64,000 bases of DNA from Leptospiraceae bacterium (lineage in GTDB: Bacteria > Spirochaetota > Leptospiria > Leptospirales > Leptospiraceae). Both the position numbers and the translations under genes were made by a program. The notes under the pieces were generated by a model. That model searched no databases. It was not told the DNA's origin and worked only from the letters and a program-made list of their open reading frames with translations. The stretch is taken from the NCBI GenBank assembly GCA_024233835.1, contig JACKPC010000001.1, positions 1,477,442-1,541,441 on the forward strand, given 5' to 3'. Position 1 is the stretch's first letter. Every line of letters starts with the position of its first letter. This document shows, piece by piece, positions 1 through 64,000 of the stretch.

Positions 1-20
1 ACCAGAGCGTGGTTTGTCCT

Positions 21-230
21 AAAGTAAAGCGTGCTTTGTCCCAAAGTAAAGCGTGCTTTGTCCCAAAGTAAAGCGTGCTTTGTCCCAAAGTAAAGCGTGC
101 TTTGTCCCAAAGTAAAGCGTGGTTTACTCCAAAGTAAAGCGTGGTTTACTCCAAAGTAAAGCGTGCTTTGTCCCAAAGTAAAGCGTGGTTTACTCCAAAG
201 TAAAGCGTGGTTTACTCCAAAGTAAAGCCT
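21..230. repeat. Tandem array of a 22-bp unit, about 9.5 copies, in two variants: A=aaagtaaagcgtgctttgtccc and B=aaagtaaagcgtggtttactcc. Order is (partial)-A-A-A-A-B-B-A-B-B-(partial).
   Basis: Read directly: perfect 22-bp periodicity from position 21 to 218 with partial copies at both ends. Each unit contains the near-palindrome aaagcgtgcttt. Confidence 0.95.
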
Positions 231-420
231 CATTGGTTGGTTTGATGAACATTACTTTCATCATGACGGTACTATAATTTGATTTATTTATAGGATCTAA
301 TGAAAATCCTTTTTGGGATAAATACTTAACCACATCGTAATTCTCTTCATCAAAGGCAATGGAAACTGCATTACCATCTTTGTCCTGATGATTGATATCT
401 AATCCGCTTGCAATCATCAT
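190..420 (-). pseudogene. Ankyrin-repeat protein remnant. The open frame extends upstream to ~530 without any ATG/GTG/TTG, and its C-terminus is encoded by the tandem repeat.
   Basis: The translation DKDGNAVSIAFDEENYDVVKYLSQKG fits the ankyrin consensus (D.DGNTALHIAA..GNLEVVKYLLEKG). The ORF is short (76 aa) and its 3' end reads into the repeat array. Confidence 0.35.
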
Positions 421-716
421 ATCTAATATTTCAAATTTTTCTTCTATCTCTATCCGACTCCTTCGATCCCAATTTTCGATTGTCTCGACGAGTCCTCCAT
501 CGTGCCGATACTTTCTACAATGAAAATCTAAACTCGATACAGTTGCATTCTATTTTTGAATAAGAATTGTATATCTACAGCTATTATGAGGCTCGAGAGT
601 AAATTAGCAATATTTTTTCCTTTTTGGATATTTCTATATCTGCTTACACTATATACAGGATTTTGAACTAAAATATTTCTGATAGCCTGTTTGAAGCCTT
701 TTTATGAACTGGTTTT

Positions 717-1331
717 ATGTTAGAAGAAAACCGTTTTGATAAATTAGCAGAAAGCTGGGACGAAAGCCCGATGAGGCGGCTTCTCTCTTCTTCTGCTGCA
801 AAGGCGATCAGGGAAATTGTACCCTTACATCCTGAAATGAAAGCCCTGGACTATGGTTGTGGTACAGGTCTCGTTCTTTTACACCTGCACGGAGATTTGA
901 AAGAGGTCGTGGGTATGGATCTCTCGAAAGGGATGATTGAAGTTCTGCAAAAAAAAGTGAAAGAAGCCGGGATTTTGAATGTCAGGGCTGAAACTCATAA
1001 TATGGATACGGATCCTCTACCGCTTAATACATTTGACCTGATGTTTTCGAGTATGGCTTTGCATCATATTCATAAGCCTGAAGTTTATTTCCAAAAAGCT
1101 TTTCTTAGCCTGAAGTCCGGTGGCTATCTATGCACAGGAGATTTGGAGGAGGAAGATGGTAGCTTTCACCCGGAAGATGCAGATTATCACCATCAGGGTT
1201 TTTCCCTGGATTATATTCGGAATATCATGGAAGATGTGGGTTTTAAGGATATTCAGATTCAAATTTCTTGTAAAGTCGAGAAAAATGATAAGATCTATCC
1301 TGTATTTATGGCGGTGGGAAAGAAGCCCTGA
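717..1331 (+). CDS. Class I SAM-dependent methyltransferase
   Basis: Motif I DYGCGTG (LDYGCGTGLV) and a typical MTase fold length of 204 aa. Confidence 0.8.
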   Translation: MLEENRFDKLAESWDESPMRRLLSSSAAKAIREIVPLHPEMKALDYGCGTGLVLLHLHGDLKEVVGMDLSKGMIEVLQKKVKEAGILNVRAETHNMDTDPLPLNTFDLMFSSMALHHIHKPEVYFQKAFLSLKSGGYLCTGDLEEEDGSFHPEDADYHHQGFSLDYIRNIMEDVGFKDIQIQISCKVEKNDKIYPVFMAVGKKP

Positions 1332-1332
1332 G

Positions 1333-2544
1333 TCAGGGCTTCCCTATATTAAGAGCAGCGATGTAGGCACCGGTCCAGGCATTCTGAAAATTAAAGCCAC
1401 CGGTTATCCCATCAATATTTAAAACTTCCCCGGCAAAGTAAATTCCGGGGATGAGTTTACTTTGCATGGTTTTAAAGTCTACTTCTTTTAAGTGGACTCC
1501 TCCGCAGGTAACAAACTCATCTTTGAAAGTACTTTTTCCGCATATTTTGTATTCTGTTTTATAGAGTAGTTCTTGGAGAGTCTGGAACTGCTTTTTGGAA
1601 AGATGGGGCCAGGTTGTATCTTTTTCTATACCTGCTTTATCGCAGAGCATTTCCCAGGCCCTCGTTGGGATTTCAGGAGGATTTGTATTTTTCACTTTTT
1701 TGTTTCCTTCCCTGATTTTGATTAGAGTAAGTACATTTCGGATTTCTTCGAGATTTTTATCTCCTAACCAGTGGATAAACAATTTGGTATTATATTGTTT
1801 ATCATGAAAGTAGGGAGCTGCAAAAGAAGAGAGTTTGAGAACCGCCGGACCGCTCAGGCCCTCATGTGTGAAAAGAAGGCTTCCGCTTTGCCTGTATTTC
1901 TTTTCTTCCAGGCTCAGGCTTAGTTTGTCAATACTCAGACCCTGAAGAGATTGCAGGGATTCGTCGTGGATATGGAAAGAAAAAAGGGAGGGGATCGGTT
2001 CAATAATGCTGTGGCCGAGAGCTGTTAGCCATTTCCAGGAAGTTCTGTCTGAACCTGTTGCGAATAATACCCGGTCATATTTTTTTTGAAAGCCTTCTTC
2101 TGATTGCAGGAGAAATGAGTCTCCTTCCCTGAAAATTCCCTGTAACTTCATCTCTGTCAGGAGATTTATCTGTTTCTTTTTTATCTCCTCTAAGAAGCAA
2201 TTAACAATTGTTTCAGAAGAGTTACTTACAGGAAACATGCGTCCATCTTCTTCCGTGTGAAGTTTTACTCCTCTTTTTGCAAACCATTGGATTGTATTTT
2301 CGGGTTGAAAGATATGAAAGGCTGAGCGAAGCTCTTTTTGACCTCTCGGGTAGTTTTTAATTAAGTCCTCTACTTGGAAACAGGAATGCGTTACATTGCA
2401 TCTGCCTCCTCCGGATATGCGGACTTTACGTAAAACTTTATCTGATTTTTCTAATATATCAACTTCATGTTTCGGAAAGAATTCTTTTATGTTTATAGCA
2501 GAAAAAAAGCCGGCAGCACCGGCTCCTAAGATGGCAATTTTCAT
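1333..2544 (-). CDS. NAD(P)/FAD-dependent oxidoreductase, HI0933/YhiN (BaiN-like) flavoprotein family
   Basis: N-terminal Rossmann motif KIAILGAGAAGFF, GGGRCNVT motif, ~400 aa. Confidence 0.8.
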   Translation of the reverse strand: MKIAILGAGAAGFFSAINIKEFFPKHEVDILEKSDKVLRKVRISGGGRCNVTHSCFQVEDLIKNYPRGQKELRSAFHIFQPENTIQWFAKRGVKLHTEEDGRMFPVSNSSETIVNCFLEEIKKKQINLLTEMKLQGIFREGDSFLLQSEEGFQKKYDRVLFATGSDRTSWKWLTALGHSIIEPIPSLFSFHIHDESLQSLQGLSIDKLSLSLEEKKYRQSGSLLFTHEGLSGPAVLKLSSFAAPYFHDKQYNTKLFIHWLGDKNLEEIRNVLTLIKIREGNKKVKNTNPPEIPTRAWEMLCDKAGIEKDTTWPHLSKKQFQTLQELLYKTEYKICGKSTFKDEFVTCGGVHLKEVDFKTMQSKLIPGIYFAGEVLNIDGITGGFNFQNAWTGAYIAALNIGKP

Positions 2545-2554
2545 AGTCTAAATC

Positions 2555-3589
2555 TTACTTGTTAGAGAGAAATTCTCGGATAGCCTGTAAACTTTCTTCC
2601 GGCTTTTCTCCTATCATAGTATGACCGGCGCCGGGAATGGTCTTCGTTTCCGGATTCTTAAAAAACTTACTATGTTTTTCCTGTGTTTCTTTCCCTATAA
2701 TTGTATTACATTCACTATTCAAAAAGAGAGTTTTTCCATTATAATTTTCTAATCCTTTGGTAAGATCTATCTTGATATTACCTCTGTCATCCATAGCAGC
2801 ACGAAACATGGTTCGGTTCGCTACAAATCCTCCTCTCCAATAGGGAAGACTGGCTGTTTTTAAATCTTTGTTGCAATAATAGGACTCAATCGGGTTTCCC
2901 TCTATATCGGGATTGGATAAGAGAAGCGACATGGCGAAGTCCTGAGGGGCATGATCATCAGGGCCATCTACATGAAGAGATTGGAACATGATTTTTGTTG
3001 TGTGTTTCACAACCGACCAGGTAAAAGCAGGAACCATATAATTGGTCTTCTCTAAGAATTCTTTGCCTGTTTCCGGGTTCAAAAAGCCCGGTTCTGCCAG
3101 TACGACTTTTTCTACCTTATCGGGAAATTTTGCTATATAAGCAGTAGCTAACATAGCTCCCCAGGAATGTCCTATGAGATAGACTTTTTTTATAGGAGAA
3201 TAGATCTTTATAATCTCATCGAGGTCTTTTATGTATTCTTCCAGAGTATGAGCTTTAGCATCAAGTCGTTTGGAAAGTCCCGTTCCTCTCTGGTCATAAA
3301 AAACCACATAGTATTTATCTGAAAGAGCCTGTAGGGGTAAGAGGTAGCGGTAGTCATTTCCGGGGCCTCCGTGCAGGACGATAAGTGTTTTGTTTTTAGG
3401 ATTCCCGAAAGCTTCCGCGTGCAAAACTACACCGTTAACGGTAATTTTAGGAAGGTTCGGATCCTGAACTACGGTACTTAATACTTTGTAGTCTCCTGAA
3501 AAATATAAGTAAAGGCTTATGAAAATAAGTGTCATCCCCAGGATAACACCCGCAATGGCTATAGCAAAAAGTTTCAGTATACGTTTCAT
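2555..3589 (-). CDS. Membrane-anchored alpha/beta hydrolase (proline iminopeptidase-like)
   Basis: N-terminal TM helix, HGGPG oxyanion motif, nucleophile elbow GHSWG. Confidence 0.75.
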   Translation of the reverse strand: MKRILKLFAIAIAGVILGMTLIFISLYLYFSGDYKVLSTVVQDPNLPKITVNGVVLHAEAFGNPKNKTLIVLHGGPGNDYRYLLPLQALSDKYYVVFYDQRGTGLSKRLDAKAHTLEEYIKDLDEIIKIYSPIKKVYLIGHSWGAMLATAYIAKFPDKVEKVVLAEPGFLNPETGKEFLEKTNYMVPAFTWSVVKHTTKIMFQSLHVDGPDDHAPQDFAMSLLLSNPDIEGNPIESYYCNKDLKTASLPYWRGGFVANRTMFRAAMDDRGNIKIDLTKGLENYNGKTLFLNSECNTIIGKETQEKHSKFFKNPETKTIPGAGHTMIGEKPEESLQAIREFLSNK

Positions 3590-3660
3590 GGAAAATACCC
3601 CTTTAAATTCAAGCTTCAGGCCAGATTAGCGTATAGGGAATTGAGGGTCAAATGGAAAAC

Positions 3661-5037
3661 TTAAGAAATTAGTTTCAGTTTTTCAGCCCAGCTTCTTACA
3701 TTACCGGCTCCTATACTTAAAAATATATCTCCTTTTTGTAATTCCTTTTGCAGTATTTGTATATCTTCATCTATCTTTCCGCTGAGAAGGCTCGTTTTTT
3801 CAGTTGGTAAGCGCTGTGCAATAAGTCCTGTATGGATGCCGGCTATGGCCTCTTCACCTGCTGAGTAAATAGGGAGAAGAAAAATTTTATCAGCCTTAAT
3901 TAGAGATTCTGCAAATTCTCGGTATAATTCTTTAGTCCGGGTATAACGATGAGGTTGGAACAGGACAATGGAACGAGAAGAATACTCTTTTTTTAATATA
4001 TTTAAAGAATTTAATACAGCACTGATTTCTGTCGGATGATGGCCGTAATCATCATAGAGTCTTACACCTTTCCAATCCCCTAAAAATTCCAGTCTGCGCT
4101 CAACTCCTTCATACAAGGAAAGGGCCTTTAAGCTGGTTTTTGTTTCTATCCCGATTTGCTTACAGGCAAGATAAGCTAAGAAAGCGTTATGTAAATAGTG
4201 TCTTCCTGGAAAGGGACAGCTTAATTCGTAAGAATTTTCATCCTCTTTAAATATAAGTTTATTTGTATATATGGAAATCCTATAATGCGGAATTCCTTCT
4301 ATTTGCTTATCATCCTCGGAGAAACTCAGGATATTTTTTTTTAGCCCGGTTTTTATTAACATATTCCTCACACCGGGATCGGAAAGGTTGACTATGGAGA
4401 GGCTATCTCCTTTATTCTCGATAAATCTGGCAAAAGCTTCGGTAAGCTTTTCTTCGGTACCATAATAGTCGAGATGGTCTCTATCAATATTACTGAGTAG
4501 TTTTATCCTGGGAGTATAGATTGAAAAGCTTCCATCCGATTCATCGGCTTCAAAAACAGCCCAATCACTATTACCGGAGCGTCCTCCCCGGTTTTGTAAA
4601 AATGGTAGATTCCCACCTACCATAATCGATATATCTTTTTTAGCATGAAGGAGGATTCGAGAAACCATAGCCGTTGTGCTGGTTTTCCCGTGGGAGCCGG
4701 CTACTGCTACGCATTTCTTTTCTTGGAATAAGTTCTGTAGTATCTCAGAACGGTGAAAGGAAGGAATTCCTCTTTCTTCTAATTTTCTATAAACCGGATG
4801 GTTCTTGCGATTTATAGCGCTGGAGTAGATAAAGTAATCCTGTTCGGAGAGAATCTTATCGGAAGGTTCCGGGCTAATTTCTGCTCCTCTCTTCTGTAAA
4901 TCCCTTACTACTTTCGAATCGTTCTTGTCGTAGCCAAAAACCCTGATTCCTCTATCTAAAAGGATGTGGGCGATAGACGACATACCGGATCCACCGATAC
5001 CGAGTAGGAATGCATTCTTATTTTCTGGAAGTTTCAT
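3661..5037 (-). CDS. murC: UDP-N-acetylmuramate--L-alanine ligase
   Basis: GIGGSGMS N-terminal motif and the Mur ligase P-loop GSHGKTSTT; sits in the dcw cluster. Confidence 0.9.
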   Translation of the reverse strand: MKLPENKNAFLLGIGGSGMSSIAHILLDRGIRVFGYDKNDSKVVRDLQKRGAEISPEPSDKILSEQDYFIYSSAINRKNHPVYRKLEERGIPSFHRSEILQNLFQEKKCVAVAGSHGKTSTTAMVSRILLHAKKDISIMVGGNLPFLQNRGGRSGNSDWAVFEADESDGSFSIYTPRIKLLSNIDRDHLDYYGTEEKLTEAFARFIENKGDSLSIVNLSDPGVRNMLIKTGLKKNILSFSEDDKQIEGIPHYRISIYTNKLIFKEDENSYELSCPFPGRHYLHNAFLAYLACKQIGIETKTSLKALSLYEGVERRLEFLGDWKGVRLYDDYGHHPTEISAVLNSLNILKKEYSSRSIVLFQPHRYTRTKELYREFAESLIKADKIFLLPIYSAGEEAIAGIHTGLIAQRLPTEKTSLLSGKIDEDIQILQKELQKGDIFLSIGAGNVRSWAEKLKLIS

Positions 5038-6115
5038 CTTGGGATAAAAAGAAAAAGTCTATAGTATTTACGGAAGATTGCAATTTTGCATCTTTGCAGG
5101 TCTGCGCATATATTTTCGAGAGCAATTCGGGATTCTGGTTGATTTCTAATAAATATTTTATTAATATACTGCTATCCTCTTCCTTGCTGGCAATGATTTT
5201 GGCACCACAGCATTCTTCACAGAACTTCGCATTTTCCATCTGGTGGTTATCGGAAGCATAAGGGTAGGGGATAAGTATCATCGGAAGACCGAAAGCGATG
5301 CACTCGGAAATCACTCCTGCACCTGAACGAGCGATAACGAGATGTGCCCAGTCGTAGTGTTCTTTCATGTTTACGGAATAGGAGATAATATTATCCTTTT
5401 CTATCGGACCTCTTATCTTGGTAATGGTTTCTTCATACAGAGCTGTCCCGGTTAAAATTCGAAAGAGAAAGTTTTTACTAATCTCCGGATTTTCCATAGA
5501 GTTTAAAACCATATTATTAATCTGTCTGGCTCCCTGAGAACCTCCCATGACCAGTACATGGATTCTTTCTTCCGGAGATTTCGGAAACTCTTTTGTTTTT
5601 GATTCCGGTAATATTTTAGAACGAATCGGGTTACCTGCAACAATATGGGGAACTCTTATTTCTTTTTGTGTTATGGGAGGAAAGCTAAAGGCTATTTTAT
5701 TCGCATATTTTAGAAAAATTCGGTTTACTTTTCCGATTACCCGGTTTTGTTCACAGAGGAATATTTTCTTTCTGAAAAATAAGGCATATAAAAGTGCCGG
5801 AACACTGGAGTAGCCCCCCATGGAGATGACGCAATCCACCTTCTCTTTTTGGAAGCGGAGAATCGTTTTTATCAGGTTATAGATAAAAGGAAATGGAAAA
5901 AGAAAAAACATTTTCGTAATAGGAGGAGAGTTATGCCAGATGAGTTCACAGGGAGCAGACTTTAAATCCGGATTGTCCCGGTTTCGGTTCAGGGAGTGGA
6001 TGTAAAGTTTCTCAAAACCATATTTCTCTTTATTTTGCATCAGGGCTTCTGCAAGGGCAACACCCGGTGAAATGTGGCCACCTGTTCCTCCGGCGGCAAT
6101 AACAATTGTTTTCAT
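5018..6115 (-). CDS. murG: UDP-N-acetylglucosamine--N-acetylmuramyl-(pentapeptide) pyrophosphoryl-undecaprenol N-acetylglucosamine transferase
   Basis: N-terminal [11 protein letters not shown] motif (GT28); sits between ftsW and murC. Confidence 0.9.
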
Positions 6116-7263
6116 ACCTGTAAATTCTCTTTTCGGGTTATATTACATAAAATCCCCAGGGAGAGCATGACCGTGAGCAGGGAAGAACCTCCGTAGCTAA
6201 CAAAAGGAAGGCTGATACCCGTAATCGGAAAAACACCGGTAACTACAAACAGGTTAATCAGTATTTGAACTCCAATCATGGATATAATCCCGACTCCCAG
6301 TAAAAATCCGAAGGGTTCATTGACTCTTCGGATGAGCATAAAACTTCTGAGGATTAAAAAGATAAATAGAAAAAATAAAAATAAAAAACCTATATATCCG
6401 AAGTCTTCAACATAAGTGGCCATAACAAAGTCGGTGTGGCTATATGTCAGGTAACGATGAGAATATCCTGTAGACACATTGGTTCCGAACCATCCTCCAT
6501 CATTAAAGGCTCGGAAGGAAGATACAAGCTGGTGTCCTTCATCGTAGCGGTATTTATAGGGGTCTAACCATACTTCGATTCTCTTCTTTCTATAACCCAC
6601 TTTATATATCAGGATCATCAAAAGTGGAATCGATGAGATAAATCCAAAAAGAAGCTTTCGAATGGGAAAGCCATCAATAAAAATCAGAGCAATAATCATG
6701 GAGATGATTTCGAGGGTGGTCCCGAAAGCCGGCTCAATAATGATAAGGGCAATTACTGAAAGGACTAAGAAACCGGGTAAGATATAATTTCTATAGGTTC
6801 TGTGGACTGTCTCATTCATCTTGACGAGAAAGGCTGCGAGATAGGTAACGATTGCAATTTTAGCAAATTCAGAAGGTTGGAGCTGGAAAGAACCTATTCC
6901 TATCCAGCGATGAAAGCTTCTTCCGTAATAAGTATGAACCGATTTTCCGAGACCCGGAATAAAAACGAGAACTAAGAGAAAAAGAGAAAGAAGAATGAGT
7001 TGGCTGGCGTAGCGTTTATAGTAACGATAATCTATATTAGCAATCAGTATAAAACCAAAAATAGAAAGTACTGTCCAGGCAGCCTGTTTTTTGGCAAAGT
7101 ACATGGGGTCCTGAAACTCTCTGCTTGCGGTTATCGAGGAGCCCGAAAACATAATGCCCAGACCCAAAAAAAGCAGGATGAAAATTGAATATAGAAGGGG
7201 TAAGTCTACTTCATACTTACCCGGACTGAGAAAAGACGATAAGCGAGAATTGGTTTTATTCAT
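6112..7263 (-). CDS. ftsW: SEDS-family lipid II flippase/polymerase FtsW
   Basis: Multi-pass membrane protein of FtsW/RodA length and pattern, placed between mraY and murG. Confidence 0.85.
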
Positions 7264-7265
7264 TC

Positions 7266-8381
7266 TTACTGGATCTTTAATGAGGAAAGGGATATGAGTG
7301 CAAGAATAATTGCCACTATCCAGAAACGGATAACAATTTTTGTTTCTTTCATTCCTCCCAGTTCAAAATGGTGGTGCAGGGGTGCCATTCGGAAGATTCG
7401 TTTTCCCCGGAGTTTAAAGGAGCCTACCTGTAAAATTACACTCAGGGCTTCTGCTACAAAAACTCCTCCTAAAACGACCAGAAGAAGTTCTTTTTTTAAC
7501 AGGATGGAAATCATACCGAGGGTAGCACCTAAAAAGAGGGAGCCTGTATCTCCCATGAAAACTTCTGCCGGGTGGGAATTGAACCACAGGAAGCCGATTA
7601 ATGAACCTGTAAGGGCAGAAATGAAAACTGAGTATTCATGGGCTTCTGGAAGGTAAGGAATATTCAGGTAATTAGCAGCTACTGGGGTTCCGGATACATA
7701 GGCGATAATTCCGAAAGTGATGCTGGAGATGGCTACTGTGCCGGTTGCCAGTCCATCCAGACCGTCTGTAAGATTGACTGCATGAGTAGTCCCGATAATA
7801 ACACAGATAGAAAAGGGAATGGCAAAGAGTATTTCCAGGGACAGGATCGGGCCTTTGAGAAAAGGTAGAAAAAGGTCTGTCAGGGCAAAGGTAATTCCCT
7901 TACTGGAATTTGAGGGTTCCCCGGTGACTAAAAAAAACAGCAGGCAGAAACTTAAAGCAAGGAGAATGCTGATTCCGAATTTGACTCTCGCTTTCATACC
8001 TCCTTTTATTTTCAGAATCGCCTTTTCGTAATCGTCTCGAAAGCCAAGGGCACTGAAAAGAATACTGAAAACAGAAATTAAAAGCACGTTGAGATTCTTC
8101 AGGTTTCCCCAGAGCAGGGTAGATACAATTAGCCCTGAAATAATCATCAGACCGCCCATAGTAGGAGTGCCGGATTTTACCTCATGGGAAGCCGGACCAT
8201 CGGGGCGGATACTTTCTTTAAAGCGAATCTTATACAGGTAGGCGATAATTCGTTTTCCTAAAAAGAAAGTTAGAAACATGGAGGTGAGTCCCGCCATGAG
8301 GGCTCTGAAGGTAACATAGCCAAAAATTCGAAAGAAGCCCGGGTCGGGGCCGAGTAGATCATGGAAAAAGTATAAGAACAT
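7266..8381 (-). CDS. mraY: Phospho-N-acetylmuramoyl-pentapeptide transferase
   Basis: Polytopic membrane protein; motifs [13 protein letters not shown] and [12 protein letters not shown] are typical of MraY. Confidence 0.9.
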
Positions 8382-8395
8382 CTGTAATTATATTT

Positions 8396-9910
8396 TTATC
8401 TCCTGCTTTCTTCGTCCAGTTCAAAAGCGTTCTGTATTTCAATTGTATCACTAAAATTTTCTTTTGAGGAGCCAATGATTTGATAGTTTTCATGCCCCTT
8501 ACCGGCTACCAGTAAGAAGCCTTCTTCCGGAAGAACCTGTATTCCTTTTAAAATAGCCTGCCTGCGGTTACTCTGACGAATATAGGAAGTAAAACCCTTA
8601 GGAAATCCGGCTTCAATTTCATCGATGATTTTTTCCGGATCTTCGGTTCTCGGGTTGTCGGAAGTCAGAATGACCATATCCGAGTTTTCGGCAGCAATTT
8701 TTCCCATGATAGGTCTCTTGGTATGGTCTCTATCTCCACCACAACCAAAAAGGCAGATAAGGCGACTATGAGGAATTTCTTTCAGGCTCTTCAATACATT
8801 CAGAAGAGCGTCAGGGGTATGGGCATAATCTACTACCGCAAGCCGGTTTCGTCTTCGATTATAAACGATCTGGAAACGTCCATCTACAGGGTGCAGGTTT
8901 TTAATCGAATCCTGGATCAGCTCTTCTTCCAGACCTAAATGCAGGGCCGCGATATAGGACATGGACACGTTTAGGAAATTGAAGTTTCCGAGAAGGTTTG
9001 TTTGTAAGTCGATTGGGCTGCCTTTTTTGGGTTTCAGGAAAAATTCTGTTCCATTCAGACTCAGACTTTTTACTTCTCCTTCGTAGTCCTTTCCTTTTCC
9101 GAAAGCAAGGGTTTTGAGAGGGAGTTTTTCTTTTTTTATTTTTGCCAGGATGTCCCTTCCTCCCTTTGTATCTGTAGAAATTAGGGCGAGTCTTTCCTCA
9201 TGATAGGAATTGGAGAGAAGTTTAAAAAGCTTATATTTACTATTCAGGTAATCTTCCATGTTTTCATGGAAATCAAGGTGATCGCGGGTTAAATTGGTAA
9301 AAATGGCTGCTTTCAGGTGTATACCGTTCATCCGATTCAGTTTTAAACCATGAGAACTGGCTTCCATGAAGACGTATTTCACACCTGCATCGAGCATGTT
9401 TTTTAAAATGCTCTGGAGTTCTGAAGGTCCGGGAGTGGTGTAACCAGTGTGTAAAACCCGGTTTCCATAAATTACCTGTATGGTACCGATGATTCCGTAT
9501 TCTAAGCCGGCCCTTGAAAAGAGGTCGGAAAGAATATAGGTCATCGAGGTTTTACCGTTAGTTCCGGTGATGGCTACTATCTGGAGCTGTTGGGAAGGAT
9601 GCCCTTTTAAACAGGAAGCAAGAGGGCCATGGAAGTAGGCCGGATCGGACTCCGACACCAGAACGGTTGTGAAGTCTTTCGGTACTGGTAAAGAAAGGTT
9701 TTTTTTGCTGATTAAAACCGCTTTAGCACCCCGTTTAATTGCATCTTCGAGATAGCTCCGGGTTTTTTCTCCGAAAGAGTCATAGACACAAAAAATATCG
9801 TTCTTACCGGTTTCTCGTGAATCGGAGTATATATATTGAATATCGGGATCGGATTGAGTCCTGAGAATCGAAATTTCAGGATAATCACTTAGTAATTCTT
9901 CTAATTTCAC
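8396..9910 (-). CDS. murE: UDP-N-acetylmuramoyl-L-alanyl-D-glutamate--2,6-diaminopimelate ligase
   Basis: Mur ligase P-loop GTNGKTS, N-terminal DSR motif, and the C-terminal DNPR motif that marks meso-DAP-adding MurE. Confidence 0.85.
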   Translation of the reverse strand: MKLEELLSDYPEISILRTQSDPDIQYIYSDSRETGKNDIFCVYDSFGEKTRSYLEDAIKRGAKAVLISKKNLSLPVPKDFTTVLVSESDPAYFHGPLASCLKGHPSQQLQIVAITGTNGKTSMTYILSDLFSRAGLEYGIIGTIQVIYGNRVLHTGYTTPGPSELQSILKNMLDAGVKYVFMEASSHGLKLNRMNGIHLKAAIFTNLTRDHLDFHENMEDYLNSKYKLFKLLSNSYHEERLALISTDTKGGRDILAKIKKEKLPLKTLAFGKGKDYEGEVKSLSLNGTEFFLKPKKGSPIDLQTNLLGNFNFLNVSMSYIAALHLGLEEELIQDSIKNLHPVDGRFQIVYNRRRNRLAVVDYAHTPDALLNVLKSLKEIPHSRLICLFGCGGDRDHTKRPIMGKIAAENSDMVILTSDNPRTEDPEKIIDEIEAGFPKGFTSYIRQSNRRQAILKGIQVLPEEGFLLVAGKGHENYQIIGSSKENFSDTIEIQNAFELDEESRR

Positions 9911-10251
9911 TTTTGTTTGTCTTGAAGTTCTTTTTCTGTGGGTAAGGTAATGGTAATGATTCGATTGCCACCGGGAACAGGAAGGTAGTTGTATACCTTT
10001 TTATACAGGTTTTCTATCCTTTCTGCCGAGGTTGAGGAAGCTACATCGATACGTAGTTCATTATTCTTTTTTACCAGTTTCTCTTTCTGACGGTTGAGAA
10101 TGCGCACTTTTGCATTTAAGCTTGCGTAGTTTACGTTTTGCCAGATATATAACAAAAATAAGGATGCTGGAATAGAAACAACGAGCAGGGCTCGTAAAAT
10201 ATGGACTGTTACCGGACTGAAAAAAATCCGAATCATTCTTTTTATAAACAA
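9907..10251 (-). CDS. ftsL: FtsL-like division protein (single TM helix plus coiled coil)
   Basis: Called on position (immediately upstream of murE), size (114 aa), one TM helix and a heptad-like segment. Confidence 0.45.
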   Translation of the reverse strand: MFIKRMIRIFFSPVTVHILRALLVVSIPASLFLLYIWQNVNYASLNAKVRILNRQKEKLVKKNNELRIDVASSTSAERIENLYKKVYNYLPVPGGNRIITITLPTEKELQDKQK

Positions 10252-10373
10252 ATTGATACCGGCCTCTAAATTTCTCTGGCTGTCCTATAATAATTTAGAC
10301 TCCTTCTATTTGTCAAGTTCTATTCTGGAATAGAACCCGCAGGCATTGACCGGTAAAAAGTTTTCGCCCGTTT

Positions 10374-10640
10374 TTATTTATTATACAATCCCATTAAGAG
10401 ATATGTATAAATACTTCCTATCGTGCTAAAATAATTCGTATCGTAGTGATCTTCGGGTATCTGGATTTCCAATTCCTTTTCCAGCTCCAGAATGAGAACC
10501 TGTATGCTCATAGAGTCTATTCCGTAGGTATAGTACAGGTGTTTGTCCGGGCGCAGGTCACTTTCTGAAATACCGACTGCAGCCGCTTTCGTTACCGCCC
10601 TGCGAATAATGCCATATAACTCTTCCGAATCCTCGTTCAT
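10374..10640 (-). CDS. Acyl carrier protein-like small acidic protein
   Basis: GIDSMSIQVLILELEKELEIQIPED resembles the ACP phosphopantetheine site (D-S-L/M) followed by helix II. Confidence 0.5.
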   Translation of the reverse strand: MNEDSEELYGIIRRAVTKAAAVGISESDLRPDKHLYYTYGIDSMSIQVLILELEKELEIQIPEDHYDTNYFSTIGSIYTYLLMGLYNK

Positions 10641-10880
10641 TTGTAAGCTTAACTATATTACTTCTAAGAGGAAAGGTAAACAATATTATTTTATCCAAAA
10701 AAAAGCCTGCAATTTTTCGGCTTATATAGGCAATGTAATATTCAAAAAGCACGCAAAAATATCATATTGCTTACCATATGAACAATGTGCTTTAATTGAT
10801 GTAAGGGAATGTGTATTTCCTGCTCTTTCTATTGGCATATTTCTTGCAAAATAAACACTGAAACATAAGGGGGACTTGGG

Positions 10881-13800
10881 ATGATAGAAGAAAGAAAGGT
10901 TAAATATCCGGGAATACCGGAGGCTATGGATGGAAACACAGCTGCCATCATGTGTGAGAGGGAGTCATCGGATGCTGCCGGAGCCTACCCCATCACACCT
11001 TCAACCCAGATGGGAGAATACTGGGCCTATGAATCTGCTAATGGACATCTGAATATCTCCGGGAAGCCCTTGATTTTTATTGAGCCGGAAGGAGAACATG
11101 CAGCAGCGGCAGTAACCGCAGGTTTATCCATGACGGGTTTACGCTCAACGAATTTCTCTTCCGGTCAGGGGATAGCCTACATGCACGAATCGTTATATGC
11201 AGCCGTAGGTAAAAGGCTTACCTATGTTTTAAATATGGGTTGTAGGGCTATGACCAAAGCTACCTTAAACGTACATGCCGGGCATGACGACTATCACGCA
11301 ATCGATGATACCGGTTTTTTCCAGGTTTTCGCAAAGAACGTCCAGCAGGTAGCCGACTTAAATATTATTGCTCATAAAATTGCAGAACTGGCACTAACAC
11401 CGGGCATAGTGGCCCAGGATGGTTTTTTAACCACCCACCTTATCGAGTCCTTACGACTCCCGGAAAGAGAATTAATCGCGGAATTTTTAGGAAGACCGGA
11501 TGATTTGATTGAAACTCCTACACTAGCCCAGGAGCTTATCTACGGTAAAACGAGGAGACGTATTCCTGAACTCTGGGATGTAGACAACCCGGTGATGGCA
11601 GGTGTCGTACAGAATCAGGACTCCTATATGCAAAGTGTAGCCTCTCAGCGTCCTTTCTTTTTTGATCATATAGAAGAATTAACCCTGAAAGCCATGGAGG
11701 AATTTTACCAGCTTACAGGTAGAATGTATGGACTCATCGAAACCTATAGGGCCGAGGATGCAGATATTCTTTTTGTAGGGCAGGGAAGCGTAATCCCGAA
11801 TGCTGAGGCTGTAAGTGATTATTTAAGAAATAGCCGGGGACTTAAAGTTGGGGTTGTCAATCTTACCATGTTCCGTCCTTTCCCCGGAAGCTATATAAGT
11901 AAAGTCTTAAAGAATAAGAAAAAAGTGATAGTTCTTGAAAGAACAGATCAGCCCCTGGCAGAAGATCTGCCTTTAATGAGAGAAATTCGTTCAGCTTTGA
12001 ATAAGGCTTATGAAAATGGAAGAGCAGAAGGAGAAAAGCCCTATCCGAAATACGATACTTACAATCAGTTAAACGATTCACCGGAACTCTATTCAGCTTC
12101 TTACGGACTGGGAAGTAGAGATACACAACCTGAAGCACTTATCGGTGCTGTAGAAAATGTCTTACCCGGTGGTAAAAACAAAAAGATGTTTTATCTTTCC
12201 ATAGATTTTGTTCGGGAAAAATCTATAACCAAAAACCAGGAAGATTATCAAAAAGAACTCCTCTCTAAATATCCGAACCTGAAAGATCTAGCCATTCGAG
12301 GTACTGAAAACCCTGATTTAATGCCGGAGGGAGCTATCACAGTAAGAATTCATTCCATTGGCGGCTGGGGTGCTATGGCTACGGGAAAAAATTTAACCAT
12401 GACCCTTTCTGATATCCTCGGTTATTACATTAAATCCAATCCGAAATACGGTTCAGAAAAAAAAGGACAACCCACCACGTATTATCTCGCTGTGGCGCCC
12501 GAACCTATCCGGGTAAACTGTGAATTTTTCTATGTTGACGCGGTATTGTCACCGGACCCGAATGTCTTCAAACATTCCAATCCCCTCGCCGGTTTAAAAA
12601 AAGGGGGAACCTTTATCATACAGAGCGATTTAAAAGATCCGGAAAAAGTATGGAATACGATTCCGCACAAATATCAAAAAATTATAATTGATAACAAAAT
12701 CAAGATATACTTCATCGATGCCTTTAAAATCGCCAGAGAGGAAGCTACTGATGCAGAACTTCAATTCAGAATGCAGGGAATGGCTTTCCAGGGAAGTTTT
12801 TTTGCCGTAGAAGAAAAGCTAAAAGGAACGTTAAGCGAATCGGAACTTTTTACAAAGATCCGGGAGCAGATAGAATCAAAATTTGGCTCAAAAGGTAAAA
12901 GGGTTATTGAAGATAACCTGAGAGTTGTACTGCGTGGTTATGAAGAAACAAAGAGCATTACAGAACTCATCCTGAAGCCCGAAGAACCCAAAACTCTTTT
13001 AAAAGTACAGGGCATGCCGACTCTTTTAGAAAAAATGCCTGTTAACTCCAATCTCAAAACAGACATACATAGATTCTGGCAGCAAACCGGTTATTTTTAT
13101 TTAAACGGACTTGGCAATGATGTAATTGCAGATCCTTTTATTGGCATGAGTCTGATTCCGGCTGCTACAGGAATTTTTAGAGACATGACAAACATTCGTT
13201 TTGAGCATCCTCAGTGGATTGCAGAAAAATGTACCGGCTGTGGTAGTTGCTGGACGATGTGTCCTGACTCTGCAATTCCCGGTCTTGTCAGCGAAATAAA
13301 ACAGGTCTTTGGAACTGTTGTTAAGCGTCTTAAGAAGCAGGGTAAATCTGTGCAGTATATCAGTCCTGTTTTACCGGCCCTGGAAAAAAATGTTCGTAAT
13401 AAAATCGATACCGGTGATGTAAGCTACTCCTTTCTGGATCATTTGAAATTTGCAATAAAAGAAATTACTAAATCACCAGGGCTTCAACCGGAAGAAAAAA
13501 GAGACATGGAAGCCGAGTTTCAAAATTTCTGGTCAGAAATTAAGAATGTACAATTCTCTATTACCCGTCCTTTTTACAACCGCATGGAAAAAGCGGAAAA
13601 GGGTTCAGGAGGTTTACTGACCATTAATATAAACCCCTATACCTGCAAGGGTTGCATGGAATGTGTGGATGTTTGTAATGATAAGGCACTTGTTCCTCAG
13701 ACACAAACCGAAGAATCGGTAAGGATTCTACAACAAAACTGGGAATTCTGGCAGGATTTACCCGATACAAATTCCAGGTATATCCGTATTGATGACCTCG

Positions 13801-15449
13801 AAGAAGGTATCGGAGCTCTTGAAACTTTACTTCTGAATAAGAATAACTATCTCTCTATTGTGAGCGGGGACGGAGCCTGTCTGGGTTGTGCGGAAAAAAC
13901 AGTTCTGCATTTGTTTACGGCAACAGTAACGGCCCTGATGCAAAAGCGCGTAGTAGAGCACCTCGAGAAAGTAAACCTCCTGACTCTCAAGTTAGAAGAA
14001 AAAATCAAATCCAGCCTCACTCCGGAGCTAAAAGATACGGGGATTTTAGAGAAAATTTTAAATAGCCCTGGCCATACCGCCTGGACTCGTTCCGAAATTT
14101 CTGCCGAATTAGAAGAACAAAAGGTGGCTATAGATTCTGAAAAATTAAAAGTCCTTGCCCATCTGGTAAATGAATTAAAGCAAATTCAATGGCGTTACGC
14201 CACAGGCACGAGCGGCAAGGGTCGTTCTTCCATGGGTATGATCAATGCAACAGGCTGCTCTTCGGTCTGGGGTTCCACCTATCCGATTAACCCTTACCCA
14301 TTTCCCTGGACCAATCATCTGTTTCAGGATAGTCCTTCTATTGCTATGGGAATTTTTGAAGGTCATATGAGAAAAATGGCCGAGCAATTTAAAATCATCC
14401 GTCAGGCAGAAATGGAACTCGGTCTTCGTCCCGAGGAAGATTTGAAATACTTTAACTGGCAAAAGTTCACCGATGATGAATTCCATCTCTGTCCACCGGT
14501 TATCGCTGTAGGTGGAGATGGTGCCATGTATGACATCGGTTTCCAGAACCTATCCCGTTTAATGATGAGCGGAAAACCCATTAAGGTCGTAATTTTAGAT
14601 ACCCAGGTTTATTCGAATACAGGAGGCCAGGCCTGTACTTCCGGTTTCCCGGGTCAGATAAGCGATATGGCGGCTTATGGCAAGAAAAATCACGGAAAAG
14701 AAGAAATCCGGAAAGAAATTGGTTTCATCGCCCTTGCTCATAGAACCTCTTATGTCCTGCAAAGTAGTGTTGCCAATCCTACTCACCTGATAGAAGGTTT
14801 TATTGAAGGAATTCGCTCCAAAAGACCGGCTATTTTCAATGTATTCTGTAGCTGTCCGGCAGAACACGGAGTCGCAGATGATGTGACTTTTGATCAGGCC
14901 CGTCTGGCTCTTGAATCCCGTGCTTACCCGGTTTTCCGTTATAACCCGGACCGGGGAGCAAACATTCAGGACTGCTTTGATATTGAAGGAAATCCGGAAC
15001 CTGACAAGCTCTGGCCCGAATATGAATTACGTTACCGGGATGAAAGAGGAGTCGAAAAAAATATGAAAATTGAAATGACTTTTGCTGACTATGCAGCAAC
15101 TGAAGGTCGTTTCCGGAATCACTTTCGGCATGCTCCACACGAAACCTGGGATGATGACAAAATGATTCCTCTTACAGAATTCATAGACTTGAACGAAGAA
15201 GAGAAAAAAGATAAATATCCTTATATCTGGGCCATTGATGCCAAAAAAGGTTTAGATAGGCTACTCGTTTCTTCTGAAATCGTAGCCGCTACAATGGACA
15301 GGGTAAACTTCTGGAAAACCATTACTTTTCTCGCCGGTGCTGAACAAGAAAAAGTTAGCGAAAATGATATTCGTAAGCAGGTGCAATCTGAAATGGTAGA
15401 TAAATTCACCCAATCACTACTGCAATTGGCTTCGGGTCAGGTTGCATAA
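10881..15449 (+). CDS. Pyruvate/2-oxoacid:ferredoxin oxidoreductase, single-chain PFOR family, unusually long (1522 aa)
   Basis: PFOR domain I at the N-terminus, two 4Fe-4S motifs (CTGCGSCWTMCP, CKGCMECVDVCN), a TPP-binding GDG...N motif (GGDGAMYDIG...NTGGQ). RBS AAGGGGGA lies upstream. Confidence 0.85.
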   Translation: MIEERKVKYPGIPEAMDGNTAAIMCERESSDAAGAYPITPSTQMGEYWAYESANGHLNISGKPLIFIEPEGEHAAAAVTAGLSMTGLRSTNFSSGQGIAYMHESLYAAVGKRLTYVLNMGCRAMTKATLNVHAGHDDYHAIDDTGFFQVFAKNVQQVADLNIIAHKIAELALTPGIVAQDGFLTTHLIESLRLPERELIAEFLGRPDDLIETPTLAQELIYGKTRRRIPELWDVDNPVMAGVVQNQDSYMQSVASQRPFFFDHIEELTLKAMEEFYQLTGRMYGLIETYRAEDADILFVGQGSVIPNAEAVSDYLRNSRGLKVGVVNLTMFRPFPGSYISKVLKNKKKVIVLERTDQPLAEDLPLMREIRSALNKAYENGRAEGEKPYPKYDTYNQLNDSPELYSASYGLGSRDTQPEALIGAVENVLPGGKNKKMFYLSIDFVREKSITKNQEDYQKELLSKYPNLKDLAIRGTENPDLMPEGAITVRIHSIGGWGAMATGKNLTMTLSDILGYYIKSNPKYGSEKKGQPTTYYLAVAPEPIRVNCEFFYVDAVLSPDPNVFKHSNPLAGLKKGGTFIIQSDLKDPEKVWNTIPHKYQKIIIDNKIKIYFIDAFKIAREEATDAELQFRMQGMAFQGSFFAVEEKLKGTLSESELFTKIREQIESKFGSKGKRVIEDNLRVVLRGYEETKSITELILKPEEPKTLLKVQGMPTLLEKMPVNSNLKTDIHRFWQQTGYFYLNGLGNDVIADPFIGMSLIPAATGIFRDMTNIRFEHPQWIAEKCTGCGSCWTMCPDSAIPGLVSEIKQVFGTVVKRLKKQGKSVQYISPVLPALEKNVRNKIDTGDVSYSFLDHLKFAIKEITKSPGLQPEEKRDMEAEFQNFWSEIKNVQFSITRPFYNRMEKAEKGSGGLLTININPYTCKGCMECVDVCNDKALVPQTQTEESVRILQQNWEFWQDLPDTNSRYIRIDDLEEGIGALETLLLNKNNYLSIVSGDGACLGCAEKTVLHLFTATVTALMQKRVVEHLEKVNLLTLKLEEKIKSSLTPELKDTGILEKILNSPGHTAWTRSEISAELEEQKVAIDSEKLKVLAHLVNELKQIQWRYATGTSGKGRSSMGMINATGCSSVWGSTYPINPYPFPWTNHLFQDSPSIAMGIFEGHMRKMAEQFKIIRQAEMELGLRPEEDLKYFNWQKFTDDEFHLCPPVIAVGGDGAMYDIGFQNLSRLMMSGKPIKVVILDTQVYSNTGGQACTSGFPGQISDMAAYGKKNHGKEEIRKEIGFIALAHRTSYVLQSSVANPTHLIEGFIEGIRSKRPAIFNVFCSCPAEHGVADDVTFDQARLALESRAYPVFRYNPDRGANIQDCFDIEGNPEPDKLWPEYELRYRDERGVEKNMKIEMTFADYAATEGRFRNHFRHAPHETWDDDKMIPLTEFIDLNEEEKKDKYPYIWAIDAKKGLDRLLVSSEIVAATMDRVNFWKTITFLAGAEQEKVSENDIRKQVQSEMVDKFTQSLLQLASGQVA

Positions 15450-15459
15450 GGAGGCCGAT

Positions 15460-17325
15460 ATGACTCAGGTGGCAGAAATTAAAAAGATCGCGGTAAAAGA
15501 TCATGTAGTCGAATTTGTTTCCGATGCAGGAGAGGGAGCTCAAAAAGCCGGAGTAACTTTCGCAAAAGTCTCCGCCAGGATGGGGAATAGTCTCTGGACA
15601 GTAGAAATTATTCCTTCTGAAATACAACCTCCTCCTCATACAGTGGGAAGTGCTTCCGGAAATAGAATTCGGCTGGGTACAAAAACCATCACGAACGGAG
15701 GGAATAGAGCCAATGTGGTATTAGCTTTTAATGAAATGTCTCTTCTTTCTCGTGTTCAGAACGATGCTTTATCTGAGGATGTAATTGTTATAATAGACAA
15801 TCAGTGGGCAACTCATGAGTTAATGGAAATTCGGGAGGGCTATAGAAAAATCCTGAATGATTTGAAGGATAAAGGTGCCCGGATCTACGAGATTCCCATT
15901 GAAGAAGAAACAAAGAAGATACTGGATGATCCGAGACAGGGAAAAAACATGTTTGCCCTCGGTGTCCTGAGTTTTCTTTATTCCAGGGACCTGGAGATTC
16001 TACGTCAATGCGTAAGTGATACATTTGAGAAGAAGTCAGACTCAGTTCAGGAAAAGAACATTGCTCTTGTAGAAAACGGTTATTACTTCGCTGAAAAAAT
16101 ATTTGATTATCAGTTTGAAATCGACTCGATTCCCCTTGAAAAACCCATGGTAGCCATGAATGGAAACCAGGCTATTGCTCTCGGTACTATAGCTGCCGGT
16201 TTTGAACTCTGCTCTATGTATCCCATTACTCCGGCCACATCTGCTTCACATTTTCTTTCTTCCCTATTTGAAAGCTTTGGTGGTTTTGTGCATCAGGCGG
16301 AAGATGAAATTGCTGCTATAGGAGTAGCTGTTGGGGCTGCCTATGCCGGAAAGCCTGCTCTCACCATTACTTCCGGCCCGGGCATGGCCTTAAAAACCGA
16401 ATTTTTGGGGCTTACGGTTATGACCGAAACTCCTCTGGTTGTAGTCGATGTACAGCGCGGAGGTCCCAGTACCGGCTTACCTACTAAAATTGAGCAGAGT
16501 GATTTGTTAGCTTCTTTGTATAGTACTCCCGGAGATGCACCCAAAGTTATTCTTGCACCGGCTACCATCGAAGAGTGTTATTATATAATGAAAACCGCAC
16601 GTAAGATTGCGGAAGATTTTCGTATGCTTGTGATTATTCTTTCCGATGCCAATCTGGCTACTGGCGTTCAACTATTCCCACGTCCTGAAGTAAAAGAAGG
16701 GAGTATTCCTCCGGCTCCTTCCCGCGAATCCCTGGAACCGGGTAGTCTGGGTTTTGATTGGGATGCAGAAACCGGTCTTTCTCAAAGGCTTATACCCGGT
16801 CAAAAAAATGGAGTAGGCATGACTTCCTCACTCAACCACAATCGTGCCGGGCTTGTGCGTTATGATACGGAAACGAATGAACTCGGTCATACTATGAGAA
16901 GTAGGAAGTTAGCGGTTTTACAAAAATCTTTGAAACTACCCGAAATCATGGGAGAAGAAGAAGGAGACCTTCTGATTCTGGGCTGGGGTTCGACAAAAGG
17001 TGCCATTGAAGAAGCCGTTCGTTCTCTACAAGAAAAAGGTCATAAAATATCTTCCTTACATTTAAGATTTATATGTCCTCTTCCTTCCGGTTTAAAAGAG
17101 GTTTTTCAAAAATTTAAAAAAGTGATGACTGTTGAGCTAAATTATAGTGATCCCAAAATAGCTCCCTACATCGACTCTGAAAATAGACGTATGAGTCAGT
17201 TGGCACTCTATTTAAGAGCACATACTTTGACCGACATTGACTGCTATTCCCGTGTTTTAGGAAGGCCGATTATGCCTGGTGAGATTGAAGAAGCCCTGAG
17301 TGGTTTTTTAAAGGAGATAAAATAA
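15460..17325 (+). CDS. korA: 2-oxoglutarate/2-oxoacid:ferredoxin oxidoreductase subunit alpha (fused gamma-alpha, Mtb KorA-type)
   Basis: N-terminal POR gamma-like domain followed by an alpha domain. The ORF track starts at TTG 15442, but the ATG at 15460 has a strong AAGGAGG RBS 5 nt upstream. Confidence 0.85.
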   Translation: MTQVAEIKKIAVKDHVVEFVSDAGEGAQKAGVTFAKVSARMGNSLWTVEIIPSEIQPPPHTVGSASGNRIRLGTKTITNGGNRANVVLAFNEMSLLSRVQNDALSEDVIVIIDNQWATHELMEIREGYRKILNDLKDKGARIYEIPIEEETKKILDDPRQGKNMFALGVLSFLYSRDLEILRQCVSDTFEKKSDSVQEKNIALVENGYYFAEKIFDYQFEIDSIPLEKPMVAMNGNQAIALGTIAAGFELCSMYPITPATSASHFLSSLFESFGGFVHQAEDEIAAIGVAVGAAYAGKPALTITSGPGMALKTEFLGLTVMTETPLVVVDVQRGGPSTGLPTKIEQSDLLASLYSTPGDAPKVILAPATIEECYYIMKTARKIAEDFRMLVIILSDANLATGVQLFPRPEVKEGSIPPAPSRESLEPGSLGFDWDAETGLSQRLIPGQKNGVGMTSSLNHNRAGLVRYDTETNELGHTMRSRKLAVLQKSLKLPEIMGEEEGDLLILGWGSTKGAIEEAVRSLQEKGHKISSLHLRFICPLPSGLKEVFQKFKKVMTVELNYSDPKIAPYIDSENRRMSQLALYLRAHTLTDIDCYSRVLGRPIMPGEIEEALSGFLKEIK

Positions 17326-18288
17326 ATGTATTCTGCCGAAATCGATGAATATTTACAGCACGAATGTGAACTGGAACATAGCTTTTATTTAGAAGACTAC
17401 GAAGGGGAAATTGCTCGCTGGTGCAAGGGTTGCGGAGATCATGCCATTTTAAGTTCTGTGCAAAAAATCCTGAGAGGAAGACAAATTAATCCTGAGTCGG
17501 TTGTATGCGTTTCGGGAATTGGTTGTTCTTCCCGTTTTCCTTATTACTTAAAAACGTATGGTTTTCATGGAATTCACGGACGTGCTCTGCCCCTGTCAAC
17601 CGGAGTATCCCTTGCCCGCTCAGATTTGCATGTTATTACCGTAATGGGAGATGGAGACTGTTTCAGTATTGGTGCCGGTCACTGGATTCACGCTTTGCGT
17701 TATAATGTTAATCTAACGGTTCTTGTTTTTGATAATGAAATTTATGCTCTAACAAAGAAGCAGGCTTCTCCCACTACAAAGATGGGAGTTGCAACGAACA
17801 CGAGTCCTAAAGGAGCTTATCTCGAAGCTTTGAATCCCCTTACTACCATACTCGGTGTTACCAACGTTTCCTTTCTTGCCCAGACAGCTACCTGGCTACC
17901 GGCCCACCTGAGTGAGACCATTGAAAAGGCTTGGGATCATGAAGGATTGTCTTTTGTGCGTATTTTACAACGCTGCCCCATATTTTCACCCGATGCGTTT
18001 ATGCAGGGAAATAAGGTGACGGTTCCCATGCGTTTTTTAAAGAATCCGAAGGGTATCTCGGTGAGTTCTAACCTCGAAAGAATGGGAGAGGTCGTAGAAC
18101 ATAATCCTTTTGACCTGCAACATGCCAGGGAAATTGCCGGTGACAAAGAAAAGGAGCCTATGGGGCTATTATATTATAATCCGGAAATTCCCAGTTATAA
18201 TCAAATACGGCATTCAAAAGTTATACAAAAATCTCCGGAAGAGAAAGTTGCAGATTTCAACCGCGAGTTAGATAAATACCTTGTGTAA
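17326..18288 (+). CDS. korB: 2-oxoacid:ferredoxin oxidoreductase subunit beta (TPP-binding)
   Basis: TPP motif GDGDCFSIG...N; start is tightly coupled to the korA stop. Confidence 0.85.
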   Translation: MYSAEIDEYLQHECELEHSFYLEDYEGEIARWCKGCGDHAILSSVQKILRGRQINPESVVCVSGIGCSSRFPYYLKTYGFHGIHGRALPLSTGVSLARSDLHVITVMGDGDCFSIGAGHWIHALRYNVNLTVLVFDNEIYALTKKQASPTTKMGVATNTSPKGAYLEALNPLTTILGVTNVSFLAQTATWLPAHLSETIEKAWDHEGLSFVRILQRCPIFSPDAFMQGNKVTVPMRFLKNPKGISVSSNLERMGEVVEHNPFDLQHAREIAGDKEKEPMGLLYYNPEIPSYNQIRHSKVIQKSPEEKVADFNRELDKYLV

Positions 18289-18303
18289 TAGAAAGAGGGA
18301 AAA

Positions 18304-20085
18304 ATGAAATTACATTTAATGATTCAAGAACAGTTAACAAAAATTTGGTATAGTAAAGAAACTGTCCTGAAAGAAAAAAACCAGGAAATCTTATTGTTTT
18401 TCAAAGAGATGCTGGAGAAAAACCAGGTAGAATCTGAAAACCATTTAGATAAATTTGGAGAATTTGCTGATAGTTTTCTTGATACTTCTTCTCTTTCTAA
18501 AATCCTGGATAAGAAAAAACACAAAGACTTTCCCGAACAAAGAAAGAAAGGGATTCAAAGAGCCATTGATATTTTAGAAAAATATAATAAACAGGGTTTG
18601 CCTTCCCCATTCTTTAAAGAGTTTTCTTTTGATTCCGATTATGAGAATTTACTTCCTTCTATAGAAGAGCATTTTCATCCATTTAACGAACTCTTTTACG
18701 CCTACCGTATCTATGATTTTGAAAAGAATGCAAGCTTTAACCAACACAAAGCTTTCTATGAGAAAGAAATATTAAAAAGTGTGAATTTAACAAAGATGGA
18801 ATGGGAATTAACTTCCTGTTTTGTAGTCTGGAAAATGGGAGAATTAGAAAGCCCGGTAGATTTTTTCTCTGTATTGAGAGAAATTAGTAAATCCGAATAT
18901 CCTATAAAACTAATGTTTTTAGAAACCGAGCCCGTTCTGCCGCCTGCTTCAGAAGACTCCGAGGAATATTTCGCTCATTTAGTTCCTACCGATCTGGCAC
19001 TTTTAGCTCCTGCTCTCCAGAAAATACACTATTTTCAAAGTCCTGTAGAAGTAGATAGGGAAATTTTTCAGAAGAAATTAGAGAACTGCTGGTCGGGACA
19101 TTATTCAAGCTTTATCAGGCTCTATTTAGGGAAAGAAAATCCTTATCTGGCAGCAGTCGGTCGTTATGTTCCTTATTTTGAATATAATCCGGGTATAGAT
19201 TTTAATTTTAGTTCTTGTATTAGCCTCGAAGGAAACCTGGAATTAAACGAAATTTGGGGAAAAGAAATTGCAAGACAGGGAAGTATTTCCCATCGGGCTA
19301 CTATATCTTTTGCTGATTTTCTATGCAGGGAAGGTTTAGCAAAGGATCATTTTACGGAACCACAGAACCAGGGAAAAAAGCGTCCTATAGATGTCAGTGA
19401 ATATCTGGATCTGGATCGCTGGAACCGGGAACATTACTATCCGATTGCTCATGATAGTAAAGGAAAATCCTGGCTTGTATCTCAGGTTATAGTTGCACTT
19501 TCTGTAGAACATGCAAAAATTTGGCGAGTTATGCAAAATTGGGCAGGTATAGCCAATCCTGAATTTGAAGAGAAGCTCAAAGCTTTAAAAATACAGCTTA
19601 AACTGGAAAAGGAGCAGGCATTAAAGGAGCAGGCTGCCAAAATTATAGAAGAAAAAGATGCAGAAAAAGAAAAGTTGTTAAGTCAGAGCTTTCGTAACCT
19701 GGTTGTTAATCTTCTAAATAAAAATGGAGCCGGCATAACTGAGCTGGTATCCAATCTGAGTTATACTTCCCTTTCAAATGGAAAGGCATTTTCCTCTGAG
19801 CCGCAACAGCCGCAGGCCGGACCTTCTGAAAAACCCAAGGAAGAACTCTGGATAGACTCAAGTCTCTGTACTGCCTGTGATGAGTGTGTTACGATTAACC
19901 GGAACATCTTTGCTTATAATTCGGAGAAACAGGCTATAGTAAAAAACCCCAGGGGAGGCCCTTTCAAAGATATGGTGAAAGCTGCTGAAAAGTGTTCCGC
20001 AGGCATTATACATCCGGGTAAACCCTGGGATGAGAAAGAGAAAGACCTGGAGAAACTTATCAAAAGAGCTGAGAAGTATAACTAA
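18304..20085 (+). CDS. Hypothetical 593-aa protein with a C-terminal single-cluster ferredoxin-like domain
   Basis: C-terminal CTACDECV...C pattern (Fer4_13-like, CxxCxxC plus a remote Cys). The N-terminal ~500 aa has no recognizable motif. It follows korAB on the same strand. Confidence 0.6.
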   Translation: MKLHLMIQEQLTKIWYSKETVLKEKNQEILLFFKEMLEKNQVESENHLDKFGEFADSFLDTSSLSKILDKKKHKDFPEQRKKGIQRAIDILEKYNKQGLPSPFFKEFSFDSDYENLLPSIEEHFHPFNELFYAYRIYDFEKNASFNQHKAFYEKEILKSVNLTKMEWELTSCFVVWKMGELESPVDFFSVLREISKSEYPIKLMFLETEPVLPPASEDSEEYFAHLVPTDLALLAPALQKIHYFQSPVEVDREIFQKKLENCWSGHYSSFIRLYLGKENPYLAAVGRYVPYFEYNPGIDFNFSSCISLEGNLELNEIWGKEIARQGSISHRATISFADFLCREGLAKDHFTEPQNQGKKRPIDVSEYLDLDRWNREHYYPIAHDSKGKSWLVSQVIVALSVEHAKIWRVMQNWAGIANPEFEEKLKALKIQLKLEKEQALKEQAAKIIEEKDAEKEKLLSQSFRNLVVNLLNKNGAGITELVSNLSYTSLSNGKAFSSEPQQPQAGPSEKPKEELWIDSSLCTACDECVTINRNIFAYNSEKQAIVKNPRGGPFKDMVKAAEKCSAGIIHPGKPWDEKEKDLEKLIKRAEKYN

Positions 20086-20130
20086 GTAAGAAGGGGGATG
20101 AAAACTACTGGTTTTTCTGGAAAACTCCTA

Positions 20131-20180
20131 TTGACTACCGGTTTATACGGGTAGTCAAGGGAATGTCTACCAGGTTTTTT
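20131..20180 (+). terminator. 9-bp perfect inverted repeat TTGACTACC-N10-GGTAGTCAA followed by a T6 run; terminator or operator
   Basis: Read directly. Lies 45 bp downstream of the ferredoxin-domain gene stop. The T-run is 16 nt from the stem, so it is not a canonical terminator. Confidence 0.3.
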
Positions 20181-20437
20181 AAGCGGATACTCCAAAATCA
20201 AAAAAACATAGATTACTTGCAATTAGAATAATTAAAGCCGTTATAGATATCCTTAAAAAAAAATCTCTAAATATGTTTTTTACTTTTATTTTATAGTAAC
20301 CTGTCATAATATTACCCTATCATGTCGATGCTAAAGGATATATTGCAGATTCTGGAATTTTAAAAGTTCCACCTATAAAATTTTCTGCTGTACAGTATTC
20401 CGGAACATCTATAGAAGGGGAAATCACAAAACAAACC

Positions 20438-22879
20438 ATGAAAACCTCTCCAAAAGAAAAGAGAACCAGAGAAAAATTAATTGATCCGGCTTTGAAAAAA
20501 GCGGGATGGGATTTTGAAAAACAGGTTGGCATGGAAGTAAAGCTGACCGATGGGAAAATTTTAGTCAATGGCACTTTGACACGGAGAGAAGATGCCCGAT
20601 ATGCGGATTATGTTTTGTATTTCAAACCCAATATTCCTATTGCTATCATTGAAGCAAAGGAAGAAAATCAATCTGCCAGAAAGGGTTTGCAGCAGGCATT
20701 GGATTATGCTTCTATGCTGGATGTGCCCTTTGTTTTTAGCACGAATGGAAAGTCCTTTATCTTTCATGATAAAACTGTAGCCGATGGAGAAATCGAAACA
20801 GAACTATCTATGGATGAATTTCCTTCGCCAAAAGAACTCTGGGAAAAATACAAAATCTATCATGGGATAACAGAAGAAAAACAGGTAAAAGTGATTGAGC
20901 AGGACTTTTATTTTGATGGTAGCGATAGAAAGCCGAGGTATTATCAACAGGTTGCTATCAACAAAGTAATTCGAGAAATTGCCAAAGGAAAAAACCGGCT
21001 TTTGCTTGTCATGGCAACAGGAACCGGAAAGACCTATACCGCTTTTCAGATTGCGTATCGTCTCTGGAAAAATGGTAGCAAGAAAAAGATTTTGTTTTTG
21101 GCAGATAGAACCGCATTGATTGATCAGACACGCAGGGGAGATTTTAAACACTTCAAAGACAACCTGACGGTTATCAAGAAAAAAGTAATTGAGCAGGGCG
21201 GAAAACAAAGGTTAATTTCCAACAAGAAAAGAGGCATTGATTCTTCCGACAAGGCTTATGAGATTTATCTCGGTTTGTATCAGGGTTTAAGCGATGCCGA
21301 CGGAATCGAAGATGCTTATAAAGATTTTCCGAGAGATTTTTTTGATTTGATTATCGTGGATGAGTGCCATAGGGGAAGTGCCAAAGCTGATAGTGCTTGG
21401 AGAGAAATACTAACTTATTTCCAATCGGCAACCCAGATCGGTATGACCGCGACTCCTAAAGAAACAAAAAAGATTTCCAATATTGAATATTTTGGTGATC
21501 CTGTTTATACCTATTCGCTCAAACAGGGAATCAATGACGGCTTTTTAGCTCCTTATAAAGTGATTCGTTTAACGTTAAATATTGATAAGGATGGTTGGCA
21601 ACCACCGAAAGGTTATTTGGATAAAAAAGGCAAACCGGTTAAAAATAGGATCTATAACCTGAAAGATTTTGATAAAAATCTTGTAGTAGAAGAACGCAGG
21701 AAAGTAGTTGCACAAAAAATCACCGAATATCTAAAAGGCAATAAACAACGTTATGCGAAAACGATCCTTTTTTGTGTGGATATAGAACACGCCGAAGGAA
21801 TGACGACCGCACTTATCAACGCAAATGCGGACATCTGTAGATCGAATGATAAATACGTTATGCAAATTACCGGGGATAATGAGGAAGGCAAAAGGGAACT
21901 GGATAATTTTACCAATCCCGAAGAGCCATATCCCACAATTGTTACCACTTCCAAACTATTGACAACAGGAGTAGATGCAAAAACCTGTAAGGTAATTGTC
22001 TTGGATAGTAACATTCAGTCGATGACAGAGTTTAAGCAAATCATCGGTCGTGGTACGAGGATTGATGAAGATTATGATAAGAGATATTTTACAATATTAG
22101 ATTTTAGAAATGTTACCAAATTATTTGAAGATGAGGAGTTTGATGGAGAACCTGTTAAAATCAAAATTAGTACAGAAAATGAAGACCTTTCCGATTTTGA
22201 AGAGGAAGGTTCTTTGGAAAATGATAAGGATTCTTTAGAATCAGAGAAGAAAAACCCCGGTCTTATAAAAGCACATTCTTCAACAAAATCGCCTAAACCA
22301 CCACGACCACCCAAAAAAGAAAAAGTATATGTGAATGGAATTAACGTCACTCTTCTTTTGGAAAGAAATCTTTTCTTTGATAGAGAAGGAAGGCCTATTA
22401 CAGAAAGTTTGGTGGATTATACAAAACCTATCATCCAGAAGAAATTCAAAACACTCAAAGCTTTCTTGAAAAAGTGGAACTCTGTAGAAAGAAAAACCGC
22501 CATTATCAAAGAACTCGAAGCGGATGGTGTCCTTATCGAAGAGCTTAAAAAAGCTGTTGATAAGAATGTAGATATTTTTGATCTTATCTGTCATATAGCT
22601 TATGATATGCCTCCATTGACCAGAAGGGAAAGAGCGAATAACGTCAAGAAAAGAAACTACTTTACCAAGTATGGAGAAACCGCCCGCAAGGTGATAGACG
22701 CTCTGATTGATAAATATTCCGATGGTGGATTTGAAAATCTGGAAAGTGGTGAGGTTCTTTATTTAGAACCTTTTAGTGAATACGGTTCACCGATGGAAAT
22801 CATTGAAGAATTTGGTGGACTTGAGGATTATAACAAGACAATTAAAGAAATAGAAAACTATATTTATGAGGTGGCTTAA
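20438..22879 (+). CDS. hsdR: Type I restriction enzyme R subunit (EcoEI/type IB-like, 813 aa)
   Basis: N-terminal KLIDPALKKAGW restriction domain, DEAD-box helicase motifs (MATGTGKT, DECHR), C-terminal EcoEI_R_C-like domain. Confidence 0.9.
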   Translation: MKTSPKEKRTREKLIDPALKKAGWDFEKQVGMEVKLTDGKILVNGTLTRREDARYADYVLYFKPNIPIAIIEAKEENQSARKGLQQALDYASMLDVPFVFSTNGKSFIFHDKTVADGEIETELSMDEFPSPKELWEKYKIYHGITEEKQVKVIEQDFYFDGSDRKPRYYQQVAINKVIREIAKGKNRLLLVMATGTGKTYTAFQIAYRLWKNGSKKKILFLADRTALIDQTRRGDFKHFKDNLTVIKKKVIEQGGKQRLISNKKRGIDSSDKAYEIYLGLYQGLSDADGIEDAYKDFPRDFFDLIIVDECHRGSAKADSAWREILTYFQSATQIGMTATPKETKKISNIEYFGDPVYTYSLKQGINDGFLAPYKVIRLTLNIDKDGWQPPKGYLDKKGKPVKNRIYNLKDFDKNLVVEERRKVVAQKITEYLKGNKQRYAKTILFCVDIEHAEGMTTALINANADICRSNDKYVMQITGDNEEGKRELDNFTNPEEPYPTIVTTSKLLTTGVDAKTCKVIVLDSNIQSMTEFKQIIGRGTRIDEDYDKRYFTILDFRNVTKLFEDEEFDGEPVKIKISTENEDLSDFEEEGSLENDKDSLESEKKNPGLIKAHSSTKSPKPPRPPKKEKVYVNGINVTLLLERNLFFDREGRPITESLVDYTKPIIQKKFKTLKAFLKKWNSVERKTAIIKELEADGVLIEELKKAVDKNVDIFDLICHIAYDMPPLTRRERANNVKKRNYFTKYGETARKVIDALIDKYSDGGFENLESGEVLYLEPFSEYGSPMEIIEEFGGLEDYNKTIKEIENYIYEVA

Positions 22880-24315
22880 TGTCAGTTAATATTTCGGGTG
22901 TTTTAAAATCGATTCGGGATTTTATGCGTCAGGATGCAGGCTTGAACGGTGATGCACAGAGATTGGAACAACTTGGCTGGATGATTTTTTTAAAAATCTT
23001 CAGTGATAAGGATAAAGAATTACAGTTCACTTCCAATGGAAAGTATAAGTCACCCTTACCGGAAAAATATCATTGGGAGAATATTAAGAAATATGCAGAT
23101 ACCGAAAAAGCGGAAGATTTTTTAACCTTTATTGATCAGGGATTATTTAAAGATTTAAAAGAGTTGGATATAAGCACCGGAAACGAAAGAGTCAAACTTC
23201 TCAAGAATGTGTTTGAAGGAAATAATAATTATATGAAGTCCGGCACGCTTTTGAAAAAGGTAATCTACAAACTGGATGAAATTAATTTTAACAGAGCAAA
23301 GGATAAACATGTTTTTGGTGATATTTATGAAACCATGCTCAAAGAATTGCAAAGTGCGGGAAAGAGTGGAGAGTTTTATACACCGAGAGCTATAACCCAG
23401 TTTTTGACCGATATAGTAGACCCAAAAATCGGTGAAAAAGTTTTGGATCCGGCATGTGGAACCGGTGGTTTCTTATCTGCCTGTGTAGAGAAGTTGAAAA
23501 CTTTAGCAAAGACTACAAAGGAGAGAGACTCTATCCAAAAAAATATTATGGGTATAGAGTTCAAACCTCTTCCGTATATGTTAGCAGTTACGAATATGAT
23601 TTTGCACGATGTGGCTCTTCCTTCGATTGAAGAAAGGGACTCTTTGGACAAACCAGTTACGGAATACAAAGAAAAAGATCGTGTAGACATCATCCTTGCC
23701 AATCCTCCTTTTGGTGGAGTAGTGACAGAAGGATACGAAAAGAACTTTCCTTTGAACTACAGGACAAAAGAAAGTGCGGATTTGTTTCTTGTGCTATTTA
23801 TCAATCTATTGAAAGAAGGTGGACGGGCTGCTATTGTTCTACCGGATGGCTCGCTTACCGGTGATGGCGTTAAACAGCGGATACGGGAACTCTGGATGAC
23901 GAAGTGCAATTTACATACAATCATTCGGCTGCCAAATTCGGTCTTTCAGCCTTATGCTTCGGTAGCAACAAATTTATTGTTTTTTGAAAAAGGAACACCT
24001 ACAAAGGATATTTGGTATTATGAACATACCCTGCCCGAAGGTCAAAAGTCCTACAGCAAAACTAAACCCATTCAGGTGAATGAATTTGACCCGATCAAGA
24101 AGTGGTGGAATAAACGCAAAGAGAGTGAAGTTTGCTGGAAAGTCAATATCAAGGAAATCGAAGCTCGCGGTTATGACCTCGATATAAAAAACCCCAATAA
24201 AAAAGAAGAAGAGCACGAGTATACCAGCAAGGAATTAATCTCCATGCTCGGAGAATCATTTTCCAAAAGCGATAAAATTTTGAAGGTAATCCAAAAGGAA
24301 TTGAAAGTTGGATAA
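22879..24315 (+). CDS. hsdM: Type I RM N6-adenine DNA methyltransferase M subunit
   Basis: NPPFG catalytic motif and the AdoMet motif DPACGTGGFL. Start overlaps the hsdR stop (ATGA-type coupling). Confidence 0.9.
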   Translation: MSVNISGVLKSIRDFMRQDAGLNGDAQRLEQLGWMIFLKIFSDKDKELQFTSNGKYKSPLPEKYHWENIKKYADTEKAEDFLTFIDQGLFKDLKELDISTGNERVKLLKNVFEGNNNYMKSGTLLKKVIYKLDEINFNRAKDKHVFGDIYETMLKELQSAGKSGEFYTPRAITQFLTDIVDPKIGEKVLDPACGTGGFLSACVEKLKTLAKTTKERDSIQKNIMGIEFKPLPYMLAVTNMILHDVALPSIEERDSLDKPVTEYKEKDRVDIILANPPFGGVVTEGYEKNFPLNYRTKESADLFLVLFINLLKEGGRAAIVLPDGSLTGDGVKQRIRELWMTKCNLHTIIRLPNSVFQPYASVATNLLFFEKGTPTKDIWYYEHTLPEGQKSYSKTKPIQVNEFDPIKKWWNKRKESEVCWKVNIKEIEARGYDLDIKNPNKKEEEHEYTSKELISMLGESFSKSDKILKVIQKELKVG

Positions 24316-24694
24316 CCCTGCATCACAGTTTATCATTTATACCACCGAGTTGGGAGATACCCGGATCGATGTCCGAATGGAAGAAGAAACCGTCTGGCTA
24401 TCCCAAAAGCAAATGGCGGAGTTGTATCAAAAAGATGTGAGAACGGTTAATGAACATATTCAAAACATCTATTCAGAAGAAGAGCTTCTACCGGAGGCAA
24501 CTATCCGGAATTTCCGGATAGTTCAACAGGAGGGAAAAAGACAGGTTTCGCGTGATATTGACCATTATAATCTGGATATGATTCTCTCTGTCGGTTACAG
24601 GATTAAATCGTCTATTGCGACTCGTTTCCGCCAGTGGGCTACCGAAAGGCTGAGGGAATACATCATCAAAGGGAAAATAAATGTCTTTGTATAA
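24308..24694 (+). pseudogene. rhuM: RhuM-family (Fic/DOC-like) virulence-protein gene, N-terminal 128-aa fragment only
   Basis: Matches the RhuM N-terminus through LREYIIKG, then diverges (KINVFV*) where full-length RhuM continues F.MDDERLK for ~200 more residues. Confidence 0.7.
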
Positions 24695-25256
24695 AAATAA
24701 ATACCGCATCGAATCTGCCCGAAAAAAGAATTGGGATTATACCAGCCCGGCATATTATTTTATCACGATATGCACCAGGGACAGAAAACATTATTTTGGT
24801 GAAATAAAAAATGGAATCATGGAATTAAATCCTGTGGGAAAAATCATTCACGATGAATGGTACAAAACCCAATCCATGCGTCCGAATATATATTTGGATG
24901 AATTTATTATCATGCCCAACCATATTCATGGAATTATCCAAATTGATTATAAACATCATCGTAGAGACGCGTTGCATCATCGTAGAGACGCGTTGCAATG
25001 CGTCTCTACGATGATGCATTATTCGTACGTATATATCCAAAATATATCGCATATTGTCCGTGGATTTAAATCATCCTGTACCAATCGAATCCATACAGAA
25101 ATCGGTTGTGAATTTGAATGGCAATCCCGTTTTTATGATCGTGTCATCCGAACCGAACCGGAATTACATAACACACGGAAATATATAAAAAACAATCCAA
25201 AAAAATGGCAATCCGTGTATGATTCCCGTGACAGAAAACAGGAAAAAATCCAATGA
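24681..25256 (+). CDS. tnpA: IS200/IS605-family Y1 (HUH) transposase, REP-associated tyrosine transposase (RAYT)-like
   Basis: HUH motif NHIHGII and catalytic Tyr motif WQSRFYDRVIR, 191 aa. Start overlaps the rhuM fragment and the stop overlaps the hsdS start (ATGA). Confidence 0.8.
   Translation: MSLYKNKYRIESARKKNWDYTSPAYYFITICTRDRKHYFGEIKNGIMELNPVGKIIHDEWYKTQSMRPNIYLDEFIIMPNHIHGIIQIDYKHHRRDALHHRRDALQCVSTMMHYSYVYIQNISHIVRGFKSSCTNRIHTEIGCEFEWQSRFYDRVIRTEPELHNTRKYIKNNPKKWQSVYDSRDRKQEKIQ
24954..25016. repeat. 63-bp composite repeat inside tnpA: a 21-bp unit (catcatcgtagagacgcgttg) duplicated in tandem, then its inverted copy; forms a ~20-bp palindrome with one mismatch
   Basis: Read directly: 24954-24974 and 24975-24995 are identical; 24996-25016 is the reverse complement with one mismatch. 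The whole structure stays in frame (HHRRDALHHRRDALQCVSTMMH). Confidence 0.9.
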
Positions 25257-26593
25257 ATAAAAACGAATGGCGAAAGGTGAAATTGGGGGATGTGATTTCA
25301 GCACGGAATGAACGGTATAAACCTGATGACGATTATATTTCAAAGTTACAAAGGATAGATAAAATTGATTTTACTGGAAATATATTTTTATCAAACAATC
25401 CATCAAAAACGGATATGATTTTAATTAAACCGGGTGATTTTGTAATTTCAGGAATCAATGTTGCAAAAGGTGCATTAGCAGTTTATAATGGAACGGAAGA
25501 AGTATCTGCTACTATTCATTATTCTTCCTATACATTAAACGAAAAAGAATTATATTTGGATTATTTTAAAAGTTTTTTACGAAGTTCGGAATTTTTACGA
25601 TTATTACAAGAACAAATTCCCGGTGGTATTAAAACAGAAGTAAAACCAAAGCATATTTTACCTTTAGAAATTTCCCTACCTCCCTTATCCGAACAAAAGC
25701 GAATCTCAGCCAAATTGCAATCCATCCAAGCACAGCACACAGAACTTACCGCCGAAATACAAAACCAAAAATCCTATATCAAGCAACTTAAACAGGCAAT
25801 CTTGCAGGATGCTGTCACAGGAAAGCTAACAGAAGATTGGCGAAAGACCCAAGCGGGAAAAAACGCAGGCAATGCCAGAGAACTCTTGGAGCAAATCAAA
25901 GCAGAGAAAGAAAAGCTCATCGCCGAGGGCAAGATAAAAAAACAGAAACCGTTACCACCGATAAAACAGGAAGAGATACCTTTTGACTTGCCAGCGGGTT
26001 GGGTTTGGACGAGATTGGGGGTGGTGATTGATGACAAACCAAAAAATGGTTATTCACCTAAAGAAGTTAGCTATCCAACAGAAATTAAGAGCTTAAAATT
26101 AGGAGCTACAACTTGGGGAACTTTTAATTCAAATGAATACAAATATATAGATGAAGTTATTCCTAAAGAATCTCCATATTGGTTAAAAAATGGAGATATT
26201 TTAATTCAAAGAAGTAATTCTTTAGATTATGTCGGAGTGAGTGCAGTATACGATAGAGAAGATTTTCAATTTATTTATCCGGATTTAATGATGAAAATTC
26301 GTTCAGTTATTATTTCAGCTAAAAGCTTACATCTTTTGTTGTCTTCTCCTTATATGAGAAATTACTTTAGAGCAAATGCTAAAGGTGCACAAAAAACAAT
26401 GCCAAAAATTAATCAGGATATAGTTATTAATGCGTTACTCCCACTCCCACCCCTCGCCGAGCAGGAAGAAATCGTGCGGCGGGTGGATGTGTTGTTTGCT
26501 CAGGTGAAGGAGCTGGAACAGGAAGTGGAGAAACGCGAAAAGTATGCAGAAAGCTTGATGCAGGTTGTTTTAAGCGAAGCGTTGCGCGGGTGA
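25253..26593 (+). CDS. hsdS: Type I RM specificity subunit with two target-recognition domains
   Basis: Typical HsdS N-terminus (WRKVKLGDVIS) and two conserved spacer regions (LPPLSEQKRI...; LPLPPLAEQEEIVRRVD...). Confidence 0.85.
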   Translation: MNKNEWRKVKLGDVISARNERYKPDDDYISKLQRIDKIDFTGNIFLSNNPSKTDMILIKPGDFVISGINVAKGALAVYNGTEEVSATIHYSSYTLNEKELYLDYFKSFLRSSEFLRLLQEQIPGGIKTEVKPKHILPLEISLPPLSEQKRISAKLQSIQAQHTELTAEIQNQKSYIKQLKQAILQDAVTGKLTEDWRKTQAGKNAGNARELLEQIKAEKEKLIAEGKIKKQKPLPPIKQEEIPFDLPAGWVWTRLGVVIDDKPKNGYSPKEVSYPTEIKSLKLGATTWGTFNSNEYKYIDEVIPKESPYWLKNGDILIQRSNSLDYVGVSAVYDREDFQFIYPDLMMKIRSVIISAKSLHLLLSSPYMRNYFRANAKGAQKTMPKINQDIVINALLPLPPLAEQEEIVRRVDVLFAQVKELEQEVEKREKYAESLMQVVLSEALRG

Positions 26594-26695
26594 TTGGAAT
26601 GGAAACATTTCCGGGCAATAAATCCAAACCTGAAATAAAAATATCCTGATAGAAAGTCCAAGTTTTCTATTTTTTTTCCGATATTTAAAAAGGCT

Positions 26696-27409
26696 ATGTT
26701 TCAAAGTTTTTTAATTATTTGTATCCTGGTATTTTATTCCGCTTCCGTGTTTTCTCAGGATGGGGTTGATGCCAAAAATAAGCTTCCGGGAATTCAAAGT
26801 CATAAGGATAGCACTGTTTCCTCCACCAGGGGTTATATTAAAATTTTTGGAGAGCAAAGATACTGGCAGGGGGTCTATTCTTTTAATAAAGCCAATGAAT
26901 ACTACAAAGATGGGCTTTTTGATGCCTGTATAGAAGAATTAAAGGTTTATTCCCAGCTCTATCCCAAGCATCCTTCTCAGCTCGAAGCCCTTCAGCTTTT
27001 AAGCCAGGCTTATGTAAAAAATGATGATCTGCAAAAAGCCATTGAGGTCGATTTAAAGATTTTTAAGGATAATTCTACTACTGAGTCCGGTTTAAGTGCT
27101 TATCTGGAAGCAGCCAGAAAATCGATTACGATAGGCAACACGAAAAAGGGAAGAGAAATTCTGGAATATGTAAAGAATCAGATGTTTTCCTCTAAACTGG
27201 CAAAAGACGCCGACATTGAACTCAGGCAACTGGACATTTTAGAGAACAAACAAAAGATTACACAAAATACAGTAGAAAATCCGCTTACGGGCTCTCCTGA
27301 ACCGGCGGTAAATCAGGAAATAAAAGAAAAATTTCCTGTAAATGATTTTCAGGATAATGAGAAAAAAGAAAATGGAAAAACGCTTGATTCTATTCCCTTA
27401 AAAAATTAA
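26696..27409 (+). CDS. Secreted TPR-like hypothetical protein
   Basis: Signal peptide with cleavage near VFS-QD; helical-repeat-like body. Confidence 0.45.
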   Translation: MFQSFLIICILVFYSASVFSQDGVDAKNKLPGIQSHKDSTVSSTRGYIKIFGEQRYWQGVYSFNKANEYYKDGLFDACIEELKVYSQLYPKHPSQLEALQLLSQAYVKNDDLQKAIEVDLKIFKDNSTTESGLSAYLEAARKSITIGNTKKGREILEYVKNQMFSSKLAKDADIELRQLDILENKQKITQNTVENPLTGSPEPAVNQEIKEKFPVNDFQDNEKKENGKTLDSIPLKN

Positions 27410-27541
27410 AAAAAAAGGGAACCGAGATTTTTTAAATTTACATACCATTGTTTTTTAAAATTCTGGGAGTGAATCTGAAACAAAGAAAACGTCAGTAGCT
27501 ATGGTTAACTGTCAAATAAAACCACAGAAAGAGAGGCTTTA

Positions 27542-28762
27542 ATGGCTGGTCCTTCATTTCACATGCAAGCGTTCCCTGCTAACTCCTACATTATTGTAGA
27601 AGGGAAAAAAGAAGCGAACGATTTCTATATTGTCAGGGAAGGGAAGGTAGGTGTAGGAAGAGAAAACCCGGTTGTCGGTGAGGAACCTACCCAGATTTTA
27701 GGACCCGGAGACTTTTTCGGTGTGGTGGCTGCTATGAGTCAACACCCTCAAATCGAAACAGCTCGTTCTCTTACAAAAGTTTCTCTAATAGCGGTCAGTT
27801 TCGACCAGTTCGGAACCCTCATCCAGAGGAATACTCCGGTAGCCATGAAGATTATCCGCTATTTCTCTATGAAGCTACGTCAGTTTGACCAGACGATTTT
27901 ACGCCTTTCTTTTAGAAATGCCCCTGTAGATGACCTGAACCAGCTTTATCACATGGGAGAATACTACTATTCACAGGGAAATACAGAACACGCGACTTAT
28001 TCCTTTCAAGCTTACCTGAAATACATGAAGAATGGGAAGTTTTTAACCCAGGCTAAAATGAAACTTCAGGGATTAGGTCAGCCCTTTGCTACTCCTCCCA
28101 TTGATTTAACCAAGTTTAACCGCCGTTATAAAGATAATTCCATGATTTTCTGTGAGCATGAGCCCGGAAAAGAACTCTATATCATTCAAAATGGAAAAGT
28201 AAAGATTACTAAAATTGTAGATAATAATGAAGTCATGCTTGCTGTACTCCAGAAAGGGGATATTTTTGGAGAAATGGCTATTCTGGACAATGCTCCCCGC
28301 TCGGCTTCTGCAATTGCCTTCGGAGATGTGGACCTCTTAGCTATTAATAAGGCAAACTTCGAGGGAATGGTAAAAAAACAACCCCAGTTGGCGACCAAGA
28401 TTATTACCCTGCTCTCAGAACGTATCTGGCACGCTTATAAACAGCTCGCTAACCTTATGATTACCGATCCGGCAGGAAGAATTGCCGATACTCTACTTAC
28501 CCTTGTTGAGAAAAACCGTATTAAAGTTGGACCGAAAGTCGCCCATACTTACGATGTAGGTGTTCGCGATGTTCTAAAAATGGTTGGCCTGGCCGAAAAC
28601 CGGGATGAAAGAATATTTCTCGATCTTTTAGCTAAGAATAAGTTTTTAAAATTAGACCAGGGGAAAATTCGCTGTCTGGATCTTCATGAGCTGGAAAAGC
28701 TGGTGAATTATTATAAGAAAAAATCCCAGATGGAGAAAAAACTCCAGAAGAATTACCGCTAA
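27542..28762 (+). CDS. Protein with two cyclic-nucleotide-binding (CAP-effector) domains
   Basis: Two cNMP-binding cores (GDFFGVVAAM and GDIFGEMAIL) with beta-roll context. Confidence 0.75.
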   Translation: MAGPSFHMQAFPANSYIIVEGKKEANDFYIVREGKVGVGRENPVVGEEPTQILGPGDFFGVVAAMSQHPQIETARSLTKVSLIAVSFDQFGTLIQRNTPVAMKIIRYFSMKLRQFDQTILRLSFRNAPVDDLNQLYHMGEYYYSQGNTEHATYSFQAYLKYMKNGKFLTQAKMKLQGLGQPFATPPIDLTKFNRRYKDNSMIFCEHEPGKELYIIQNGKVKITKIVDNNEVMLAVLQKGDIFGEMAILDNAPRSASAIAFGDVDLLAINKANFEGMVKKQPQLATKIITLLSERIWHAYKQLANLMITDPAGRIADTLLTLVEKNRIKVGPKVAHTYDVGVRDVLKMVGLAENRDERIFLDLLAKNKFLKLDQGKIRCLDLHELEKLVNYYKKKSQMEKKLQKNYR

Positions 28763-28764
28763 AT

Positions 28765-29403
28765 CTGAAACAAGGTATCGTTTACAACTTCAAGGAAGCT
28801 TTATCCTTTTTATGTGCAAGGGATAAGGCTACAGCCGGATTAATCGATTCGGTAGGAGATTGTCGTTTTCAATCCATAGGTAACGCTTACTATACACTGA
28901 TTAAATCTGTCATTGCCCAGCAGCTCTCTCTACAGGCAGCAAGAGCCATACAGGAAAGATTATTTAAAGCCTGCGGTGTAAAACGAAAAAACACTCCTCC
29001 TTCTCCCTTAAGCCTTTTAACAATCGATGAAGAAACTTGCAGAAAACAGGGCCTTTCCCGTACAAAAACAGGAACTCTAAAACGAATTGCGGATAAATTT
29101 CATTCCGGGGAATGGACAGAAAAAAAACTCCGGACATTAGCAGATGATGAACTAAAGAAAGAGCTTTGTTCTGTGAAGGGAATCGGACCCTGGACGGCGG
29201 AAATGGTGATGATGTTTGCCCTGAACCGTCTCGATATTTTTTCGATTGGAGACCTGGGGCTTCGCCGGGGAGTTGAAAAGATCTATGGCATACCGAGAGA
29301 AAACAAATCGGAAATTGAAACTCATATAAAACGATATTCACCCTACAGGAGTATCCTTTCGTGGTATCTCTGGGAGAGTCAGGATGAAGAACCCTGGGAA
29401 TAA
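28765..29403 (+). CDS. alkA: DNA-3-methyladenine glycosylase II-like (HhH-GPD family) with no canonical start; candidate CTG start at 28765
   Basis: The frame is open from 28717. Its translation matches the AlkA C-terminal domain (VGDC, QQLS, HhH CSVKGIGPWTAEMVMMF, catalytic D in GDLGLRRG, SWYLW). There is no ATG/GTG/TTG in frame before GTG 29173, which lies inside the HhH motif. Confidence 0.6.
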   Translation: MKQGIVYNFKEALSFLCARDKATAGLIDSVGDCRFQSIGNAYYTLIKSVIAQQLSLQAARAIQERLFKACGVKRKNTPPSPLSLLTIDEETCRKQGLSRTKTGTLKRIADKFHSGEWTEKKLRTLADDELKKELCSVKGIGPWTAEMVMMFALNRLDIFSIGDLGLRRGVEKIYGIPRENKSEIETHIKRYSPYRSILSWYLWESQDEEPWE

Positions 29404-39216: not shown

Positions 39217-39921
39217 TCAAGCTTTCGGACTACAACTTTTTAAAGTAATTCCCTTATTTCTCAATCTTATCCGGAGCTTTTGTAAAAAATCTTTTCCGGG
39301 ATCCGTTTTTTCGGTTCGATAATCTCGCATTTTTTCTTTGAAGAAGGGATTTTTTTCACAGTCTGTATACTCATAATGGCCTATGAGAAATTCTATTTTT
39401 GGATATTTTTTTAAAAGATGTTCGACCAGCGCCAGGTTCGCTTCTAACTGCTTTTCACTTAGGCCCTTCGCATGAAATCCGACATTTTCTATTCCTATAC
39501 TGATGTGATTCAGGCCAATACAATGCCTTCCCATAAGAATTTCCGGAAAAATCCGGTAAATAGTCCCATCTTTATCTACAACAAAAGGTGTTCCCACATT
39601 ATAGTTTCCACCGGAACGAATGTCCTCTCTACCCTGAAGTCGATTCCCGTTAAAAATTTGATAGGTGGAAGAAAAATCCTGAGTTTCGGTTGAATGAATC
39701 ACGATGAAACGAGGTTCTATTTTTCCATCAGCCCTTATAAAGCCCTTTCCGTAGTGTAAATCTGCATATTCCCGGATGAGTTTGAGTCTTTCTTTCGGAG
39801 CAACGGGAATAGGTTTTTCGACAATAGATAGATTCTGGGGATAAAGCTCAAAAAAAGAAAGAAAAAGAAAATAAGGAAAGAAAAAGATTTGATTTTTTAG
39901 ACTCATTCTAAAAACTCCCAA
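39217..39921 (-). CDS. N-acetylmuramoyl-L-alanine amidase (Amidase_2/PGRP fold)
   Basis: Amidase_2 pattern (HSTE..., Zn-binding His/Cys region HCIGLNHISIGIE), signal peptide. Confidence 0.7.
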   Translation of the reverse strand: MGVFRMSLKNQIFFFPYFLFLSFFELYPQNLSIVEKPIPVAPKERLKLIREYADLHYGKGFIRADGKIEPRFIVIHSTETQDFSSTYQIFNGNRLQGREDIRSGGNYNVGTPFVVDKDGTIYRIFPEILMGRHCIGLNHISIGIENVGFHAKGLSEKQLEANLALVEHLLKKYPKIEFLIGHYEYTDCEKNPFFKEKMRDYRTEKTDPGKDFLQKLRIRLRNKGITLKSCSPKA

Positions 39922-39995
39922 AATAAGAAAGGTTTACAGGAAAACTCTTCTTAATCTATAAATAATGAACTCAGGTCAAGGAAAAAGGAGAAAAT

Positions 39996-40967
39996 ATGAG
40001 AATAAGTATTTTGGTTTTTAGCCTCTTTGTATTTATTATAAATTGCGGGCCCTCAGAAAAGATGAAAGATTTGAAAAAAAAAGCTGAATCTTTCGGGGCA
40101 ATTCCGGCAAAAATGCCCGGTTCAGAAAATGATACCCAGGATTTAATCGATCTCGGAAAAAAGCTGTTTTTTGAGAAGAAGCTTTCGGTTAACGATACAC
40201 AATCCTGCAATAGCTGTCATGATGTTCTGAATAAGAAAGGCGGAGTAGATAACGAACCTACTTCTCCGGGAGCACTGGGAAAACGTGGAGACAGAAACTC
40301 TCCTACCGTTTTAAATGCCGGTTATCACACAGCTCAATTCTGGGACGGAAGAGTAGCTGACTTAATCGGGCAAGCCAAAGGACCGATTACGAACCCGATT
40401 GAAATGGGCATGTTAAATGAAGCTGTAGTAGAAGAAAAAATTACTTCTATAGCAGACTACAAACCCCTTTTCGAAAAAGCTTTCCCCAAAGATGAGAAAA
40501 AGATCTCTTATGATAATATAGCAAAAGCGATTGCTGCTTTTGAAAGAACTCTGAAAACCAATGACAGGTTTGATGATTTTATTCGCGGAGATTTTAAGGC
40601 TCTAACTGAAGCAGAACTCAAAGGCTTTGAAACTTTCATGGCAAAGGGCTGCCAGTCCTGTCACAACGGTCCGCTTTTCGGGGGAAATTCTTTCCGCAAA
40701 TTAGGCCAGGTAAAACCATACGAAACAGAGGATCTCGGAAGATTTAATGTAAGCAAAAAGGAAGAAGATAAATTTGTATTTAAAGTTCCTTCTTTAAGAA
40801 ACATTGCATTAACAGCCCCTTATTTCCATGATGGCAAGGTAAAAACTCTCGAAGATGCTGTAAAACTAATGGGAACTCACCAGTTAGGAATCGAGTTGAA
40901 AGATAATGAAATTAAAGAAATTGTTACTTTCTTAAATAGCTTAACAGATAAGAATAAAGAAAGATAG
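39996..40967 (+). CDS. Di-heme cytochrome c peroxidase (CCP/MauG family)
   Basis: Two CxxCH heme sites (CNSCH, CQSCH), conserved Trp/Pro pattern between them, signal peptide. Confidence 0.85.
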   Translation: MRISILVFSLFVFIINCGPSEKMKDLKKKAESFGAIPAKMPGSENDTQDLIDLGKKLFFEKKLSVNDTQSCNSCHDVLNKKGGVDNEPTSPGALGKRGDRNSPTVLNAGYHTAQFWDGRVADLIGQAKGPITNPIEMGMLNEAVVEEKITSIADYKPLFEKAFPKDEKKISYDNIAKAIAAFERTLKTNDRFDDFIRGDFKALTEAELKGFETFMAKGCQSCHNGPLFGGNSFRKLGQVKPYETEDLGRFNVSKKEEDKFVFKVPSLRNIALTAPYFHDGKVKTLEDAVKLMGTHQLGIELKDNEIKEIVTFLNSLTDKNKER

Positions 40968-41033
40968 ATAGAACGATACTCCGTACATCACCATCGGATA
41001 CTTCGATATTCGATGGTGTGTTCTTCGCAAAAC

Positions 41034-42698
41034 CTAAAGACTCGGAAAAGATACTGTAAAGGTGGTTTTTTCTCCGGGCAAGCTCTCAAAGGAAATAGTT
41101 CCTGAATGTAATTCAACCATTTGTCTGGCGATAACAAGACCGAGTCCGGTTCCGACAATTTTTTTTGTATTACTTCCCCTAAAAAAAGAAGAAAAAATCT
41201 GCTCCTGTTCGGATTTGAGAATTCCGATTCCAAAATCTGTTATATGAATTTTCACTTCTGTTTCCTGATACTCTATCTTTATTTCAGGAGCCTTTTTATC
41301 CTGAGAATACTTCAGGGCATTACTTAAGAGATTACTAATAATATGACCAAAAAGAACCGGATCGACCGAGATCATCCGAATATCTCCTTCCTCTTCTAAA
41401 TCAATATCCTTCACCCTCTCATACTGGGAGAAATCATTTTCCATTATTTTTTGGATAAGAGGAGCTAAATTTGTCTTAATTGGATTGAATTGGATTCTTC
41501 CCGAATCAGCCCTGCCGAGTAAAAGAATATCATTTAAAAGGGTATTGATTTTTTCCACTCCGTATATAATTCTATCAATGTATTTCTGAAAATTTCCACT
41601 GGTTTCTGCATCGAGCTGCTTTTTTGCCAGCAGGGCAATGATTTCTGCACAGGATTGTATGGTAGCGAGGGGGTTTTTAAATTCATGCGATGCAGTCGAG
41701 ATAAATGCGGTTTTTAACTTATTCAATTCGATCTCTTTTATCAAAGCCTGGTTAATTCCTTCTCTTGCCTTCTTCTGTACCGTATTATCAAAACGAATGG
41801 CAAGAAACTGAAAGGGCTCTCCCTTTTCATCAACAAAAGGAATGATAGTTGTATCAAGCCAGTACGTGGAACCATCTTTTGCTGCATTACAAATTTCTCC
41901 TTTCCAGACCCTACCGGAAAGAATTGTTTTCCATAAATCTTCAAAAAATTCCCTCGGATGAACATCAGATTTCATCACCCTCGGATTTTTCCCGATAATT
42001 TCTTCTGCTTTATACTGAGAAATCTTACAGAAAGTATCATTAACTGAAGTAATGGTTCCATTTCTGTCTGTATATACAATAGCAGCAGAAGTATTCAGGG
42101 CAGATTGGTAAGCAGTAAGTTTGGCATTTGCATTTTTTAATTCCCGGGTTTTCATATCCACTAACTCCTGTAGATGATTTTGATAAATCTCCAGATCGGA
42201 TTTTTGTTCTTTTATTGTTTTAATGGACTGCGAGAGATTTAACATGGCTCGAACCCTGGAAAATAACTCGGCAAATTTTACGGGTTTTTGGATAAAATCC
42301 ACAGCTCCAGCTTCGAGGAAAGCTTTGCATTCTTTCAAATCTACTTCTCTTGCCGAACAAAGAATAATCGGGATTTGTTTGGTTTCTTTATAGGAAGCGA
42401 TTTTTTTTATAGCAGCAATGCCATCCATTTCGGGCATAATCCAATCCATAATTATGAGGTCGGGCATTTTATGAGTGGCAATTTGAATAGCTTCCTGTCC
42501 GTTTTCTGCCTCGTAGAAAATATAGGGATCTTCGCTGGAGAGAACCTGCTTCATAGTTGAGCGCAAAAATGGGTCATCATCTGCCAGTAAGATCTTATAA
42601 ACTGCTTTTTCCATATAATTCAAAATATTTTTTGTTTTCATCTTTTGTAAAGGAAATAGCGGTGTTTCTCTTTTTTTATGTGATTTCTTTTCTCTCAT
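41034..42698 (-). CDS. Hybrid response-regulator/histidine kinase (REC-PAS-HisKA-HATPase_c)
   Basis: Receiver motifs (DD...D in DLIIMDWIMPEMDG), PAS, H-box ASHEFKNPL, G-boxes DFGIGI / GTGLGL. Confidence 0.85.
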   Translation of the reverse strand: MREKKSHKKRETPLFPLQKMKTKNILNYMEKAVYKILLADDDPFLRSTMKQVLSSEDPYIFYEAENGQEAIQIATHKMPDLIIMDWIMPEMDGIAAIKKIASYKETKQIPIILCSAREVDLKECKAFLEAGAVDFIQKPVKFAELFSRVRAMLNLSQSIKTIKEQKSDLEIYQNHLQELVDMKTRELKNANAKLTAYQSALNTSAAIVYTDRNGTITSVNDTFCKISQYKAEEIIGKNPRVMKSDVHPREFFEDLWKTILSGRVWKGEICNAAKDGSTYWLDTTIIPFVDEKGEPFQFLAIRFDNTVQKKAREGINQALIKEIELNKLKTAFISTASHEFKNPLATIQSCAEIIALLAKKQLDAETSGNFQKYIDRIIYGVEKINTLLNDILLLGRADSGRIQFNPIKTNLAPLIQKIMENDFSQYERVKDIDLEEEGDIRMISVDPVLFGHIISNLLSNALKYSQDKKAPEIKIEYQETEVKIHITDFGIGILKSEQEQIFSSFFRGSNTKKIVGTGLGLVIARQMVELHSGTISFESLPGEKTTFTVSFPSL

Positions 42699-42762
42699 TT
42701 TTTTATACTGGACTTTTATTCAAAAAAACTAAAGTATTTAAGGGTAAGGATTTTAGATACCC

Positions 42763-43959
42763 ATGAAAGACCAGGAAAATTCCAAGATTGATTTTGATAA
42801 AGAATTCAGCATGATTACCAATTCCCCGGATGATCCCAGAAGTTCTAAGCGCTGGGGTTATATAACCGCCCTTCCGAGTGAATACCTGATTCATTTTAAA
42901 AAAGGAAAATTGAATGAGAAAAGTAGCGGTCAGGGTGCCAGTTGTTTTAAGTGGCCGAGGGATACCGTTTTTATAATCCCTACCAGCATGAAAGAGATTG
43001 TTTTTAAAGCCAACCAGCTTACCTCAGACAATGTGGATATAAAAGTTCGAGGGATGGTAGTTTATAAAATCAATAACCCTCTGAAAATATATAAGTTAAT
43101 TAACTTTTCCAATCGTCCGCTTGCTGAAGAAAAATTGGGTCATATGATAGCCGATATGTGTCGCTCCTATGTAAAAGAGCTGGTAGCTGTTTTAAGCGTA
43201 GAAGACTGTATTCGAAAACGTAAAGAAGGTATAGCTGAAACTTTAAAAAAGAGTCTTTCTGATGTAGTAAGCAGGGAAAATGAAGGCTGGGGTGTAGAAA
43301 TAGTCACAGTAAATGTGCAGGATATTTTTATCCAGGATCTGGAAATCTTCCAGGCTATGCAAATGCTGTATAAAAGCGATAAAATCCGCGAATCCAAATT
43401 AGCAGAAATCCAAACAGAAAAAGAATTGGAAATTCGTCGATTGAGCAATGAAAAAGCCCTCGGTGAACACCGAAAAGCAGCAGAACTGGAAAAGCAGGAA
43501 ATTAAAGCCGAATTGAGAGAAAATGAAATTATACTGAGTCGAAAAAACGAAGAAAAGCAATTTGGACTGGATCAGTACCGGGCAGAAGAAGAAGAAAAAC
43601 TAAAAGAGTTTCGGCAAAATAAAGACCTGGAGCTTAAGAAAAAAGTTCTGGATTTTGAAACAGACAGCGAGAGAAAAAAAGCAGAAGCCAGTAGTATTCT
43701 ACATGGAGAAGAGTTAAGCTATCTCGAAAAACGTCTGTCTATAGAAAAGAACGGCAGCCCCTATAGTTTAGAAAGGGAATTTATAGATAAAGCCTTACCT
43801 CAAATTATTTCTGCTATGACTGAAAATATGGGAGACGTTCGATACAATATTATACAGGGCGAAAAAGGAGAGGGAAATATTTTTACACTGGTTTTAAACC
43901 AGGCCCTTGAAATTCTCAGGGAAAAACAGGACAGGATAAGGATGGATAAGCATGAATAA
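42763..43959 (+). CDS. SPFH/Band-7 (flotillin-like) protein with a long coiled-coil tail
   Basis: SPFH domain pattern followed by a Glu/Lys-rich coiled coil. Confidence 0.7.
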   Translation: MKDQENSKIDFDKEFSMITNSPDDPRSSKRWGYITALPSEYLIHFKKGKLNEKSSGQGASCFKWPRDTVFIIPTSMKEIVFKANQLTSDNVDIKVRGMVVYKINNPLKIYKLINFSNRPLAEEKLGHMIADMCRSYVKELVAVLSVEDCIRKRKEGIAETLKKSLSDVVSRENEGWGVEIVTVNVQDIFIQDLEIFQAMQMLYKSDKIRESKLAEIQTEKELEIRRLSNEKALGEHRKAAELEKQEIKAELRENEIILSRKNEEKQFGLDQYRAEEEEKLKEFRQNKDLELKKKVLDFETDSERKKAEASSILHGEELSYLEKRLSIEKNGSPYSLEREFIDKALPQIISAMTENMGDVRYNIIQGEKGEGNIFTLVLNQALEILREKQDRIRMDKHE

Positions 43960-44593
43960 GTTATTTCTAATACTTCCTCTTATAATACCATTATTATACT
44001 GTGATAGACCGGATAAAAAATTGTATGACACTTATCACGAAAATGTATCGGGTGTAGAGCTAAATGATGAAACCATAAAAAACTATATAAAAGTCACCAA
44101 AGCCCTGCATAAATTTGGAAAAGGCATTCCGGAAAAACTGGCTAAAAAAGGAGAAGGCATCGAAAGCGGAACTGAACTATTCAAAGAAATAGAAACGGCA
44201 ATAAAAGAAGGTGGATTTAAAAGTTTTGCAGATTATGTGAGGGTCAATGCAAAAATTGCCTGGGCATGGAATGTTTCGCAGGGAGAAATCGGTATGCTTC
44301 GTTTCGATAAACTCCAAAAGGACAGTGAAAAACAACTTATAGAAGCAATTCATAACCCGGATGTGCCACAAGAAACGAAAGAAGAACTCAAGAAAAGTTT
44401 GAAGCAGCTTCAGGACAGTTATAAGAATAATAAAAAATACGCAGATATTGCGATGAAATTTGTGCGTCCTCTCACGAATGATAAGGATCTGGCCATCATA
44501 AAAAAATACCAGAAGGAGCTGATGGAAGCCTATACCGGTATTCCGATTCAACAATTAGAAGAAATACAACCTTCACTTTTCCTCACAGATTAG
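43952..44593 (+). CDS. Lipoprotein, hypothetical (overlaps the flotillin gene by 8 nt)
   Basis: Lipobox LLYC after a hydrophobic signal; Lys/Glu-rich helical body. Confidence 0.5.
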   Translation: MNKLFLILPLIIPLLYCDRPDKKLYDTYHENVSGVELNDETIKNYIKVTKALHKFGKGIPEKLAKKGEGIESGTELFKEIETAIKEGGFKSFADYVRVNAKIAWAWNVSQGEIGMLRFDKLQKDSEKQLIEAIHNPDVPQETKEELKKSLKQLQDSYKNNKKYADIAMKFVRPLTNDKDLAIIKKYQKELMEAYTGIPIQQLEEIQPSLFLTD

Positions 44594-44686
44594 GCTTTTA
44601 CAAACTATTGACAGAAAAGAAGTCCTGAAAACTAATACTTTCAGGACGTTTTTATAGCCTATTTTATTTAATTTACTCGGTTCAAT

Positions 44687-45814
44687 ATGAAAAATAAAGC
44701 CAACAATACAGAAAAAGAAGAAAAGGTAGAAAAAAAGAAAGAGGGGGGTTCGACCCGTTCCTTGATTTTTATGCTTCTTCTGGTTTTTGCATTTAAATCC
44801 AGTTTTCTGGATGCAAATAATATTCCCTCAGGTTCCATGATTCCAACCTTAAAGATTGGAGATTTTCTTTTTGTAAATAAAATGCGGTATTCGTTTCGAA
44901 TGCCTTTTACGGAAGACGAAGTATTTCGTTTTGATAACCCTAAAAGGGGGGATATTGTTACTTTCGCTCCTCCTCCCTCCGCTATGCCCGGTGAATACTA
45001 CGGAGAAACTTTTAGCAGACGGGTTCTTCGGAAAATAATGCCGAGTTTATTCTCCAAGCGCTTTGTGAAACGCGTATTAGGAATGCCGGGAGACAAAATT
45101 CGATTCAGCACAAGAAGTATCAAAGATATAAAAGGAAAAGTTATAAACTATACGATTCTCGAATACCAGGAAAAAGGCTCAAAAGAATTTAAAGATTATA
45201 GCCCGGTTGCTATTGAACCGGGTAATGAGTTGAAGGATCTGGATAACGTATGGGCAATGGACAAATCACTCTTCTTGGAGAAAAAACAGAACTTCCAGCA
45301 CTTTGTTTTAGAAGGGGAAGGTCGGGGTAATTTTCGATTTCTATTTGCTCATTGCGAAATGGATAAAGCCGGAATCCGGGAAGAAACGATACCGGATGAT
45401 TATAGTACAGGAAATATTGAATTTTTAAAGTCTTATTGTAATAACGAAAGAATAGGGACTATACCGGATGACTATTATCTTGTAATGGGAGATAACCGGG
45501 AGGATTCCAGCGATTCACGGTACTGGGGTCTTGTCAAACGAGAAGATATATTAGGAAAAGCTATGGTTATTTATCTTTCTATAAACTGGAAAGACAGTAA
45601 ATGTAGCCAGTTGTATACAAGAGCTATTCACGGACTACCCGTAGATGATGTGGATGAAAAAGAACTGCTTAAAATCTGCCATCCTTCGGAGTTGAATGTT
45701 CAGGAGCCGGAAAGAGGCTTTCGAGTTCTGAAGTCCTGGATAGAAAAAACCCTATGGTACCGCTTTGCCCGGATGGAATTTAGATGGAAGAGAATCGGAA
45801 AAATCCTGAAGTAG
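44687..45814 (+). CDS. lepB: Signal peptidase I with a large insertion
   Basis: Box B SGSMIPTL (catalytic Ser), box D/E GDNREDSSDSRYWG, N-terminal TM. Confidence 0.85.
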   Translation: MKNKANNTEKEEKVEKKKEGGSTRSLIFMLLLVFAFKSSFLDANNIPSGSMIPTLKIGDFLFVNKMRYSFRMPFTEDEVFRFDNPKRGDIVTFAPPPSAMPGEYYGETFSRRVLRKIMPSLFSKRFVKRVLGMPGDKIRFSTRSIKDIKGKVINYTILEYQEKGSKEFKDYSPVAIEPGNELKDLDNVWAMDKSLFLEKKQNFQHFVLEGEGRGNFRFLFAHCEMDKAGIREETIPDDYSTGNIEFLKSYCNNERIGTIPDDYYLVMGDNREDSSDSRYWGLVKREDILGKAMVIYLSINWKDSKCSQLYTRAIHGLPVDDVDEKELLKICHPSELNVQEPERGFRVLKSWIEKTLWYRFARMEFRWKRIGKILK

Positions 45815-46032
45815 AAAATTTCGGAACCAAAAAAGTATCGGCCCGTTCCCTCTGGGAACTTTCTTCTCTCGGAATTGAGATGGGGGTTATCATGGCAGGC
45901 TTTGCTTTTTTAGGTCAGTACCTTGATAGAAAATTTGGATATGCACCTTACCTATTGTTAGCGTGCAGCTTTGTAGGTTTTTTTGCAGGTATTTATATAG
46001 TAATTAAAAGAGTAAAGGAAGCAAGTAAATGA
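45784..46032 (+). CDS. AtpZ/AtpI-like small membrane protein (putative F0F1-ATPase gene-1 family), standalone
   Basis: LSSLGIEMGVIMAGFAFLGQYLDRKFGYAPYLLL matches the ATPase_gene1 consensus. Overlaps lepB at its 5' end and the kinase gene at its 3' end. Confidence 0.45.
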   Translation: MEENRKNPEVENFGTKKVSARSLWELSSLGIEMGVIMAGFAFLGQYLDRKFGYAPYLLLACSFVGFFAGIYIVIKRVKEASK

Positions 46033-46967
46033 AGCGCCTTCTCATTATTAATCCAAAAAGTAAAAATGGTAAAGCAGAAAAAGCTTTTCTGAAAATAGAG
46101 CCGACTCTGAGAGAGAACCTGGGAGATTTTGATGTATACAGAACCAAAGCTCCCAAAGACTGTACGAGCCGGGTAAGAACCTGTCTTCTTCATAAACAAT
46201 ATGACCAGATTCTAATAGCCGGCGGAGATGGCTCCGTGAACGAAGCTACGAACGGTTATTTTGATGAAGGAAAACTTATTGATACCAACATTCCTTTCGG
46301 TGTCATAAATCTGGGTACCGGTGGAGACTTTATAAAAACACTCCATATTGAAAGCCCGGATTATATGCAGGCTCTAAAAGAGAACCGTTTTACAAAAGTA
46401 AATTGCGGCATCACACATTATGAAGAAGGAAAAAGTCCCCAGTATTTTATGAATATTAGTTCTGTAGGACTGGGTGGAGATGTAAATAAATCGCTAAAAT
46501 CTTCCAATCTGCAAAGATGGGGAACCCTTGCTTTCTTTTATAGCAGTATAAAAATGCTGATTAAATACACCCCCCCCGCCTGTACATTAAGAATACGTAA
46601 AACAGGAGAAGAAAACTGGACAGAAGTTAATACCAGTTTGATAAACTTTTTCGTTTGTAATGCACAATTTAGCGGAGGCGGGATGCACTGGGCTCCAAAC
46701 GCAAGTTTGACAGCCGATAACTTTGAAATTGTCCATGTAAAAGCTATATCCAAATGGAGATTGTTTTTTGAATCACACAAGGTATATTCGGGAAATGTTT
46801 CCCAAATGTCCGGTGTTACCCTTTATCAAGGAAGTGAAATTCAGGTAATCCCGGAAGGCTATAGTACCCAGGAGCTTGACGGCGAAATCCGAGACATAGA
46901 AGAAGGACATATCCCGAAGGAGTTTAACTACCGCCTGATTCCAAAAGCTATCCCGGTGAATTTGTAA
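46029..46967 (+). CDS. Diacylglycerol/lipid kinase catalytic-domain protein (YegS/DgkA-like)
   Basis: DAGK_cat motifs ILIAGGDGSVNEATNG and GTGGDF. Confidence 0.8.
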   Translation: MKRLLIINPKSKNGKAEKAFLKIEPTLRENLGDFDVYRTKAPKDCTSRVRTCLLHKQYDQILIAGGDGSVNEATNGYFDEGKLIDTNIPFGVINLGTGGDFIKTLHIESPDYMQALKENRFTKVNCGITHYEEGKSPQYFMNISSVGLGGDVNKSLKSSNLQRWGTLAFFYSSIKMLIKYTPPACTLRIRKTGEENWTEVNTSLINFFVCNAQFSGGGMHWAPNASLTADNFEIVHVKAISKWRLFFESHKVYSGNVSQMSGVTLYQGSEIQVIPEGYSTQELDGEIRDIEEGHIPKEFNYRLIPKAIPVNL

Positions 46968-47805
46968 CAGGCAAACCTATACACCAGGGAATGGCCACGA
47001 TCATTCCCTGTGACAAGAATTCTATAGGGCATTGAGTTCGGTAAAAATATTATGTCTCATACTTTTTTATGTATTTATTATGTTTACTGCTTACATTCCT
47101 TTTTTTTAATAGCCTTAAAAACTCTGCATTAAATACAAAAACCTTTGGCTCAGAACGGGTATTTGTATCATCTGATGAACTTCTAAAGATGCATATATCC
47201 AAAAAAACCGCAAAGGAAGAATGGGAGTATTCTCCCAAACGATTGTATGAAACCTATTTCAACAGGAAAGCCTGGGGTAAAGGAAAAGAACTCAGTATCA
47301 AAGAGTTTATATGTAAATAATCCCCATGTACAATTTGCTCTAAGAGAGAGTATAAATTTCTTATTGTATACCTTAAAGAAAAGTATTGATGAAATTATCC
47401 TTCTGCATGATAAAGGCAGTAGTTCTCTTCGACTCACTACGTTCGCTCAGGAGCCACTCTGTTGGCTGAGAGAGTGAAACAAGTAGAAGCCAAGTGTTTA
47501 TTGAGTGAAGTCGAAATGAACATATATTAGAATAATGCATTGAATACAATAAGAAGTGTTCTTCACCTAATTTCTAAATTATTAGATAAGAAAAATTCCC
47601 CTCCTTTAACTAATTTATTAGATATATCTTATATATTTCATAAGGACTTGTAATAAGCATAGGGTTTAAATTCTCCGAAAAATAAAGAAATAATCAAAAA
47701 GTCTTTAAAAAAGGAACGCAATCTATTTAAATTAAATATAAATCCGGGAGGGCAGAAAAAGCTTGCAATTTTACGATTTTCATAGAAAATATACCCTATA
47801 GAGCA

Positions 47806-49149
47806 ATGGCTCCACTACCTATGAAACCTCTTTTACTTTTCTTTTTTACTTTTATTTGCTTATCTCCTCCTTCTGTGAATGCTTTCGAAACCCTGAAATT
47901 AGAAGACTGCATTCGGGAGGCCTCCTTAAACAATCCGGATCTTTTATCTGCAAAGCTTGACTATGAAAAAGCTATCTTTGAATACAAGAAATCTTACTCA
48001 AACTTCCTGCCCGAAATCAGTCTTTTTACAACTTATCGCAGGCAATTCAATCAAAGTCCTTTCTCCAATACTATAAGCTCAACTTCCTCTACCTCTAACA
48101 GCAACAATACAAGCACAACAAACAGTAACTCCGGTTCTCCCTATTCCAACCAGTATAGTATCGGTGTAAATGCAAATCAGAATCTTTTTGCCGGACTTCG
48201 AGATAAAAATCAGCTAAAAAGTCTGGATTTGAATGTTAAAGTTTCGGTTCAGACCCTGAGGGATAAAAAACTACAAATCTCTTATGAACTGGCCAATGCT
48301 TTTATTGAAACATTATATTCACAATTACTAATTAATCTATTAGAAGAGATTCAAAAGCGCAGGTTACTCAATAAAAAACTGGTGCAACTTTATTACGAAG
48401 GCGGCAAGGAACACAGGGGAAACTATGAATTAAGTGAGGCCGGTTTAAAGTTGGCTGAGTATGAGTTAGAACTTGCAAAAAGAAATCTCATTATTAACCT
48501 GGCAGATCTCTCCCGTGTTCTCGGAAAAAAGCCAGGCGGGACTTTCAAACTTCAGGGAGAATTAATACCCAAATCTGAGTTGAACATACCCGATTACGAA
48601 ATACTGGCGTCCTCTCATCCCATAATCTTATCCGAAGTATATAAAATGCGAATGGCCAGGCTTGCTGTAGATACAGCGGAAAGTCAATTTTACCCGGAAT
48701 TAAACCTGAGCCTCAGTGCTTCCCAGAGAGATACCGACTGGTTTCCCAAAAAGAAATCCATGTATTATTCTTTAAGCTTTGAATATCCTCTCTTCCGTGG
48801 AGGAAAAGATTATTATAATGTTCGAATAAATCAAACTTTATATCGACAATCTATTCAATCCTATCGTTCTAAGAAAAACCAGCTTCTCTTTGATCTTGAA
48901 AAGTCTTATCAAAGTTTTTTAGTTCTCTCTGAGAAAATAAAAGTTTTGGAGAAATATTTAGAAGCTTCTTCTTTGCGAGCCAAGATTGCAAGAGTTCAAT
49001 ATTCTAATGGACTTTTACGCTTTGAAAACTGGGACATTATTGAAAGTGATGTAATCCAAAGACAGAAGAATTTACTTACCGGACAAAAAGAAGCAAGTCT
49101 TGCAGAATATATTTGGAAAAAAAATAAAGGAGAAAGCCTTATACCATGA
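47806..49149 (+). CDS. TolC-family outer-membrane efflux protein with a Ser/Thr/Asn-rich insert
   Basis: Signal peptide and two OEP-like repeats; low-complexity tract SSTSSTSNSNNTSTTNSNSGS. Confidence 0.75.
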   Translation: MAPLPMKPLLLFFFTFICLSPPSVNAFETLKLEDCIREASLNNPDLLSAKLDYEKAIFEYKKSYSNFLPEISLFTTYRRQFNQSPFSNTISSTSSTSNSNNTSTTNSNSGSPYSNQYSIGVNANQNLFAGLRDKNQLKSLDLNVKVSVQTLRDKKLQISYELANAFIETLYSQLLINLLEEIQKRRLLNKKLVQLYYEGGKEHRGNYELSEAGLKLAEYELELAKRNLIINLADLSRVLGKKPGGTFKLQGELIPKSELNIPDYEILASSHPIILSEVYKMRMARLAVDTAESQFYPELNLSLSASQRDTDWFPKKKSMYYSLSFEYPLFRGGKDYYNVRINQTLYRQSIQSYRSKKNQLLFDLEKSYQSFLVLSEKIKVLEKYLEASSLRAKIARVQYSNGLLRFENWDIIESDVIQRQKNLLTGQKEASLAEYIWKKNKGESLIP

Positions 49150-50099
49150 AGAAAAAATTCATAATACCTGCCCTTATAATCCTTGTTCTTTTATCTCTCT
49201 TTTTTTTACCCGGTAAGAAAAAAGAAAAACAGGTAAAAACTTTTAAGCTAAGTTATTCCTCTTTAAAAGTTAACACCCGCGCTTCCGGCCTGGTCAGTCC
49301 AACCAATCGTTTGGAGATAAAACCTCCGGTAGCCGGCAGGATTGAGAAAGTTCTTATCGAAGAAGGAAAATTTGTGAATAAAGGTTCTATCCTTGCCTGG
49401 ATGAGTTCTACCGAAAGAGCCGCTTTATTAGATGCTGCGAGAGCAAGGGGAAAAGGAGAAATGAAAGAGTGGGAAGACATGTACAGACCCACACCCGTCA
49501 TTGCTCCTCTAAAAGGAATGATTATTGCTAACAATATAAAATCGGGGCAAATGGTTACCCAACAGGATGTTCTTCTTGTATTATCAGATGCTTTAATTAT
49601 AAAAGCAAAAGTAGATGAAACAGATATTGCCAGGATAAAAAACGGACAAAAGGCCAGTATTACTATCGATTCCTTTCCTGAAGAAAAAATTTCGTCCAGG
49701 GTAAAACATATTGCCTTTGAAGCTGTAACAGAAAATTCAGTTACTACATACGAAGTACTTATTGAACCGGAACAAAGACCTGATTTCCTAAGAAGCGGAA
49801 TGAGCGCTACAGTAGACTTCGTCCTCTTAGAAAGAGAAAAAACCCTGATGGTTCCGGAAAATGCAGTGTATGAAAACAAGAAAGGAGAAAAGTTTGTTCT
49901 GAAACTAAATCCTTCTTCTAAAAGCAAGAAAAAGATGGATAAGGTTTTTGTGAAAACCGGCTATGCACATGAATCTTCTGTAGAAATTATAGAAGGCTTG
50001 CAGGAAGGGGATGAAATTGTAATCAAAGAAAAGAAAAAGTCCAAGAAAGACAAGGAGAAAAATCCTTTCGTCCCCAGTTTTTTCAAAAAAAGAAGGTAA
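49146..50099 (+). CDS. macA: HlyD/RND-type periplasmic adaptor (MacA-like)
   Basis: N-terminal TM, lipoyl/beta-barrel adaptor motifs; coupled to TolC and MacB. Confidence 0.8.
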   Translation: MKKKFIIPALIILVLLSLFFLPGKKKEKQVKTFKLSYSSLKVNTRASGLVSPTNRLEIKPPVAGRIEKVLIEEGKFVNKGSILAWMSSTERAALLDAARARGKGEMKEWEDMYRPTPVIAPLKGMIIANNIKSGQMVTQQDVLLVLSDALIIKAKVDETDIARIKNGQKASITIDSFPEEKISSRVKHIAFEAVTENSVTTYEVLIEPEQRPDFLRSGMSATVDFVLLEREKTLMVPENAVYENKKGEKFVLKLNPSSKSKKKMDKVFVKTGYAHESSVEIIEGLQEGDEIVIKEKKKSKKDKEKNPFVPSFFKKRR

Positions 50100-50101
50100 G
50101 T

Positions 50102-52066
50102 ATGCCCATTATCGAAGTTCATCACTTAAGTAAATCCTATAAACCCGGAACCGAAGAAATTAAAGTTCTAAATGATGTAAGCCTGAGTATTGAAGAAGGA
50201 GAATTTGTAGCTATTATGGGTGCTTCCGGTTCCGGTAAATCTACCCTGTTACAAATTTTAGGTTTATTAGATATACCGAACCCCGGAGGAAAATATAAAC
50301 TATTCGGTGAAAATGTAGCCGGATTTAGTGATGCGAAGTTGGCCGAATTAAGAGCGAAAAGCATAGGTTTTGTTTTCCAGCAGTTTCATCTCCTATCCCG
50401 CACGATAGCCGTAGAAAATGTTTCCCTTCCCTCGATTTATTCCGGTCTGGAAAATGCAGGAGAAAGAGCCAGATCCTTATTGGCTCTTGTTGGATTAGAG
50501 GACAGGATTGAACACAGACCCAATGAGCTTTCCGGAGGACAACAGCAGAGAGTAGCCATAGCCAGAGCTTTAATTAATTCACCTAAAATCATCTTTGCCG
50601 ATGAGCCAACCGGTAATCTTGATTCCAAAAGTAAGAAAGATATTATGGAACTTTTAGTTAAACTCAATCAAAGTGGCATTACCATTGTAATGGTGACCCA
50701 CGAGCAGGAAATAGCCGAATACTGCTCTCGAATGATTTCTTTCAGTGATGGAAAGGTTTTAGAAGATAAGAAAAACACAATAAAGCAAACAAATAATAAA
50801 CTTCCGAAAGGCACAACTGATATCCTCAACTATAAAAAGCCGGGCATATTCAAAACGATTCGCCTTCACCTTTATTATGCAATAAAAACTTTTCTGGCAA
50901 ATAAAATTCGGACTACCCTATCTACAATAGGAATCCTTATCGGGGTCTCTGCCCTTATTGTTGTTATGGCACTCGGAGAAGGTGCCAAGAAAAGTATAGA
51001 AAAACGCTTATTGTCCCTTGGTTCCAATTTGCTCATATTAAAATCAGGAGCCAAAAAGCAGGCAGGAGTTTCTATGGAAGCGGGACTTGTCACCCGACTC
51101 AGCTATGAAGATGGGCTGGCCATTCAAACCTCGATTCCGGAAGTCGCAAGGCTCAGTAGCACCGTAAGCGGTAGAGCCCAGGCCGTGTTTCAAAATAAAA
51201 ACTGGAATACAAATATCATCGGTGTAGAAGCCAAATATGCAGCGATGAGAAGTCTGAATGTGCTTGAAGGTAGATTTATAAACGAAGCAGAAGACAAAGA
51301 CAGGAAAAGGCTTGCTGTTCTCGGTCACAGGGTAAATCAAGAACTATTCGGTACAGGTTATGCAGTAGGAAAATATATCAAGGTAAACAGAACCCATTTC
51401 AAAATAATCGGAGTACTTCCGGAGGTAGGAGGGAGTAACTGGAAAGACCCGGATGATGTTATCCTCGTTCCTCTCCAAACCGCCATGCACAGGTTATTCA
51501 AAAAGGATCTGGTGGATAGGATTGAGATAGAAATCCGAAAAACCGAAGAAATAAAACAGGCAGAGGAGAAAATTCTTTCTCTCATGTACAAGCGTCATCG
51601 TTTGAGTGAAAATTCGGGAAAAATGTTTGAGGTTAAGAATATGTCAGACATACAGGAAGCTCTTTCCGAATCCAGTAAAACTATGTCTATGTTACTTTTC
51701 GGAGTAGCTACCATATCTCTTCTGGTTGGAGGGATCGGTATTATGAACATCATGCTGGTATCGGTCAAGGAACGAACACGAGAAATCGGACTTCGTAAAG
51801 CTCTCGGTGCAAAGAAAGAAGATATTCTTTTACAATTTCTAATTGAGTCTGTCTTAATCAGTTTATTCGGTGGGTTTGCAGGAATTATTTTGGGAAGACT
51901 AATTAGTTATTTCTTAACCTTCTGGGCCAAGTGGACAACATCCGTTTCCCCGGAAGCTATCTTTTTCGCTTTTCTGTTTTCCAGTATTACCGGTATTCTA
52001 TTCGGAATCTGGCCTGCAAGAATAGCTTCTAACCTCGATCCAATTACAGCTCTCCGATACGAGTAA
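50102..52066 (+). CDS. macB: MacB-type ABC transporter (fused ATPase plus FtsX permease)
   Basis: Walker [10 protein letters not shown], signature LSGGQQQR, Walker [10 protein letters not shown]-terminal FtsX 4-TM domain. Confidence 0.9.
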
Positions 52067-52072
52067 AAAGAA

Positions 52073-54082
52073 TTATCTTATACTACAACAAGCCATGAGA
52101 TTTTTCTTCAAGACTTCGCTCAAGTTTTTGGTCTTTTGCAACTCCTGCCTTGCTTTATCCTTATAGCCTGAATCCAATAAATCATATATGGTTTGGGCTG
52201 AGTTGTGAATTCCTTTATGAATTCCATCAATTTCCTTCCATATTTTTTCATTTGATTTAGGAATAGCAGAAGAGTGATAAAAAATTCCGAATCGACAACG
52301 CGTATGCTCTAACTCAATATTTCTTTCTTCCTCATGCTCAATAATCGCTTCTAATTTTTCCATCCAGGTGTTATGTGCGGTAATCGCGGATTCGACTTCT
52401 AAGAAAAAATCATCTTCTGTCATCAAGTTTACAGAAGAAATCAGCTTAAACATAGAAGAAGAAATATGTATGACTTCATCTGTATCCTGTGTAATTAATT
52501 CAAGCCTGGTTTGAATTCTCTTACTGGAATCATTAATTGAATTAAAGCGTTGATTAATATTTAAGACATTTTTCGTGATTACTTCTGAATTCTTCGAAAC
52601 CTCATCAATCGAATCGGTTAATACAACCGAACTATCAGATATTGTAGCCGTAATCTTATTCATTTCATGAATATTCTGTAGTACCTCCGAAATCTTCTCC
52701 ATAGCAGTCCCTGTATCATTTGAAATCTCAATAATTTTTTGCGAAACCTCTTCACTGCTGTTATTATTTGAATAAATCTTTTCTAATATAACTTTTAGAT
52801 TTTTATTAATACCTTCAACTGCTTCCCGGCTTCCTTCTGCCAGTTTTCCAATTTCAGAAGCTACTACAGAAAAGCCTCTCCCGGATTCACCGGCCCTGGC
52901 AGCTTCAATGGAAGCATTCAAAGCTAAAAGATTGGTTTTTTCTGAAATTTCCTGAATGGTTTGTATGGTTCTCTCTATAAGGTTCACCTTATCTGTTAAT
53001 TCTTTATTTTTGCTGAGCATTTCATCCATAGCAGAAATAGCCAGATCCATACTATTCCTGATCTGGGTAATCTTCTCTTCTCCTAATGAAGCTTTTTTCG
53101 AAGATTCTTCCGTTAAGGACATTACCCGGTTGATTTCCTCAGTCAAATTTCGAGAAAAAGCCGCATTCTTTGCAATCGATTTATCCTGTGAACGAATGGT
53201 AGCTTCAATACCATTTAACTCTTCTTTTCCCCTATCCATGTCTCTTTCAATTGAGATAAAATTTTGTGAATAAATATATAATTCACGGATGATTAAACTC
53301 ACCTTCACAATAATTTCTCTAAAAGTATAAAATATTTTCAGTAATTTTCCTCTTAAAACCTCCGAAAAAGAATTAAAATCCTGTGAAAGCTTCCCGATTT
53401 CGTCCTTTGAAACAACAGGAATCCTCTGGGTTAAGTCACCCTCATTTTTAGCTAATAAACTCATCCTGGCAATTAGATTATTCAAAGGAAAAAGAATAAG
53501 CTTATTGTAATATATTAATACACCTATAGATCCGGTAAGAATAATAAAAATTACAAATACCTGCAATATCTTAAGGTAAGTAAGTTTTTTTTCAGAAACA
53601 CCCTGAATCAACTGAACAGCCTTATCCATTTCTTTGAGAAGAACTATATTGCTATGATATAAGTCTTTACTAATCTGCTTTTCTCTTATTGTAATCTGAA
53701 TCAGCCTCTGGTTTTTCAACCAGTATTGACTTACAATTTCCAATTGAGCTTTTGTTTTTCCCTCAGAAGGCAATAAATACACCTTCTTTTTCCAGGAAAG
53801 ATCCAGAGAAGCTTCTCCTCCATCTTTAAGGGCTTTCAAACTTGTATCAAACAGTTGAATCGTATTCTCCAGTTCTTCTCGATAAGATTCATCATTTGAA
53901 TGTAAAAAGAGACTCAATTCTTTTAACATCTTCTGGCTAAGCATTCTTTGCCTTCCGGAAAGATTAATTTCCAGGGCGTCTTTTTCTTTTAAGTGAACAA
54001 TATAAAAAGATAAGAGAAAGTTAAGAATTAAGATTCCTAAAAAGAAGAGGGGCGGCAGAAAAAATTTATATATAAATTTCAT
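52073..54082 (-). CDS. Methyl-accepting chemotaxis protein with a PilJ/NIT-like N-terminal sensor motif and a C-terminal CZB zinc-binding domain
   Basis: [11 protein letters not shown] sensor motif, HAMP, MCP signalling core [20 protein letters not shown], and a C-terminal H..W..L....C.FG pattern (CZB). Confidence 0.85.
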
Positions 54083-54096
54083 TGTTGATTTAATAG

Positions 54097-54432
54097 TTAT
54101 TTAGATCTTTCCAAACCATAGTAATATTGCCCTTTTTTTTGAATTAAGTTCCGAGAAATTAAACCTTCGGCAATCAAAAGAAGTCCCGTAACCGCTTCCT
54201 CTTTTTTTTTCAAAGGTTCCTCCTTTCCTGCGGACATCAACTGATGTATATACTCCCTTCTTTTTGGTTCTAAAACACCGAGCATAGAACCCACCACCTT
54301 TTCATTGCCATGCAAAAAAGCCAGGGCTAAAACCGGTGGAGGAGTTTCATTACAGAGATAATATAAAGCTCTATTATCAAAATAAGATAGATCCTCAAAC
54401 TTTTTTAAAATCTTTTCATCTCCTCCTGACAT
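54097..54432 (-). CDS. Small protein with a FliG-C/MgtE-N-like helical domain
   Basis: [44 protein letters not shown] parallels the FliG C-terminal segment (D.RSIQRVLREVD..DLALALKGASEEVREKIFSNMSKRA). Start overlaps the carboxypeptidase stop. Confidence 0.4.
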
Positions 54433-55940
54433 CAGAAAAACTCCTTCAAGCGGGTTTTTAAGTATTTTACAAGATACTCAGGCTTTGGCCTGGCTCCGCA
54501 TACCTTCTCTATAAGCTTATCCGGTTCTAAAATTTTTCCCTGTAAATGAATGTTCTTCTTTAGCCAATTCGACAGAGGAGAAAGGTCTCCATGTTGCATA
54601 AGACCTTTCCAGAAATCAGGCGTATCCTCCAAAAACTTGTGGAAAAACTGGGCAGAATAGATGTTGCCGAGGGTATAGGTAGGAAAATATCCAAAGCCTC
54701 CTCCGCTCCAATGCACATCCTGCAAGACTCCTTCTGCATCATTATGAATTTGGAGGTCAAATAGTTCTTTCATCCCTGCATTCCATCTTTCCGGTAGTTC
54801 TCTCACAGGCAGGCCTTCAGAAATCAGTTCTTTCTCAATCTCGTATCTAAGAATGATGTGGAGGTTATAAGTTAACTGATCAGCTTCTACCCGAATTTTT
54901 GTTTTGGCTGATGAATTCAGGTAGTTGTATAAATCCTCAAAAGGTAAATCATAGTGATTGATTTCAAAATCTTTACAAAGACTCGGATAATAATATTCCC
55001 AGAATGCACGGGAACGACCTATCTGGTTTTCCCAGAGTCGACTTTGAGATTCATGGATCCCGAAAGATACCGAAGCGGTAAGAGGACTCGGATAATCTTC
55101 CATTTCTCCTACTCCCATTTCATACAGGGAATGTCCTGATTCATGCAGAACTCCCATGATAGAAGAAATGGGATCTTTTTCATCATACCGTGTAGTAATC
55201 CGAAAATCTTTTCTTCCCAGATTGGTAGAAAAGGGGTGGGAACTTTTATCCAAACGACTCATATCTTCGGGCAAACCAAGAGCAGCCGGCAGCCTTCGAT
55301 TGAATAATTCCTGCCTTCTTTCCGAGATTTCCGATTTAAAAGGATTGGGGAATTCTCTTGCTTCATTCACCATAGGAATCAGGGAGTTTTTCAAACCCAT
55401 GAATAGAGGATCCAGTTTTTCTACATTAATTCCGGTTTCATAACCTTCTAAGAGTGCATCATAGCGATTGCGATCATAACCGTAACACTCAGCCATTTCT
55501 ATAGAAAGTTCTACAATCTCAGAAAGTATTCCTTCAAATTCTTTGAAGTTTTTATTCTTTCTTGCCGACTCCCAGATTCCATGAGCCAGGTTCGTTTTCT
55601 GACTAAATTTCTCTACAAGTTCTACCGGAAGGGTAACGGCACGATTTCTTTCTTTTCGAAGAACCTCTATTTCACGAAGATAAAAACTTTCTTTTTCCGG
55701 TTTGGTTCGGCGAATAAATTCCTCGGCTTCATCAATTAAACGCAAGAAATGATTCCCGGTAAAATTCTTATGTTGCAGGGCTGATAGTTGGGCAATTTGT
55801 CCGGCTCTCTCCGGCCTGGCTTCCGGAGGCATGGTAACCTCAGAATCCCAGTGCAGGATGCTGATGACATTTTGTAAATTAACCAGTTCTTTCCAATACT
55901 TTCGATATTCCGTAAATGCGTTCTTTTCCATGGGATTCAC
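54432..55940 (-). CDS. M32 carboxypeptidase (Taq-like) metallopeptidase
   Basis: HESGH zinc motif, HPF motif (SSHPFS), ~500 aa. Confidence 0.85.
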   Translation of the reverse strand: MNPMEKNAFTEYRKYWKELVNLQNVISILHWDSEVTMPPEARPERAGQIAQLSALQHKNFTGNHFLRLIDEAEEFIRRTKPEKESFYLREIEVLRKERNRAVTLPVELVEKFSQKTNLAHGIWESARKNKNFKEFEGILSEIVELSIEMAECYGYDRNRYDALLEGYETGINVEKLDPLFMGLKNSLIPMVNEAREFPNPFKSEISERRQELFNRRLPAALGLPEDMSRLDKSSHPFSTNLGRKDFRITTRYDEKDPISSIMGVLHESGHSLYEMGVGEMEDYPSPLTASVSFGIHESQSRLWENQIGRSRAFWEYYYPSLCKDFEINHYDLPFEDLYNYLNSSAKTKIRVEADQLTYNLHIILRYEIEKELISEGLPVRELPERWNAGMKELFDLQIHNDAEGVLQDVHWSGGGFGYFPTYTLGNIYSAQFFHKFLEDTPDFWKGLMQHGDLSPLSNWLKKNIHLQGKILEPDKLIEKVCGARPKPEYLVKYLKTRLKEFF

Positions 55941-56040
55941 TTTCGAAATTCAGTTTATTCAAAGCAAAACTTTCGTAAAGAATTTTCTGACTCAAAAGTA
56001 AGAAAAAAGATGATTGAAAGTGAGGTATATATCTTAAAAC

Positions 56041-56141
56041 TTCCCCCTTTCCTGCAACTCGCCGTTGGCTCGCTCAGTAGTCGCGCCGGCTGAGCGATGA
56101 CGTAAGTCTGAGCCGAAGCCAGGCCAGGAGAGGGGGATAGG
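56041..56141. other. ~100-bp GC-rich (~60% GC) intergenic element bounded by inverted termini (tcccccT.../...Agggggat) with an internal hairpin (cgctcag-N12-ctgagcg)
   Basis: Read directly; it stands out against AT-rich surroundings. Lies 3' of the Fe-ADH gene and ~100 bp upstream of the carboxypeptidase start. Confidence 0.3.
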
Positions 56142-56149
56142 TAAAAAGT

Positions 56150-57406
56150 CTAAGGGAGCATTTTTGCCACTAAATTTTCGCAGGTTGTTTGATCCATATA
56201 TTTGGGTACGGCATAGGTGAAATGGGCTTCTTTCAGGGCTGCTTTCGCAATTTTTGGAATATCTTCCTTTTTTAAATCTTTTAACTTATCCGGAATTCCA
56301 AACTCTTTTTTCAGGTCGATTACATATTGGATGAATTTTTTAGCCAGAACTATTTCCGAGTCTCCATTCTGTTTTAAACCACAGGTTTCGGCGAGTTTGG
56401 CTAATCTATCACTGGCTGAGTCCAGAGAAAATTCCAGGACATAGGGTAATACAATCGCGTTGGCTAATCCGTGAGGTGTTTTATATAAAGCTCCAAAATT
56501 GTGTGCAATCGCGTGAACATAACCTACTCCGGCACGAGTAAAAGCAAGACCCGCAAAATAGGAAGCAAGAGCCATATTTTGTCTGGCCTGGACATTGCCG
56601 GGATTTTTTACTACTTCTCTCAGGTTTTCGTCTATTAGCTTTGCAGCGGCTAATGAATGCCTGTCGGTATCGGGTAAGGCATTGGAGGAAATAAAAGCTT
56701 CTACCGCATGGGTCAATGCATCCATACCGGTAGCTGTAGTTACCCCGGCAGGTAAACCGATCATGAGTTCTCCGTCAAGGGCTGCCATTGACGGAACTAA
56801 CTTTGGATCCATGAGAGGAGTTTTCGCATGGGTTACCGGGTCAGATACTACCGCGGCGACTGTGGCCTCAGAACCGGTCCCGGCTGTTGTGGGGATTACA
56901 TAAAGAGGCATAATTGCATTCCAGACCTTAAAAAGACCGGCGAGCTGGGCAATACTTTTATCGTTCGTGGCCCTTGCTGCTAAAACCTTGGCTGCATCAA
57001 TAGGAGAGCCTCCTCCTATGGCTAAAATGGCATCGCAATTTGTATTTTTAAGAATCTCGAGTCCATTTTCTACCTGATCATAAGTAGGATCCGGTAAAAT
57101 TTTATCATAGATTTCATAAGCAACCCCATTTTCTTCGAGGGCAGTTAAAATATTTTTTAGAATTCCAATCTTAACAAGGGTTTCATCGGTCACAATAAAT
57201 ATCTTTTTTGTTCCCATTTTAGAAATAGCCCTACAAAGCTCAATAGATGAACCGGGACCCGAAAATAAAGTCGGTTTAGGAAATGGCAATATTTTAGCGG
57301 TTTCTTTTAGAACCCAGGCTATATTTTTATAGCCCATTACCTGGATGGAAAAAGGAAACAGATTCGCACCGAGGTCTTCAAAAATTGATAACTCCTTATC
57401 GAACAT
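56150..57406 (-). CDS. Iron-containing (group III) alcohol dehydrogenase
   Basis: Fe-ADH motifs (GGGSPIDAAK, metal-binding His cluster). The ATG at 57406 has an AAGGAG RBS 6 nt upstream; the longer ORF starting at 57454 is less likely. Confidence 0.85.
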   Translation of the reverse strand: MFDKELSIFEDLGANLFPFSIQVMGYKNIAWVLKETAKILPFPKPTLFSGPGSSIELCRAISKMGTKKIFIVTDETLVKIGILKNILTALEENGVAYEIYDKILPDPTYDQVENGLEILKNTNCDAILAIGGGSPIDAAKVLAARATNDKSIAQLAGLFKVWNAIMPLYVIPTTAGTGSEATVAAVVSDPVTHAKTPLMDPKLVPSMAALDGELMIGLPAGVTTATGMDALTHAVEAFISSNALPDTDRHSLAAAKLIDENLREVVKNPGNVQARQNMALASYFAGLAFTRAGVGYVHAIAHNFGALYKTPHGLANAIVLPYVLEFSLDSASDRLAKLAETCGLKQNGDSEIVLAKKFIQYVIDLKKEFGIPDKLKDLKKEDIPKIAKAALKEAHFTYAVPKYMDQTTCENLVAKMLP

Positions 57407-57547
57407 AAACACTCCTTGTATAACTCGTATCCTGACCTTTTCGGAAAGATACACATTCTCTATCTACCCAGCTTATTATTCTTATTTTTAAAGTAAAGCA
57501 AGAAACCTGTACCTATAAAAAAGCGAAGCTTAAGTCTTTCTATTCTA

Positions 57548-59494
57548 CTAAGAAACCTTTATTTTAAAAACCTTGAGTCTTTCTTTATCCCAGTTTCTCT
57601 CATAAACGAGTTCCTCTAACTTTAGATTTCTTGTATATAAAAATTCTTCTATATTCTTTTTTACAGTCTCTGTAAAAACTATCTCTCCGGCTCCGCAAAG
57701 ACTCTGGATCTTCGAACAAAGATTCACGGTATTTCCAAAAAAATCAATATTACTATTTAAGTTTACCGAAAGACAGGGTCCACTATGAAGACTGATGCGA
57801 ATACGTAAACCCAGGTCGTTTTTTTCATGAAAGCGTTTCTGCATTTCAAAAGCCGCCCGCATAGCCAATTCAGGCGAAGGAAATACAAGCATAGCTGCAT
57901 CTCCAATCGTTTTGGTCAGAGCTCCCTGGTGCTTAGTAACTTCTTCGTATATCCAGACAAAATGTTGTTTTACCCGAGAAAAAGCCTGTCCGTCTCCAAG
58001 CTCGGAATATAATTTCGTTGAACCCACCAGATCGGTAAAGAGAATGGTTTGAACCCCCACATCGAGACTTACTCCAATTTGTATTGCTTCTTCCGAAAAT
58101 ATATCGTGAAAATCCTGTAATAAAAATAAATCTTTAGGTCTTAAAGCAAAAGTATCAGGTTCAGTTTTTTCTAATATTAGAACGTTATCACTATCTGAAT
58201 GATTCCATAAACCCAAGTTTTCTTTTTGAAAAATAACAAACTCTCTTTTACTCATCAACTCTTCGAGGGTCAATTCTCGAAGTTTAGAATCTGCATCTTC
58301 TTTAACCTGCATATAATTGTATTCTTTTCTTGTATTTGTACGCATCCTATAGAGTCCGGGTAAAAAATCACAGGAAATTCTAAATTTCTCATTTGCAGTA
58401 AAAGCTTTCTGTAAAATAATATGAGATTTTTTTGAGGGTTCTGCACTACAATAAAAACGTTTTGCTACTTTACGAATCGAAGGATGGATATGAAAGGTTA
58501 TTTCCAAGATGTCCATTCCACCTGTCCGGAAATCAATCTCACAAACTTCACAGCTTGCATTTGGAGGCACTTCTCCAAGGTGTTTCAATTCTTCCCGAAC
58601 CCCTCTGCAATGCGGACAAACGACATCCCAGCTCATCTGTAATACTCCCAGTCGGGTAGCCTGTAAGAAAAGTTTTAAAACTTCCCTTTCCTCTTCTTGC
58701 CACCTTAGGGCTAATTCTTTTACACGCAGACGATAAAGCTCCTCTTCCGTTCCATATTCAAGATGCTCTAAAAAGTTTTGAACGAATACTTCGTTTGGAA
58801 ATAATTTCATAAGTGATACTTTTGCATTTTCTAATATTCTTTTTCCTCCTTCTTCTAATTGAACCTTTTCTGTTTTTATCTTAATCTGAGATTTCACTTG
58901 CAAACTATTTGCGATGTTTTTAAATACAACTCTGTATTTTTTTTCCATGCGGGGCATCGCCATTCTTAAAAGTAATTTACCCCTGAGATTTGCAGGCAGC
59001 CAGGCAAAATAAAAATACAAACGCAGCGAATTATTTCCCAATTCTTGCAGATAACCCACGACTCGAACATACTTTGCAAAACCTTTTGTATACTTCCTTG
59101 AGTTTTCAATAAAACGCTTATATTCCCACTGCCAGGGAACTTCTTCCCATTCTAATTCAATCCCGACGTTTTTTGTTTTTCCATAAAGCTTTCCACCTTT
59201 TTCTTTAAATTGCATCTCGGGAAGCTCTAAAAGCTTATTCGTTTTAGATGTATCAATTATTTCCGGCCATAGTTTTTCGGCGGAACAGTTTAATTCCAGA
59301 TGCCAGAAATAATCCAGCCGGGAAGGTGTATCTAAAATAGAAGGATTGGGAAACAGTTTTAAAAATTCCTGCAAAGAAAGAATAGTCATCATAAATATAC
59401 AGGTATCCGTATTTACTCTAAATGCAATATTTTTTTGCAAACACTCTCCTATATTATCATTGTTGATTCTAATCGATTGTAAAACCTTTGACAA
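57548..59494 (-). CDS. Class III adenylate/guanylate cyclase with a large N-terminal domain containing a Zn-ribbon-like CxxC...CxxC
   Basis: C-terminal CHD catalytic domain (FTDLVGSTKL...TIGDAAMLVF); N-terminal CPHC...CEVC. Confidence 0.8.
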   Translation of the reverse strand: MSKVLQSIRINNDNIGECLQKNIAFRVNTDTCIFMMTILSLQEFLKLFPNPSILDTPSRLDYFWHLELNCSAEKLWPEIIDTSKTNKLLELPEMQFKEKGGKLYGKTKNVGIELEWEEVPWQWEYKRFIENSRKYTKGFAKYVRVVGYLQELGNNSLRLYFYFAWLPANLRGKLLLRMAMPRMEKKYRVVFKNIANSLQVKSQIKIKTEKVQLEEGGKRILENAKVSLMKLFPNEVFVQNFLEHLEYGTEEELYRLRVKELALRWQEEEREVLKLFLQATRLGVLQMSWDVVCPHCRGVREELKHLGEVPPNASCEVCEIDFRTGGMDILEITFHIHPSIRKVAKRFYCSAEPSKKSHIILQKAFTANEKFRISCDFLPGLYRMRTNTRKEYNYMQVKEDADSKLRELTLEELMSKREFVIFQKENLGLWNHSDSDNVLILEKTEPDTFALRPKDLFLLQDFHDIFSEEAIQIGVSLDVGVQTILFTDLVGSTKLYSELGDGQAFSRVKQHFVWIYEEVTKHQGALTKTIGDAAMLVFPSPELAMRAAFEMQKRFHEKNDLGLRIRISLHSGPCLSVNLNSNIDFFGNTVNLCSKIQSLCGAGEIVFTETVKKNIEEFLYTRNLKLEELVYERNWDKERLKVFKIKVS

Positions 59495-59517
59495 AAATTC
59501 AGGACTTAAAAACTATG
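59489..59517 (+). promoter_or_regulatory. Putative sigma70-like promoter TTGACA-N17-AACTAT driving the riboswitch leader
   Basis: Consensus -35 hexamer read directly; the -10 is weak. Confidence 0.3.
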
Positions 59518-59521
59518 GCTA

Positions 59522-59700
59522 TAGTCTTCAGGGAGGAAGTCAGGTGCAATTCCTGCGCTGTCCCGCAACTGTAATGCCCTAGTGGATAAGCCAGATCTTC
59601 CCCTGTATTCGCGCTTCGTGGATTGAGTGTAATACAAACTCACCTGAAAATAGGTGAACGGGGTCCCGAAGATAGATAAATCCGTGGACTTCTTTCATCT
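59522..59700 (+). promoter_or_regulatory. Cobalamin (B12) riboswitch
   Basis: Conserved core GGTGcAAtTCC...CtGtCCCGCaACTGTaAtG plus a B12-box-like AAGCCAGAtCttCCCC; a downstream hairpin CACCTGaaaatAGGTG precedes the RBS of the first gene. Confidence 0.7.
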
Positions 59701-59738
59701 AAAATCTGAAGTTTCACGAAATGGAGACCAACATGAAA

Positions 59739-60881
59739 ACTTTAAAGTTCAGCCTTATGCTTTTTCTAAGTATAGGCATCACCCTTTCCAATTGTAAAAA
59801 CGACGAACAGGATAAAAAAGACAAAGAAACACTCAGTGCTGCTTTCCTTCTTTTACAAAACCAGGCTACGTTCCTTGAAATCAATGGTAAGTTAAGCGAT
59901 ACTTCCGGTACTGCCTTATCCACACACAAACTGGTTTTAAGTACAAATGTTTCTTCTCGGATCGAGAATCCAAGTTTTTCTACACAGGGAACATCTTATA
60001 CAAGCGATACCTCGGGATATTTTAGCATTCAATTATCTGCTGGTTCCTACAAGATACGGGTATATAACTCCTCAGATACAGAAGTAGGCTCTTTCACTCT
60101 AAATGTAAATAGTGCTTCCGATAAACCGAAACCGGAAAATCTGAGTGGTTTAAAAGTGAGCATCATCCGAATTGGCTCTGCTTTCAACAAAGCAAGTGGT
60201 TTTACAGGTCTTAGTGGCTATACCTGGTTAAGTAATTTCGGAGGATTTAACAAGATCACCACGAAAAATTGGGGCTTATCCACTATAGAAGAAATCGATT
60301 CGAATAACAATGTTGTATACATAAAAGATACAACTGAAACTGCTTATGTAGCCGGCTATTCGAGAATTCGCTTTACTTCGGTGGATACCTACGGTAACTT
60401 CCGTTATTGCATCGAGACCTACGGGAAGCAAAGTTTAGAAGAGGCAAAAGCGGTGAATACCAGTTATACCTTTTCTTCCGATACAACAGCTAACTGCGGA
60501 GGCTTTAGCTGGTCGATTATGTCCCTGGCTCCGGAATACATGCAGGTAGATATCAGCATAGCCGGAACCGGAACCGACAACTACGGGCAGGTCTGGAAGT
60601 TACTGGGAGATAAGTATTCCGGAAATGCTATATATGAATTCAATAATAATTCCGGAGTTTTCTATTACCAGAATGCTTACAACGCTACTTATAATCCGAA
60701 TAAATTTGGAAGAATACGCTATACAAAACCTGCAAATAAAGTATTTTATTACTGTATAGAAATTTACGATGGAATAAGTCTTGAGGCTGTTCAATCCGAT
60801 ACAACAAAAGTCTATACCTTCGAAAGTGAAAGTTCCAAAACCTGCGGAGGCTTTACTTGGAGTAAGGTAAGTTTAAACTGA
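59739..60881 (+). CDS. Lipoprotein with an internally duplicated Cys-containing ~50-aa module; first gene of the riboswitch-controlled operon
   Basis: Lipobox LSNC. Duplicated segments (YCIETYGKQSLEEAKAVNTSYTFSSDTTANCGGFSWS and YYCIEIYDGISLEAVQSDTTKVYTFESESSKTCGGFTWS). GGAG RBS 8 nt before the ATG at 59739; the upstream ATG at 59721 is less likely. Confidence 0.7.
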   Translation, partial: TLKFSLMLFLSIGITLSNCKNDEQDKKDKETLSAAFLLLQNQATFLEINGKLSDTSGTALSTHKLVLSTNVSSRIENPSFSTQGTSYTSDTSGYFSIQLSAGSYKIRVYNSSDTEVGSFTLNVNSASDKPKPENLSGLKVSIIRIGSAFNKASGFTGLSGYTWLSNFGGFNKITTKNWGLSTIEEIDSNNNVVYIKDTTETAYVAGYSRIRFTSVDTYGNFRYCIETYGKQSLEEAKAVNTSYTFSSDTTANCGGFSWSIMSLAPEYMQVDISIAGTGTDNYGQVWKLLGDKYSGNAIYEFNNNSGVFYYQNAYNATYNPNKFGRIRYTKPANKVFYYCIEIYDGISLEAVQSDTTKVYTFESESSKTCGGFTWSKVSLN

Positions 60882-60890
60882 GGATAGAAC

Positions 60891-61769
60891 ATGAGAGTTT
60901 TGTTTATCATTTTTTTTATCAGTATTTGCAGTTTTTGTAATACAAAAAAAACTACTTCAGAGAAACAAAGTCTACTGATTCCTATATTACAAAATGCGAA
61001 TCTTTCCAATCCGAACTCGCAGGTTAACAATGATAATTCGGAATGTCCTCCTGCTCGCTTACCGGAAAATATATTCCTGGCTGATACGGTTGTATCAGCT
61101 CCGGCAGCAAGAGATGCAGATTTTCGCAGGTCATCTAAAGCTGTAAACGGTATTTGCGGAGGAGGAGAAACCTCCGGTTCTACGGACGTCTTCACCCTTG
61201 ACACAAGCGGAGAGGGGGCCAGTATCATCCTTGCCTGGAACAATAAAAAAGTTTTAAATACAAAAGGAACAGACTTCATTGTTTTTGAAAATCCTTTTAA
61301 ATACGGGGATGAAAACACCTATTTTATGGAACCCTTGCTGGTTGAAGTTAGCCGCGATATGATTCACTGGTGTGGGTTTTTACCTGCTTATGCAGGGAAG
61401 GATGGAAACCAGGAGAGCTATAATACCGATAGGTCAGCCTGGACGAATTTTGCCGGAATTCAACCTGTGTTCTATAACATGGGTACAAATAATCTTTCAT
61501 TAGAAGATTTATTCATCCCTTCAAAGTCCGGTGGTGATCATTTTGATCTGGATGATTTATACTCCGGAAATAATTCGGCTATAGGGCAAGATTGCACTCT
61601 GCTTGAAGTAAAAACCATACAGGAAGAAGGTTTTCTCTATATTCGCTTAACGTCTGCATCAGCTCGAATCAACCCCCTTACACAAAAATATTTTCCTTCT
61701 GACCAGAGTGCTTTTGGAACAGGTCCGGATATAGATGGAGTTATTGCCAGAACCCTGGGAACTCGCTAA
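60891..61769 (+). CDS. Secreted protein or lipoprotein, hypothetical
   Basis: N-terminal hydrophobic signal with Cys (ICSFCN), Gly/Asn-rich body; second gene of the operon. Confidence 0.55.
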   Translation: MRVLFIIFFISICSFCNTKKTTSEKQSLLIPILQNANLSNPNSQVNNDNSECPPARLPENIFLADTVVSAPAARDADFRRSSKAVNGICGGGETSGSTDVFTLDTSGEGASIILAWNNKKVLNTKGTDFIVFENPFKYGDENTYFMEPLLVEVSRDMIHWCGFLPAYAGKDGNQESYNTDRSAWTNFAGIQPVFYNMGTNNLSLEDLFIPSKSGGDHFDLDDLYSGNNSAIGQDCTLLEVKTIQEEGFLYIRLTSASARINPLTQKYFPSDQSAFGTGPDIDGVIARTLGTR

Positions 61770-62901
61770 CTTGAAATTTCTGTTCCTTCTCTGCCTCTTT
61801 TTCTTTTCCTGTAAAGAAAAAGCAGTCTCTGAGGATAAAAGTATATTCTATAACCCTAATTCTTTGATATCTCATTCCAAAAGGTTGCAAATTCAAAAAT
61901 ATGAGGACTATACGATTCTTCGAGTAAAACCTTTTCAAAATGAAGATCTTACTGAAACCTATATTTTAGTAGATAAGGATAAACCCAATCCTCCGGACTC
62001 CATTCCTCGCACACATATAATCAGGACTCCCGTCAAAAGGGTAATTTGTTTATCAGCTACACATGCCGGGATCATTAGTTTTTTAGGAGAAGAAGAAACT
62101 CTTGTCGGTCTTTCCGATCCGGAAATCATTTATGATTTAAAAATTAAAGACCATATTCAAAACACAAGGATACCGAAAGTAGGTTTTCCAAACAATCTTA
62201 ATATAGAGTTAATCCTTTCTTTAAAGCCTGATATGCTTATGGTTTCCGGATTTTCTGTAGCAGAAAGTCGTGTATATGATGTATTAAGAGAGTCTAACAT
62301 ACCGGTTATTCAAAATGCAGACTGGCTGGAAGATACTCCTCTTGGTAGAGCCGAATGGATTAAATTTGTTTCTCATTTTTATCAAAAATACCACATGGCT
62401 TCTGTTCAATTTGAATATATTAAAGATCAATATAATTTACTGGTCCAAAAAGTATCCTCTGTAACTGATAAACCCGGAGTTATACACTCTCTTCCTTATA
62501 AGGGAGTCTGGTATATGCCGGGAGGCAATAGCTATATGGCAAAATTTTATAAAGATGCAGGAGTTAATTATTACTGGTCTTTTACAAAAGAAAGAGGAAG
62601 TATTCCAATGGATTTTGAAACCGTCTATCCGAGAGGTCTTAGTTCCGAATTTTGGTTGGCTCCGGGTATCGTAAAAACTCGTACAGAGCTTGCACAAATA
62701 GATAAACGTTTTCAGGATTTCCTTTCCTATAAAACCGGAAGAATTTACAATTATAACAAACTTACAAACCAAAATGGAGGAAATGCATACTGGGAAAGAG
62801 GTATGATAAACCCTCATGAAATTTTATCTGATCTTATTAAAATATTTCATCCCGACTTACTTCCGGATCATCAACTGATATATTTCGATAAAGTAAAATG
62901 A
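61735..62901 (+). CDS. ABC-transporter periplasmic binding protein, Peripla_BP_2 (BtuF/FecB-like)
   Basis: Characteristic RVICLSATHAGIISFLGEEETLVGLSD segment; overlaps neighbours on both sides. Confidence 0.75.
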   Translation: MELLPEPWELANLKFLFLLCLFFFSCKEKAVSEDKSIFYNPNSLISHSKRLQIQKYEDYTILRVKPFQNEDLTETYILVDKDKPNPPDSIPRTHIIRTPVKRVICLSATHAGIISFLGEEETLVGLSDPEIIYDLKIKDHIQNTRIPKVGFPNNLNIELILSLKPDMLMVSGFSVAESRVYDVLRESNIPVIQNADWLEDTPLGRAEWIKFVSHFYQKYHMASVQFEYIKDQYNLLVQKVSSVTDKPGVIHSLPYKGVWYMPGGNSYMAKFYKDAGVNYYWSFTKERGSIPMDFETVYPRGLSSEFWLAPGIVKTRTELAQIDKRFQDFLSYKTGRIYNYNKLTNQNGGNAYWERGMINPHEILSDLIKIFHPDLLPDHQLIYFDKVK

Positions 62902-63935
62902 TTATAGATTTGCAACATAGAAGCTGGTTACTTATTTTTATTTTTTTAAGTATCTTTTTGTATTTAGCAGCAGTTATATGGGGTTCTGTTTACATATCTC
63001 CTTCTGAAATTTTAAATATTCTCCTGGGTAAATCTACAGACATTTCGAATACAGGAATTATTTTTAAAGTTCGAATACCGGAAGCAACCACAGCAGCTTT
63101 TGCAGGGGCCGGTCTTTCTGTTGCCGGTCTTCTCATGCAAACTCTGTTTCGAAACCCTCTGGCCGGTCCCTCGATTCTCGGCATTAGCTCCGGAGCCAGT
63201 CTCGGTGTAGCCTTTTTTTTATTATATATGGGTGGAAGTATACAAAATCTCAGTAAAGGTTTTTTAACTTTAAATAGAGGTGTCCCCCTTGTTTTCTTTG
63301 CTACAGCCGGCGCCATAGGTATATCTTTAGTACTTTTAGCATTTTCCAGCATAGTCAAAGATAATGTTGTATTACTCATTATAGGTATTCTAATTTCGAA
63401 TCTAACCCTATCCCTTGTGAGTATCTGGCAATCTTTCAGTAATCCGGAGGCCATTCAGGATTATCTGATGTGGACATTTGGTAGTCTGGGTTCCTGCCGG
63501 GAATTAAGTCTATTCATACTCTGTGCTATCATCATATTTGGACTATTTTTAAGTTTCTTAATTTTTAAACCCTTAAATTCTCTACTTTTGGGTGAAGACT
63601 ATTCTGCGAGCCTCGGAGTAAATATAGCTTTTCTGCGAATAGGCATACTCTTTATAACCGCTCTCTTGACCGGAAGCATCACCGCATTTTGCGGCCCCAT
63701 TGCTTTTGTTGGAATGATTTCTCCGCATATAGTAAAAACACTGTTTTCCAGTTCGGATCATAAACTGGTAATTCCGGGTAGTATTTTTTGTGGTGCTGCT
63801 ATATTGTTACTCTGCGATATAGCTTCCAGGCTTCCAGGTTCTTATATGGTTCTTCCCATCAACTCAGTTACGGCACTTTTCTCTGCTCCTATCTTAATTT
63901 TTGTGCTCCTGAAAAAAAAGAGGTTTCGTATATGA
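62898..63935 (+). CDS. btuC: FecCD-family ABC permease (BtuC-like)
   Basis: ~10-TM FecCD topology, conserved Gly-rich TM motifs, 345 aa. Confidence 0.85.
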   Translation: MIIDLQHRSWLLIFIFLSIFLYLAAVIWGSVYISPSEILNILLGKSTDISNTGIIFKVRIPEATTAAFAGAGLSVAGLLMQTLFRNPLAGPSILGISSGASLGVAFFLLYMGGSIQNLSKGFLTLNRGVPLVFFATAGAIGISLVLLAFSSIVKDNVVLLIIGILISNLTLSLVSIWQSFSNPEAIQDYLMWTFGSLGSCRELSLFILCAIIIFGLFLSFLIFKPLNSLLLGEDYSASLGVNIAFLRIGILFITALLTGSITAFCGPIAFVGMISPHIVKTLFSSSDHKLVIPGSIFCGAAILLLCDIASRLPGSYMVLPINSVTALFSAPILIFVLLKKKRFRI

Positions 63936-64000
63936 GTATATGTTATACAAAGAAAATATTAAAAACCATCTCTTTAAATATTGGCTATAAACCTTCCAGA
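63933..64000 (+). CDS. Probable ABC ATPase (BtuD/FecE-like), 5' fragment truncated by the window edge
   Basis: ATG overlaps the permease stop; ...KKILKTISLNI... resembles the ATPase N-terminal beta-strand. Only 23 codons are visible. Confidence 0.3.

Follow-up and report, generated by a model that had tools for sequence, protein, structure and literature searches.

The closest described genes are those of TnpA_REP/RAYT subclass 2.4, which is defined by the HuH motif NH[IFV]H, a WQ motif, the Tyr motif YIxNNP, a length of about 194 aa and a variable beta3-alphaC insert, and for which in-frame double-foot REPs within the gene have already been reported (Quentin et al. 2018, BMC Genomics 19:475). 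Subclass 2.4 is the RAYT group 4 of Bertels et al. 2017, who raised the unsettled question of the role of RAYTs and of the reason for their maintenance in single copy. The RAYT described here lies inside a restriction-modification (RM) operon at 20438-26593 of the 64,000-nt stretch of DNA that was analysed (the window). Five genes follow one another on the + strand in the order hsdR-hsdM-rhuM'-Y1 gene-hsdS:

20438-22879, + strand: hsdR, 813 aa, restriction subunit of a Type I system, EcoAI/FtnUII (type IB) family (NCBIfam NF046051 and Pfam)
22879-24315, + strand: hsdM, 478 aa, its start overlapping the hsdR stop by 1 nt (Pfam, PADLOC)
24308-24694, + strand: rhuM', N-terminal 128-aa fragment of a RhuM-family gene, TTG start (Pfam PF13310, tblastn)
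24681-25256, + strand: Y1 gene, TnpA_REP/RAYT of subclass 2.4 (Bertels group 4), 191 aa (motifs, PDB match, fold)
25253-26593, + strand: hsdS, 446 aa, two target-recognition domains (Pfam Methylase_S in two stretches)

Successive genes overlap by 1 nt (hsdR/hsdM), 8 nt (hsdM/rhuM'), 14 nt (rhuM'/Y1) and 4 nt (Y1/hsdS), the last being ATGA at 25253-25256, in which the hsdS ATG overlaps the RAYT stop. The hsdR product scored 1092 bits against NF046051 (EcoAI/FtnUII-type R subunit; cut-off 550) and contains the Pfam domains ResIII, EcoEI_R_C and HSDR_N. The hsdM product matched Pfam N6_Mtase (240 bits) and HsdM_N together with PADLOC MTase_I (E 8e-179), and the hsdS product matched PADLOC Specificity_I (E 3e-64). 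With R (helicase and nuclease domains), M (N6-MTase) and S with two TRDs in a single operon, the locus is, by these profile matches, a Type IB (EcoAI-like) RM operon with the layout hsdR-hsdM-accessory slot-hsdS. Terminator-like sites were absent between the operon genes and were found only within coding sequence, the strongest being the REP described below. Eight independent assemblies (7 Logan assemblies from different SRA runs and one NCBI MAG contig) matched the region at 99.9-100%; four of them (L163, L164, L166 and L167) span the whole Y1 gene into hsdS, and the others (L082, L165, L168 and L169) stop within or just past the palindrome inside that gene. Because all eight match and four read through the Y1 gene into hsdS, the rhuM'/Y1 junction is not an assembly artefact.

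The rhuM' product scored 86 bits against PF13310 at profile positions 1-59 of 252 only, short of the ~330 aa and whole-profile match of full-length RhuM, and it matches the PADLOC candidate families PDC-S05 and PDC-S23. By tblastn and alignment with longer and full-length RhuM proteins, homology stops at 24673 after ...LREYIIKG, where the homologues go on with FVLDDERLK; the final 7 codons of rhuM' (KINVFV and the stop) are RAYT-segment sequence read in a different frame. Downstream of 24673 no part of rhuM remains, and tblastn found no further rhuM piece within the 64-kb window. The first-pass annotation had described a Type I RM operon with these ORFs and start/stop overlaps, and a rhuM cut exactly where its homologues continue, and had allowed for an intact rhuM elsewhere in the locus, masked by an assembly artefact; every ORF and overlap was recovered as listed above, and its description stands on each of these points. 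The limits of the RAYT segment are as follows:

24668-24673, + strand: left junction AAAGGG, common to the end of RhuM homology (codons K-G) and the start of RAYT homology to metagenome contig L081, in the Shine-Dalgarno region (blastn, tblastn)
24668-25208, + strand: 541-nt RAYT segment in common with L081 (blastn, 79% nt identity)
25209-25252, + strand: 44-nt tail, from the end of L081 homology to the hsdS ATG (blastn end point 25208)

The blastn match of the window to L081 begins at 24668, but the 13 nt of similarity upstream of the gene may reflect convergent ribosome-binding sites, not common ancestry, and the left boundary could therefore be the ATG itself. At the other end, the L081 copy terminates with TGG-TAG at the position equivalent to the tail start; the 44-nt tail is either the native C-terminal tail of the RAYT or a remnant of replaced DNA.

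Two catalytic motifs of the Y1 gene can be placed on the sequence:

24921-24929, + strand: HUH motif codons H81-I82-H83 (H81 and H83 invariant in the family alignment)
25182-25184, + strand: predicted catalytic tyrosine codon Y168 of YIKNNP (invariant in the family alignment, aligning with the 4ER8 Tyr motif region)

The motifs NHIH, WQ and YIKNNP agree with what Table 1 of Quentin et al. 2018 gives for subclass 2.4. NHIH lies within M-P-N-H-I-H-G (residues 78-84, 24912-24932), and W147-Q148-S-R-F and Y168-I-K-N-N-P, the latter with the class 2 signature Y...NP, align to 4ER8 residues 78-123. The family alignment shows a hypervariable block past HUH, and 24 of 24 invariant family residues are present; the HUH and Tyr motifs are intact, as had first been reported. 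The best match in a PDB sequence search was 4ER8 (E. coli TnpAREP). The AF2 model (pLDDT 83) likewise gave 4ER8_A as its top Foldseek match (E 5e-7), followed by IS608, ISDra2 and IS200 TnpA structures. More than 5600 homologues were found. Scores fell below threshold for both Pfam Y1_Tnp (PF01797; 21.2 bits, threshold 23) and NCBIfam REP_Tyr_transpos (NF047646; 50.2 bits, threshold 80); most close homologues also lack a precomputed Pfam match, and these two profiles therefore represent subclass 2.4 poorly. On motifs and predicted fold, we assign the Y1 gene to TnpA_REP/RAYT subclass 2.4 and not to IS200, and its product is predicted to be an HUH/Y1 ssDNA nuclease-ligase belonging to the type that binds hairpins with a GTAG foot (REPs).

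Our preferred explanation, with a probability of roughly 0.6, is that the accessory slot once held a full rhuM and, after an insertion and then a deletion, now holds the first 122 rhuM codons followed by an intact RAYT of subclass 2.4 kept as an operon passenger. The RAYT, probably REP-flanked at first as in many relatives, would have landed just upstream of hsdS. A later deletion, running from the upstream side of the RAYT into rhuM, would have fused codon 122 of rhuM with the ribosome-binding site of the RAYT through 5-6 nt of microhomology (AAAGG), removing the flanking REP and the remainder of rhuM, the order of the two events being read from the end states only. In many relatives, REPs lie 20-45 nt from the start codon or provide the TAG stop codon, and are therefore well placed for seeding deletions. 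Left without flanks of its own, the RAYT would probably be transcribed with the hsd genes, translated via its own Shine-Dalgarno sequence and the start/stop overlaps, and kept intact by selection. The locus would then record turnover in a variable Type I RM slot, in which the C-terminal two-thirds of RhuM, a candidate defence gene, gave way to an HUH gene. Empty states occur in the same RM family as plain R-M-S operons (L174 and L180). No relative closer than ~69% HsdM identity was found, and no ancestral hsdM-rhuM-hsdS allele can therefore be aligned at the DNA level.

The nearest relative of the RAYT is the L081 copy (79% nt identity, dN/dS 0.13, dS 0.76), which lies in a different Type I RM operon with the order truncated DUF1016 gene, RAYT, hsdM. 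Because both the operon and the truncated accessory gene differ, the bare gene has moved between contexts on at least one occasion, and an earlier description of it as fixed inside the operon is only half right. The gene arrangement of the present operon is identical across the eight assemblies. On a second contig, L124, the ORF directly preceding a RAYT on its 5' side is a truncated DUF1016_N. Among 159 distinct homologous loci from two independent collections, 10 lie in Type I RM operons, all on the sense strand, with at least three R-subunit families and with gaps to neighbours of ≤4 nt where flanking REPs are absent. Two more lie between cas7b and cas4 in CRISPR-Cas I-B operons, and the Type I MTase is the commonest single neighbour family of the homologues. 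In a related Leptospiraceae operon, a Y1 gene of subclass 1.2 occupies the equivalent DUF1016-hsdS slot. The RAYT itself is ordinary for its class; that related genes lie in defence operons oftener than we would expect by chance is a lead, with the background rate being our own estimate. The link looks new and unreported, RM or CRISPR contexts not being mentioned in Quentin et al. 2018 or Bertels et al. 2017.

These same contexts speak for a different reading, in which selection keeps the RAYT as an accessory part of defence operons, where it replaces RhuM or DUF1016 in the variable Type I RM slot, its product being an ssDNA-hairpin nuclease that aids defence (for example against ssDNA or rolling-circle replicons missed by restriction) or controls the system. 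Purifying selection across the two RM contexts, to which the dN/dS value above refers, is in its favour, as is the standing of RhuM and DUF1016 as recognised guests between Type I core genes. We consider it possible but unlikely: ~90% of homologues adjoin unrelated housekeeping genes; the place of the RAYT in RM operons varies (between R and M, between M and S, between S and R, or after S), which argues against one fixed partnership; no PADLOC model matches the RAYT; mobile genes in general tend to collect at defence loci; the enrichment depends on the estimated background rate; and the copies linked to RM group in two places on the tree, representing fewer independent events than loci. The recurrent, tight sense-strand packing in defence operons fits a selected functional link as well as passive hitch-hiking. 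Rather doubtful, too, is the general proposal that defence operons repeatedly take in non-IS Y1 HUH genes (RAYT 2.4 and, in one related operon or more, subclass 1.2), which selection then keeps. The hosts would be Type I RM operons of several families and CRISPR-Cas I-B operons, and the Y1 genes would share a transcript with the core genes; here, in L081 and in L124 the RAYT directly follows a truncated RhuM or DUF1016 gene. Were the proposal true, the RAYTs, long unexplained, would gain a physiological setting in which ssDNA-hairpin processing is tied to defence or to its horizontal spread; a reproducible in-operon link to both Type I RM and CRISPR-Cas would offer a concrete and testable clue to their role.

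Within the RAYT, between the HUH and Tyr codons, lie two repeat features:

24954-24995, + strand: two tandem copies, 100% identical, of the 21-nt left arm CATCATCGTAGAGACGCGTTG (repeat search)
24973-25018, no strand assigned: 46-nt palindrome with 23-bp arms and one G/A mismatch (repeat search, folding)

The core of the palindrome (24982-25009, GTAGAGACGCGTTGCAATGCGTCTCTAC) has the in-frame form 5' GT[AG]G...C[TC]AC 3' and is a double-foot REP, GTAGAGACGCGTTG/CAATGCGTCTCTAC, i.e. GTAGAGAC...GTCTCTAC. The folding energy was -28 kcal/mol for DNA (z -7.8) and -43 kcal/mol for RNA (z -7.1), and the palindrome is the strongest hairpin in the 64 kb. The tandem left arm is unchanged in every assembly covering the region. 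Residues ~98-113 are encoded by the palindrome, and the AF2 model places them within a loop (97-115, pLDDT <50) between a strand (81-88) and a helix (122-141); the REP-encoded residues are predicted to form a disordered surface loop leading from the HUH strand to the next helix. An internal REP between HUH and Tyr was present in 95 of 161 homologues (with the GTAGAGAC foot in 79 of the 95), always in one of the two frames in which no TAG stop arises (49 and 46 homologues), and in 73 of the 161 the internal REP is unaccompanied by any flanking REP within 300 nt. For annotation, strings such as RRDALQCVST and VETHCNASLQ in "transposase" genes should be read as a translated conserved DNA palindrome and not as a conserved protein motif. 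No flanking or other cognate REP was found across the 64 kb, where no second GTAG palindrome occurs within 3 mismatches, nor did tblastn find a second Y1 copy in the window; the search for extra copies and matching hairpins proposed in the first-pass annotation came back empty within 64 kb. Its argument for domestication, that there is no room for hairpins outside the gene, does not stand by itself, since the GTAG...CTAC REP lies in frame within the gene, as the literature gives for a hallmark of subclass 2.4.

Intra-operon REPs have known effects on mRNA stability and on termination. A reading in which the hairpin matters as RNA, with the 23-bp stem acting as a partial terminator, RNase III site or decay barrier that sets hsdR/hsdM:hsdS expression, agrees with the RNA folding energy, with a consensus scan that calls the stem terminator-like on the sense strand, and with its place immediately upstream of hsdS. 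It is nevertheless improbable: the palindrome is perfect to the centre in 80 of the 95 homologues, as expected of a DNA hairpin, a cruciform or arm-to-arm copying but unnecessary for an RNA stem-loop; the REP is present in RAYT genes of every context, not only upstream of hsdS; and the T-tract past the stem is weak (TTATTCGT). An RNA role of the hairpin and the insertion-then-deletion explanation are compatible.

A recent insertion of an autonomous IS200/IS605-type element, which the weak Pfam Y1_Tnp match and the disrupted host gene would suit, is very improbable. The Tyr motif YIKNNP is of class 2 and not the Y...Q of class 1.1, subterminal hairpins beyond the ORF and tnpB are lacking, the window holds one copy, the GC content of the RAYT matches that of its flanks, and the 3' part of rhuM is absent, not displaced. 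IS200/IS605 identity was rejected on the absence from the window of Y...Q, of subterminal end hairpins and of near-identical copies, in agreement with the first reading of the gene as RAYT-like and not an autonomous element. Rearrangement of the RM locus by the Y1 enzyme, for example hsdS shuffling that varies specificity, had also been suggested and is scarcely credible, since only the position between hsdM and hsdS favours it. The hsdS shufflons known elsewhere work with site-specific recombinases of the tyrosine or serine type and with hsdS segments present in duplicate. Here hsdS is single and both of its TRDs are intact; tblastn found no silent or partial hsdS in 64 kb, and there is no inverted repeat in hsdS, no other GTAG palindrome in the window, and no hsdS difference in the four covering assemblies. 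[quoted passage not shown]

Compared with known systems, the gene resembles subclass 2.4 in its HuH (NH[IFV]H), WQ and YIxNNP motifs, its size near 194 aa, its variable beta3-alphaC insert, its in-frame double-foot REP between HUH and Tyr, and its single copy in a family patchily spread across many phyla. It differs in lacking flanking REPs or a dispersed REP family in the 64 kb, in the tandem duplication of the left REP arm and in its in-operon place within a Type I RM system. With E. coli TnpAREP and its REP hairpin (PDB 4ER8; Messing et al. 2012), the present RAYT aligns over the HUH strand and the Tyr helix and shares the GTAG-reading WQxRF region, whereas that protein is of subclass 2.2, has 19% identity to the present RAYT, and has REPs that flank the gene (REPtron) and abound in the genome, with no intragenic REP. 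The IS200/IS605 TnpA proteins (IS608, ISDra2) share the HUH/Y1 fold and hairpin-recognising ssDNA chemistry, but have Y...Q, subterminal hairpins at both ends, multiple copies and often tnpB, none of which is seen here. The Type I RM accessory genes (RhuM, DUF1016/YhcG, Fic/DOC, AbiE and others) are alike in slot, strand and overlapping stops and starts, and RhuM (here) and DUF1016 (L081, L124) are the genes that RAYTs abut; in contrast, RAYTs have no known or modelled defence function and most RAYT 2.4 genes lie outside RM operons. Finally, as in the Rickettsia palindromic elements and intragenic REPs (Di Nocera et al. 2013), a palindrome within an ORF is tolerated as a putative surface loop, but here the host gene belongs to the enzyme family by which such palindromes are recognised, and the insertion holds one conserved position across phyla.

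The Type I RM operon comprised five co-oriented, overlapping ORFs, from hsdR to hsdS:

20438-22879, + strand: hsdR, R subunit of the EcoAI/FtnUII type (type IB), scoring 1092 bits (cut-off, 550)
22879-24315, + strand: hsdM, with N6_Mtase and HsdM_N profile matches
24308-24694, + strand: rhuM', a 128-aa ORF matching RhuM (PF13310, 86 bits) at profile positions 1-59 of 252 only
24681-25256, + strand: the Y1/RAYT ORF of 191 aa, with sub-threshold Y1_Tnp and NCBIfam REP-associated tyrosine transposase matches
25253-26593, + strand: hsdS, with two Methylase_S stretches

The ORF overlaps were as the first-pass annotation had given them, including the ATGA at 25253, and the GC content showed no step across the operon region. 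A consensus scan of the locus found no terminator-like site between the operon genes, and the RAYT gene is therefore probably expressed from the hsd transcript. A consensus promoter scan returned sites no more numerous than in shuffled sequence and was uninformative on promoters.

The 191-aa gene is a subclass 2.4 RAYT that is intact and under selection. More than 5600 homologues from many phyla were found, and their alignment revealed a conserved N-terminus (M-x-L-Y-K-N-K-Y-R-I-E-S-x-R), the motifs MPNHIHGI (HUH), WQSRF and YIKNNP, and a hypervariable block right after HUH. The profile scores of the 191-aa ORF were below threshold (Y1_Tnp, 21.2 bits vs 23; NCBIfam REP-associated tyrosine transposase, 50.2 vs 80). 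TnpA_Y1 subclass 2.4, which corresponds to RAYT group 4 of Bertels et al., is defined by NH[IFV]H, WQ and YIxNNP, a median length of 194 aa and a variable insert between beta3 and alphaC (Quentin et al. 2018), and all of its defining motifs were found in the gene. The best solved relative of the family profile was E. coli TnpAREP (4ER8), which was also the top Foldseek match of the AlphaFold model (pLDDT 83), followed by the IS608, ISDra2 and IS200 transposases. An IS200/IS605 element was rejected on the basis of a Tyr motif of the form Y...NP and not Y...Q, the lack of tnpB, and the single copy in the window. The first-pass annotation had proposed a RAYT-like gene and not an autonomous IS, and the alignment, in which both the HUH and the Tyr motif were present, bears this out together with the absence of subterminal hairpins outside the ORF.

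The cognate hairpin lies within the gene. The 21-nt unit CATCATCGTAGAGACGCGTTG is present at 24954-25018 as two tandem copies with an inverted copy directly after, giving a 46-nt palindrome (24973-25018) with 23-bp arms and one mismatch, inside which the REP core GTAGAGAC...GTCTCTAC occupies 24982-25009. Its folding energy was -28 kcal/mol in DNA form (z about -7.8) and -43 kcal/mol in RNA form (z about -7.1). No other hairpin in the 64 kb approached it in strength, and the core 17-mer of the palindrome had no other occurrence in the window with up to 3 mismatches allowed. The first-pass annotation had seen no room for hairpins around the gene; this was correct for the flanks but missed the family's hairpin inside the coding sequence. 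An Rfam scan of 24000-25600 (E up to 10) gave generic miRNA-model hairpin matches far below gathering scores and no curated family.

A GT[AG]G...C[TC]AC palindrome was located between HUH and Tyr in 95 of 161 homologous loci, 79 of which shared the foot GTAGAGAC. Eighty of the 95 were perfect to the centre, and their inner bases varied but were always compensated. At this position homologues encode RRDAMHCVST or VETHCNASLQ, depending on the frame, and it is therefore the DNA that is conserved and not the peptide. Only two frames were used (49 and 46 loci), since a TAG stop would arise in the third. The palindrome was dropped as a novel feature because the intragenic REP is known from Quentin et al. 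2018, where the residues it encodes were proposed to form a disordered loop; residues 97-115, encoded by the REP here, are likewise predicted as a disordered loop in the AlphaFold model. In the RAYT of metagenome locus L157, whose RM operon most resembles that of the window, two GTAGAGAC-footed palindromes apparently lie 5' of the usual site, before the HUH codons (L157:5151-5225), and may mark another loop that tolerates REP insertion.

In many relatives, the same REP also flanks the gene, either 20-45 nt from the start codon or overlapping the stop, in which case the GTAG foot provides the TAG of the gene. Gene end and REP were fused in this way in L008, L014, L016, L057, L076 and L077, where the RAYT stop is the TAG of the flanking REP's GTAG foot. 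The lack of flanking REPs in the window is a common state for the subclass, since 73 of 161 loci had the internal copy alone within 300 nt. Apart from REP feet and runs of purines resembling Shine-Dalgarno sequences, RAYT boundaries showed no conserved target motif.

The rhuM' product tracked longer and full-length RhuM proteins (reference, the 335-aa RhuM of genome locus L007) to ...LREYIIKG and then continued as KINVFV*, compared with FVLDDERLK... in those proteins; its last residues are translated from the DNA of the neighbouring gene. In tblastn searches with four RhuM proteins, the match ended at 24673 each time and no other rhuM piece was found in the 64 kb, so that both the break after LREYIIKG and the proposed rhuM decay hold, with a loss of about 200 codons. 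An assembly artefact was ruled out because the exact 128-aa product was present on contigs of seven different SRA runs and one NCBI Leptospiraceae MAG, and four of these eight contigs (L163, L164, L166 and L167) cross the whole Y1 gene into hsdS; the eight were 99.9-100% identical to the window region, and the junction was the same in these independent assemblies. The other contigs, L082, L165, L168 and L169, end in or just past the palindrome. Contig breaks at strong palindromes are a typical assembler failure. A 105-aa version of rhuM' is present on a contig of 2.05 Mb.

The 120 best rhuM' homologues (P0123-P0240) were all 127-222 aa, with no full-length close relative among them, which confirmed the fragment end. 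Some lie on very long contigs and are therefore not contig-end partials, and in a dozen that were aligned, the homology broke at differing points and was followed by unrelated tails. Short N-terminal RhuM ORFs with differing break points are common in databases, and short PDC-S05 models are numerous in PADLOC. Either breakage of rhuM is unusually frequent or its N-terminal domain works alone, and the rhuM' fragment may keep some function.

Two further observations concern this region. A perfect palindrome with 12-bp arms (AACTATCCGGAA-T-TTCCGGATAGTT, 24499-24523) lies inside rhuM' and encodes the conserved ATIRNFRIV. Only one hairpin near the locus is stronger, and about 0.03 perfect stems of 12 bp would be expected by chance in 64 kb. 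The MAG contig L082 (GCA_020440905.1) is identical to the window sequence from 23404 on, and 5' of that point an EI24-family gene replaces hsdR and the 5' part of hsdM (L082:1-1313). No obvious repeat was found at the breakpoint, and L082 is either chimeric or derived from a strain with a broken RM operon.

The closest relative of the window RAYT, and the sole close homologue found in a different context, was on the JGI metagenome contig L081 (78% amino-acid and 79% nucleotide identity); a metagenome scan with the RAYT protein gave nothing closer than 51%. The L081 RAYT follows a truncated DUF1016_N ORF with a 14-nt overlap and the same relative frame as in the window, and hsdM starts 5 nt past its stop. 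Because dN/dS between the two copies was 0.13 at a dS of 0.76, both have been kept as working genes in different RM operons. Their DNA similarity extended from 24668, 13 nt before the ATG at a Shine-Dalgarno-like AAAGGxG, to 25208 at the KKW codons, and none was found outside these limits. The L081 gene ends ...TGG-TAG-ATAG (L081:951-960), with GTAG exactly at the point of divergence from the window. At the left junction, the end of RhuM homology (24673) and the start of L081 similarity (24668) overlap by 5-6 nt (AAAGGG), which is consistent with a microhomology-mediated join, but the 13 nt of upstream similarity could also be a convergent ribosome-binding sequence.

Mapping this junction against hsdM-rhuM-hsdS relatives, as the first-pass annotation had suggested, yielded no usable allele: none was found that was nearly identical and had kept rhuM whole, the closest HsdM relatives were at most 69% identical, and the five contexts sampled had empty or otherwise filled slots. 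One of the five, the type IB operon of another Leptospiraceae MAG (L170; HsdM 68%, HsdR 60% identical), has a Y1 gene between DUF1016 and hsdS. This Y1 (L170:9150-9900; 140 aa, DHCH and YIKNQEEHH) belongs to subclass 1.2. It lies between 52-nt inverted repeats that include the hairpin CCTCCAGCTTTAGCTGGAGG, and is also bracketed by a direct duplication, 111 nt long, of the 3' end of DUF1016.

We infer that the RAYT gene would have arrived at a junction 5' of hsdS, and that a deletion would then have run from at or near its upstream REP into rhuM. Similar positions with intact neighbours are AbiEii-RAYT-hsdM (L141), hsdS-RAYT-hsdM (L039) and DUF1016-Y1-hsdS (L170). A REP- or RAYT-associated deletion is plausible, though not proven, because truncated accessory genes directly adjoin the 5' side of the RAYT in three cases (the window, L081 and L124). 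L124 also carries a full-length DUF1016/YhcG gene (L124:2458-3507) about 1 kb before its truncated DUF1016_N ORF (4509-4976), and two copies of the RAYT's own REP after the RAYT. Shuffling of hsdS by the Y1 enzyme, which had also been proposed, found no support: the 64-kb window has one hsdS with no partial copies, REPs are absent from this gene and its vicinity, and no variant was seen among assemblies covering hsdS.

Gene context was examined in the 80 best genome loci and, independently of these, in 80 metagenome loci, and each set contained five RAYTs inside Type I RM operons.

RAYTs in Type I RM operons (R, M and S, hsd genes; ', truncated)
L015, L018 (genome): R-RAYT-M-S
L014 (genome): R-RAYT-M
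L039 (genome): R-S-RAYT-M
L007 (genome): M-rhuM-S-RAYT
L095 (metagenome): M-S-RAYT-R
L124 (metagenome): DUF1016 ... DUF1016'-RAYT
L135 (metagenome): M-S-RAYT-R
L141 (metagenome): S-AbiEi-AbiEii-RAYT-M
L157 (metagenome; identical to L158): R-RAYT-M-S

All ten were on the sense strand, and the R subunits belonged to at least three families (EcoEI_R_C, EcoR124_C and T1RH-like_C). The R and M of L157 are close relatives of those of the window, and its RAYT is only 36% identical. Among immediate RAYT neighbours in the genome set, the Type I MTase was the top single family (5 of 79), and the rest were scattered housekeeping genes. In two different Bacteroidota genera, Amniculibacterium and Arcicella, a sense-strand subclass 2.4 RAYT (L027:3986-4612, L038:3938-4540) was found in CRISPR-Cas I-B loci in the order cas3 ... 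cas7b - RAYT - cas4 - cas1 - cas2, its stop overlapping or abutting cas4.

The share of about 6% of RAYTs in RM operons would be a large excess over a background for a random gene in or beside a Type I operon of well under 1%, a rough estimate without a matched control, and the RM-linked copies formed clusters in two regions of the RAYT tree. Defence loci generally draw mobile genes. Literature searches gave no report that ties RAYTs to Type I RM, to CRISPR or to defence islands, and RM or CRISPR contexts are mentioned in neither Quentin 2018 nor Bertels 2017. The repeated occurrence of Y1 genes inside defence operons, on the sense strand, is a statistical lead, not yet a demonstrated functional link, and is the part that deserves follow-up. 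The presence of RhuM and DUF1016 as guests between the core genes of Type I systems is documented, and the gene with its intragenic palindrome represents a published class and not a new one.

Follow-up and report, generated by a model that had tools for sequence, protein, structure and literature searches.

Related systems

Group 4 of the RAYTs reportedly goes back to Bertels et al. in 2017. Quentin, Siguier, Chandler and Fichant (2018, BMC Genomics 19:475, PMC6006769) defined subclass 2.4 of TnpA_REP and equated it with this group. The parts of their article used here, including Table 1, characterize subclass 2.4 by the motifs NH[IFV]H, WQ and YIxNNP, a median length of 194 aa, an 8-aa insertion at the end of αB and a highly variable insertion between β3 and αC, which contains short DNA repeats. 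The associated REPs are of the "double foot" type, and in-frame REPs between the HuH and Tyr motifs are already reported for genes of this subclass. Flanking REPs within about 1 kb are described for the large majority of members, but not for all of them. As far as these parts of the article go, an in-gene REP is a documented hallmark of subclass 2.4 that has been in print since 2018. In-frame REPs in other genes are documented as well (Di Nocera et al. 2013, PMC3733652).

Here we describe such an element in a MAG of the Leptospiraceae, a group not named in the parts of PMC6006769 considered here. The window, i.e. the whole stretch of 64 kb that was analysed, contains a 63-nt palindromic structure within a RAYT gene. 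We read this structure as a 28-nt double-foot REP that lies in frame inside the gene of its presumed cognate subclass 2.4 enzyme, and assign a probability of roughly 85% to this reading. What is particular to the copy in the window is the duplication of one arm and the absence of flanking REPs.

The gene and its palindrome can also be compared with more distant systems. With E. coli TnpA_REP and its REP/BIME elements (subclass 2.2; PDB-entry 4ER8) they share the HuH/Y1 fold and a GTAG-footed hairpin as the presumed substrate. E. coli REPs, however, differ from the REP in the window: they are extragenic, have a single foot and a bulge, and number in the hundreds. The E. coli gene contains no internal REP and carries the motifs DHLH, WE and YIHYNP. 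Rickettsia palindromic elements (RPEs) and the intragenic GTAG/CGTC REPs described by Di Nocera et al. (2013) are further cases of a short palindrome tolerated in frame, presumably in a surface loop. The window differs from these in that the host gene encodes the element's own presumed mobilising enzyme and that the site is common to the family. Known RPEs also differ in sequence from the REP in the window, and RPE-1 is described as a longer insert.

IS200/IS605 TnpA (subclass 1.1) belongs to the same superfamily and recognises imperfect hairpins on single strands. In contrast to the palindrome in the window, the hairpins of IS200 are subterminal, located at the ends of the element and outside the ORF; IS200 is multi-copy and has the motifs DH[VI]H and Y[IV]ENQ. 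Membership of the window gene in IS200/IS605 was rejected, because its motifs differ, it has no element ends (the ORF overlaps both neighbours) and it is present in a single copy in the window. A literature search with the head sequence of the REP returned primer coincidences only.

Structure of the palindrome

The palindrome is built from a 21-nt unit, CATCATCGTAGAGACGCGTTG, which occupies positions 24954-24974 and is repeated perfectly at 24975-24995 (direct inspection and repeat search). Positions 24996-25016 are the reverse complement of this unit with one mismatch, a G in the left arm opposite a T in the right arm (plus strand). The tandem duplication followed by an inverted copy, as given in the preliminary description, is thus present in the sequence. 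The dyad of about 42 bp proposed there is present too, but its extent was slightly too short: the full arms (24973-24995 and 24996-25018) comprise 23 nt each and are 96% complementary, with no spacer between them. An arm match of this kind was found in none of 100 shuffles of the window. The second left arm directly adjoins the dyad centre, while the first one, the extra tandem copy, consists of a 7-nt extension (CATCATC) and a half-REP, GTAGAGACGCGTTG. Pairing of this first copy with the right arm yields a second, equally good hairpin register with 17 nt in between. As single-stranded DNA, the region is predicted to fold with -28.3 kcal/mol, compared with -12.1 ± 2.5 kcal/mol for shuffled sequences (z = -6.5; none of 200 shuffles as good), which bears out the strong hairpin that had been supposed.

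The 28-nt double-foot REP core, GTAGAGACGCGTTGCAATGCGTCTCTAC (24982-25009, no strand assigned), is centred on the dyad and reads GTAG-AGACGCGTTG|CAATGCGTCT-CTAC, or GTAGAGACGC-N8-GCGTCTCTAC as a degenerate pattern. Complementarity continues for 7 nt past each foot (CATCATC and GATGATG). Table S1 of PMC6006769 contains, for a subclass member from Chloroflexus aggregans, the sequence GTAGAGACGCACGGCCGTGCGTCTCTAC, which has the same architecture as the core. As expected for a REP, the stem-loop is stable, falls within the size range of 20-40 nt and has a GTAG foot at its base (fold and hairpin scan). The extragenic location of REPs is not found here, since the element lies in frame inside the ORF at 24681-25256; REPs within genes are known as exceptions. 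The whole 63-nt structure is translated as residues 92-112 of 191 (HHRRDALHHRRDALQCVSTMM). These residues lie between the HuH motif (N80-H83) and the Tyr motif (Y168), in agreement with the placement stated previously. The earlier suggestion of a REP-like or IS-end-like target captured in frame also holds in a specific form: the core is a GTAG...CTAC double-foot REP as catalogued for this subclass in the parts of PMC6006769 used here.

The host gene

The RAYT gene (24681-25256, plus strand) encodes a protein of 191 aa, similar to the median length of 194 aa of subclass 2.4 (RAYT Group 4), and shows the features of this subclass. The HuH motif is N80-H81-I82-H83 (24918-24929), WQ is represented by W147-Q148 and YIxNNP by Y168-I-K-N-N-P173 (25182-25199), which contains the catalytic Tyr168. 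P79, H81 and H83 are invariant in the homologue alignment. The HuH motif aligns to the HuH strand of 4ER8, and YIKNNP aligns to YIYINP of 4er8_A. A variable insertion between β3 and αC, short DNA repeats and an in-frame REP of the form 5' GT[AG]G ... C[TC]AC 3' are present as well, and the distribution across phyla is patchy, as in the subclass. The gene differs from usual subclass 2.4 members in several respects. Flanking REPs within about 1 kb were not found, nor any others elsewhere in the 64 kb; the dyad is 7 nt longer past each foot and one complete arm is duplicated; and the gene is tightly packed among those of a type I R-M operon, with its start and stop codons overlapping the neighbouring ORFs.

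A profile alignment to 4er8_A relates W94, Q95, E100, H101 and R104 of E. coli TnpA_REP to W147, Q148, D153, R154 and R157 of the window protein, all within the segment WQSRFYDRVIR (25119-25151). According to the parts of PMC6006769 used here, these E. coli residues bind the GTAG guide; the contacting W, Q and R are conserved in the window protein.

Family profiles recognize the protein poorly. Its score against Pfam Y1_Tnp (PF01797) is 21.2 bits, below the cut-off of 23, and its score against NCBIfam REP_Tyr_transpos (NF047646) is 50.2 bits, below the cut-off of 80, likely because the insert splits the domain. A search nevertheless gave 5641 homologues at E ≤ 0.001. The AlphaFold2 model has a mean pLDDT of 80, and its best match in the PDB is 4er8_A, E. 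coli TnpA_REP in complex with a REP hairpin (E = 5e-07, TM 0.53/0.61), followed by the TnpA structures of IS608 and ISDra2. This match of the predicted fold compensates for the low scores against the Y1 HuH families. In the model, a strand (residues 81-88) is followed by residues of low confidence (94-116) and then by a helix (122-141). Residues 94-103 and 105-116 have pLDDT values below 50, compared with block means above 90 for most of the core. The REP-coded peptide is thus predicted to be a permissive loop without confident structure between the HuH strand (β3) and αC. Comparison of the conserved blocks with a homologue of 78% identity (L081) resulted in a dN/dS of 0.083 at a dS of 0.89. 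This ratio indicates purifying selection, and by this measure the gene is functional.

Genomic setting

The gene lies tightly between the genes of a type I R-M operon (20438-26593), in the order hsdR, hsdM, truncated rhuM, RAYT and hsdS, all on the plus strand. hsdR (20438-22879) and hsdM (22879-24315) were identified from ORFs and profile searches and from the Pfam labels of an identical Logan contig (L083). The truncated RhuM-family ORF (24308-24694, 128 aa) covers profile positions 1-59 of 252 and overlaps the start of the RAYT gene by 14 nt, and the start of hsdS (25253-26593) overlaps the RAYT stop codon (ATGA). The rest of rhuM was not found downstream of 24308-24694, where hsdS follows directly after the RAYT gene. 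We conclude that a deletion accompanied the arrival of the RAYT gene.

Similarity to L081 at the DNA level starts approximately 13 nt upstream of the ATG and ends approximately 50 nt before the stop codon of the window gene, near the stop codon in L081. There, the RAYT gene is located between a truncated DUF1016 gene and hsdM. A contig from a Bacteroidales MAG (L014:7655-14171) has the order hsdR, RAYT, hsdM, REP array and hsdS, and in three other loci (L038, L006 and L078) hsdM or rhuM is found within approximately 2 kb of the RAYT gene.

Judged by eye, R-M genes may accompany the RAYT gene (about 6 of 82 loci) more often than expected by chance.

Palindromes in homologous genes

We aligned 40 homologues at the protein level and retrieved the loci of 80 homologous genes; these come from Bacteroidota, Ignavibacteria, Patescibacteria, Chloroflexota, Cyanobacteria, Planctomycetota, Cloacimonadota and others. 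The aligned proteins vary in length from 165 to 268 aa, and nearly all of this variation is found at a single site, the region of the palindrome, which confirms it as a length-variable insertion. The peptides at this site are of the types RDA[LM][HQ][CRG]VST, VETH[CG][NY]ASLQ or EETLQCNVST. About 60 of the 80 loci contain a strong palindrome 270-340 nt into the gene. With a strict double-foot definition (GT[AG]G ... C[TC]AC and at least nine paired positions counted from the feet), a palindrome was found at the same place in 39 of the 80. The in-gene REP is missing from about a quarter of the homologues, several of which have flanking REPs. REPs outside the gene were observed at 20 of the 80 loci, mostly no more than a few hundred nucleotides away from either end of the gene. 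In many cases their sequence is identical or similar to that of the in-gene copy of the locus.

The in-gene copies are read in frame 0 (23 copies) or in frame 1 (19 copies) and never in frame 2; the third frame is absent because the TAG inside GTAG would be read as a stop codon. All 40 aligned copies have the same GTAG and CTAC feet. Feet and head (GTAGAGAC and GTCTCTAC) together are nearly invariant, whereas the inner stem is free to vary and yet remains complementary. At 15 of 20 stem pairs both sides have changed with pairing kept, and the covariation score reaches 0.46, where shuffles give 0.15 and slid partners no more than 0.13; the input had been preselected as palindromic, which makes the paired percentage partly circular. 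Ordinary coding sequence, with the same residues in homologues and no symmetry in their DNA, is not what was found: the homologues keep the symmetry of the DNA and not the peptide. Judging from these comparisons, the conserved object is the DNA dyad, and the peptide a by-product read in either of the two stop-free frames.

The closest comparison is again that with L081. L081 has this REP in the same position; its arms reach 30 nt with one mismatch, and neither of them is duplicated. The palindromes of the window and L081 differ at 2 of 42 nt, the genes as a whole at 21%, which shows that the palindrome is old and constrained at the nucleic-acid level. The recent origin considered in the preliminary description is not tenable, as a homologue at a dS of about 0.9 has the palindrome in the same position.

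Such conservation, far stronger than in the rest of the gene, could also mean that the hairpin is not a tolerated passenger but a selected cis-regulatory element, either an mRNA stem-loop or an operator bound by the enzyme, that keeps transposase levels low. At the RNA level it could act by attenuation of transcription or translation or as an RNase III site. The presence of a palindrome at the same site in half or more of the homologues points in the same direction, and REPs elsewhere have been reported to act on mRNA (PMC3733652). A terminator scan flagged a 20-bp stem followed by TTATTCGT. The U-tract is poor, however, and a terminator at this position would also cut off the translationally coupled hsdS; an intrinsic terminator was set aside for its weak T-tract and is retained only as part of the regulatory alternative. 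A sense-strand bias towards G-U pairs is not seen among the mismatches of the homologues (6 A/C versus 2 G/T, which are small numbers), and the quarter of the homologues without an in-gene REP, several of them with flanking REPs instead, does not fit a regulatory element well. An Rfam scan gave only sub-threshold matches to generic miRNA hairpins (best 32 bits, gathering score 60), which we took as look-alikes.

Most of the double-foot in-gene REPs (35 of 42) are perfect through the very centre, with GCATGC, AATT, CGCG, TTAA or GGCC at this position. The loop of a hairpin does not need a self-complementary centre, and an RNA hairpin does not need it either. This hints at copying of one arm from the other or at a role of the dyad as a duplex, rather than at selection for a stem-loop alone. 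We consider the cis-regulatory alternative unlikely on balance; there is weak support for a possible role in autoregulation or at the level of RNA.

Duplication of the arm

The duplicated unit is one whole 21-nt arm. It extends from the outer edge of the palindrome to the dyad centre, with an ambiguity of 2 nt, and its duplication results in two left arms and one right arm. Since palindromes are difficult to assemble, we considered whether the duplication, or the palindrome itself, is an assembly artefact, as had been suspected. A contig of another Leptospiraceae MAG at NCBI (JAGRNG010000643.1, L082) includes all three arms, two left and one right, and stops exactly on the last base of the palindrome (window position 25016), which shows that assemblers struggle here. 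The exact 576-nt gene including the duplication is, however, present in five Logan assemblies from different runs, in addition to this partial contig. Furthermore, the 63-nt structure is shorter than a read, and the same architecture is found in homologues from dozens of assemblies. An artefact is rejected on the basis of the identical independent assemblies and has, in our estimate, a negligible probability; the end of JAGRNG010000643.1 at the palindrome reflects fragility of assembly.

The gene call on JAGRNG010000643.1 is a fragment of 112 aa. It seems that assemblies tend to break at intragenic REPs and that RAYT annotations are truncated as a result.

Arm numbers are also unequal in approximately 12 of the 80 homologues, with two to four left arms and one right arm or with one left arm and two right arms (e.g. 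L039, L073, L020, L059 and L042). The same imbalance is seen beside extragenic REPs (L088, L089, L117, L105 and L124). Between hsdM and hsdS of the Bacteroidales MAG (L014:12078-13001), 5.2 tandem copies of a 179-bp unit with 95% matches form an array, and within each unit 2.4 copies of a 19-nt left-arm repeat, CGCGATGCGATGGTAGAGA, are followed by a double-foot REP. The occurrence in genes, at extragenic copies and in every unit of this array makes arm duplication a recurrent property of this type of REP. It is consistent with the "short repeats" mentioned in the parts of PMC6006769 used here.

One homologue (P0010) shows a larger rearrangement. At alignment columns of about 165-260, about 50 aa including the HuH motif are duplicated in tandem (ELRPDMNLYQGEFVVMPNHFHAIIGIG.NEFNTPSRGMGRDAMHCVST twice); each duplicate ends at a peptide encoded by a REP, and a PHE/PHK repeat comes next.

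Slipped mispairing at the hairpin during replication is the most likely source of the extra arm, although the microhomology at the junction of the duplication amounts to 2 nt only (CA), which is weak for simple slippage. Replication slippage, which had been put forward for the structure as a whole, is plausible for this extra arm only, given the one-arm tandem copies in homologous genes and next to extragenic REPs. Alternatively, the transposase itself could have made the extra arm by cleaving and rejoining its own REP, and the dyad may have grown outwards in the same way. The boundaries of the duplicated unit, which coincide within 2 nt with the outer edge and the centre of the palindrome, would fit such an activity, as would the recurrence of whole-arm tandem copies in unrelated lineages and at extragenic REPs, and the duplication in P0010 that ends at REP copies. 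Stalling of replication at the hairpin predicts the same boundaries, however, and known cleavage by TnpA_REP, as established for E. coli, takes place at the foot side of the hairpin and not at its apex. An arm made by the transposase seems rather improbable to us.

Copies elsewhere

In the 64-kb window, a search that allowed as many as 3 mismatches gave no further copy of the arm, and neither the 10-nt head nor a strong GTAG-footed hairpin was found a second time. The usual flanking REPs are thus absent here, and a REP-like family around the locus, as envisaged in the preliminary description, was not found within these 64 kb. The genome may hold this one copy of the REP only.

Outside the window, a perfect 28-mer variant of the core, GTAGAGACGCATTGCAATGCGTCTCTAC, is present in at least 120 metagenome contigs. 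Among the matches listed, the boundaries of these copies are sharp at 28 nt and their flanks are unrelated, 115 of 126 occurrences have no RAYT gene in the fetched stretch, and about half lie within stop-free stretches of at least 100 aa. The REP type of the window therefore appears to behave as a dispersed REP elsewhere.

Several copies of GTAGAGACGCATTGCAATGCGTCTCTAC were observed within stop-free stretches of more than 1000 codons on unrelated contigs (e.g. L120:5356, L139:5706/6972/7371, L146:2209 and L194:6596), three of them in one long stretch of L139. The pattern on contigs L088-L207 suggests in-frame insertions of REPs into large genes.

Proposed mechanism

Based on the palindrome, its homologues and the structural model we propose the following history for the in-gene REP. 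The enzyme would act preferentially near its own gene, in cis, and by this route a REP would have arrived in the gene and would stay there. The loop between β3 and αC is probably the only place in the gene that tolerates an in-frame insert of 28 nt. Survival of only those insertions that are located in this loop and in a stop-free frame would explain both the shared site and the two frames observed. On single-stranded DNA, the encoded enzyme would recognise the GTAG-footed hairpin as a genuine substrate and bind it via the conserved W-Q...D-R..R patch, by analogy with E. coli TnpA_REP. In the lineage of the window, the dyad has grown by 7 nt beyond each foot, after which one 21-nt arm was duplicated in tandem, leaving two possible hairpin registers. 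The lack of flanking or other REP copies in the 64 kb and the Pfam and NCBIfam scores below the cut-offs count against this explanation.

A more far-reaching reading would combine several of the elements above. The in-gene REP would then be a selected "master copy" that makes enzyme and substrate one heritable unit, either to found a new REP family once the gene has been transferred horizontally or for self-regulation; the action of the enzyme would drive the gains and losses of arms to which the loop owes its hypervariability, and the repeated lodging in type I R-M operons could reflect a functional link with defence loci. We regard this combination as quite unlikely.

Implications

The phenomenon as such has been published since 2018 and opens no new question. 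A REP within the coding sequence explains why RAYT genes of this kind score below the Pfam and NCBIfam cut-offs, why odd peptides (e.g. RDAxxxVST or VETxxxASL) turn up in their proteins, and why MAG contigs break at the in-gene REP. The locus described here is a clean example, as the sole REP in 64 kb is the copy inside the RAYT gene. The question of founder or passenger requires a locus of this kind, with a solitary in-gene REP.

Follow-up and report, generated by a model that had tools for sequence, protein, structure and literature searches.

A predicted 3-methyladenine DNA glycosylase gene without a canonical start codon, and its candidate CTG start, in an uncultured Leptospiraceae bacterium

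Comparison with orthologous loci indicates that CTG 28765 (28765..28767, forward strand) is the most likely initiation codon of a DNA glycosylase gene of an uncultured Leptospiraceae bacterium, encoded in a window (the whole stretch of DNA that was analyzed) of 64,000 nt. We lean, with modest confidence, toward the following reading as a whole. The glycosylase would be a separate, intact gene in a conserved operon of a cNMP-binding protein, the glycosylase, and a sigma-54-activator-like protein. The near-cognate CTG 28765 would start a 212-aa protein, (M)KQGIVYNF..., and the glycosylase would be initiated, through termination-reinitiation coupling, by ribosomes coming directly from termination at the end of the cNMP gene. 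Its output would be low, as expected for CUG.

The open frame on the forward strand (28717-29403) lies directly 3′ of an in-frame stop, TAA 28714-28716, and matches Pfam HhH-GPD with an E value of 1.8e-13. The open reading frame list and the Pfam search agree with an earlier note on this DNA, made from the sequence alone, that the frame is open from 28717 and that no in-frame ATG, GTG, or TTG precedes GTG 29173. As codon 153 of the open frame, this GTG lies within the Pfam HHH match (residues 148-165; nt 29158-29211). The same note pointed to ∼150 codons without a start, and the absence is real, but comparable runs occur elsewhere in the window. The glycosylase has a run of 136 codons without ATG, GTG, or TTG, and runs of at least 132 such codons are found in 7 of 40 long window genes; what is odd about the run in the glycosylase is only its placement at the N terminus. 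Depletion of internal starts as a signal of selection was rejected because equally long runs are found in those 7 genes.

Besides CTG 28765, the frame contains in-frame ATC codons, which are permitted rare start codons, at 28723 and 28777. The open stretch 5′ of CTG 28765 amounts to only 16 codons and is the −1 reading of the Lys/Glu/Gln-rich C terminus of the cNMP-binding protein. No usable Shine-Dalgarno (SD) motif was found 5′ of any of the three candidate starts (ATC 28723, CTG 28765, and ATC 28777), the nearest SD-like strings being GGAG 28732-28735, 29 nt 5′ of CTG 28765, and AAGG 28772-28775, 1 nt from ATC 28777. This absence settles nothing by itself, since an SD-like motif accompanies only 18 of 43 long open reading frames in the window (∼40%).

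The 212-aa product predicted from CTG 28765 (28765..29403, forward strand) has the features of a short HhH-GPD 3-methyladenine glycosylase of the Mag/AlkA2 type. It belongs to Pfam PF00730 (HhH-GPD), with 51.2 bits against a cutoff of 26.2 over profile positions 1 to 104 of 108. Its helix-hairpin-helix, LCSVKGIGPWTAEMVMMF (29158..29211; residues 148-165 of the 228-codon frame), is the element that contains GTG 29173 and is followed by a Gly/Pro-rich loop and, ∼20 residues on, by a conserved Asp (sequence LCSVKGIGPWTAEMVMMFALNRLDIFSIGDLGL). The predicted catalytic Asp codon, GAC 29251..29253, is D163 counted from CTG and sits in IGDLGLRRG; it is invariant in both of our alignments (A1 and A2) and aligns with D170 of Schizosaccharomyces pombe Mag1 (chain 3s6i), which we take to be the catalytic residue. 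The claim in the earlier note that the catalytic Asp is encoded thus holds. Across 15 aligned sequences, the Asp of IGDLG never varies, nor do the G, I, G, and W of the GIGPW loop.

As a single domain of 212 aa, the protein falls within the size range of the short class (∼205 to 235 aa) and is similar end to end to solved members, namely, Bacillus halodurans Mag (2h56; 2e−29; query residues 15-205 against residues 25-212), S. pombe Mag1 (3s6i; 3.7e−25; query residues 5-205 against residues 11-213), and Deinococcus radiodurans AlkA2 (2yg8/2yg9; 2e−23). It shares with these short glycosylases a single-domain build of ∼210 to 230 aa and a near full-length match in which the HhH motif, the Gly/Pro loop (GIGPWT), and the catalytic Asp are all aligned; it differs from them in that identity is only moderate and that the window gene lacks a canonical start. 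The earlier description of an AlkA-type C-terminal domain was therefore half right. The HhH-GPD catalytic domain is common to the window protein and Escherichia coli AlkA (DNA-3-methyladenine glycosylase 2), but the window protein is a complete short Mag/AlkA2-type glycosylase, as are its homologs (n = 47, mostly 204 to 221 aa; full-length range, 204 to 230 aa). The Pfam search gave no match to the AlkA N-terminal domain (PF06029), the score against the NCBIfam AlkA equivalog NF007641 was 25.6 bits against a cutoff of 229, and NCBIfam PRK10308 matched weakly, over profile positions 114 to 277 of 285 only.

The 212 codons are free of stops and frameshifts. The window protein and six orthologs have 54 invariant columns in common; the window protein deviates at 2 of 56 otherwise invariant columns, and each ortholog deviates at 1 to 4. 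Judged from its sequence, the glycosylase is a separate, intact gene for a complete protein with predicted glycosylase activity.

The gene upstream (27542..28762, forward strand; stop TAA 28760-28762) encodes a 406-aa protein with two cNMP-binding domains and a CRP-like C-terminal region (Pfam cNMP_binding, 1.8e−42 in two stretches; NCBIfam CRP, 1.9e−28). The gene downstream (29384..30331, forward strand) encodes a 315-aa sigma-54-activator-like AAA+/HTH_8 protein without a receiver domain and overlaps the end of the glycosylase gene by 20 nt. This order, with an overlap of 20 to 23 nt, recurs in three relatives (L004, L002, and L088). No promoter-like or terminator-like site was found between the cNMP gene and the glycosylase gene. 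The order of cNMP-binding gene and glycosylase is kept in nine Leptospiraceae-type loci, the window included, with a spacer of 2 to 20 nt and a relative frame of 0, +1, or +2; in one of the nine, a STAS gene is inserted between the two. The fusions for which the earlier note proposed to search orthologous loci did not appear, the two genes being separate in all nine; the pairing is conserved and never fused.

Alignment of these loci makes CTG 28765 the positional homolog of the GTG start of the closest orthologs. Homolog N termini align exactly with CTG 28765, and the junctions of the two closest orthologs read TAA TTT GTG (L088/P0001) and TAG AAT GTG (L004/P0002), with GTG 3 nt after the cNMP stop. 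In both, GTG is the only possible start, because the glycosylase frame has a stop one codon before it. In the window, L088, and L004 alike, the start precedes a conserved Asp by 20 codons. Other orthologs start with TTG (L002 and L001) or ATG (L089, L090, and two Leptospira species); SD motifs are absent from most of them. On these grounds, initiation at CTG 28765 is the best supported of the four options listed in the earlier note for the missing start. That note placed the CTG 3 nt after the cNMP stop; 2 intervening bases separate it from TAA 28760-28762. It also proposed that orthologs be examined for a conserved canonical ATG at this position; the two closest have GTG instead, and the others have TTG or ATG. 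With no canonical start giving a complete protein and a near-cognate codon where orthologs start, the gene is a candidate member of the class of genes with non-canonical (CTG) starts.

Searches for intermediate relatives covered several collections. An exact 28-mer from just 3′ of the CTG, used as a probe for strain variants, had 0 matches in JGI metagenome contigs, and a protein-guided scan of metagenome contigs for closer relatives missed by gene callers found none above 38% identity. The scan of species-representative genomes returned, among the matches listed, at least two Leptospira species as orthologous loci at 48 to 49% identity; the window's own genome was absent among the matches listed. 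No relative between 54% and 100% identity was found in the homolog search, in the metagenome contig scans, or, among the matches listed, in the species-representative genomes. All available copies of the window genome are identical.

Coupling to the cNMP gene is the most likely mode of initiation because the CTG lies 2 nt after the upstream TAA and has no Shine-Dalgarno motif. In typical coupled pairs the genes share 4 or 1 nt and the start is ATG or GTG, whereas the window pair has a +2-nt spacer and CTG. IF3 normally discriminates against CUG, and we know of no documented case of reinitiation at CTG. The window pair resembles known termination-reinitiation pairs in being co-directional, in its short spacer (+2 nt here and +3 nt in the closest orthologs), and in lacking an SD motif. 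Reinitiation requires a very short stop-start distance, a 2-nt spacer costs only 5 to 70% (PMC10666635), and short spacers constitute the efficient range (PMC10666635, PMC6728339). Verified CTG starts are known from E. coli hda and yfjD (PMC3531124) and from RepFIB rep (PMC11983097). In those genes a near-cognate CTG initiator sets low expression; here the CTG is a candidate start. CTG-start genes are often misannotated at a downstream GTG or TTG (PMC3531124, PMC11983097), as would be the case for the window glycosylase. The CTG of RepFIB rep works with a good ribosome binding site, in contrast to the CTG in the window, which has no SD motif and follows the upstream stop by 2 nt. CUG initiation in E. 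coli reaches ∼1 to 2% (0.02 to 3%) of that at AUG (bioRxiv 10.1101/063800). Overexpressed alkylation-repair glycosylases of yeast and bacteria are strong mutators (PMC5363859), and a weak start is therefore plausible as a design. Taken together, use of the CTG, coupling as the mechanism, and a low output that is tolerated or favored for an alkylpurine glycosylase are what we consider most likely.

A further-reaching proposal, which we hold only tentatively, is that the CTG has been selected as a functional start. Glycosylase synthesis would in that case depend entirely on ribosomes finishing the cNMP regulator, at ∼1% of normal output. The alkylpurine glycosylase, potentially mutagenic, would be kept scarce and stoichiometrically tied to the cNMP sensor, in a module of cNMP sensor, glycosylase, and sigma-54-activator-like protein that Leptospiraceae conserve. 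If this were true, cyclic nucleotide-linked DNA repair would be found at the operon level and not via a fusion protein.

Two alternatives also take the glycosylase as a separate gene. The gene could be an incipient pseudogene in which an ancestral GTG or TTG has recently mutated to CTG, leaving no useful translation and with further damage still absent. We regard this as possible but rather improbable. The closest orthologs have GTG at exactly the position of the CTG, so that a single base change suffices; no close relative was found in which conservation of the CTG could show; and near-cognate starts give only the ∼1 to 2% of AUG activity cited above for E. coli (10.1101/063800). Set against this, the 212 codons are intact, all invariant residues (the catalytic Asp among them) are kept with no excess of substitutions at conserved sites, the gene is packed closely into a conserved operon and shares 20 nt at its end with the next gene, and the same allele is present in four assemblies. 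Weak starts (GTG or TTG without an SD motif) are already used in this glycosylase family, so low expression seems normal for it. For the inactivating mutation to CTG suggested in the earlier note, the closest orthologs point to GTG and not ATG as the codon before the change, and there is no sign of decay. The other alternative, absent from the earlier note, is the start annotated by NCBI, the in-frame ATC 28723 (28723..28725, forward strand), which gives an intact gene for a 226-aa protein (MCB1158646.1 and MCP5499592.1), its first 14 codons lying within the end of the cNMP gene in a 40-nt overlap. Both NCBI proteins begin M-PDGEKT (P0053, M-PDGEKTPEELPLNLKQG...), and N-terminally extended homologs exist (e.g., P0004, and 229-aa Leptospira proteins). 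AUC serves no worse than CUG in E. coli, the two being about equally poor starts (10.1101/063800), and codon identity therefore does not separate CTG 28765 from ATC 28723. We nevertheless consider initiation at this ATC unlikely. The 14-residue extension, PDGEKTPEELPLN, has no counterpart in any homolog, the glycosylase frame is closed one codon before the start in the closest orthologs, and no SD motif lies 5′ of the ATC. The codon is also 37 nt 5′ of the cNMP stop, inside the translated region, and coupling by reinitiation works poorly at such a site (PMC10666635). The NCBI choice looks like the outcome of a longest-ORF rule and not of evidence. N-terminal length varies among the glycosylase homologs.

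The remaining alternatives concern the A tracts and the correctness of the sequence. A −1 ribosomal frameshift, or A6-to-A7 phase variation, at the A6 tract 28718..28723 (forward strand; Lys-Lys codons of the cNMP gene), the slip site proposed in the earlier note, or at a second A6 tract (28736-28741, forward strand), would produce a cNMP/glycosylase fusion of ∼620 aa. The glycosylase frame does correspond to the −1 reading of the cNMP gene and stays open through both tracts for the 16 codons before the CTG, yet such a fusion is very improbable. In all nine loci, the C terminus of the cNMP protein, ...ELEKLVNYYKKKSQMEKKLQKNYR*, shows conservation in its own frame as far as the stop. The A6 tracts are not conserved, orthologs having AAAAAGAAAAC or AAGAAGAAAAC in place of the first, and relative frame and spacer vary among the loci as described above, one of which has the STAS insertion. 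The −1 frame contains stops in five of eight relatives (L088, L001, L090, L089, and L006), all four assemblies have A6, and neither a cNMP-glycosylase architecture nor a ∼620-aa protein occurs among the 47 homologs. The tract reads G AAA AAA and so falls short of a full X XXY YYZ heptamer, and tracts known to slip efficiently are longer than six A's. Nor do the other hallmarks of programmed −1 frameshifting appear: no conserved heptamer is present, no stimulatory RNA structure (hairpin or pseudoknot) was found 5 to 9 nt 3′ of the A6 tracts (fold z, −0.11 and −0.45), where the only strong hairpin nearby is 28797-28830, at least 55 nt downstream, and neither the frame relation nor an open −1 frame is conserved across orthologous junctions. 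The fused cyclic nucleotide-regulated repair enzyme put forward in the earlier note is not supported. The −1 frame stops in L006, unlike in its sister species L005. Fusion by stop codon readthrough was also considered and rejected; the genes are in frame in L088, L004, and L002, but not in the window, L089, L090, L005, or L006.

A normal start might be hidden by an error of sequencing or assembly, whether a wrong homopolymer length or a miscall at 28765. These genes are carried on contigs of up to 2.05 Mb, a length suggestive of long-read assembly, and long-read assemblies are prone to homopolymer errors. Three further assemblies, namely, a fragmented NCBI metagenome-assembled genome (L085, GCA_020440905.1), a Logan assembly of an SRA run (L086, SRR23493592), and an ENA k141 assembly (L087, ERZ27248703), derive from other data and other assemblers, two of them short read. 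They are 100% identical to the window over 1,983 to 2,659 nt, a span that includes the A6 tract and CTG 28765, and neither A tract interrupts the cNMP frame, which is conserved across both. The homopolymer error listed as an option in the earlier note is effectively excluded, and error of any kind at these sites is extremely unlikely.

Initiation at CTG 28765, if confirmed, would provide a natural CTG start placed for termination-reinitiation without an SD motif in a little-studied spirochete lineage, and it would highlight the conserved pairing of a 3-methyladenine glycosylase with a cNMP-binding protein of two domains. The locus reveals no new enzyme type or recoding mechanism and is a minor annotation curiosity; the main value of the analysis lies in annotation, with the ortholog comparison indicating CTG 28765. 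Prodigal-type callers report only a 76-aa fragment of the glycosylase from the GTG, while NCBI extends the gene to the ATC within the upstream gene.

The frame downstream of the cNMP-binding protein gene encodes a short-type glycosylase, most probably initiated at CTG 28765, with translation predicted to be coupled to the upstream gene. The latter (27542-28762, + strand) specifies a 406-aa protein that carries two cNMP-binding domains (Pfam, 1.8e-42) together with a CRP-like C-terminal region, and it stops at TAA 28760-28762; its own start differs by pipeline (Logan and ENA, 406 aa from ATG 27542; NCBI, 399 aa from the Met of MQAFPANS, 27563). In the window the junction reads ...TAT AAG AAA AAA TCC CAG ATG GAG AAA AAA CTC CAG AAG AAT TAC CGC TAA at CTG AAA CAA GGT ATC GTT TAC..., which places CTG 28765 2 nt past the stop; the earlier note had given the distance as 3 nt. 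The −1 frame of the cNMP gene has a stop at 28714-28716 and is then open until 29403. As had been claimed, this glycosylase frame lacks a canonical start: no ATG, GTG, or TTG precedes codon 153, and the first, GTG 29173, lies inside the HhH motif (nt 29158-29211, + strand). The near-cognate in-frame codons on this strand are ATC 28723, CTG 28765, and ATC 28777. A stretch this long is not uncommon in itself, since, of 40 long genes in the window, 7 have a run of at least 132 codons without a canonical start.

Pfam assigns the open frame to HhH-GPD (1.8e-13), and a database search returned 47 homologues, among the matches listed mostly 204 to 221 aa long and at best 54% identical. The protein aligns nearly end to end with solved relatives, all of them short single-domain 3-methyladenine glycosylases: B. 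halodurans Mag (2h56; 2e-29), S. pombe Mag1 (3s6i; 3.7e-25), and D. radiodurans AlkA2 (2yg8/2yg9; 2e-23). Invariant features are the HhH, the GIGPWT loop, and, at codon 29251-29253, the IGDLG Asp, which pairs with Mag1 residue 170 in the alignment to 3s6i. An AlkA equivalog was ruled out (25.6 bits versus a 229-bit cut-off); AlkA equivalogs carry an AlkA_N domain, whereas this protein does not. The domain previously described as a complete AlkA-type C-terminal domain is thus present, but as the whole of a short-type protein.

All nine Leptospiraceae-type loci examined, including the window's own (27542-30331), preserve the order cNMP gene to glycosylase, with a two-domain cNMP-binding partner of about 405 aa. 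In four of the nine a sigma-54-activator-like gene without a receiver domain follows, overlapping the end of the glycosylase gene by 20 to 23 nt. Half of the orthologues start with GTG or TTG: GTG in L088 (P0001, 52 to 54% identical; junction TAA TTT GTG) and L004 (P0002, 48 to 50%; TAG AAT GTG), each with a 3-nt spacer after the cNMP stop, and TTG in L002 (12 nt) and in L001, where it overlaps the stop of an inserted STAS gene and a spacer does not apply. The remainder start with ATG, 16 nt (L090), 14 nt (L089), or 20 nt (Leptospira ainazelensis, L005, and L. ainlahdjerensis, L006) past the stop. The insertion in L001 (MAG GCA_023150105.1) is a 102-aa STAS-domain gene (3590-3898); the cNMP gene of this locus is immediately preceded by an adenylate/guanylate cyclase gene. 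For L088 and L004 the GTG start is unambiguous, because the glycosylase frame is closed one codon ahead of it. Exactly 20 codons separate it from the conserved L..D-motif Asp in both loci, and the same number separates CTG 28765 from this Asp; by position the CTG is therefore the homologue of the GTG, from which it differs by one base, and it likewise directly follows the upstream stop. The CTG start proposed in the earlier note is consistent with this placement.

Initiation at CUG and AUC in E. coli is each about 1 to 2% (0.02 to 3%) of that at AUG (bioRxiv 10.1101/063800), so position rather than codon identity decides between the candidates. No SD sequence was found ahead of any candidate start; only about 40% of the window's long ORFs have one. 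In reinitiation, a 2-nt spacer costs 5 to 70% and about 20 to 38 nt abolishes it (PMC10666635, PMC6728339). Ribosomes terminating on the cNMP gene would reinitiate at the CTG 2 nt on, a distance that is still efficient, and no promoter-like or terminator-like site was found between the two genes. Public records already hold the glycosylase as intact, with another rare start: the NCBI 226-aa "DNA-3-methyladenine glycosylase 2 family protein" (MCB1158646.1/MCP5499592.1) begins M-PDGEKT, which puts its start at ATC 28723. This codon is less likely than the CTG, since it sits 37 nt upstream of the cNMP stop and adds 14 residues absent from every homologue aligned. Prodigal-type callers retain just a 76-aa fragment. 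CTG starts are rare (so annotated in 0.024% of genes; PMC11983097) but verified for hda and yfjD (PMC3531124) and RepFIB rep (PMC11983097). Weak expression is plausible here, given that overproduction makes alkylation-repair glycosylases of yeast and bacteria strong mutators (PMC5363859). An intact glycosylase gene with such a probable start is a genuine but modest oddity.

A very recent GTG-to-CTG change that abolished the start, leaving an incipient pseudogene, would give an identical picture, and among the matches listed no relative is closer than 54% identity to show conservation of the CTG. We consider this rather unlikely: the glycosylase has no internal stops or frameshifts, and 2 of 56 otherwise invariant columns are changed, the same level as in the orthologues (1 to 4). 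Of the pseudogene proposed earlier, the single-base change fits, from GTG rather than ATG, but signs of decay are absent. A homopolymer sequencing error, also suggested, is unsupported as the cause of the missing start: three other assemblies of the genome (NCBI GCA_020440905.1, the Logan assembly of SRR23493592, and ENA ERZ27248703) are 100% identical to the window across 1,983 to 2,659 nt, both A6 tracts and the CTG included. By exact-sequence look-up, the 76-aa GTG fragment and the proteins flanking it also occur in public data from an uncultured Leptospiraceae bacterium.

Fusion of the two products by a −1 frameshift into a cyclic-nucleotide-regulated repair enzyme is not supported and seems very improbable. 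The A6 tract at 28718-28723 is there as described, with a second at 28736-28741 (+ strand), but both are Lys-Lys codons interrupted in relatives, and the cNMP C-terminus (...LDQGK.xC.DLxELEKLxxxY[KR]KKxxMxxK[LI]...) remains conserved across and past them when read in its own frame, with the same end point in all loci examined. Between loci the two genes differ in relative frame (0, +1, or +2) and in spacing, and in L001 another gene intervenes. Stops interrupt the −1 frame in L088, L001, L090, L089, and L006; since L006 has them, unlike its sister species L005, the open frame is not maintained. None of the 47 homologues has the cNMP-glycosylase architecture, and folding gave no RNA structure downstream of either tract (z, −0.11 and −0.45). 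The sole good hairpin (28797-28830; z, −2.2) is at least 55 nt from the tracts. This 13-bp hairpin (AGCUUUAUCCUUU/AAGGGAUAAGGCU, + strand) lies within the glycosylase coding sequence about 30 nt past the CTG and may be chance, 7 of 200 shuffles folding equally well.

A type I restriction-modification system occupies 20438-26593 (+ strand), upstream of these genes, and comprises HsdR (20438-22879), HsdM (22879-24315), and HsdS (25253-26593), with a small ORF (24681-25256) between HsdM and HsdS that weakly matches an IS200-like Y1 transposase. Directly following the sigma-54-activator-like gene is a 95-aa DUF2934 protein (30385-30672, + strand), which is present in the other assemblies of the genome too. 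Convergent with the glycosylase operon, a gene at 30770-33232 (− strand) encodes an 820-aa bacterial vault-protein-like product with Major Vault Protein domains (MVP_shoulder, 8.7e-25; Vault_3, 1.1e-09) and an SPFH/Band_7 match.

Follow-up and report, generated by a model that had tools for sequence, protein, structure and literature searches.

A probable corrinoid scavenging and import operon behind a truncated cobalamin riboswitch in a Leptospiraceae bacterium

BtuH, represented in Bacteroides thetaiotaomicron by BtuH2 (BT_1956) and the H-domain of BtuG1 (BT_1490), binds B12 with picomolar affinity and is encoded in riboswitch-regulated btu loci (PMC8941943, PMC10404256). Its fold binds the corrin ring together with the nucleotide loop (PMC8941943), and reviews give its range as Bacteroidota and three Firmicutes (PMC13616437). 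The Bacteroides btu loci combine BtuB-BtuG, the accessory proteins BtuH and BtuJ, and BtuFCD.

In Leptospira, the 'cob II' cluster consists of LA_4202/LA_4203 (LIC13354/LIC13355), then cobT, cobS and cobC; the families of its first two genes were already listed as such by Fouts et al. 2016 (PMC4758666), and published accounts assign no role to the two lipoproteins, which 'may or may not participate' (PMC3493377, PMC3953431). LIC13354 and LIC13355 rise together 3.7-fold in host-implanted chambers (PMC3953431). LIC_13355 has been recovered with the outer-membrane fraction, and the recombinant protein is reported to bind laminin and plasminogen, which counts against a role in B12 capture (PMC11891782). 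For infectious Leptospira only two cobalamin riboswitches have been published, and for L. biflexa none (PMC3493377, PMC3953431).

The stretch of DNA analysed here (the window, 64 kb of a Leptospiraceae bacterium) ends in an operon of five genes, g1, g2 and btuF-, btuC- and btuD-like genes, with a cobalamin riboswitch ahead of them (Table 1). The operon is likely to serve corrinoid (vitamin B12) scavenging and import and to be repressed by this riboswitch.

Table 1. Features of the operon and its leader, in window coordinates
Feature	Position	Strand	Basis or remark
Promoter	59488..59516	+	-35 TTGACA 59488-59493, 17-nt spacer, -10 AACTAT 59511-59516
Aptamer core, truncated variant	59524..59605	+	RF00174, own model R1, covariation
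Two-part conserved hairpin directly 3' of the aptamer	59604..59654	+	Invariant columns of alignment A5, compensatory changes
Expression platform	59655..59732	+	Conserved hairpin, RBS complementarity
g1, lipoprotein, 382 aa	59733..60881	+	ORF also opens at ATG 59721
g2, LIC_13355 family lipoprotein, 292 aa	60891..61769	+	
g3, BtuF-like substrate-binding lipoprotein	61771..62901	+	Peripla_BP_2 PF01497, E 2.4e-16
g4, BtuC-like permease	62898..63935	+	FecCD PF01032, E 1.3e-72
g5, BtuD-like ABC ATPase, cut by window end	63932..64000	+	PF00005 in L081

The last three genes form a BtuFCD-type importer set in one operon (Peripla_BP_2, FecCD and ABC ATPase; PF01497, PF01032, PF00005), and these Pfam matches agree with an earlier reading made from the sequence alone (the sequence-only reading), which had placed a binding protein, a permease and a truncated ATPase of these kinds behind the leader. 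The g3 ORF opens at 61735 with a probable TTG start at 61771 (MKFLFLLCLFFFSC; start codon and lipobox read from the sequence), and the g4 start overlaps the g3 stop (ATGA). The whole ATPase gene is present in L081, another copy of the locus with the same genes and an identical g4; there g5 (7841-8605, 254 aa, PF00005) is the last operon gene and is followed by a convergent chemoreceptor gene. The best NCBIfam model for g4 is BtuC, at 172 bits under an equivalog cutoff of 334; g5 matches corrinoid, FecE and heme ATPases among others, all below equivalog cutoffs, and g3 has no BtuF-level NCBIfam match. With no equivalog-level match to BtuC, BtuF or BtuD, the B12 specificity of the importer would rest on the riboswitch.

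The g2 protein comprises a signal peptide with a lipobox, Cys16, a disordered linker of ~40 aa (residues 17-55) and a globular domain (residues 55-292) with the invariant motifs DFxVFENPF, GGDxFDL and PDIDG. It is a full member of the LIC_13355 family: its match to NF033170 reaches 285.7 bits, where the cutoff is 120, with residues 6-289 aligned to positions 2-272 of a 273-position profile. To describe g2 as a secreted Gly/Asn-rich protein therefore falls short, since it is a lipoprotein and its family has a name. Signals seen among distant members of the family are of the lipoprotein, T9SS, PEP-CTERM or dockerin type, in keeping with a place outside the cytoplasm. The predicted structure (pLDDT 88.5) adopts the same fold as the B12-binding domain of BtuH, and the proteins that match this fold best bind B12 and are not lectins. 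Sequence homology between g2 and BtuH1, BtuH2 or BtuG1 was not detected, and a profile of 104 g2 relatives yielded only two noise matches in the PDB.

In g1, an LSNC lipobox (Cys at 59793-59795) is followed by a transthyretin-like (Ig-like) domain (~59865-60182) and then by two lipocalin-like barrels of the LIC13354 module type (~60198-60536 and ~60537-60878); a Cys pair is conserved in both (YC.E ... GCGGF.W). Two copies of a Cys-containing module had been proposed and are indeed present (35% identity to each other, E 8e-15), but the unit spans ~110 aa rather than ~50 aa. The LIC13354 family exoprotein model NF047669 matches g1 in two stretches at 47.6 bits, short of its curated cutoff of 130, but the module is homologous, since an HMM made from it picks up genes of the LIC13354 type in 55 sources, window included; the architecture differs from that of the LIC13354 family in its two modules and Ig-like domain. 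The earlier view that g1 and g2 belong to no family is thus true of Pfam, where neither has a match, DUF4465 included, and false of NCBIfam. Pfam has no family for the LIC13354-type barrel, and no relative of solved structure is a B12 binder; the g1 module alone is left as a possible binder of a new kind.

Of 80 surveyed loci encoding g2 relatives, which include every Leptospira clade as well as other Leptospirales, Myxococcota and Planctomycetota, 67 have a same-strand cobalamin riboswitch upstream and 53 have a g1-type gene directly 5' of the g2 homologue. Outside Leptospirales, the upstream same-strand element is a canonical RF00174 (22 loci, 52-115 bits). A detectable riboswitch is absent from 13 of the 80 loci, one of which is cut off upstream; cobalamin-clan matches on the opposite strand number only two, one preceding a g1-like gene and DUF6580 (L017) and the other heading a divergent unit (L047). 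The genes joined to the cassette vary: in saprophytic Leptospira the riboswitch controls nothing but g1 and g2, BtuFCD follows in the window and in L001, and DUF6580-CobT-CobS(-CobC) in pathogenic Leptospira, with the CobT/CobS/CobC fusion of the cluster also found in intermediate Leptospira; elsewhere the cassette lies beside DUF4430 and DUF6580, or beside a TonB receptor with B12-receptor similarity. Homologues of the two lipoproteins thus occur overwhelmingly in B12 contexts. The sequence-only reading had named the opposite outcome as its refutation, and its central idea, that both are surface proteins with a corrinoid-related role, is supported.

Compared with the Bacteroides btu loci, the window operon follows the same logic, i.e., a riboswitch, extra extracytoplasmic lipoproteins and a BtuFCD-type importer, but lacks BtuB, a BtuG beta-propeller and a match to DUF4465 (BtuJ). 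The g2 domain shares the predicted fold of the C-terminal B12-binding domain of BtuH and its setting in riboswitch-controlled B12 transport loci (several with BtuFCD or a TonB receptor in the operon), but is shorter, ~235 aa vs ~270 aa; g2 has a disordered linker in place of PKD/Ig spacers, the Ig-like spacer residing in g1, and is paired with a g1-type gene, which is not reported for Bacteroides loci. The g1 barrel has no counterpart among described Btu proteins. Neither structure model, that of g1 or that of g2, shows the seven-bladed propeller of BtuG. In some relatives the operon also includes a TonB receptor, with an uncharacterised ~400-aa protein after it.

In 'cob II', the same two families stand in the same order behind the same truncated riboswitch. 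The window, however, has btuFCD where 'cob II' has DUF6580-cobTSC, and its g1 carries two modules and an Ig-like domain where the 'cob II' g1-type protein has one module. The L. interrogans 'cob II' ORFs pass both NCBIfam cutoffs (NF033170, NF047669), whereas the window g1 misses its own.

In the proposed mechanism, low B12 would leave the leader permissive for expression of all five genes. The g2 protein would capture corrinoids outside the cytoplasm, most likely at the cell surface, and g1, with its Ig-like spacer and two barrels, may act as a second capture or hand-over component. No outer-membrane transporter is encoded within the window operon, and the corrinoid would cross the outer membrane via a TonB-dependent receptor encoded elsewhere in the genome; BtuF-like g3 would take it next and BtuCD (g4, g5) would import it. 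Plentiful B12 would bind the aptamer and turn the operon off.

A broader proposal, which we put forward tentatively and at somewhat less than even confidence, is that the riboswitch-g1-g2 cassette is a widespread two-protein system for extracellular corrinoid capture outside Bacteroidota (Leptospirales, Myxococcota, Planctomycetota and others), in which the LIC13354-type barrel would be a new class of corrinoid- or corrinoid-fragment-binding domain, a secreted or tethered 'cobalophore' that passes its cargo to a BtuH-like partner. In that case both LIC_13355, the 'adhesin' of Leptospira, and LIC13354, an exoprotein, would be B12 scavengers, and all Leptospira, saprophytes included, would sense B12 by an overlooked riboswitch. 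Given the BtuH-like fold of g2, LIC_13355, published as an adhesin, is probably a B12 scavenger.

Alternatively, g1 and g2 might handle a part or precursor of B12 (cobinamide, alpha-ribazole or a lower-ligand base) for salvage and remodelling rather than complete cobalamin. Pathogenic and intermediate Leptospira have the cassette joined to CobT, CobS and CobC, which act in nucleotide-loop assembly, and to DUF6580; Fouts et al. assign it to 'cob II' (PMC4758666), and the small (~110 aa), lipocalin-like g1 barrels are of a size that fits a small ligand better. Since the window, L001 and many other loci tie the cassette to whole-corrinoid importers (BtuFCD, TonB receptors, DUF4430), and the BtuH fold binds corrin ring and nucleotide loop alike (PMC8941943), this is unlikely as an account of both proteins; the two readings are compatible, because corrinoids could be the ligands of g2 and a fragment that of g1.

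Quite improbable is the published view of LIC_13355 extended to both proteins, i.e., that they serve adhesion to host or matrix and owe the riboswitch to an operon shared with B12 genes. The cassette is conserved in saprophytic Leptospira, environmental Leptospirales MAGs and free-living Myxococcota; in saprophytes the riboswitch has g1 and g2 alone to control, its association with the cassette persists over several unrelated operon layouts, and the fold matches of g2 speak against a lectin.

RF00174 is the sole Rfam match anywhere in the window (59484-59620, + strand, 34.1 bits, E 5.6e-6), and it passes the Rfam gathering score of 31.5 by 2.6 bits in the very search proposed by the sequence-only reading, which had recognised a B12 riboswitch core and a B12 box-like element; both are there, the core as GGTGCAATTCC...CCCGCAACTGTAA with the B12 box AAGCCAGATCTTCCCC after it (read from the sequence). 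The P3 closing helix (GGGAGGA / UCUUCCC) is followed by P4, P5 with its L5 loop CUGUCCCGCAAC, and a short P6 hairpin, the B12 box being AAGCCAGAUCUUCCCC. The P1/P2 and P6 extension of the RF00174 consensus are absent, and 6 nt stand in for 62 positions of the model. Two features make the score marginal: the lack of the P6 extension, and the 40 nt at the 5' end of the match, which do not pair, overlap the promoter and are promoter DNA rather than RNA.

Our own lineage-specific model, R1, for which 38 orthologous leaders were used, locates the element at 59524-59654 with 104.5 bits (the window leader being one of the training set) and gives the L. interrogans copy 130 bits. In 45 loci of Leptospirales it recognises the same truncated aptamer upstream of the g2 homologue; the training set did not contain eight of them, and held-out loci score 52-87 bits. 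Most copies of this variant fall under the RF00174 gathering score, among them those of L. interrogans, L. idonii, Turneriella, Leptonema and L001, the closest relative; P6 is cut to a few base pairs, and is absent in L002, L006 and L014. Invariant columns number 38 across the 38 leaders, which come from all Leptospira clades and other Leptospirales (alignment A5). Over 63 sequences, 93% of cells are paired, vs 42-53% with the partners slid, and 235 cells show double changes, vs 60 +/- 7.5 in shuffles; double changes affect 19 of 26 pairs, and compensatory changes fall in P4, P6 and the downstream hairpin (helices 6 and 7). The loop of this hairpin, UUCGUGGAUUG, contains an invariant C-G..G and is a candidate P13-like partner of L5.

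Class II cobalamin riboswitches such as env8 also occur naturally without the P6 extension. The Leptospirales variant has in common with RF00174 and class II the four-way-junction core, the B12 box, the C-rich L5 loop and a downstream hairpin that might make the regulatory kissing loop, but it lacks P1/P2, and transcription seems to start a few nt before P3. That the leader is a decayed, non-functional remnant and the operon constitutive or otherwise controlled, to which the marginal score, the missing P1/P2 and P6 extension, several sub-threshold orthologous copies and the lack of a terminator might point, is highly improbable in view of the invariant columns, the compensatory changes, the recovery of held-out loci by R1 and the natural precedent for a missing P6 extension.

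The TTGACA promoter noted in the sequence-only reading is borne out by its -35 box, whose spacing from the aptamer does not vary across 33 orthologous leaders, and transcription would start at about 59523. A consensus scan of the + strand called no promoter, because the -10 element is weak. Downstream, the platform hairpin pairs GGGGUCC (59660-59666) with GGACUUC (59686-59692), and the RBS region GAAAUGGAG (59718-59726) has its complement in CUUCUUUC (59689-59696). Because the + strand of the leader holds no intrinsic terminator, shut-off by B12 probably acts at translation initiation of g1. A hairpin of the GGGGCCCC type recurs among Leptospirales leaders.

The sequence-only reading had placed a cobalamin riboswitch before an operon of two unusual lipoproteins and an ABC importer, and this arrangement is confirmed: the leader scores above the gathering score of the Rfam cobalamin family, the single Rfam family matched within the whole 64-kb window, and is followed by five genes on the same strand (g1 to g5), which lie no more than 9 nt apart or overlap at their stop and start codons. 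GGAGA at 59723-59727 serves the g1 ATG at 59733, and the g1 product matches a hypothetical protein from a Leptospiraceae MAG at 100% identity. g2 and g3 overlap by 35 nt (61735-61770), probably through an ORF-extension artefact; the TTG at 61771, in frame, opens a typical lipoprotein signal peptide (MKFLFLLCLFFFSC). In L081, a public contig that carries these genes with an identical g4, g5 encodes a 254-aa ABC ATPase and ends the operon, facing a convergent chemoreceptor gene. No B12-related genes are present within 18 kb upstream of the operon. A DUF5939-cyclase gene occupies the position of the divergent upstream neighbor also in L001, the locus of the closest relative (45% identity), and cyclase-family paralogues are found in 23 fetched loci.

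Features of the riboswitch-operon region of the window and riboswitch copies in comparison loci (L numbers)
Feature	Location	Strand	Details
Adenylate cyclase, divergent upstream neighbor	57548-59494	-	648 aa; DUF5939 + adenylate/guanylate cyclase domain
Cobalamin riboswitch	59484-59620	+	Rfam 34.1 bits vs gathering score 31.5
Hairpin GGGGUCC/GGACUUC with g1 ribosome-binding region	59660-59726		Hairpin conserved as GGGGCCCC...CGGGGC in other Leptospirales leaders
g1	59733-60881	+	382 aa; alternative ORF start ATG 59721
g2	60891-61769	+	292 aa
g3	probable start TTG 61771	+	Peripla_BP_2 protein; lipoprotein signal peptide
g4		+	FecCD permease; BtuC is top NCBIfam model
g5	from 63932, cut at window end	+
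Variant riboswitches, two divergent copies	L017 3779-3923	-
	L017 4596-4740	+
Truncated riboswitch copies	L037 7022-7160		L. interrogans
	L021, L030, L043, L046		saprophytic Leptospira
	L010

The claim that g1 and g2 belong to no recognisable family holds for Pfam, in which a scan of both returns nothing useful, just one weak transthyretin-like match, but not for NCBIfam: g2 is a full-length member of NF033170, the LIC_13355 family lipoproteins (285.7 bits vs a cutoff of 120), and g1 has two matches, below the model's cutoff, to NF047669, the LIC13354 family exoproteins. An exhaustive HMMER search was needed to collect the g1 relatives, 275 representatives with one, two or three copies of its barrel module; a word-indexed search gave just 5. 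No Pfam family covers the module in any of the 62 members scanned, and family profiles searched against the sequences of solved structures yield noise only. By Pfam scans and structure models, neither g1 nor g2 is a BtuG propeller or a DUF4465 protein.

The fold of g2 is more telling. Its model, built with 104 relatives, has a pLDDT of 88.5 overall and above 90 over residues 55-292, and a Foldseek comparison to the PDB ranks highest 8blw_B, the Bacteroides thetaiotaomicron BtuG1 with a C-terminal BtuH domain (PMC10404256), and 7biz_B, the B12-binding lipoprotein BtuH2. Asn399 and Phe401 of BtuH2 touch the phosphate and base of B12; an ENPF motif with matching N-x-F spacing is invariant in the g2 family, as are acidic motifs that fit candidate Ca sites. 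Since sequence methods (Pfam, profile search of solved structures) detect no relation between g2 and BtuH, and structural-alignment identity is 13-14%, g2 is termed BtuH-like by fold and context, a probable remote counterpart in new phyla, rather than a demonstrated homologue. BtuH has been described as lacking structural homologues, and according to a 2026 review its homologues are confined to Bacteroidota and three Firmicutes (PMC8941943, PMC13616437). With g2 included, B12 capture of the BtuH type would reach past gut Bacteroidota into spirochaetes and myxobacteria, a link beyond the reach of sequence searches. The distant g2 superfamily comprises more than 1000 clusters, and its members carry lipoprotein, T9SS, PEP-CTERM or dockerin signals, which fit an extracytoplasmic location; in a search among these for a sequence bridge to Bacteroides BtuH, the best 120 of the >1000 clusters are all myxobacterial-type.

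A scan of one genome per species identified 317 g2 relatives, and 80 loci were fetched, spanning Leptospira (all four clades), Leptonema, Turneriella, other Leptospirales MAGs, Myxococcota, Planctomycetota and a few others. In the first tblastn synteny check, g2 homologues were mostly not beside BtuF/BtuC, which seemed to argue against a B12 role; the BtuFCD layout of the window is common to L001 only. This objection was overturned by annotating riboswitches and other neighbors. In 53 loci, a motif search locates the riboswitch core on the same strand, ~1 kb upstream; Rfam finds canonical RF00174 at the gathering score in 22 non-Leptospirales loci (52-115 bits); and a covariance model trained on 38 leaders from Leptospirales (the lineage model) detects a truncated form in 45 loci of this order, including eight outside the training set that score 52-87 bits. 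Rfam and the lineage model combined place a cobalamin riboswitch upstream in 67 of the 80 loci, so the lipoprotein homologues occur mostly in B12 contexts. Across all scans, cobalamin-clan matches on the other strand number two: one, in L017, precedes a g1-like gene and DUF6580, and the other, in L047, heads a divergent unit. By an HMM of the g1 module, the immediate 5' neighbor of the g2 homologue is a g1-type gene in 53 of the 80 loci; the uncharacterised barrel domain, paired there with the BtuH-like protein, could be a new corrinoid binder.

What follows this g1/g2 cassette varies: nothing in saprophytic Leptospira, where the riboswitch controls the two lipoprotein types alone; DUF6580-CobT-CobS(-CobC) in pathogenic Leptospira; DUF4430 (a transcobalamin-like domain) and DUF6580 in other Leptospirales; a TonB-dependent receptor with similarity to B12 receptors, then an uncharacterised ~400-aa protein, in some loci; and BtuFCD in the window and L001. 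It would be very hard to account for a cassette that retains a B12 riboswitch across phyla and joins four or more different B12 modules if it did not act on corrinoids. The central proposal, that g1 and g2 are candidate corrinoid-capture lipoproteins, is supported, with the comparative genomics as the decisive evidence, and the locus is a version of the known riboswitch-controlled B12 uptake type with accessory putative capture lipoproteins.

The neighbors present candidates of their own. In 5/5 loci checked (L011, at 10867-12102, L012, L017, L056 and L060), the next gene after the riboswitch-controlled TonB receptor encodes a protein of ~390-410 aa, which has no Pfam or NCBIfam matches and is, by position, a candidate BtuG analogue. 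In L017, one of the two divergent riboswitch copies drives the g1-like gene and DUF6580, and the other drives the TonB receptor, the ~390-aa protein and then the g2 homologue. DUF4430 and the membrane protein DUF6580, which also precedes cobT in pathogenic Leptospira, co-occur 3' of the cassette in L003 (8747-9857), L009, L015, L031, L040, L044, L050 and L060, possibly as an uncharacterised corrinoid binder/transporter pair.

The riboswitch itself is a truncated, lineage-specific form. The Leptospirales aptamer starts a few nt past the promoter, whose -35 box is conserved, and thus lacks P1/P2; its parts are a closing helix of 7 bp, P4, P5 with a C-rich L5 loop, the B12 box and a conserved 3' hairpin, with a short and variable P6 that is missing in three loci. 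The leader alignment has 38 invariant columns. On 63 sequences, 93% of cells pair, vs 42-53% in slid controls; compensatory changes occur in 19 of 26 pairs, and double-change cells number 235, vs 60 +/- 7.5 in shuffles; this alignment was fitted to the model, which favors the structure, but a MAFFT alignment independently gives the same P4 covariation. RNAalifold on the MAFFT alignment yields P3, P4 and P5 only, P6 and the 3' hairpin coming from a hand-set structure and model-based realignment.

Most Leptospirales copies, including those of L. interrogans, L. idonii, Turneriella, Leptonema and L001, score below the Rfam gathering score: the lineage model assigns 110-132 bits to the element before LIC13354/LIC13355 in all Leptospira clades, while Rfam gives 36.6 bits to L021 and no match to L037 and L010. 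The low scores account for the published tally of two cobalamin riboswitches for infectious Leptospira and zero for L. biflexa (PMC3493377, PMC3953431). The truncated form, mostly missed at standard thresholds, revises this view, and the revision is relevant to the proposal that pathogens and saprophytes are set apart by B12 autotrophy.

No terminator is found on the + strand 3' of the aptamer, and the minimum-free-energy fold of the whole leader is uninformative about switching. A hairpin of the GGGGCCCC type is conserved downstream of the aptamer. The 3' arm of the window copy can pair alternatively with the g1 ribosome-binding region, to which the arm plus CUUCUUUC is complementary; this complementarity suggests translational control of g1.

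In the list of Fouts et al., the 'cob II' cluster opens with LA_4202 and LA_4203, 'putative lipoproteins' found across all 20 species; of these two genes the authors say that they 'may or may not participate' (PMC4758666). NCBIfam names and locus order indicate that they are LIC13354/LIC13355. Recombinant LIC_13355 is reported as a laminin- and plasminogen-binding adhesin, B12 being unmentioned (PMC11891782). Both genes are up ~3.7-fold in rat-implanted dialysis-membrane chambers (PMC3953431), which would fit derepression under host B12 scarcity but does not prove it. The B12 reading offers a testable function for two conserved Leptospira surface/secreted proteins, one published as a host adhesin and both considered as antigens.

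Several loci hold further observations. Distant g2-like domains lie beside ABC-transporter-like genes and a DUF4430-cluster protein in contigs of Thermoplasmatota archaea (L076, L078) that show no detectable riboswitch. Tandem cobalamin riboswitches (L071, 3109-3306 and 3504-3687; 96 and 66 bits) precede a distant g2 homologue in a Planctomycetota MAG. A Leptospirales MAG has a Flavo-1 sRNA match (L004, 6326-6432, - strand; 46 bits vs a gathering score of 42), outside the taxon its name implies, and a Byssovorax contig carries a c-di-AMP riboswitch (L073, 6338-6486, + strand).
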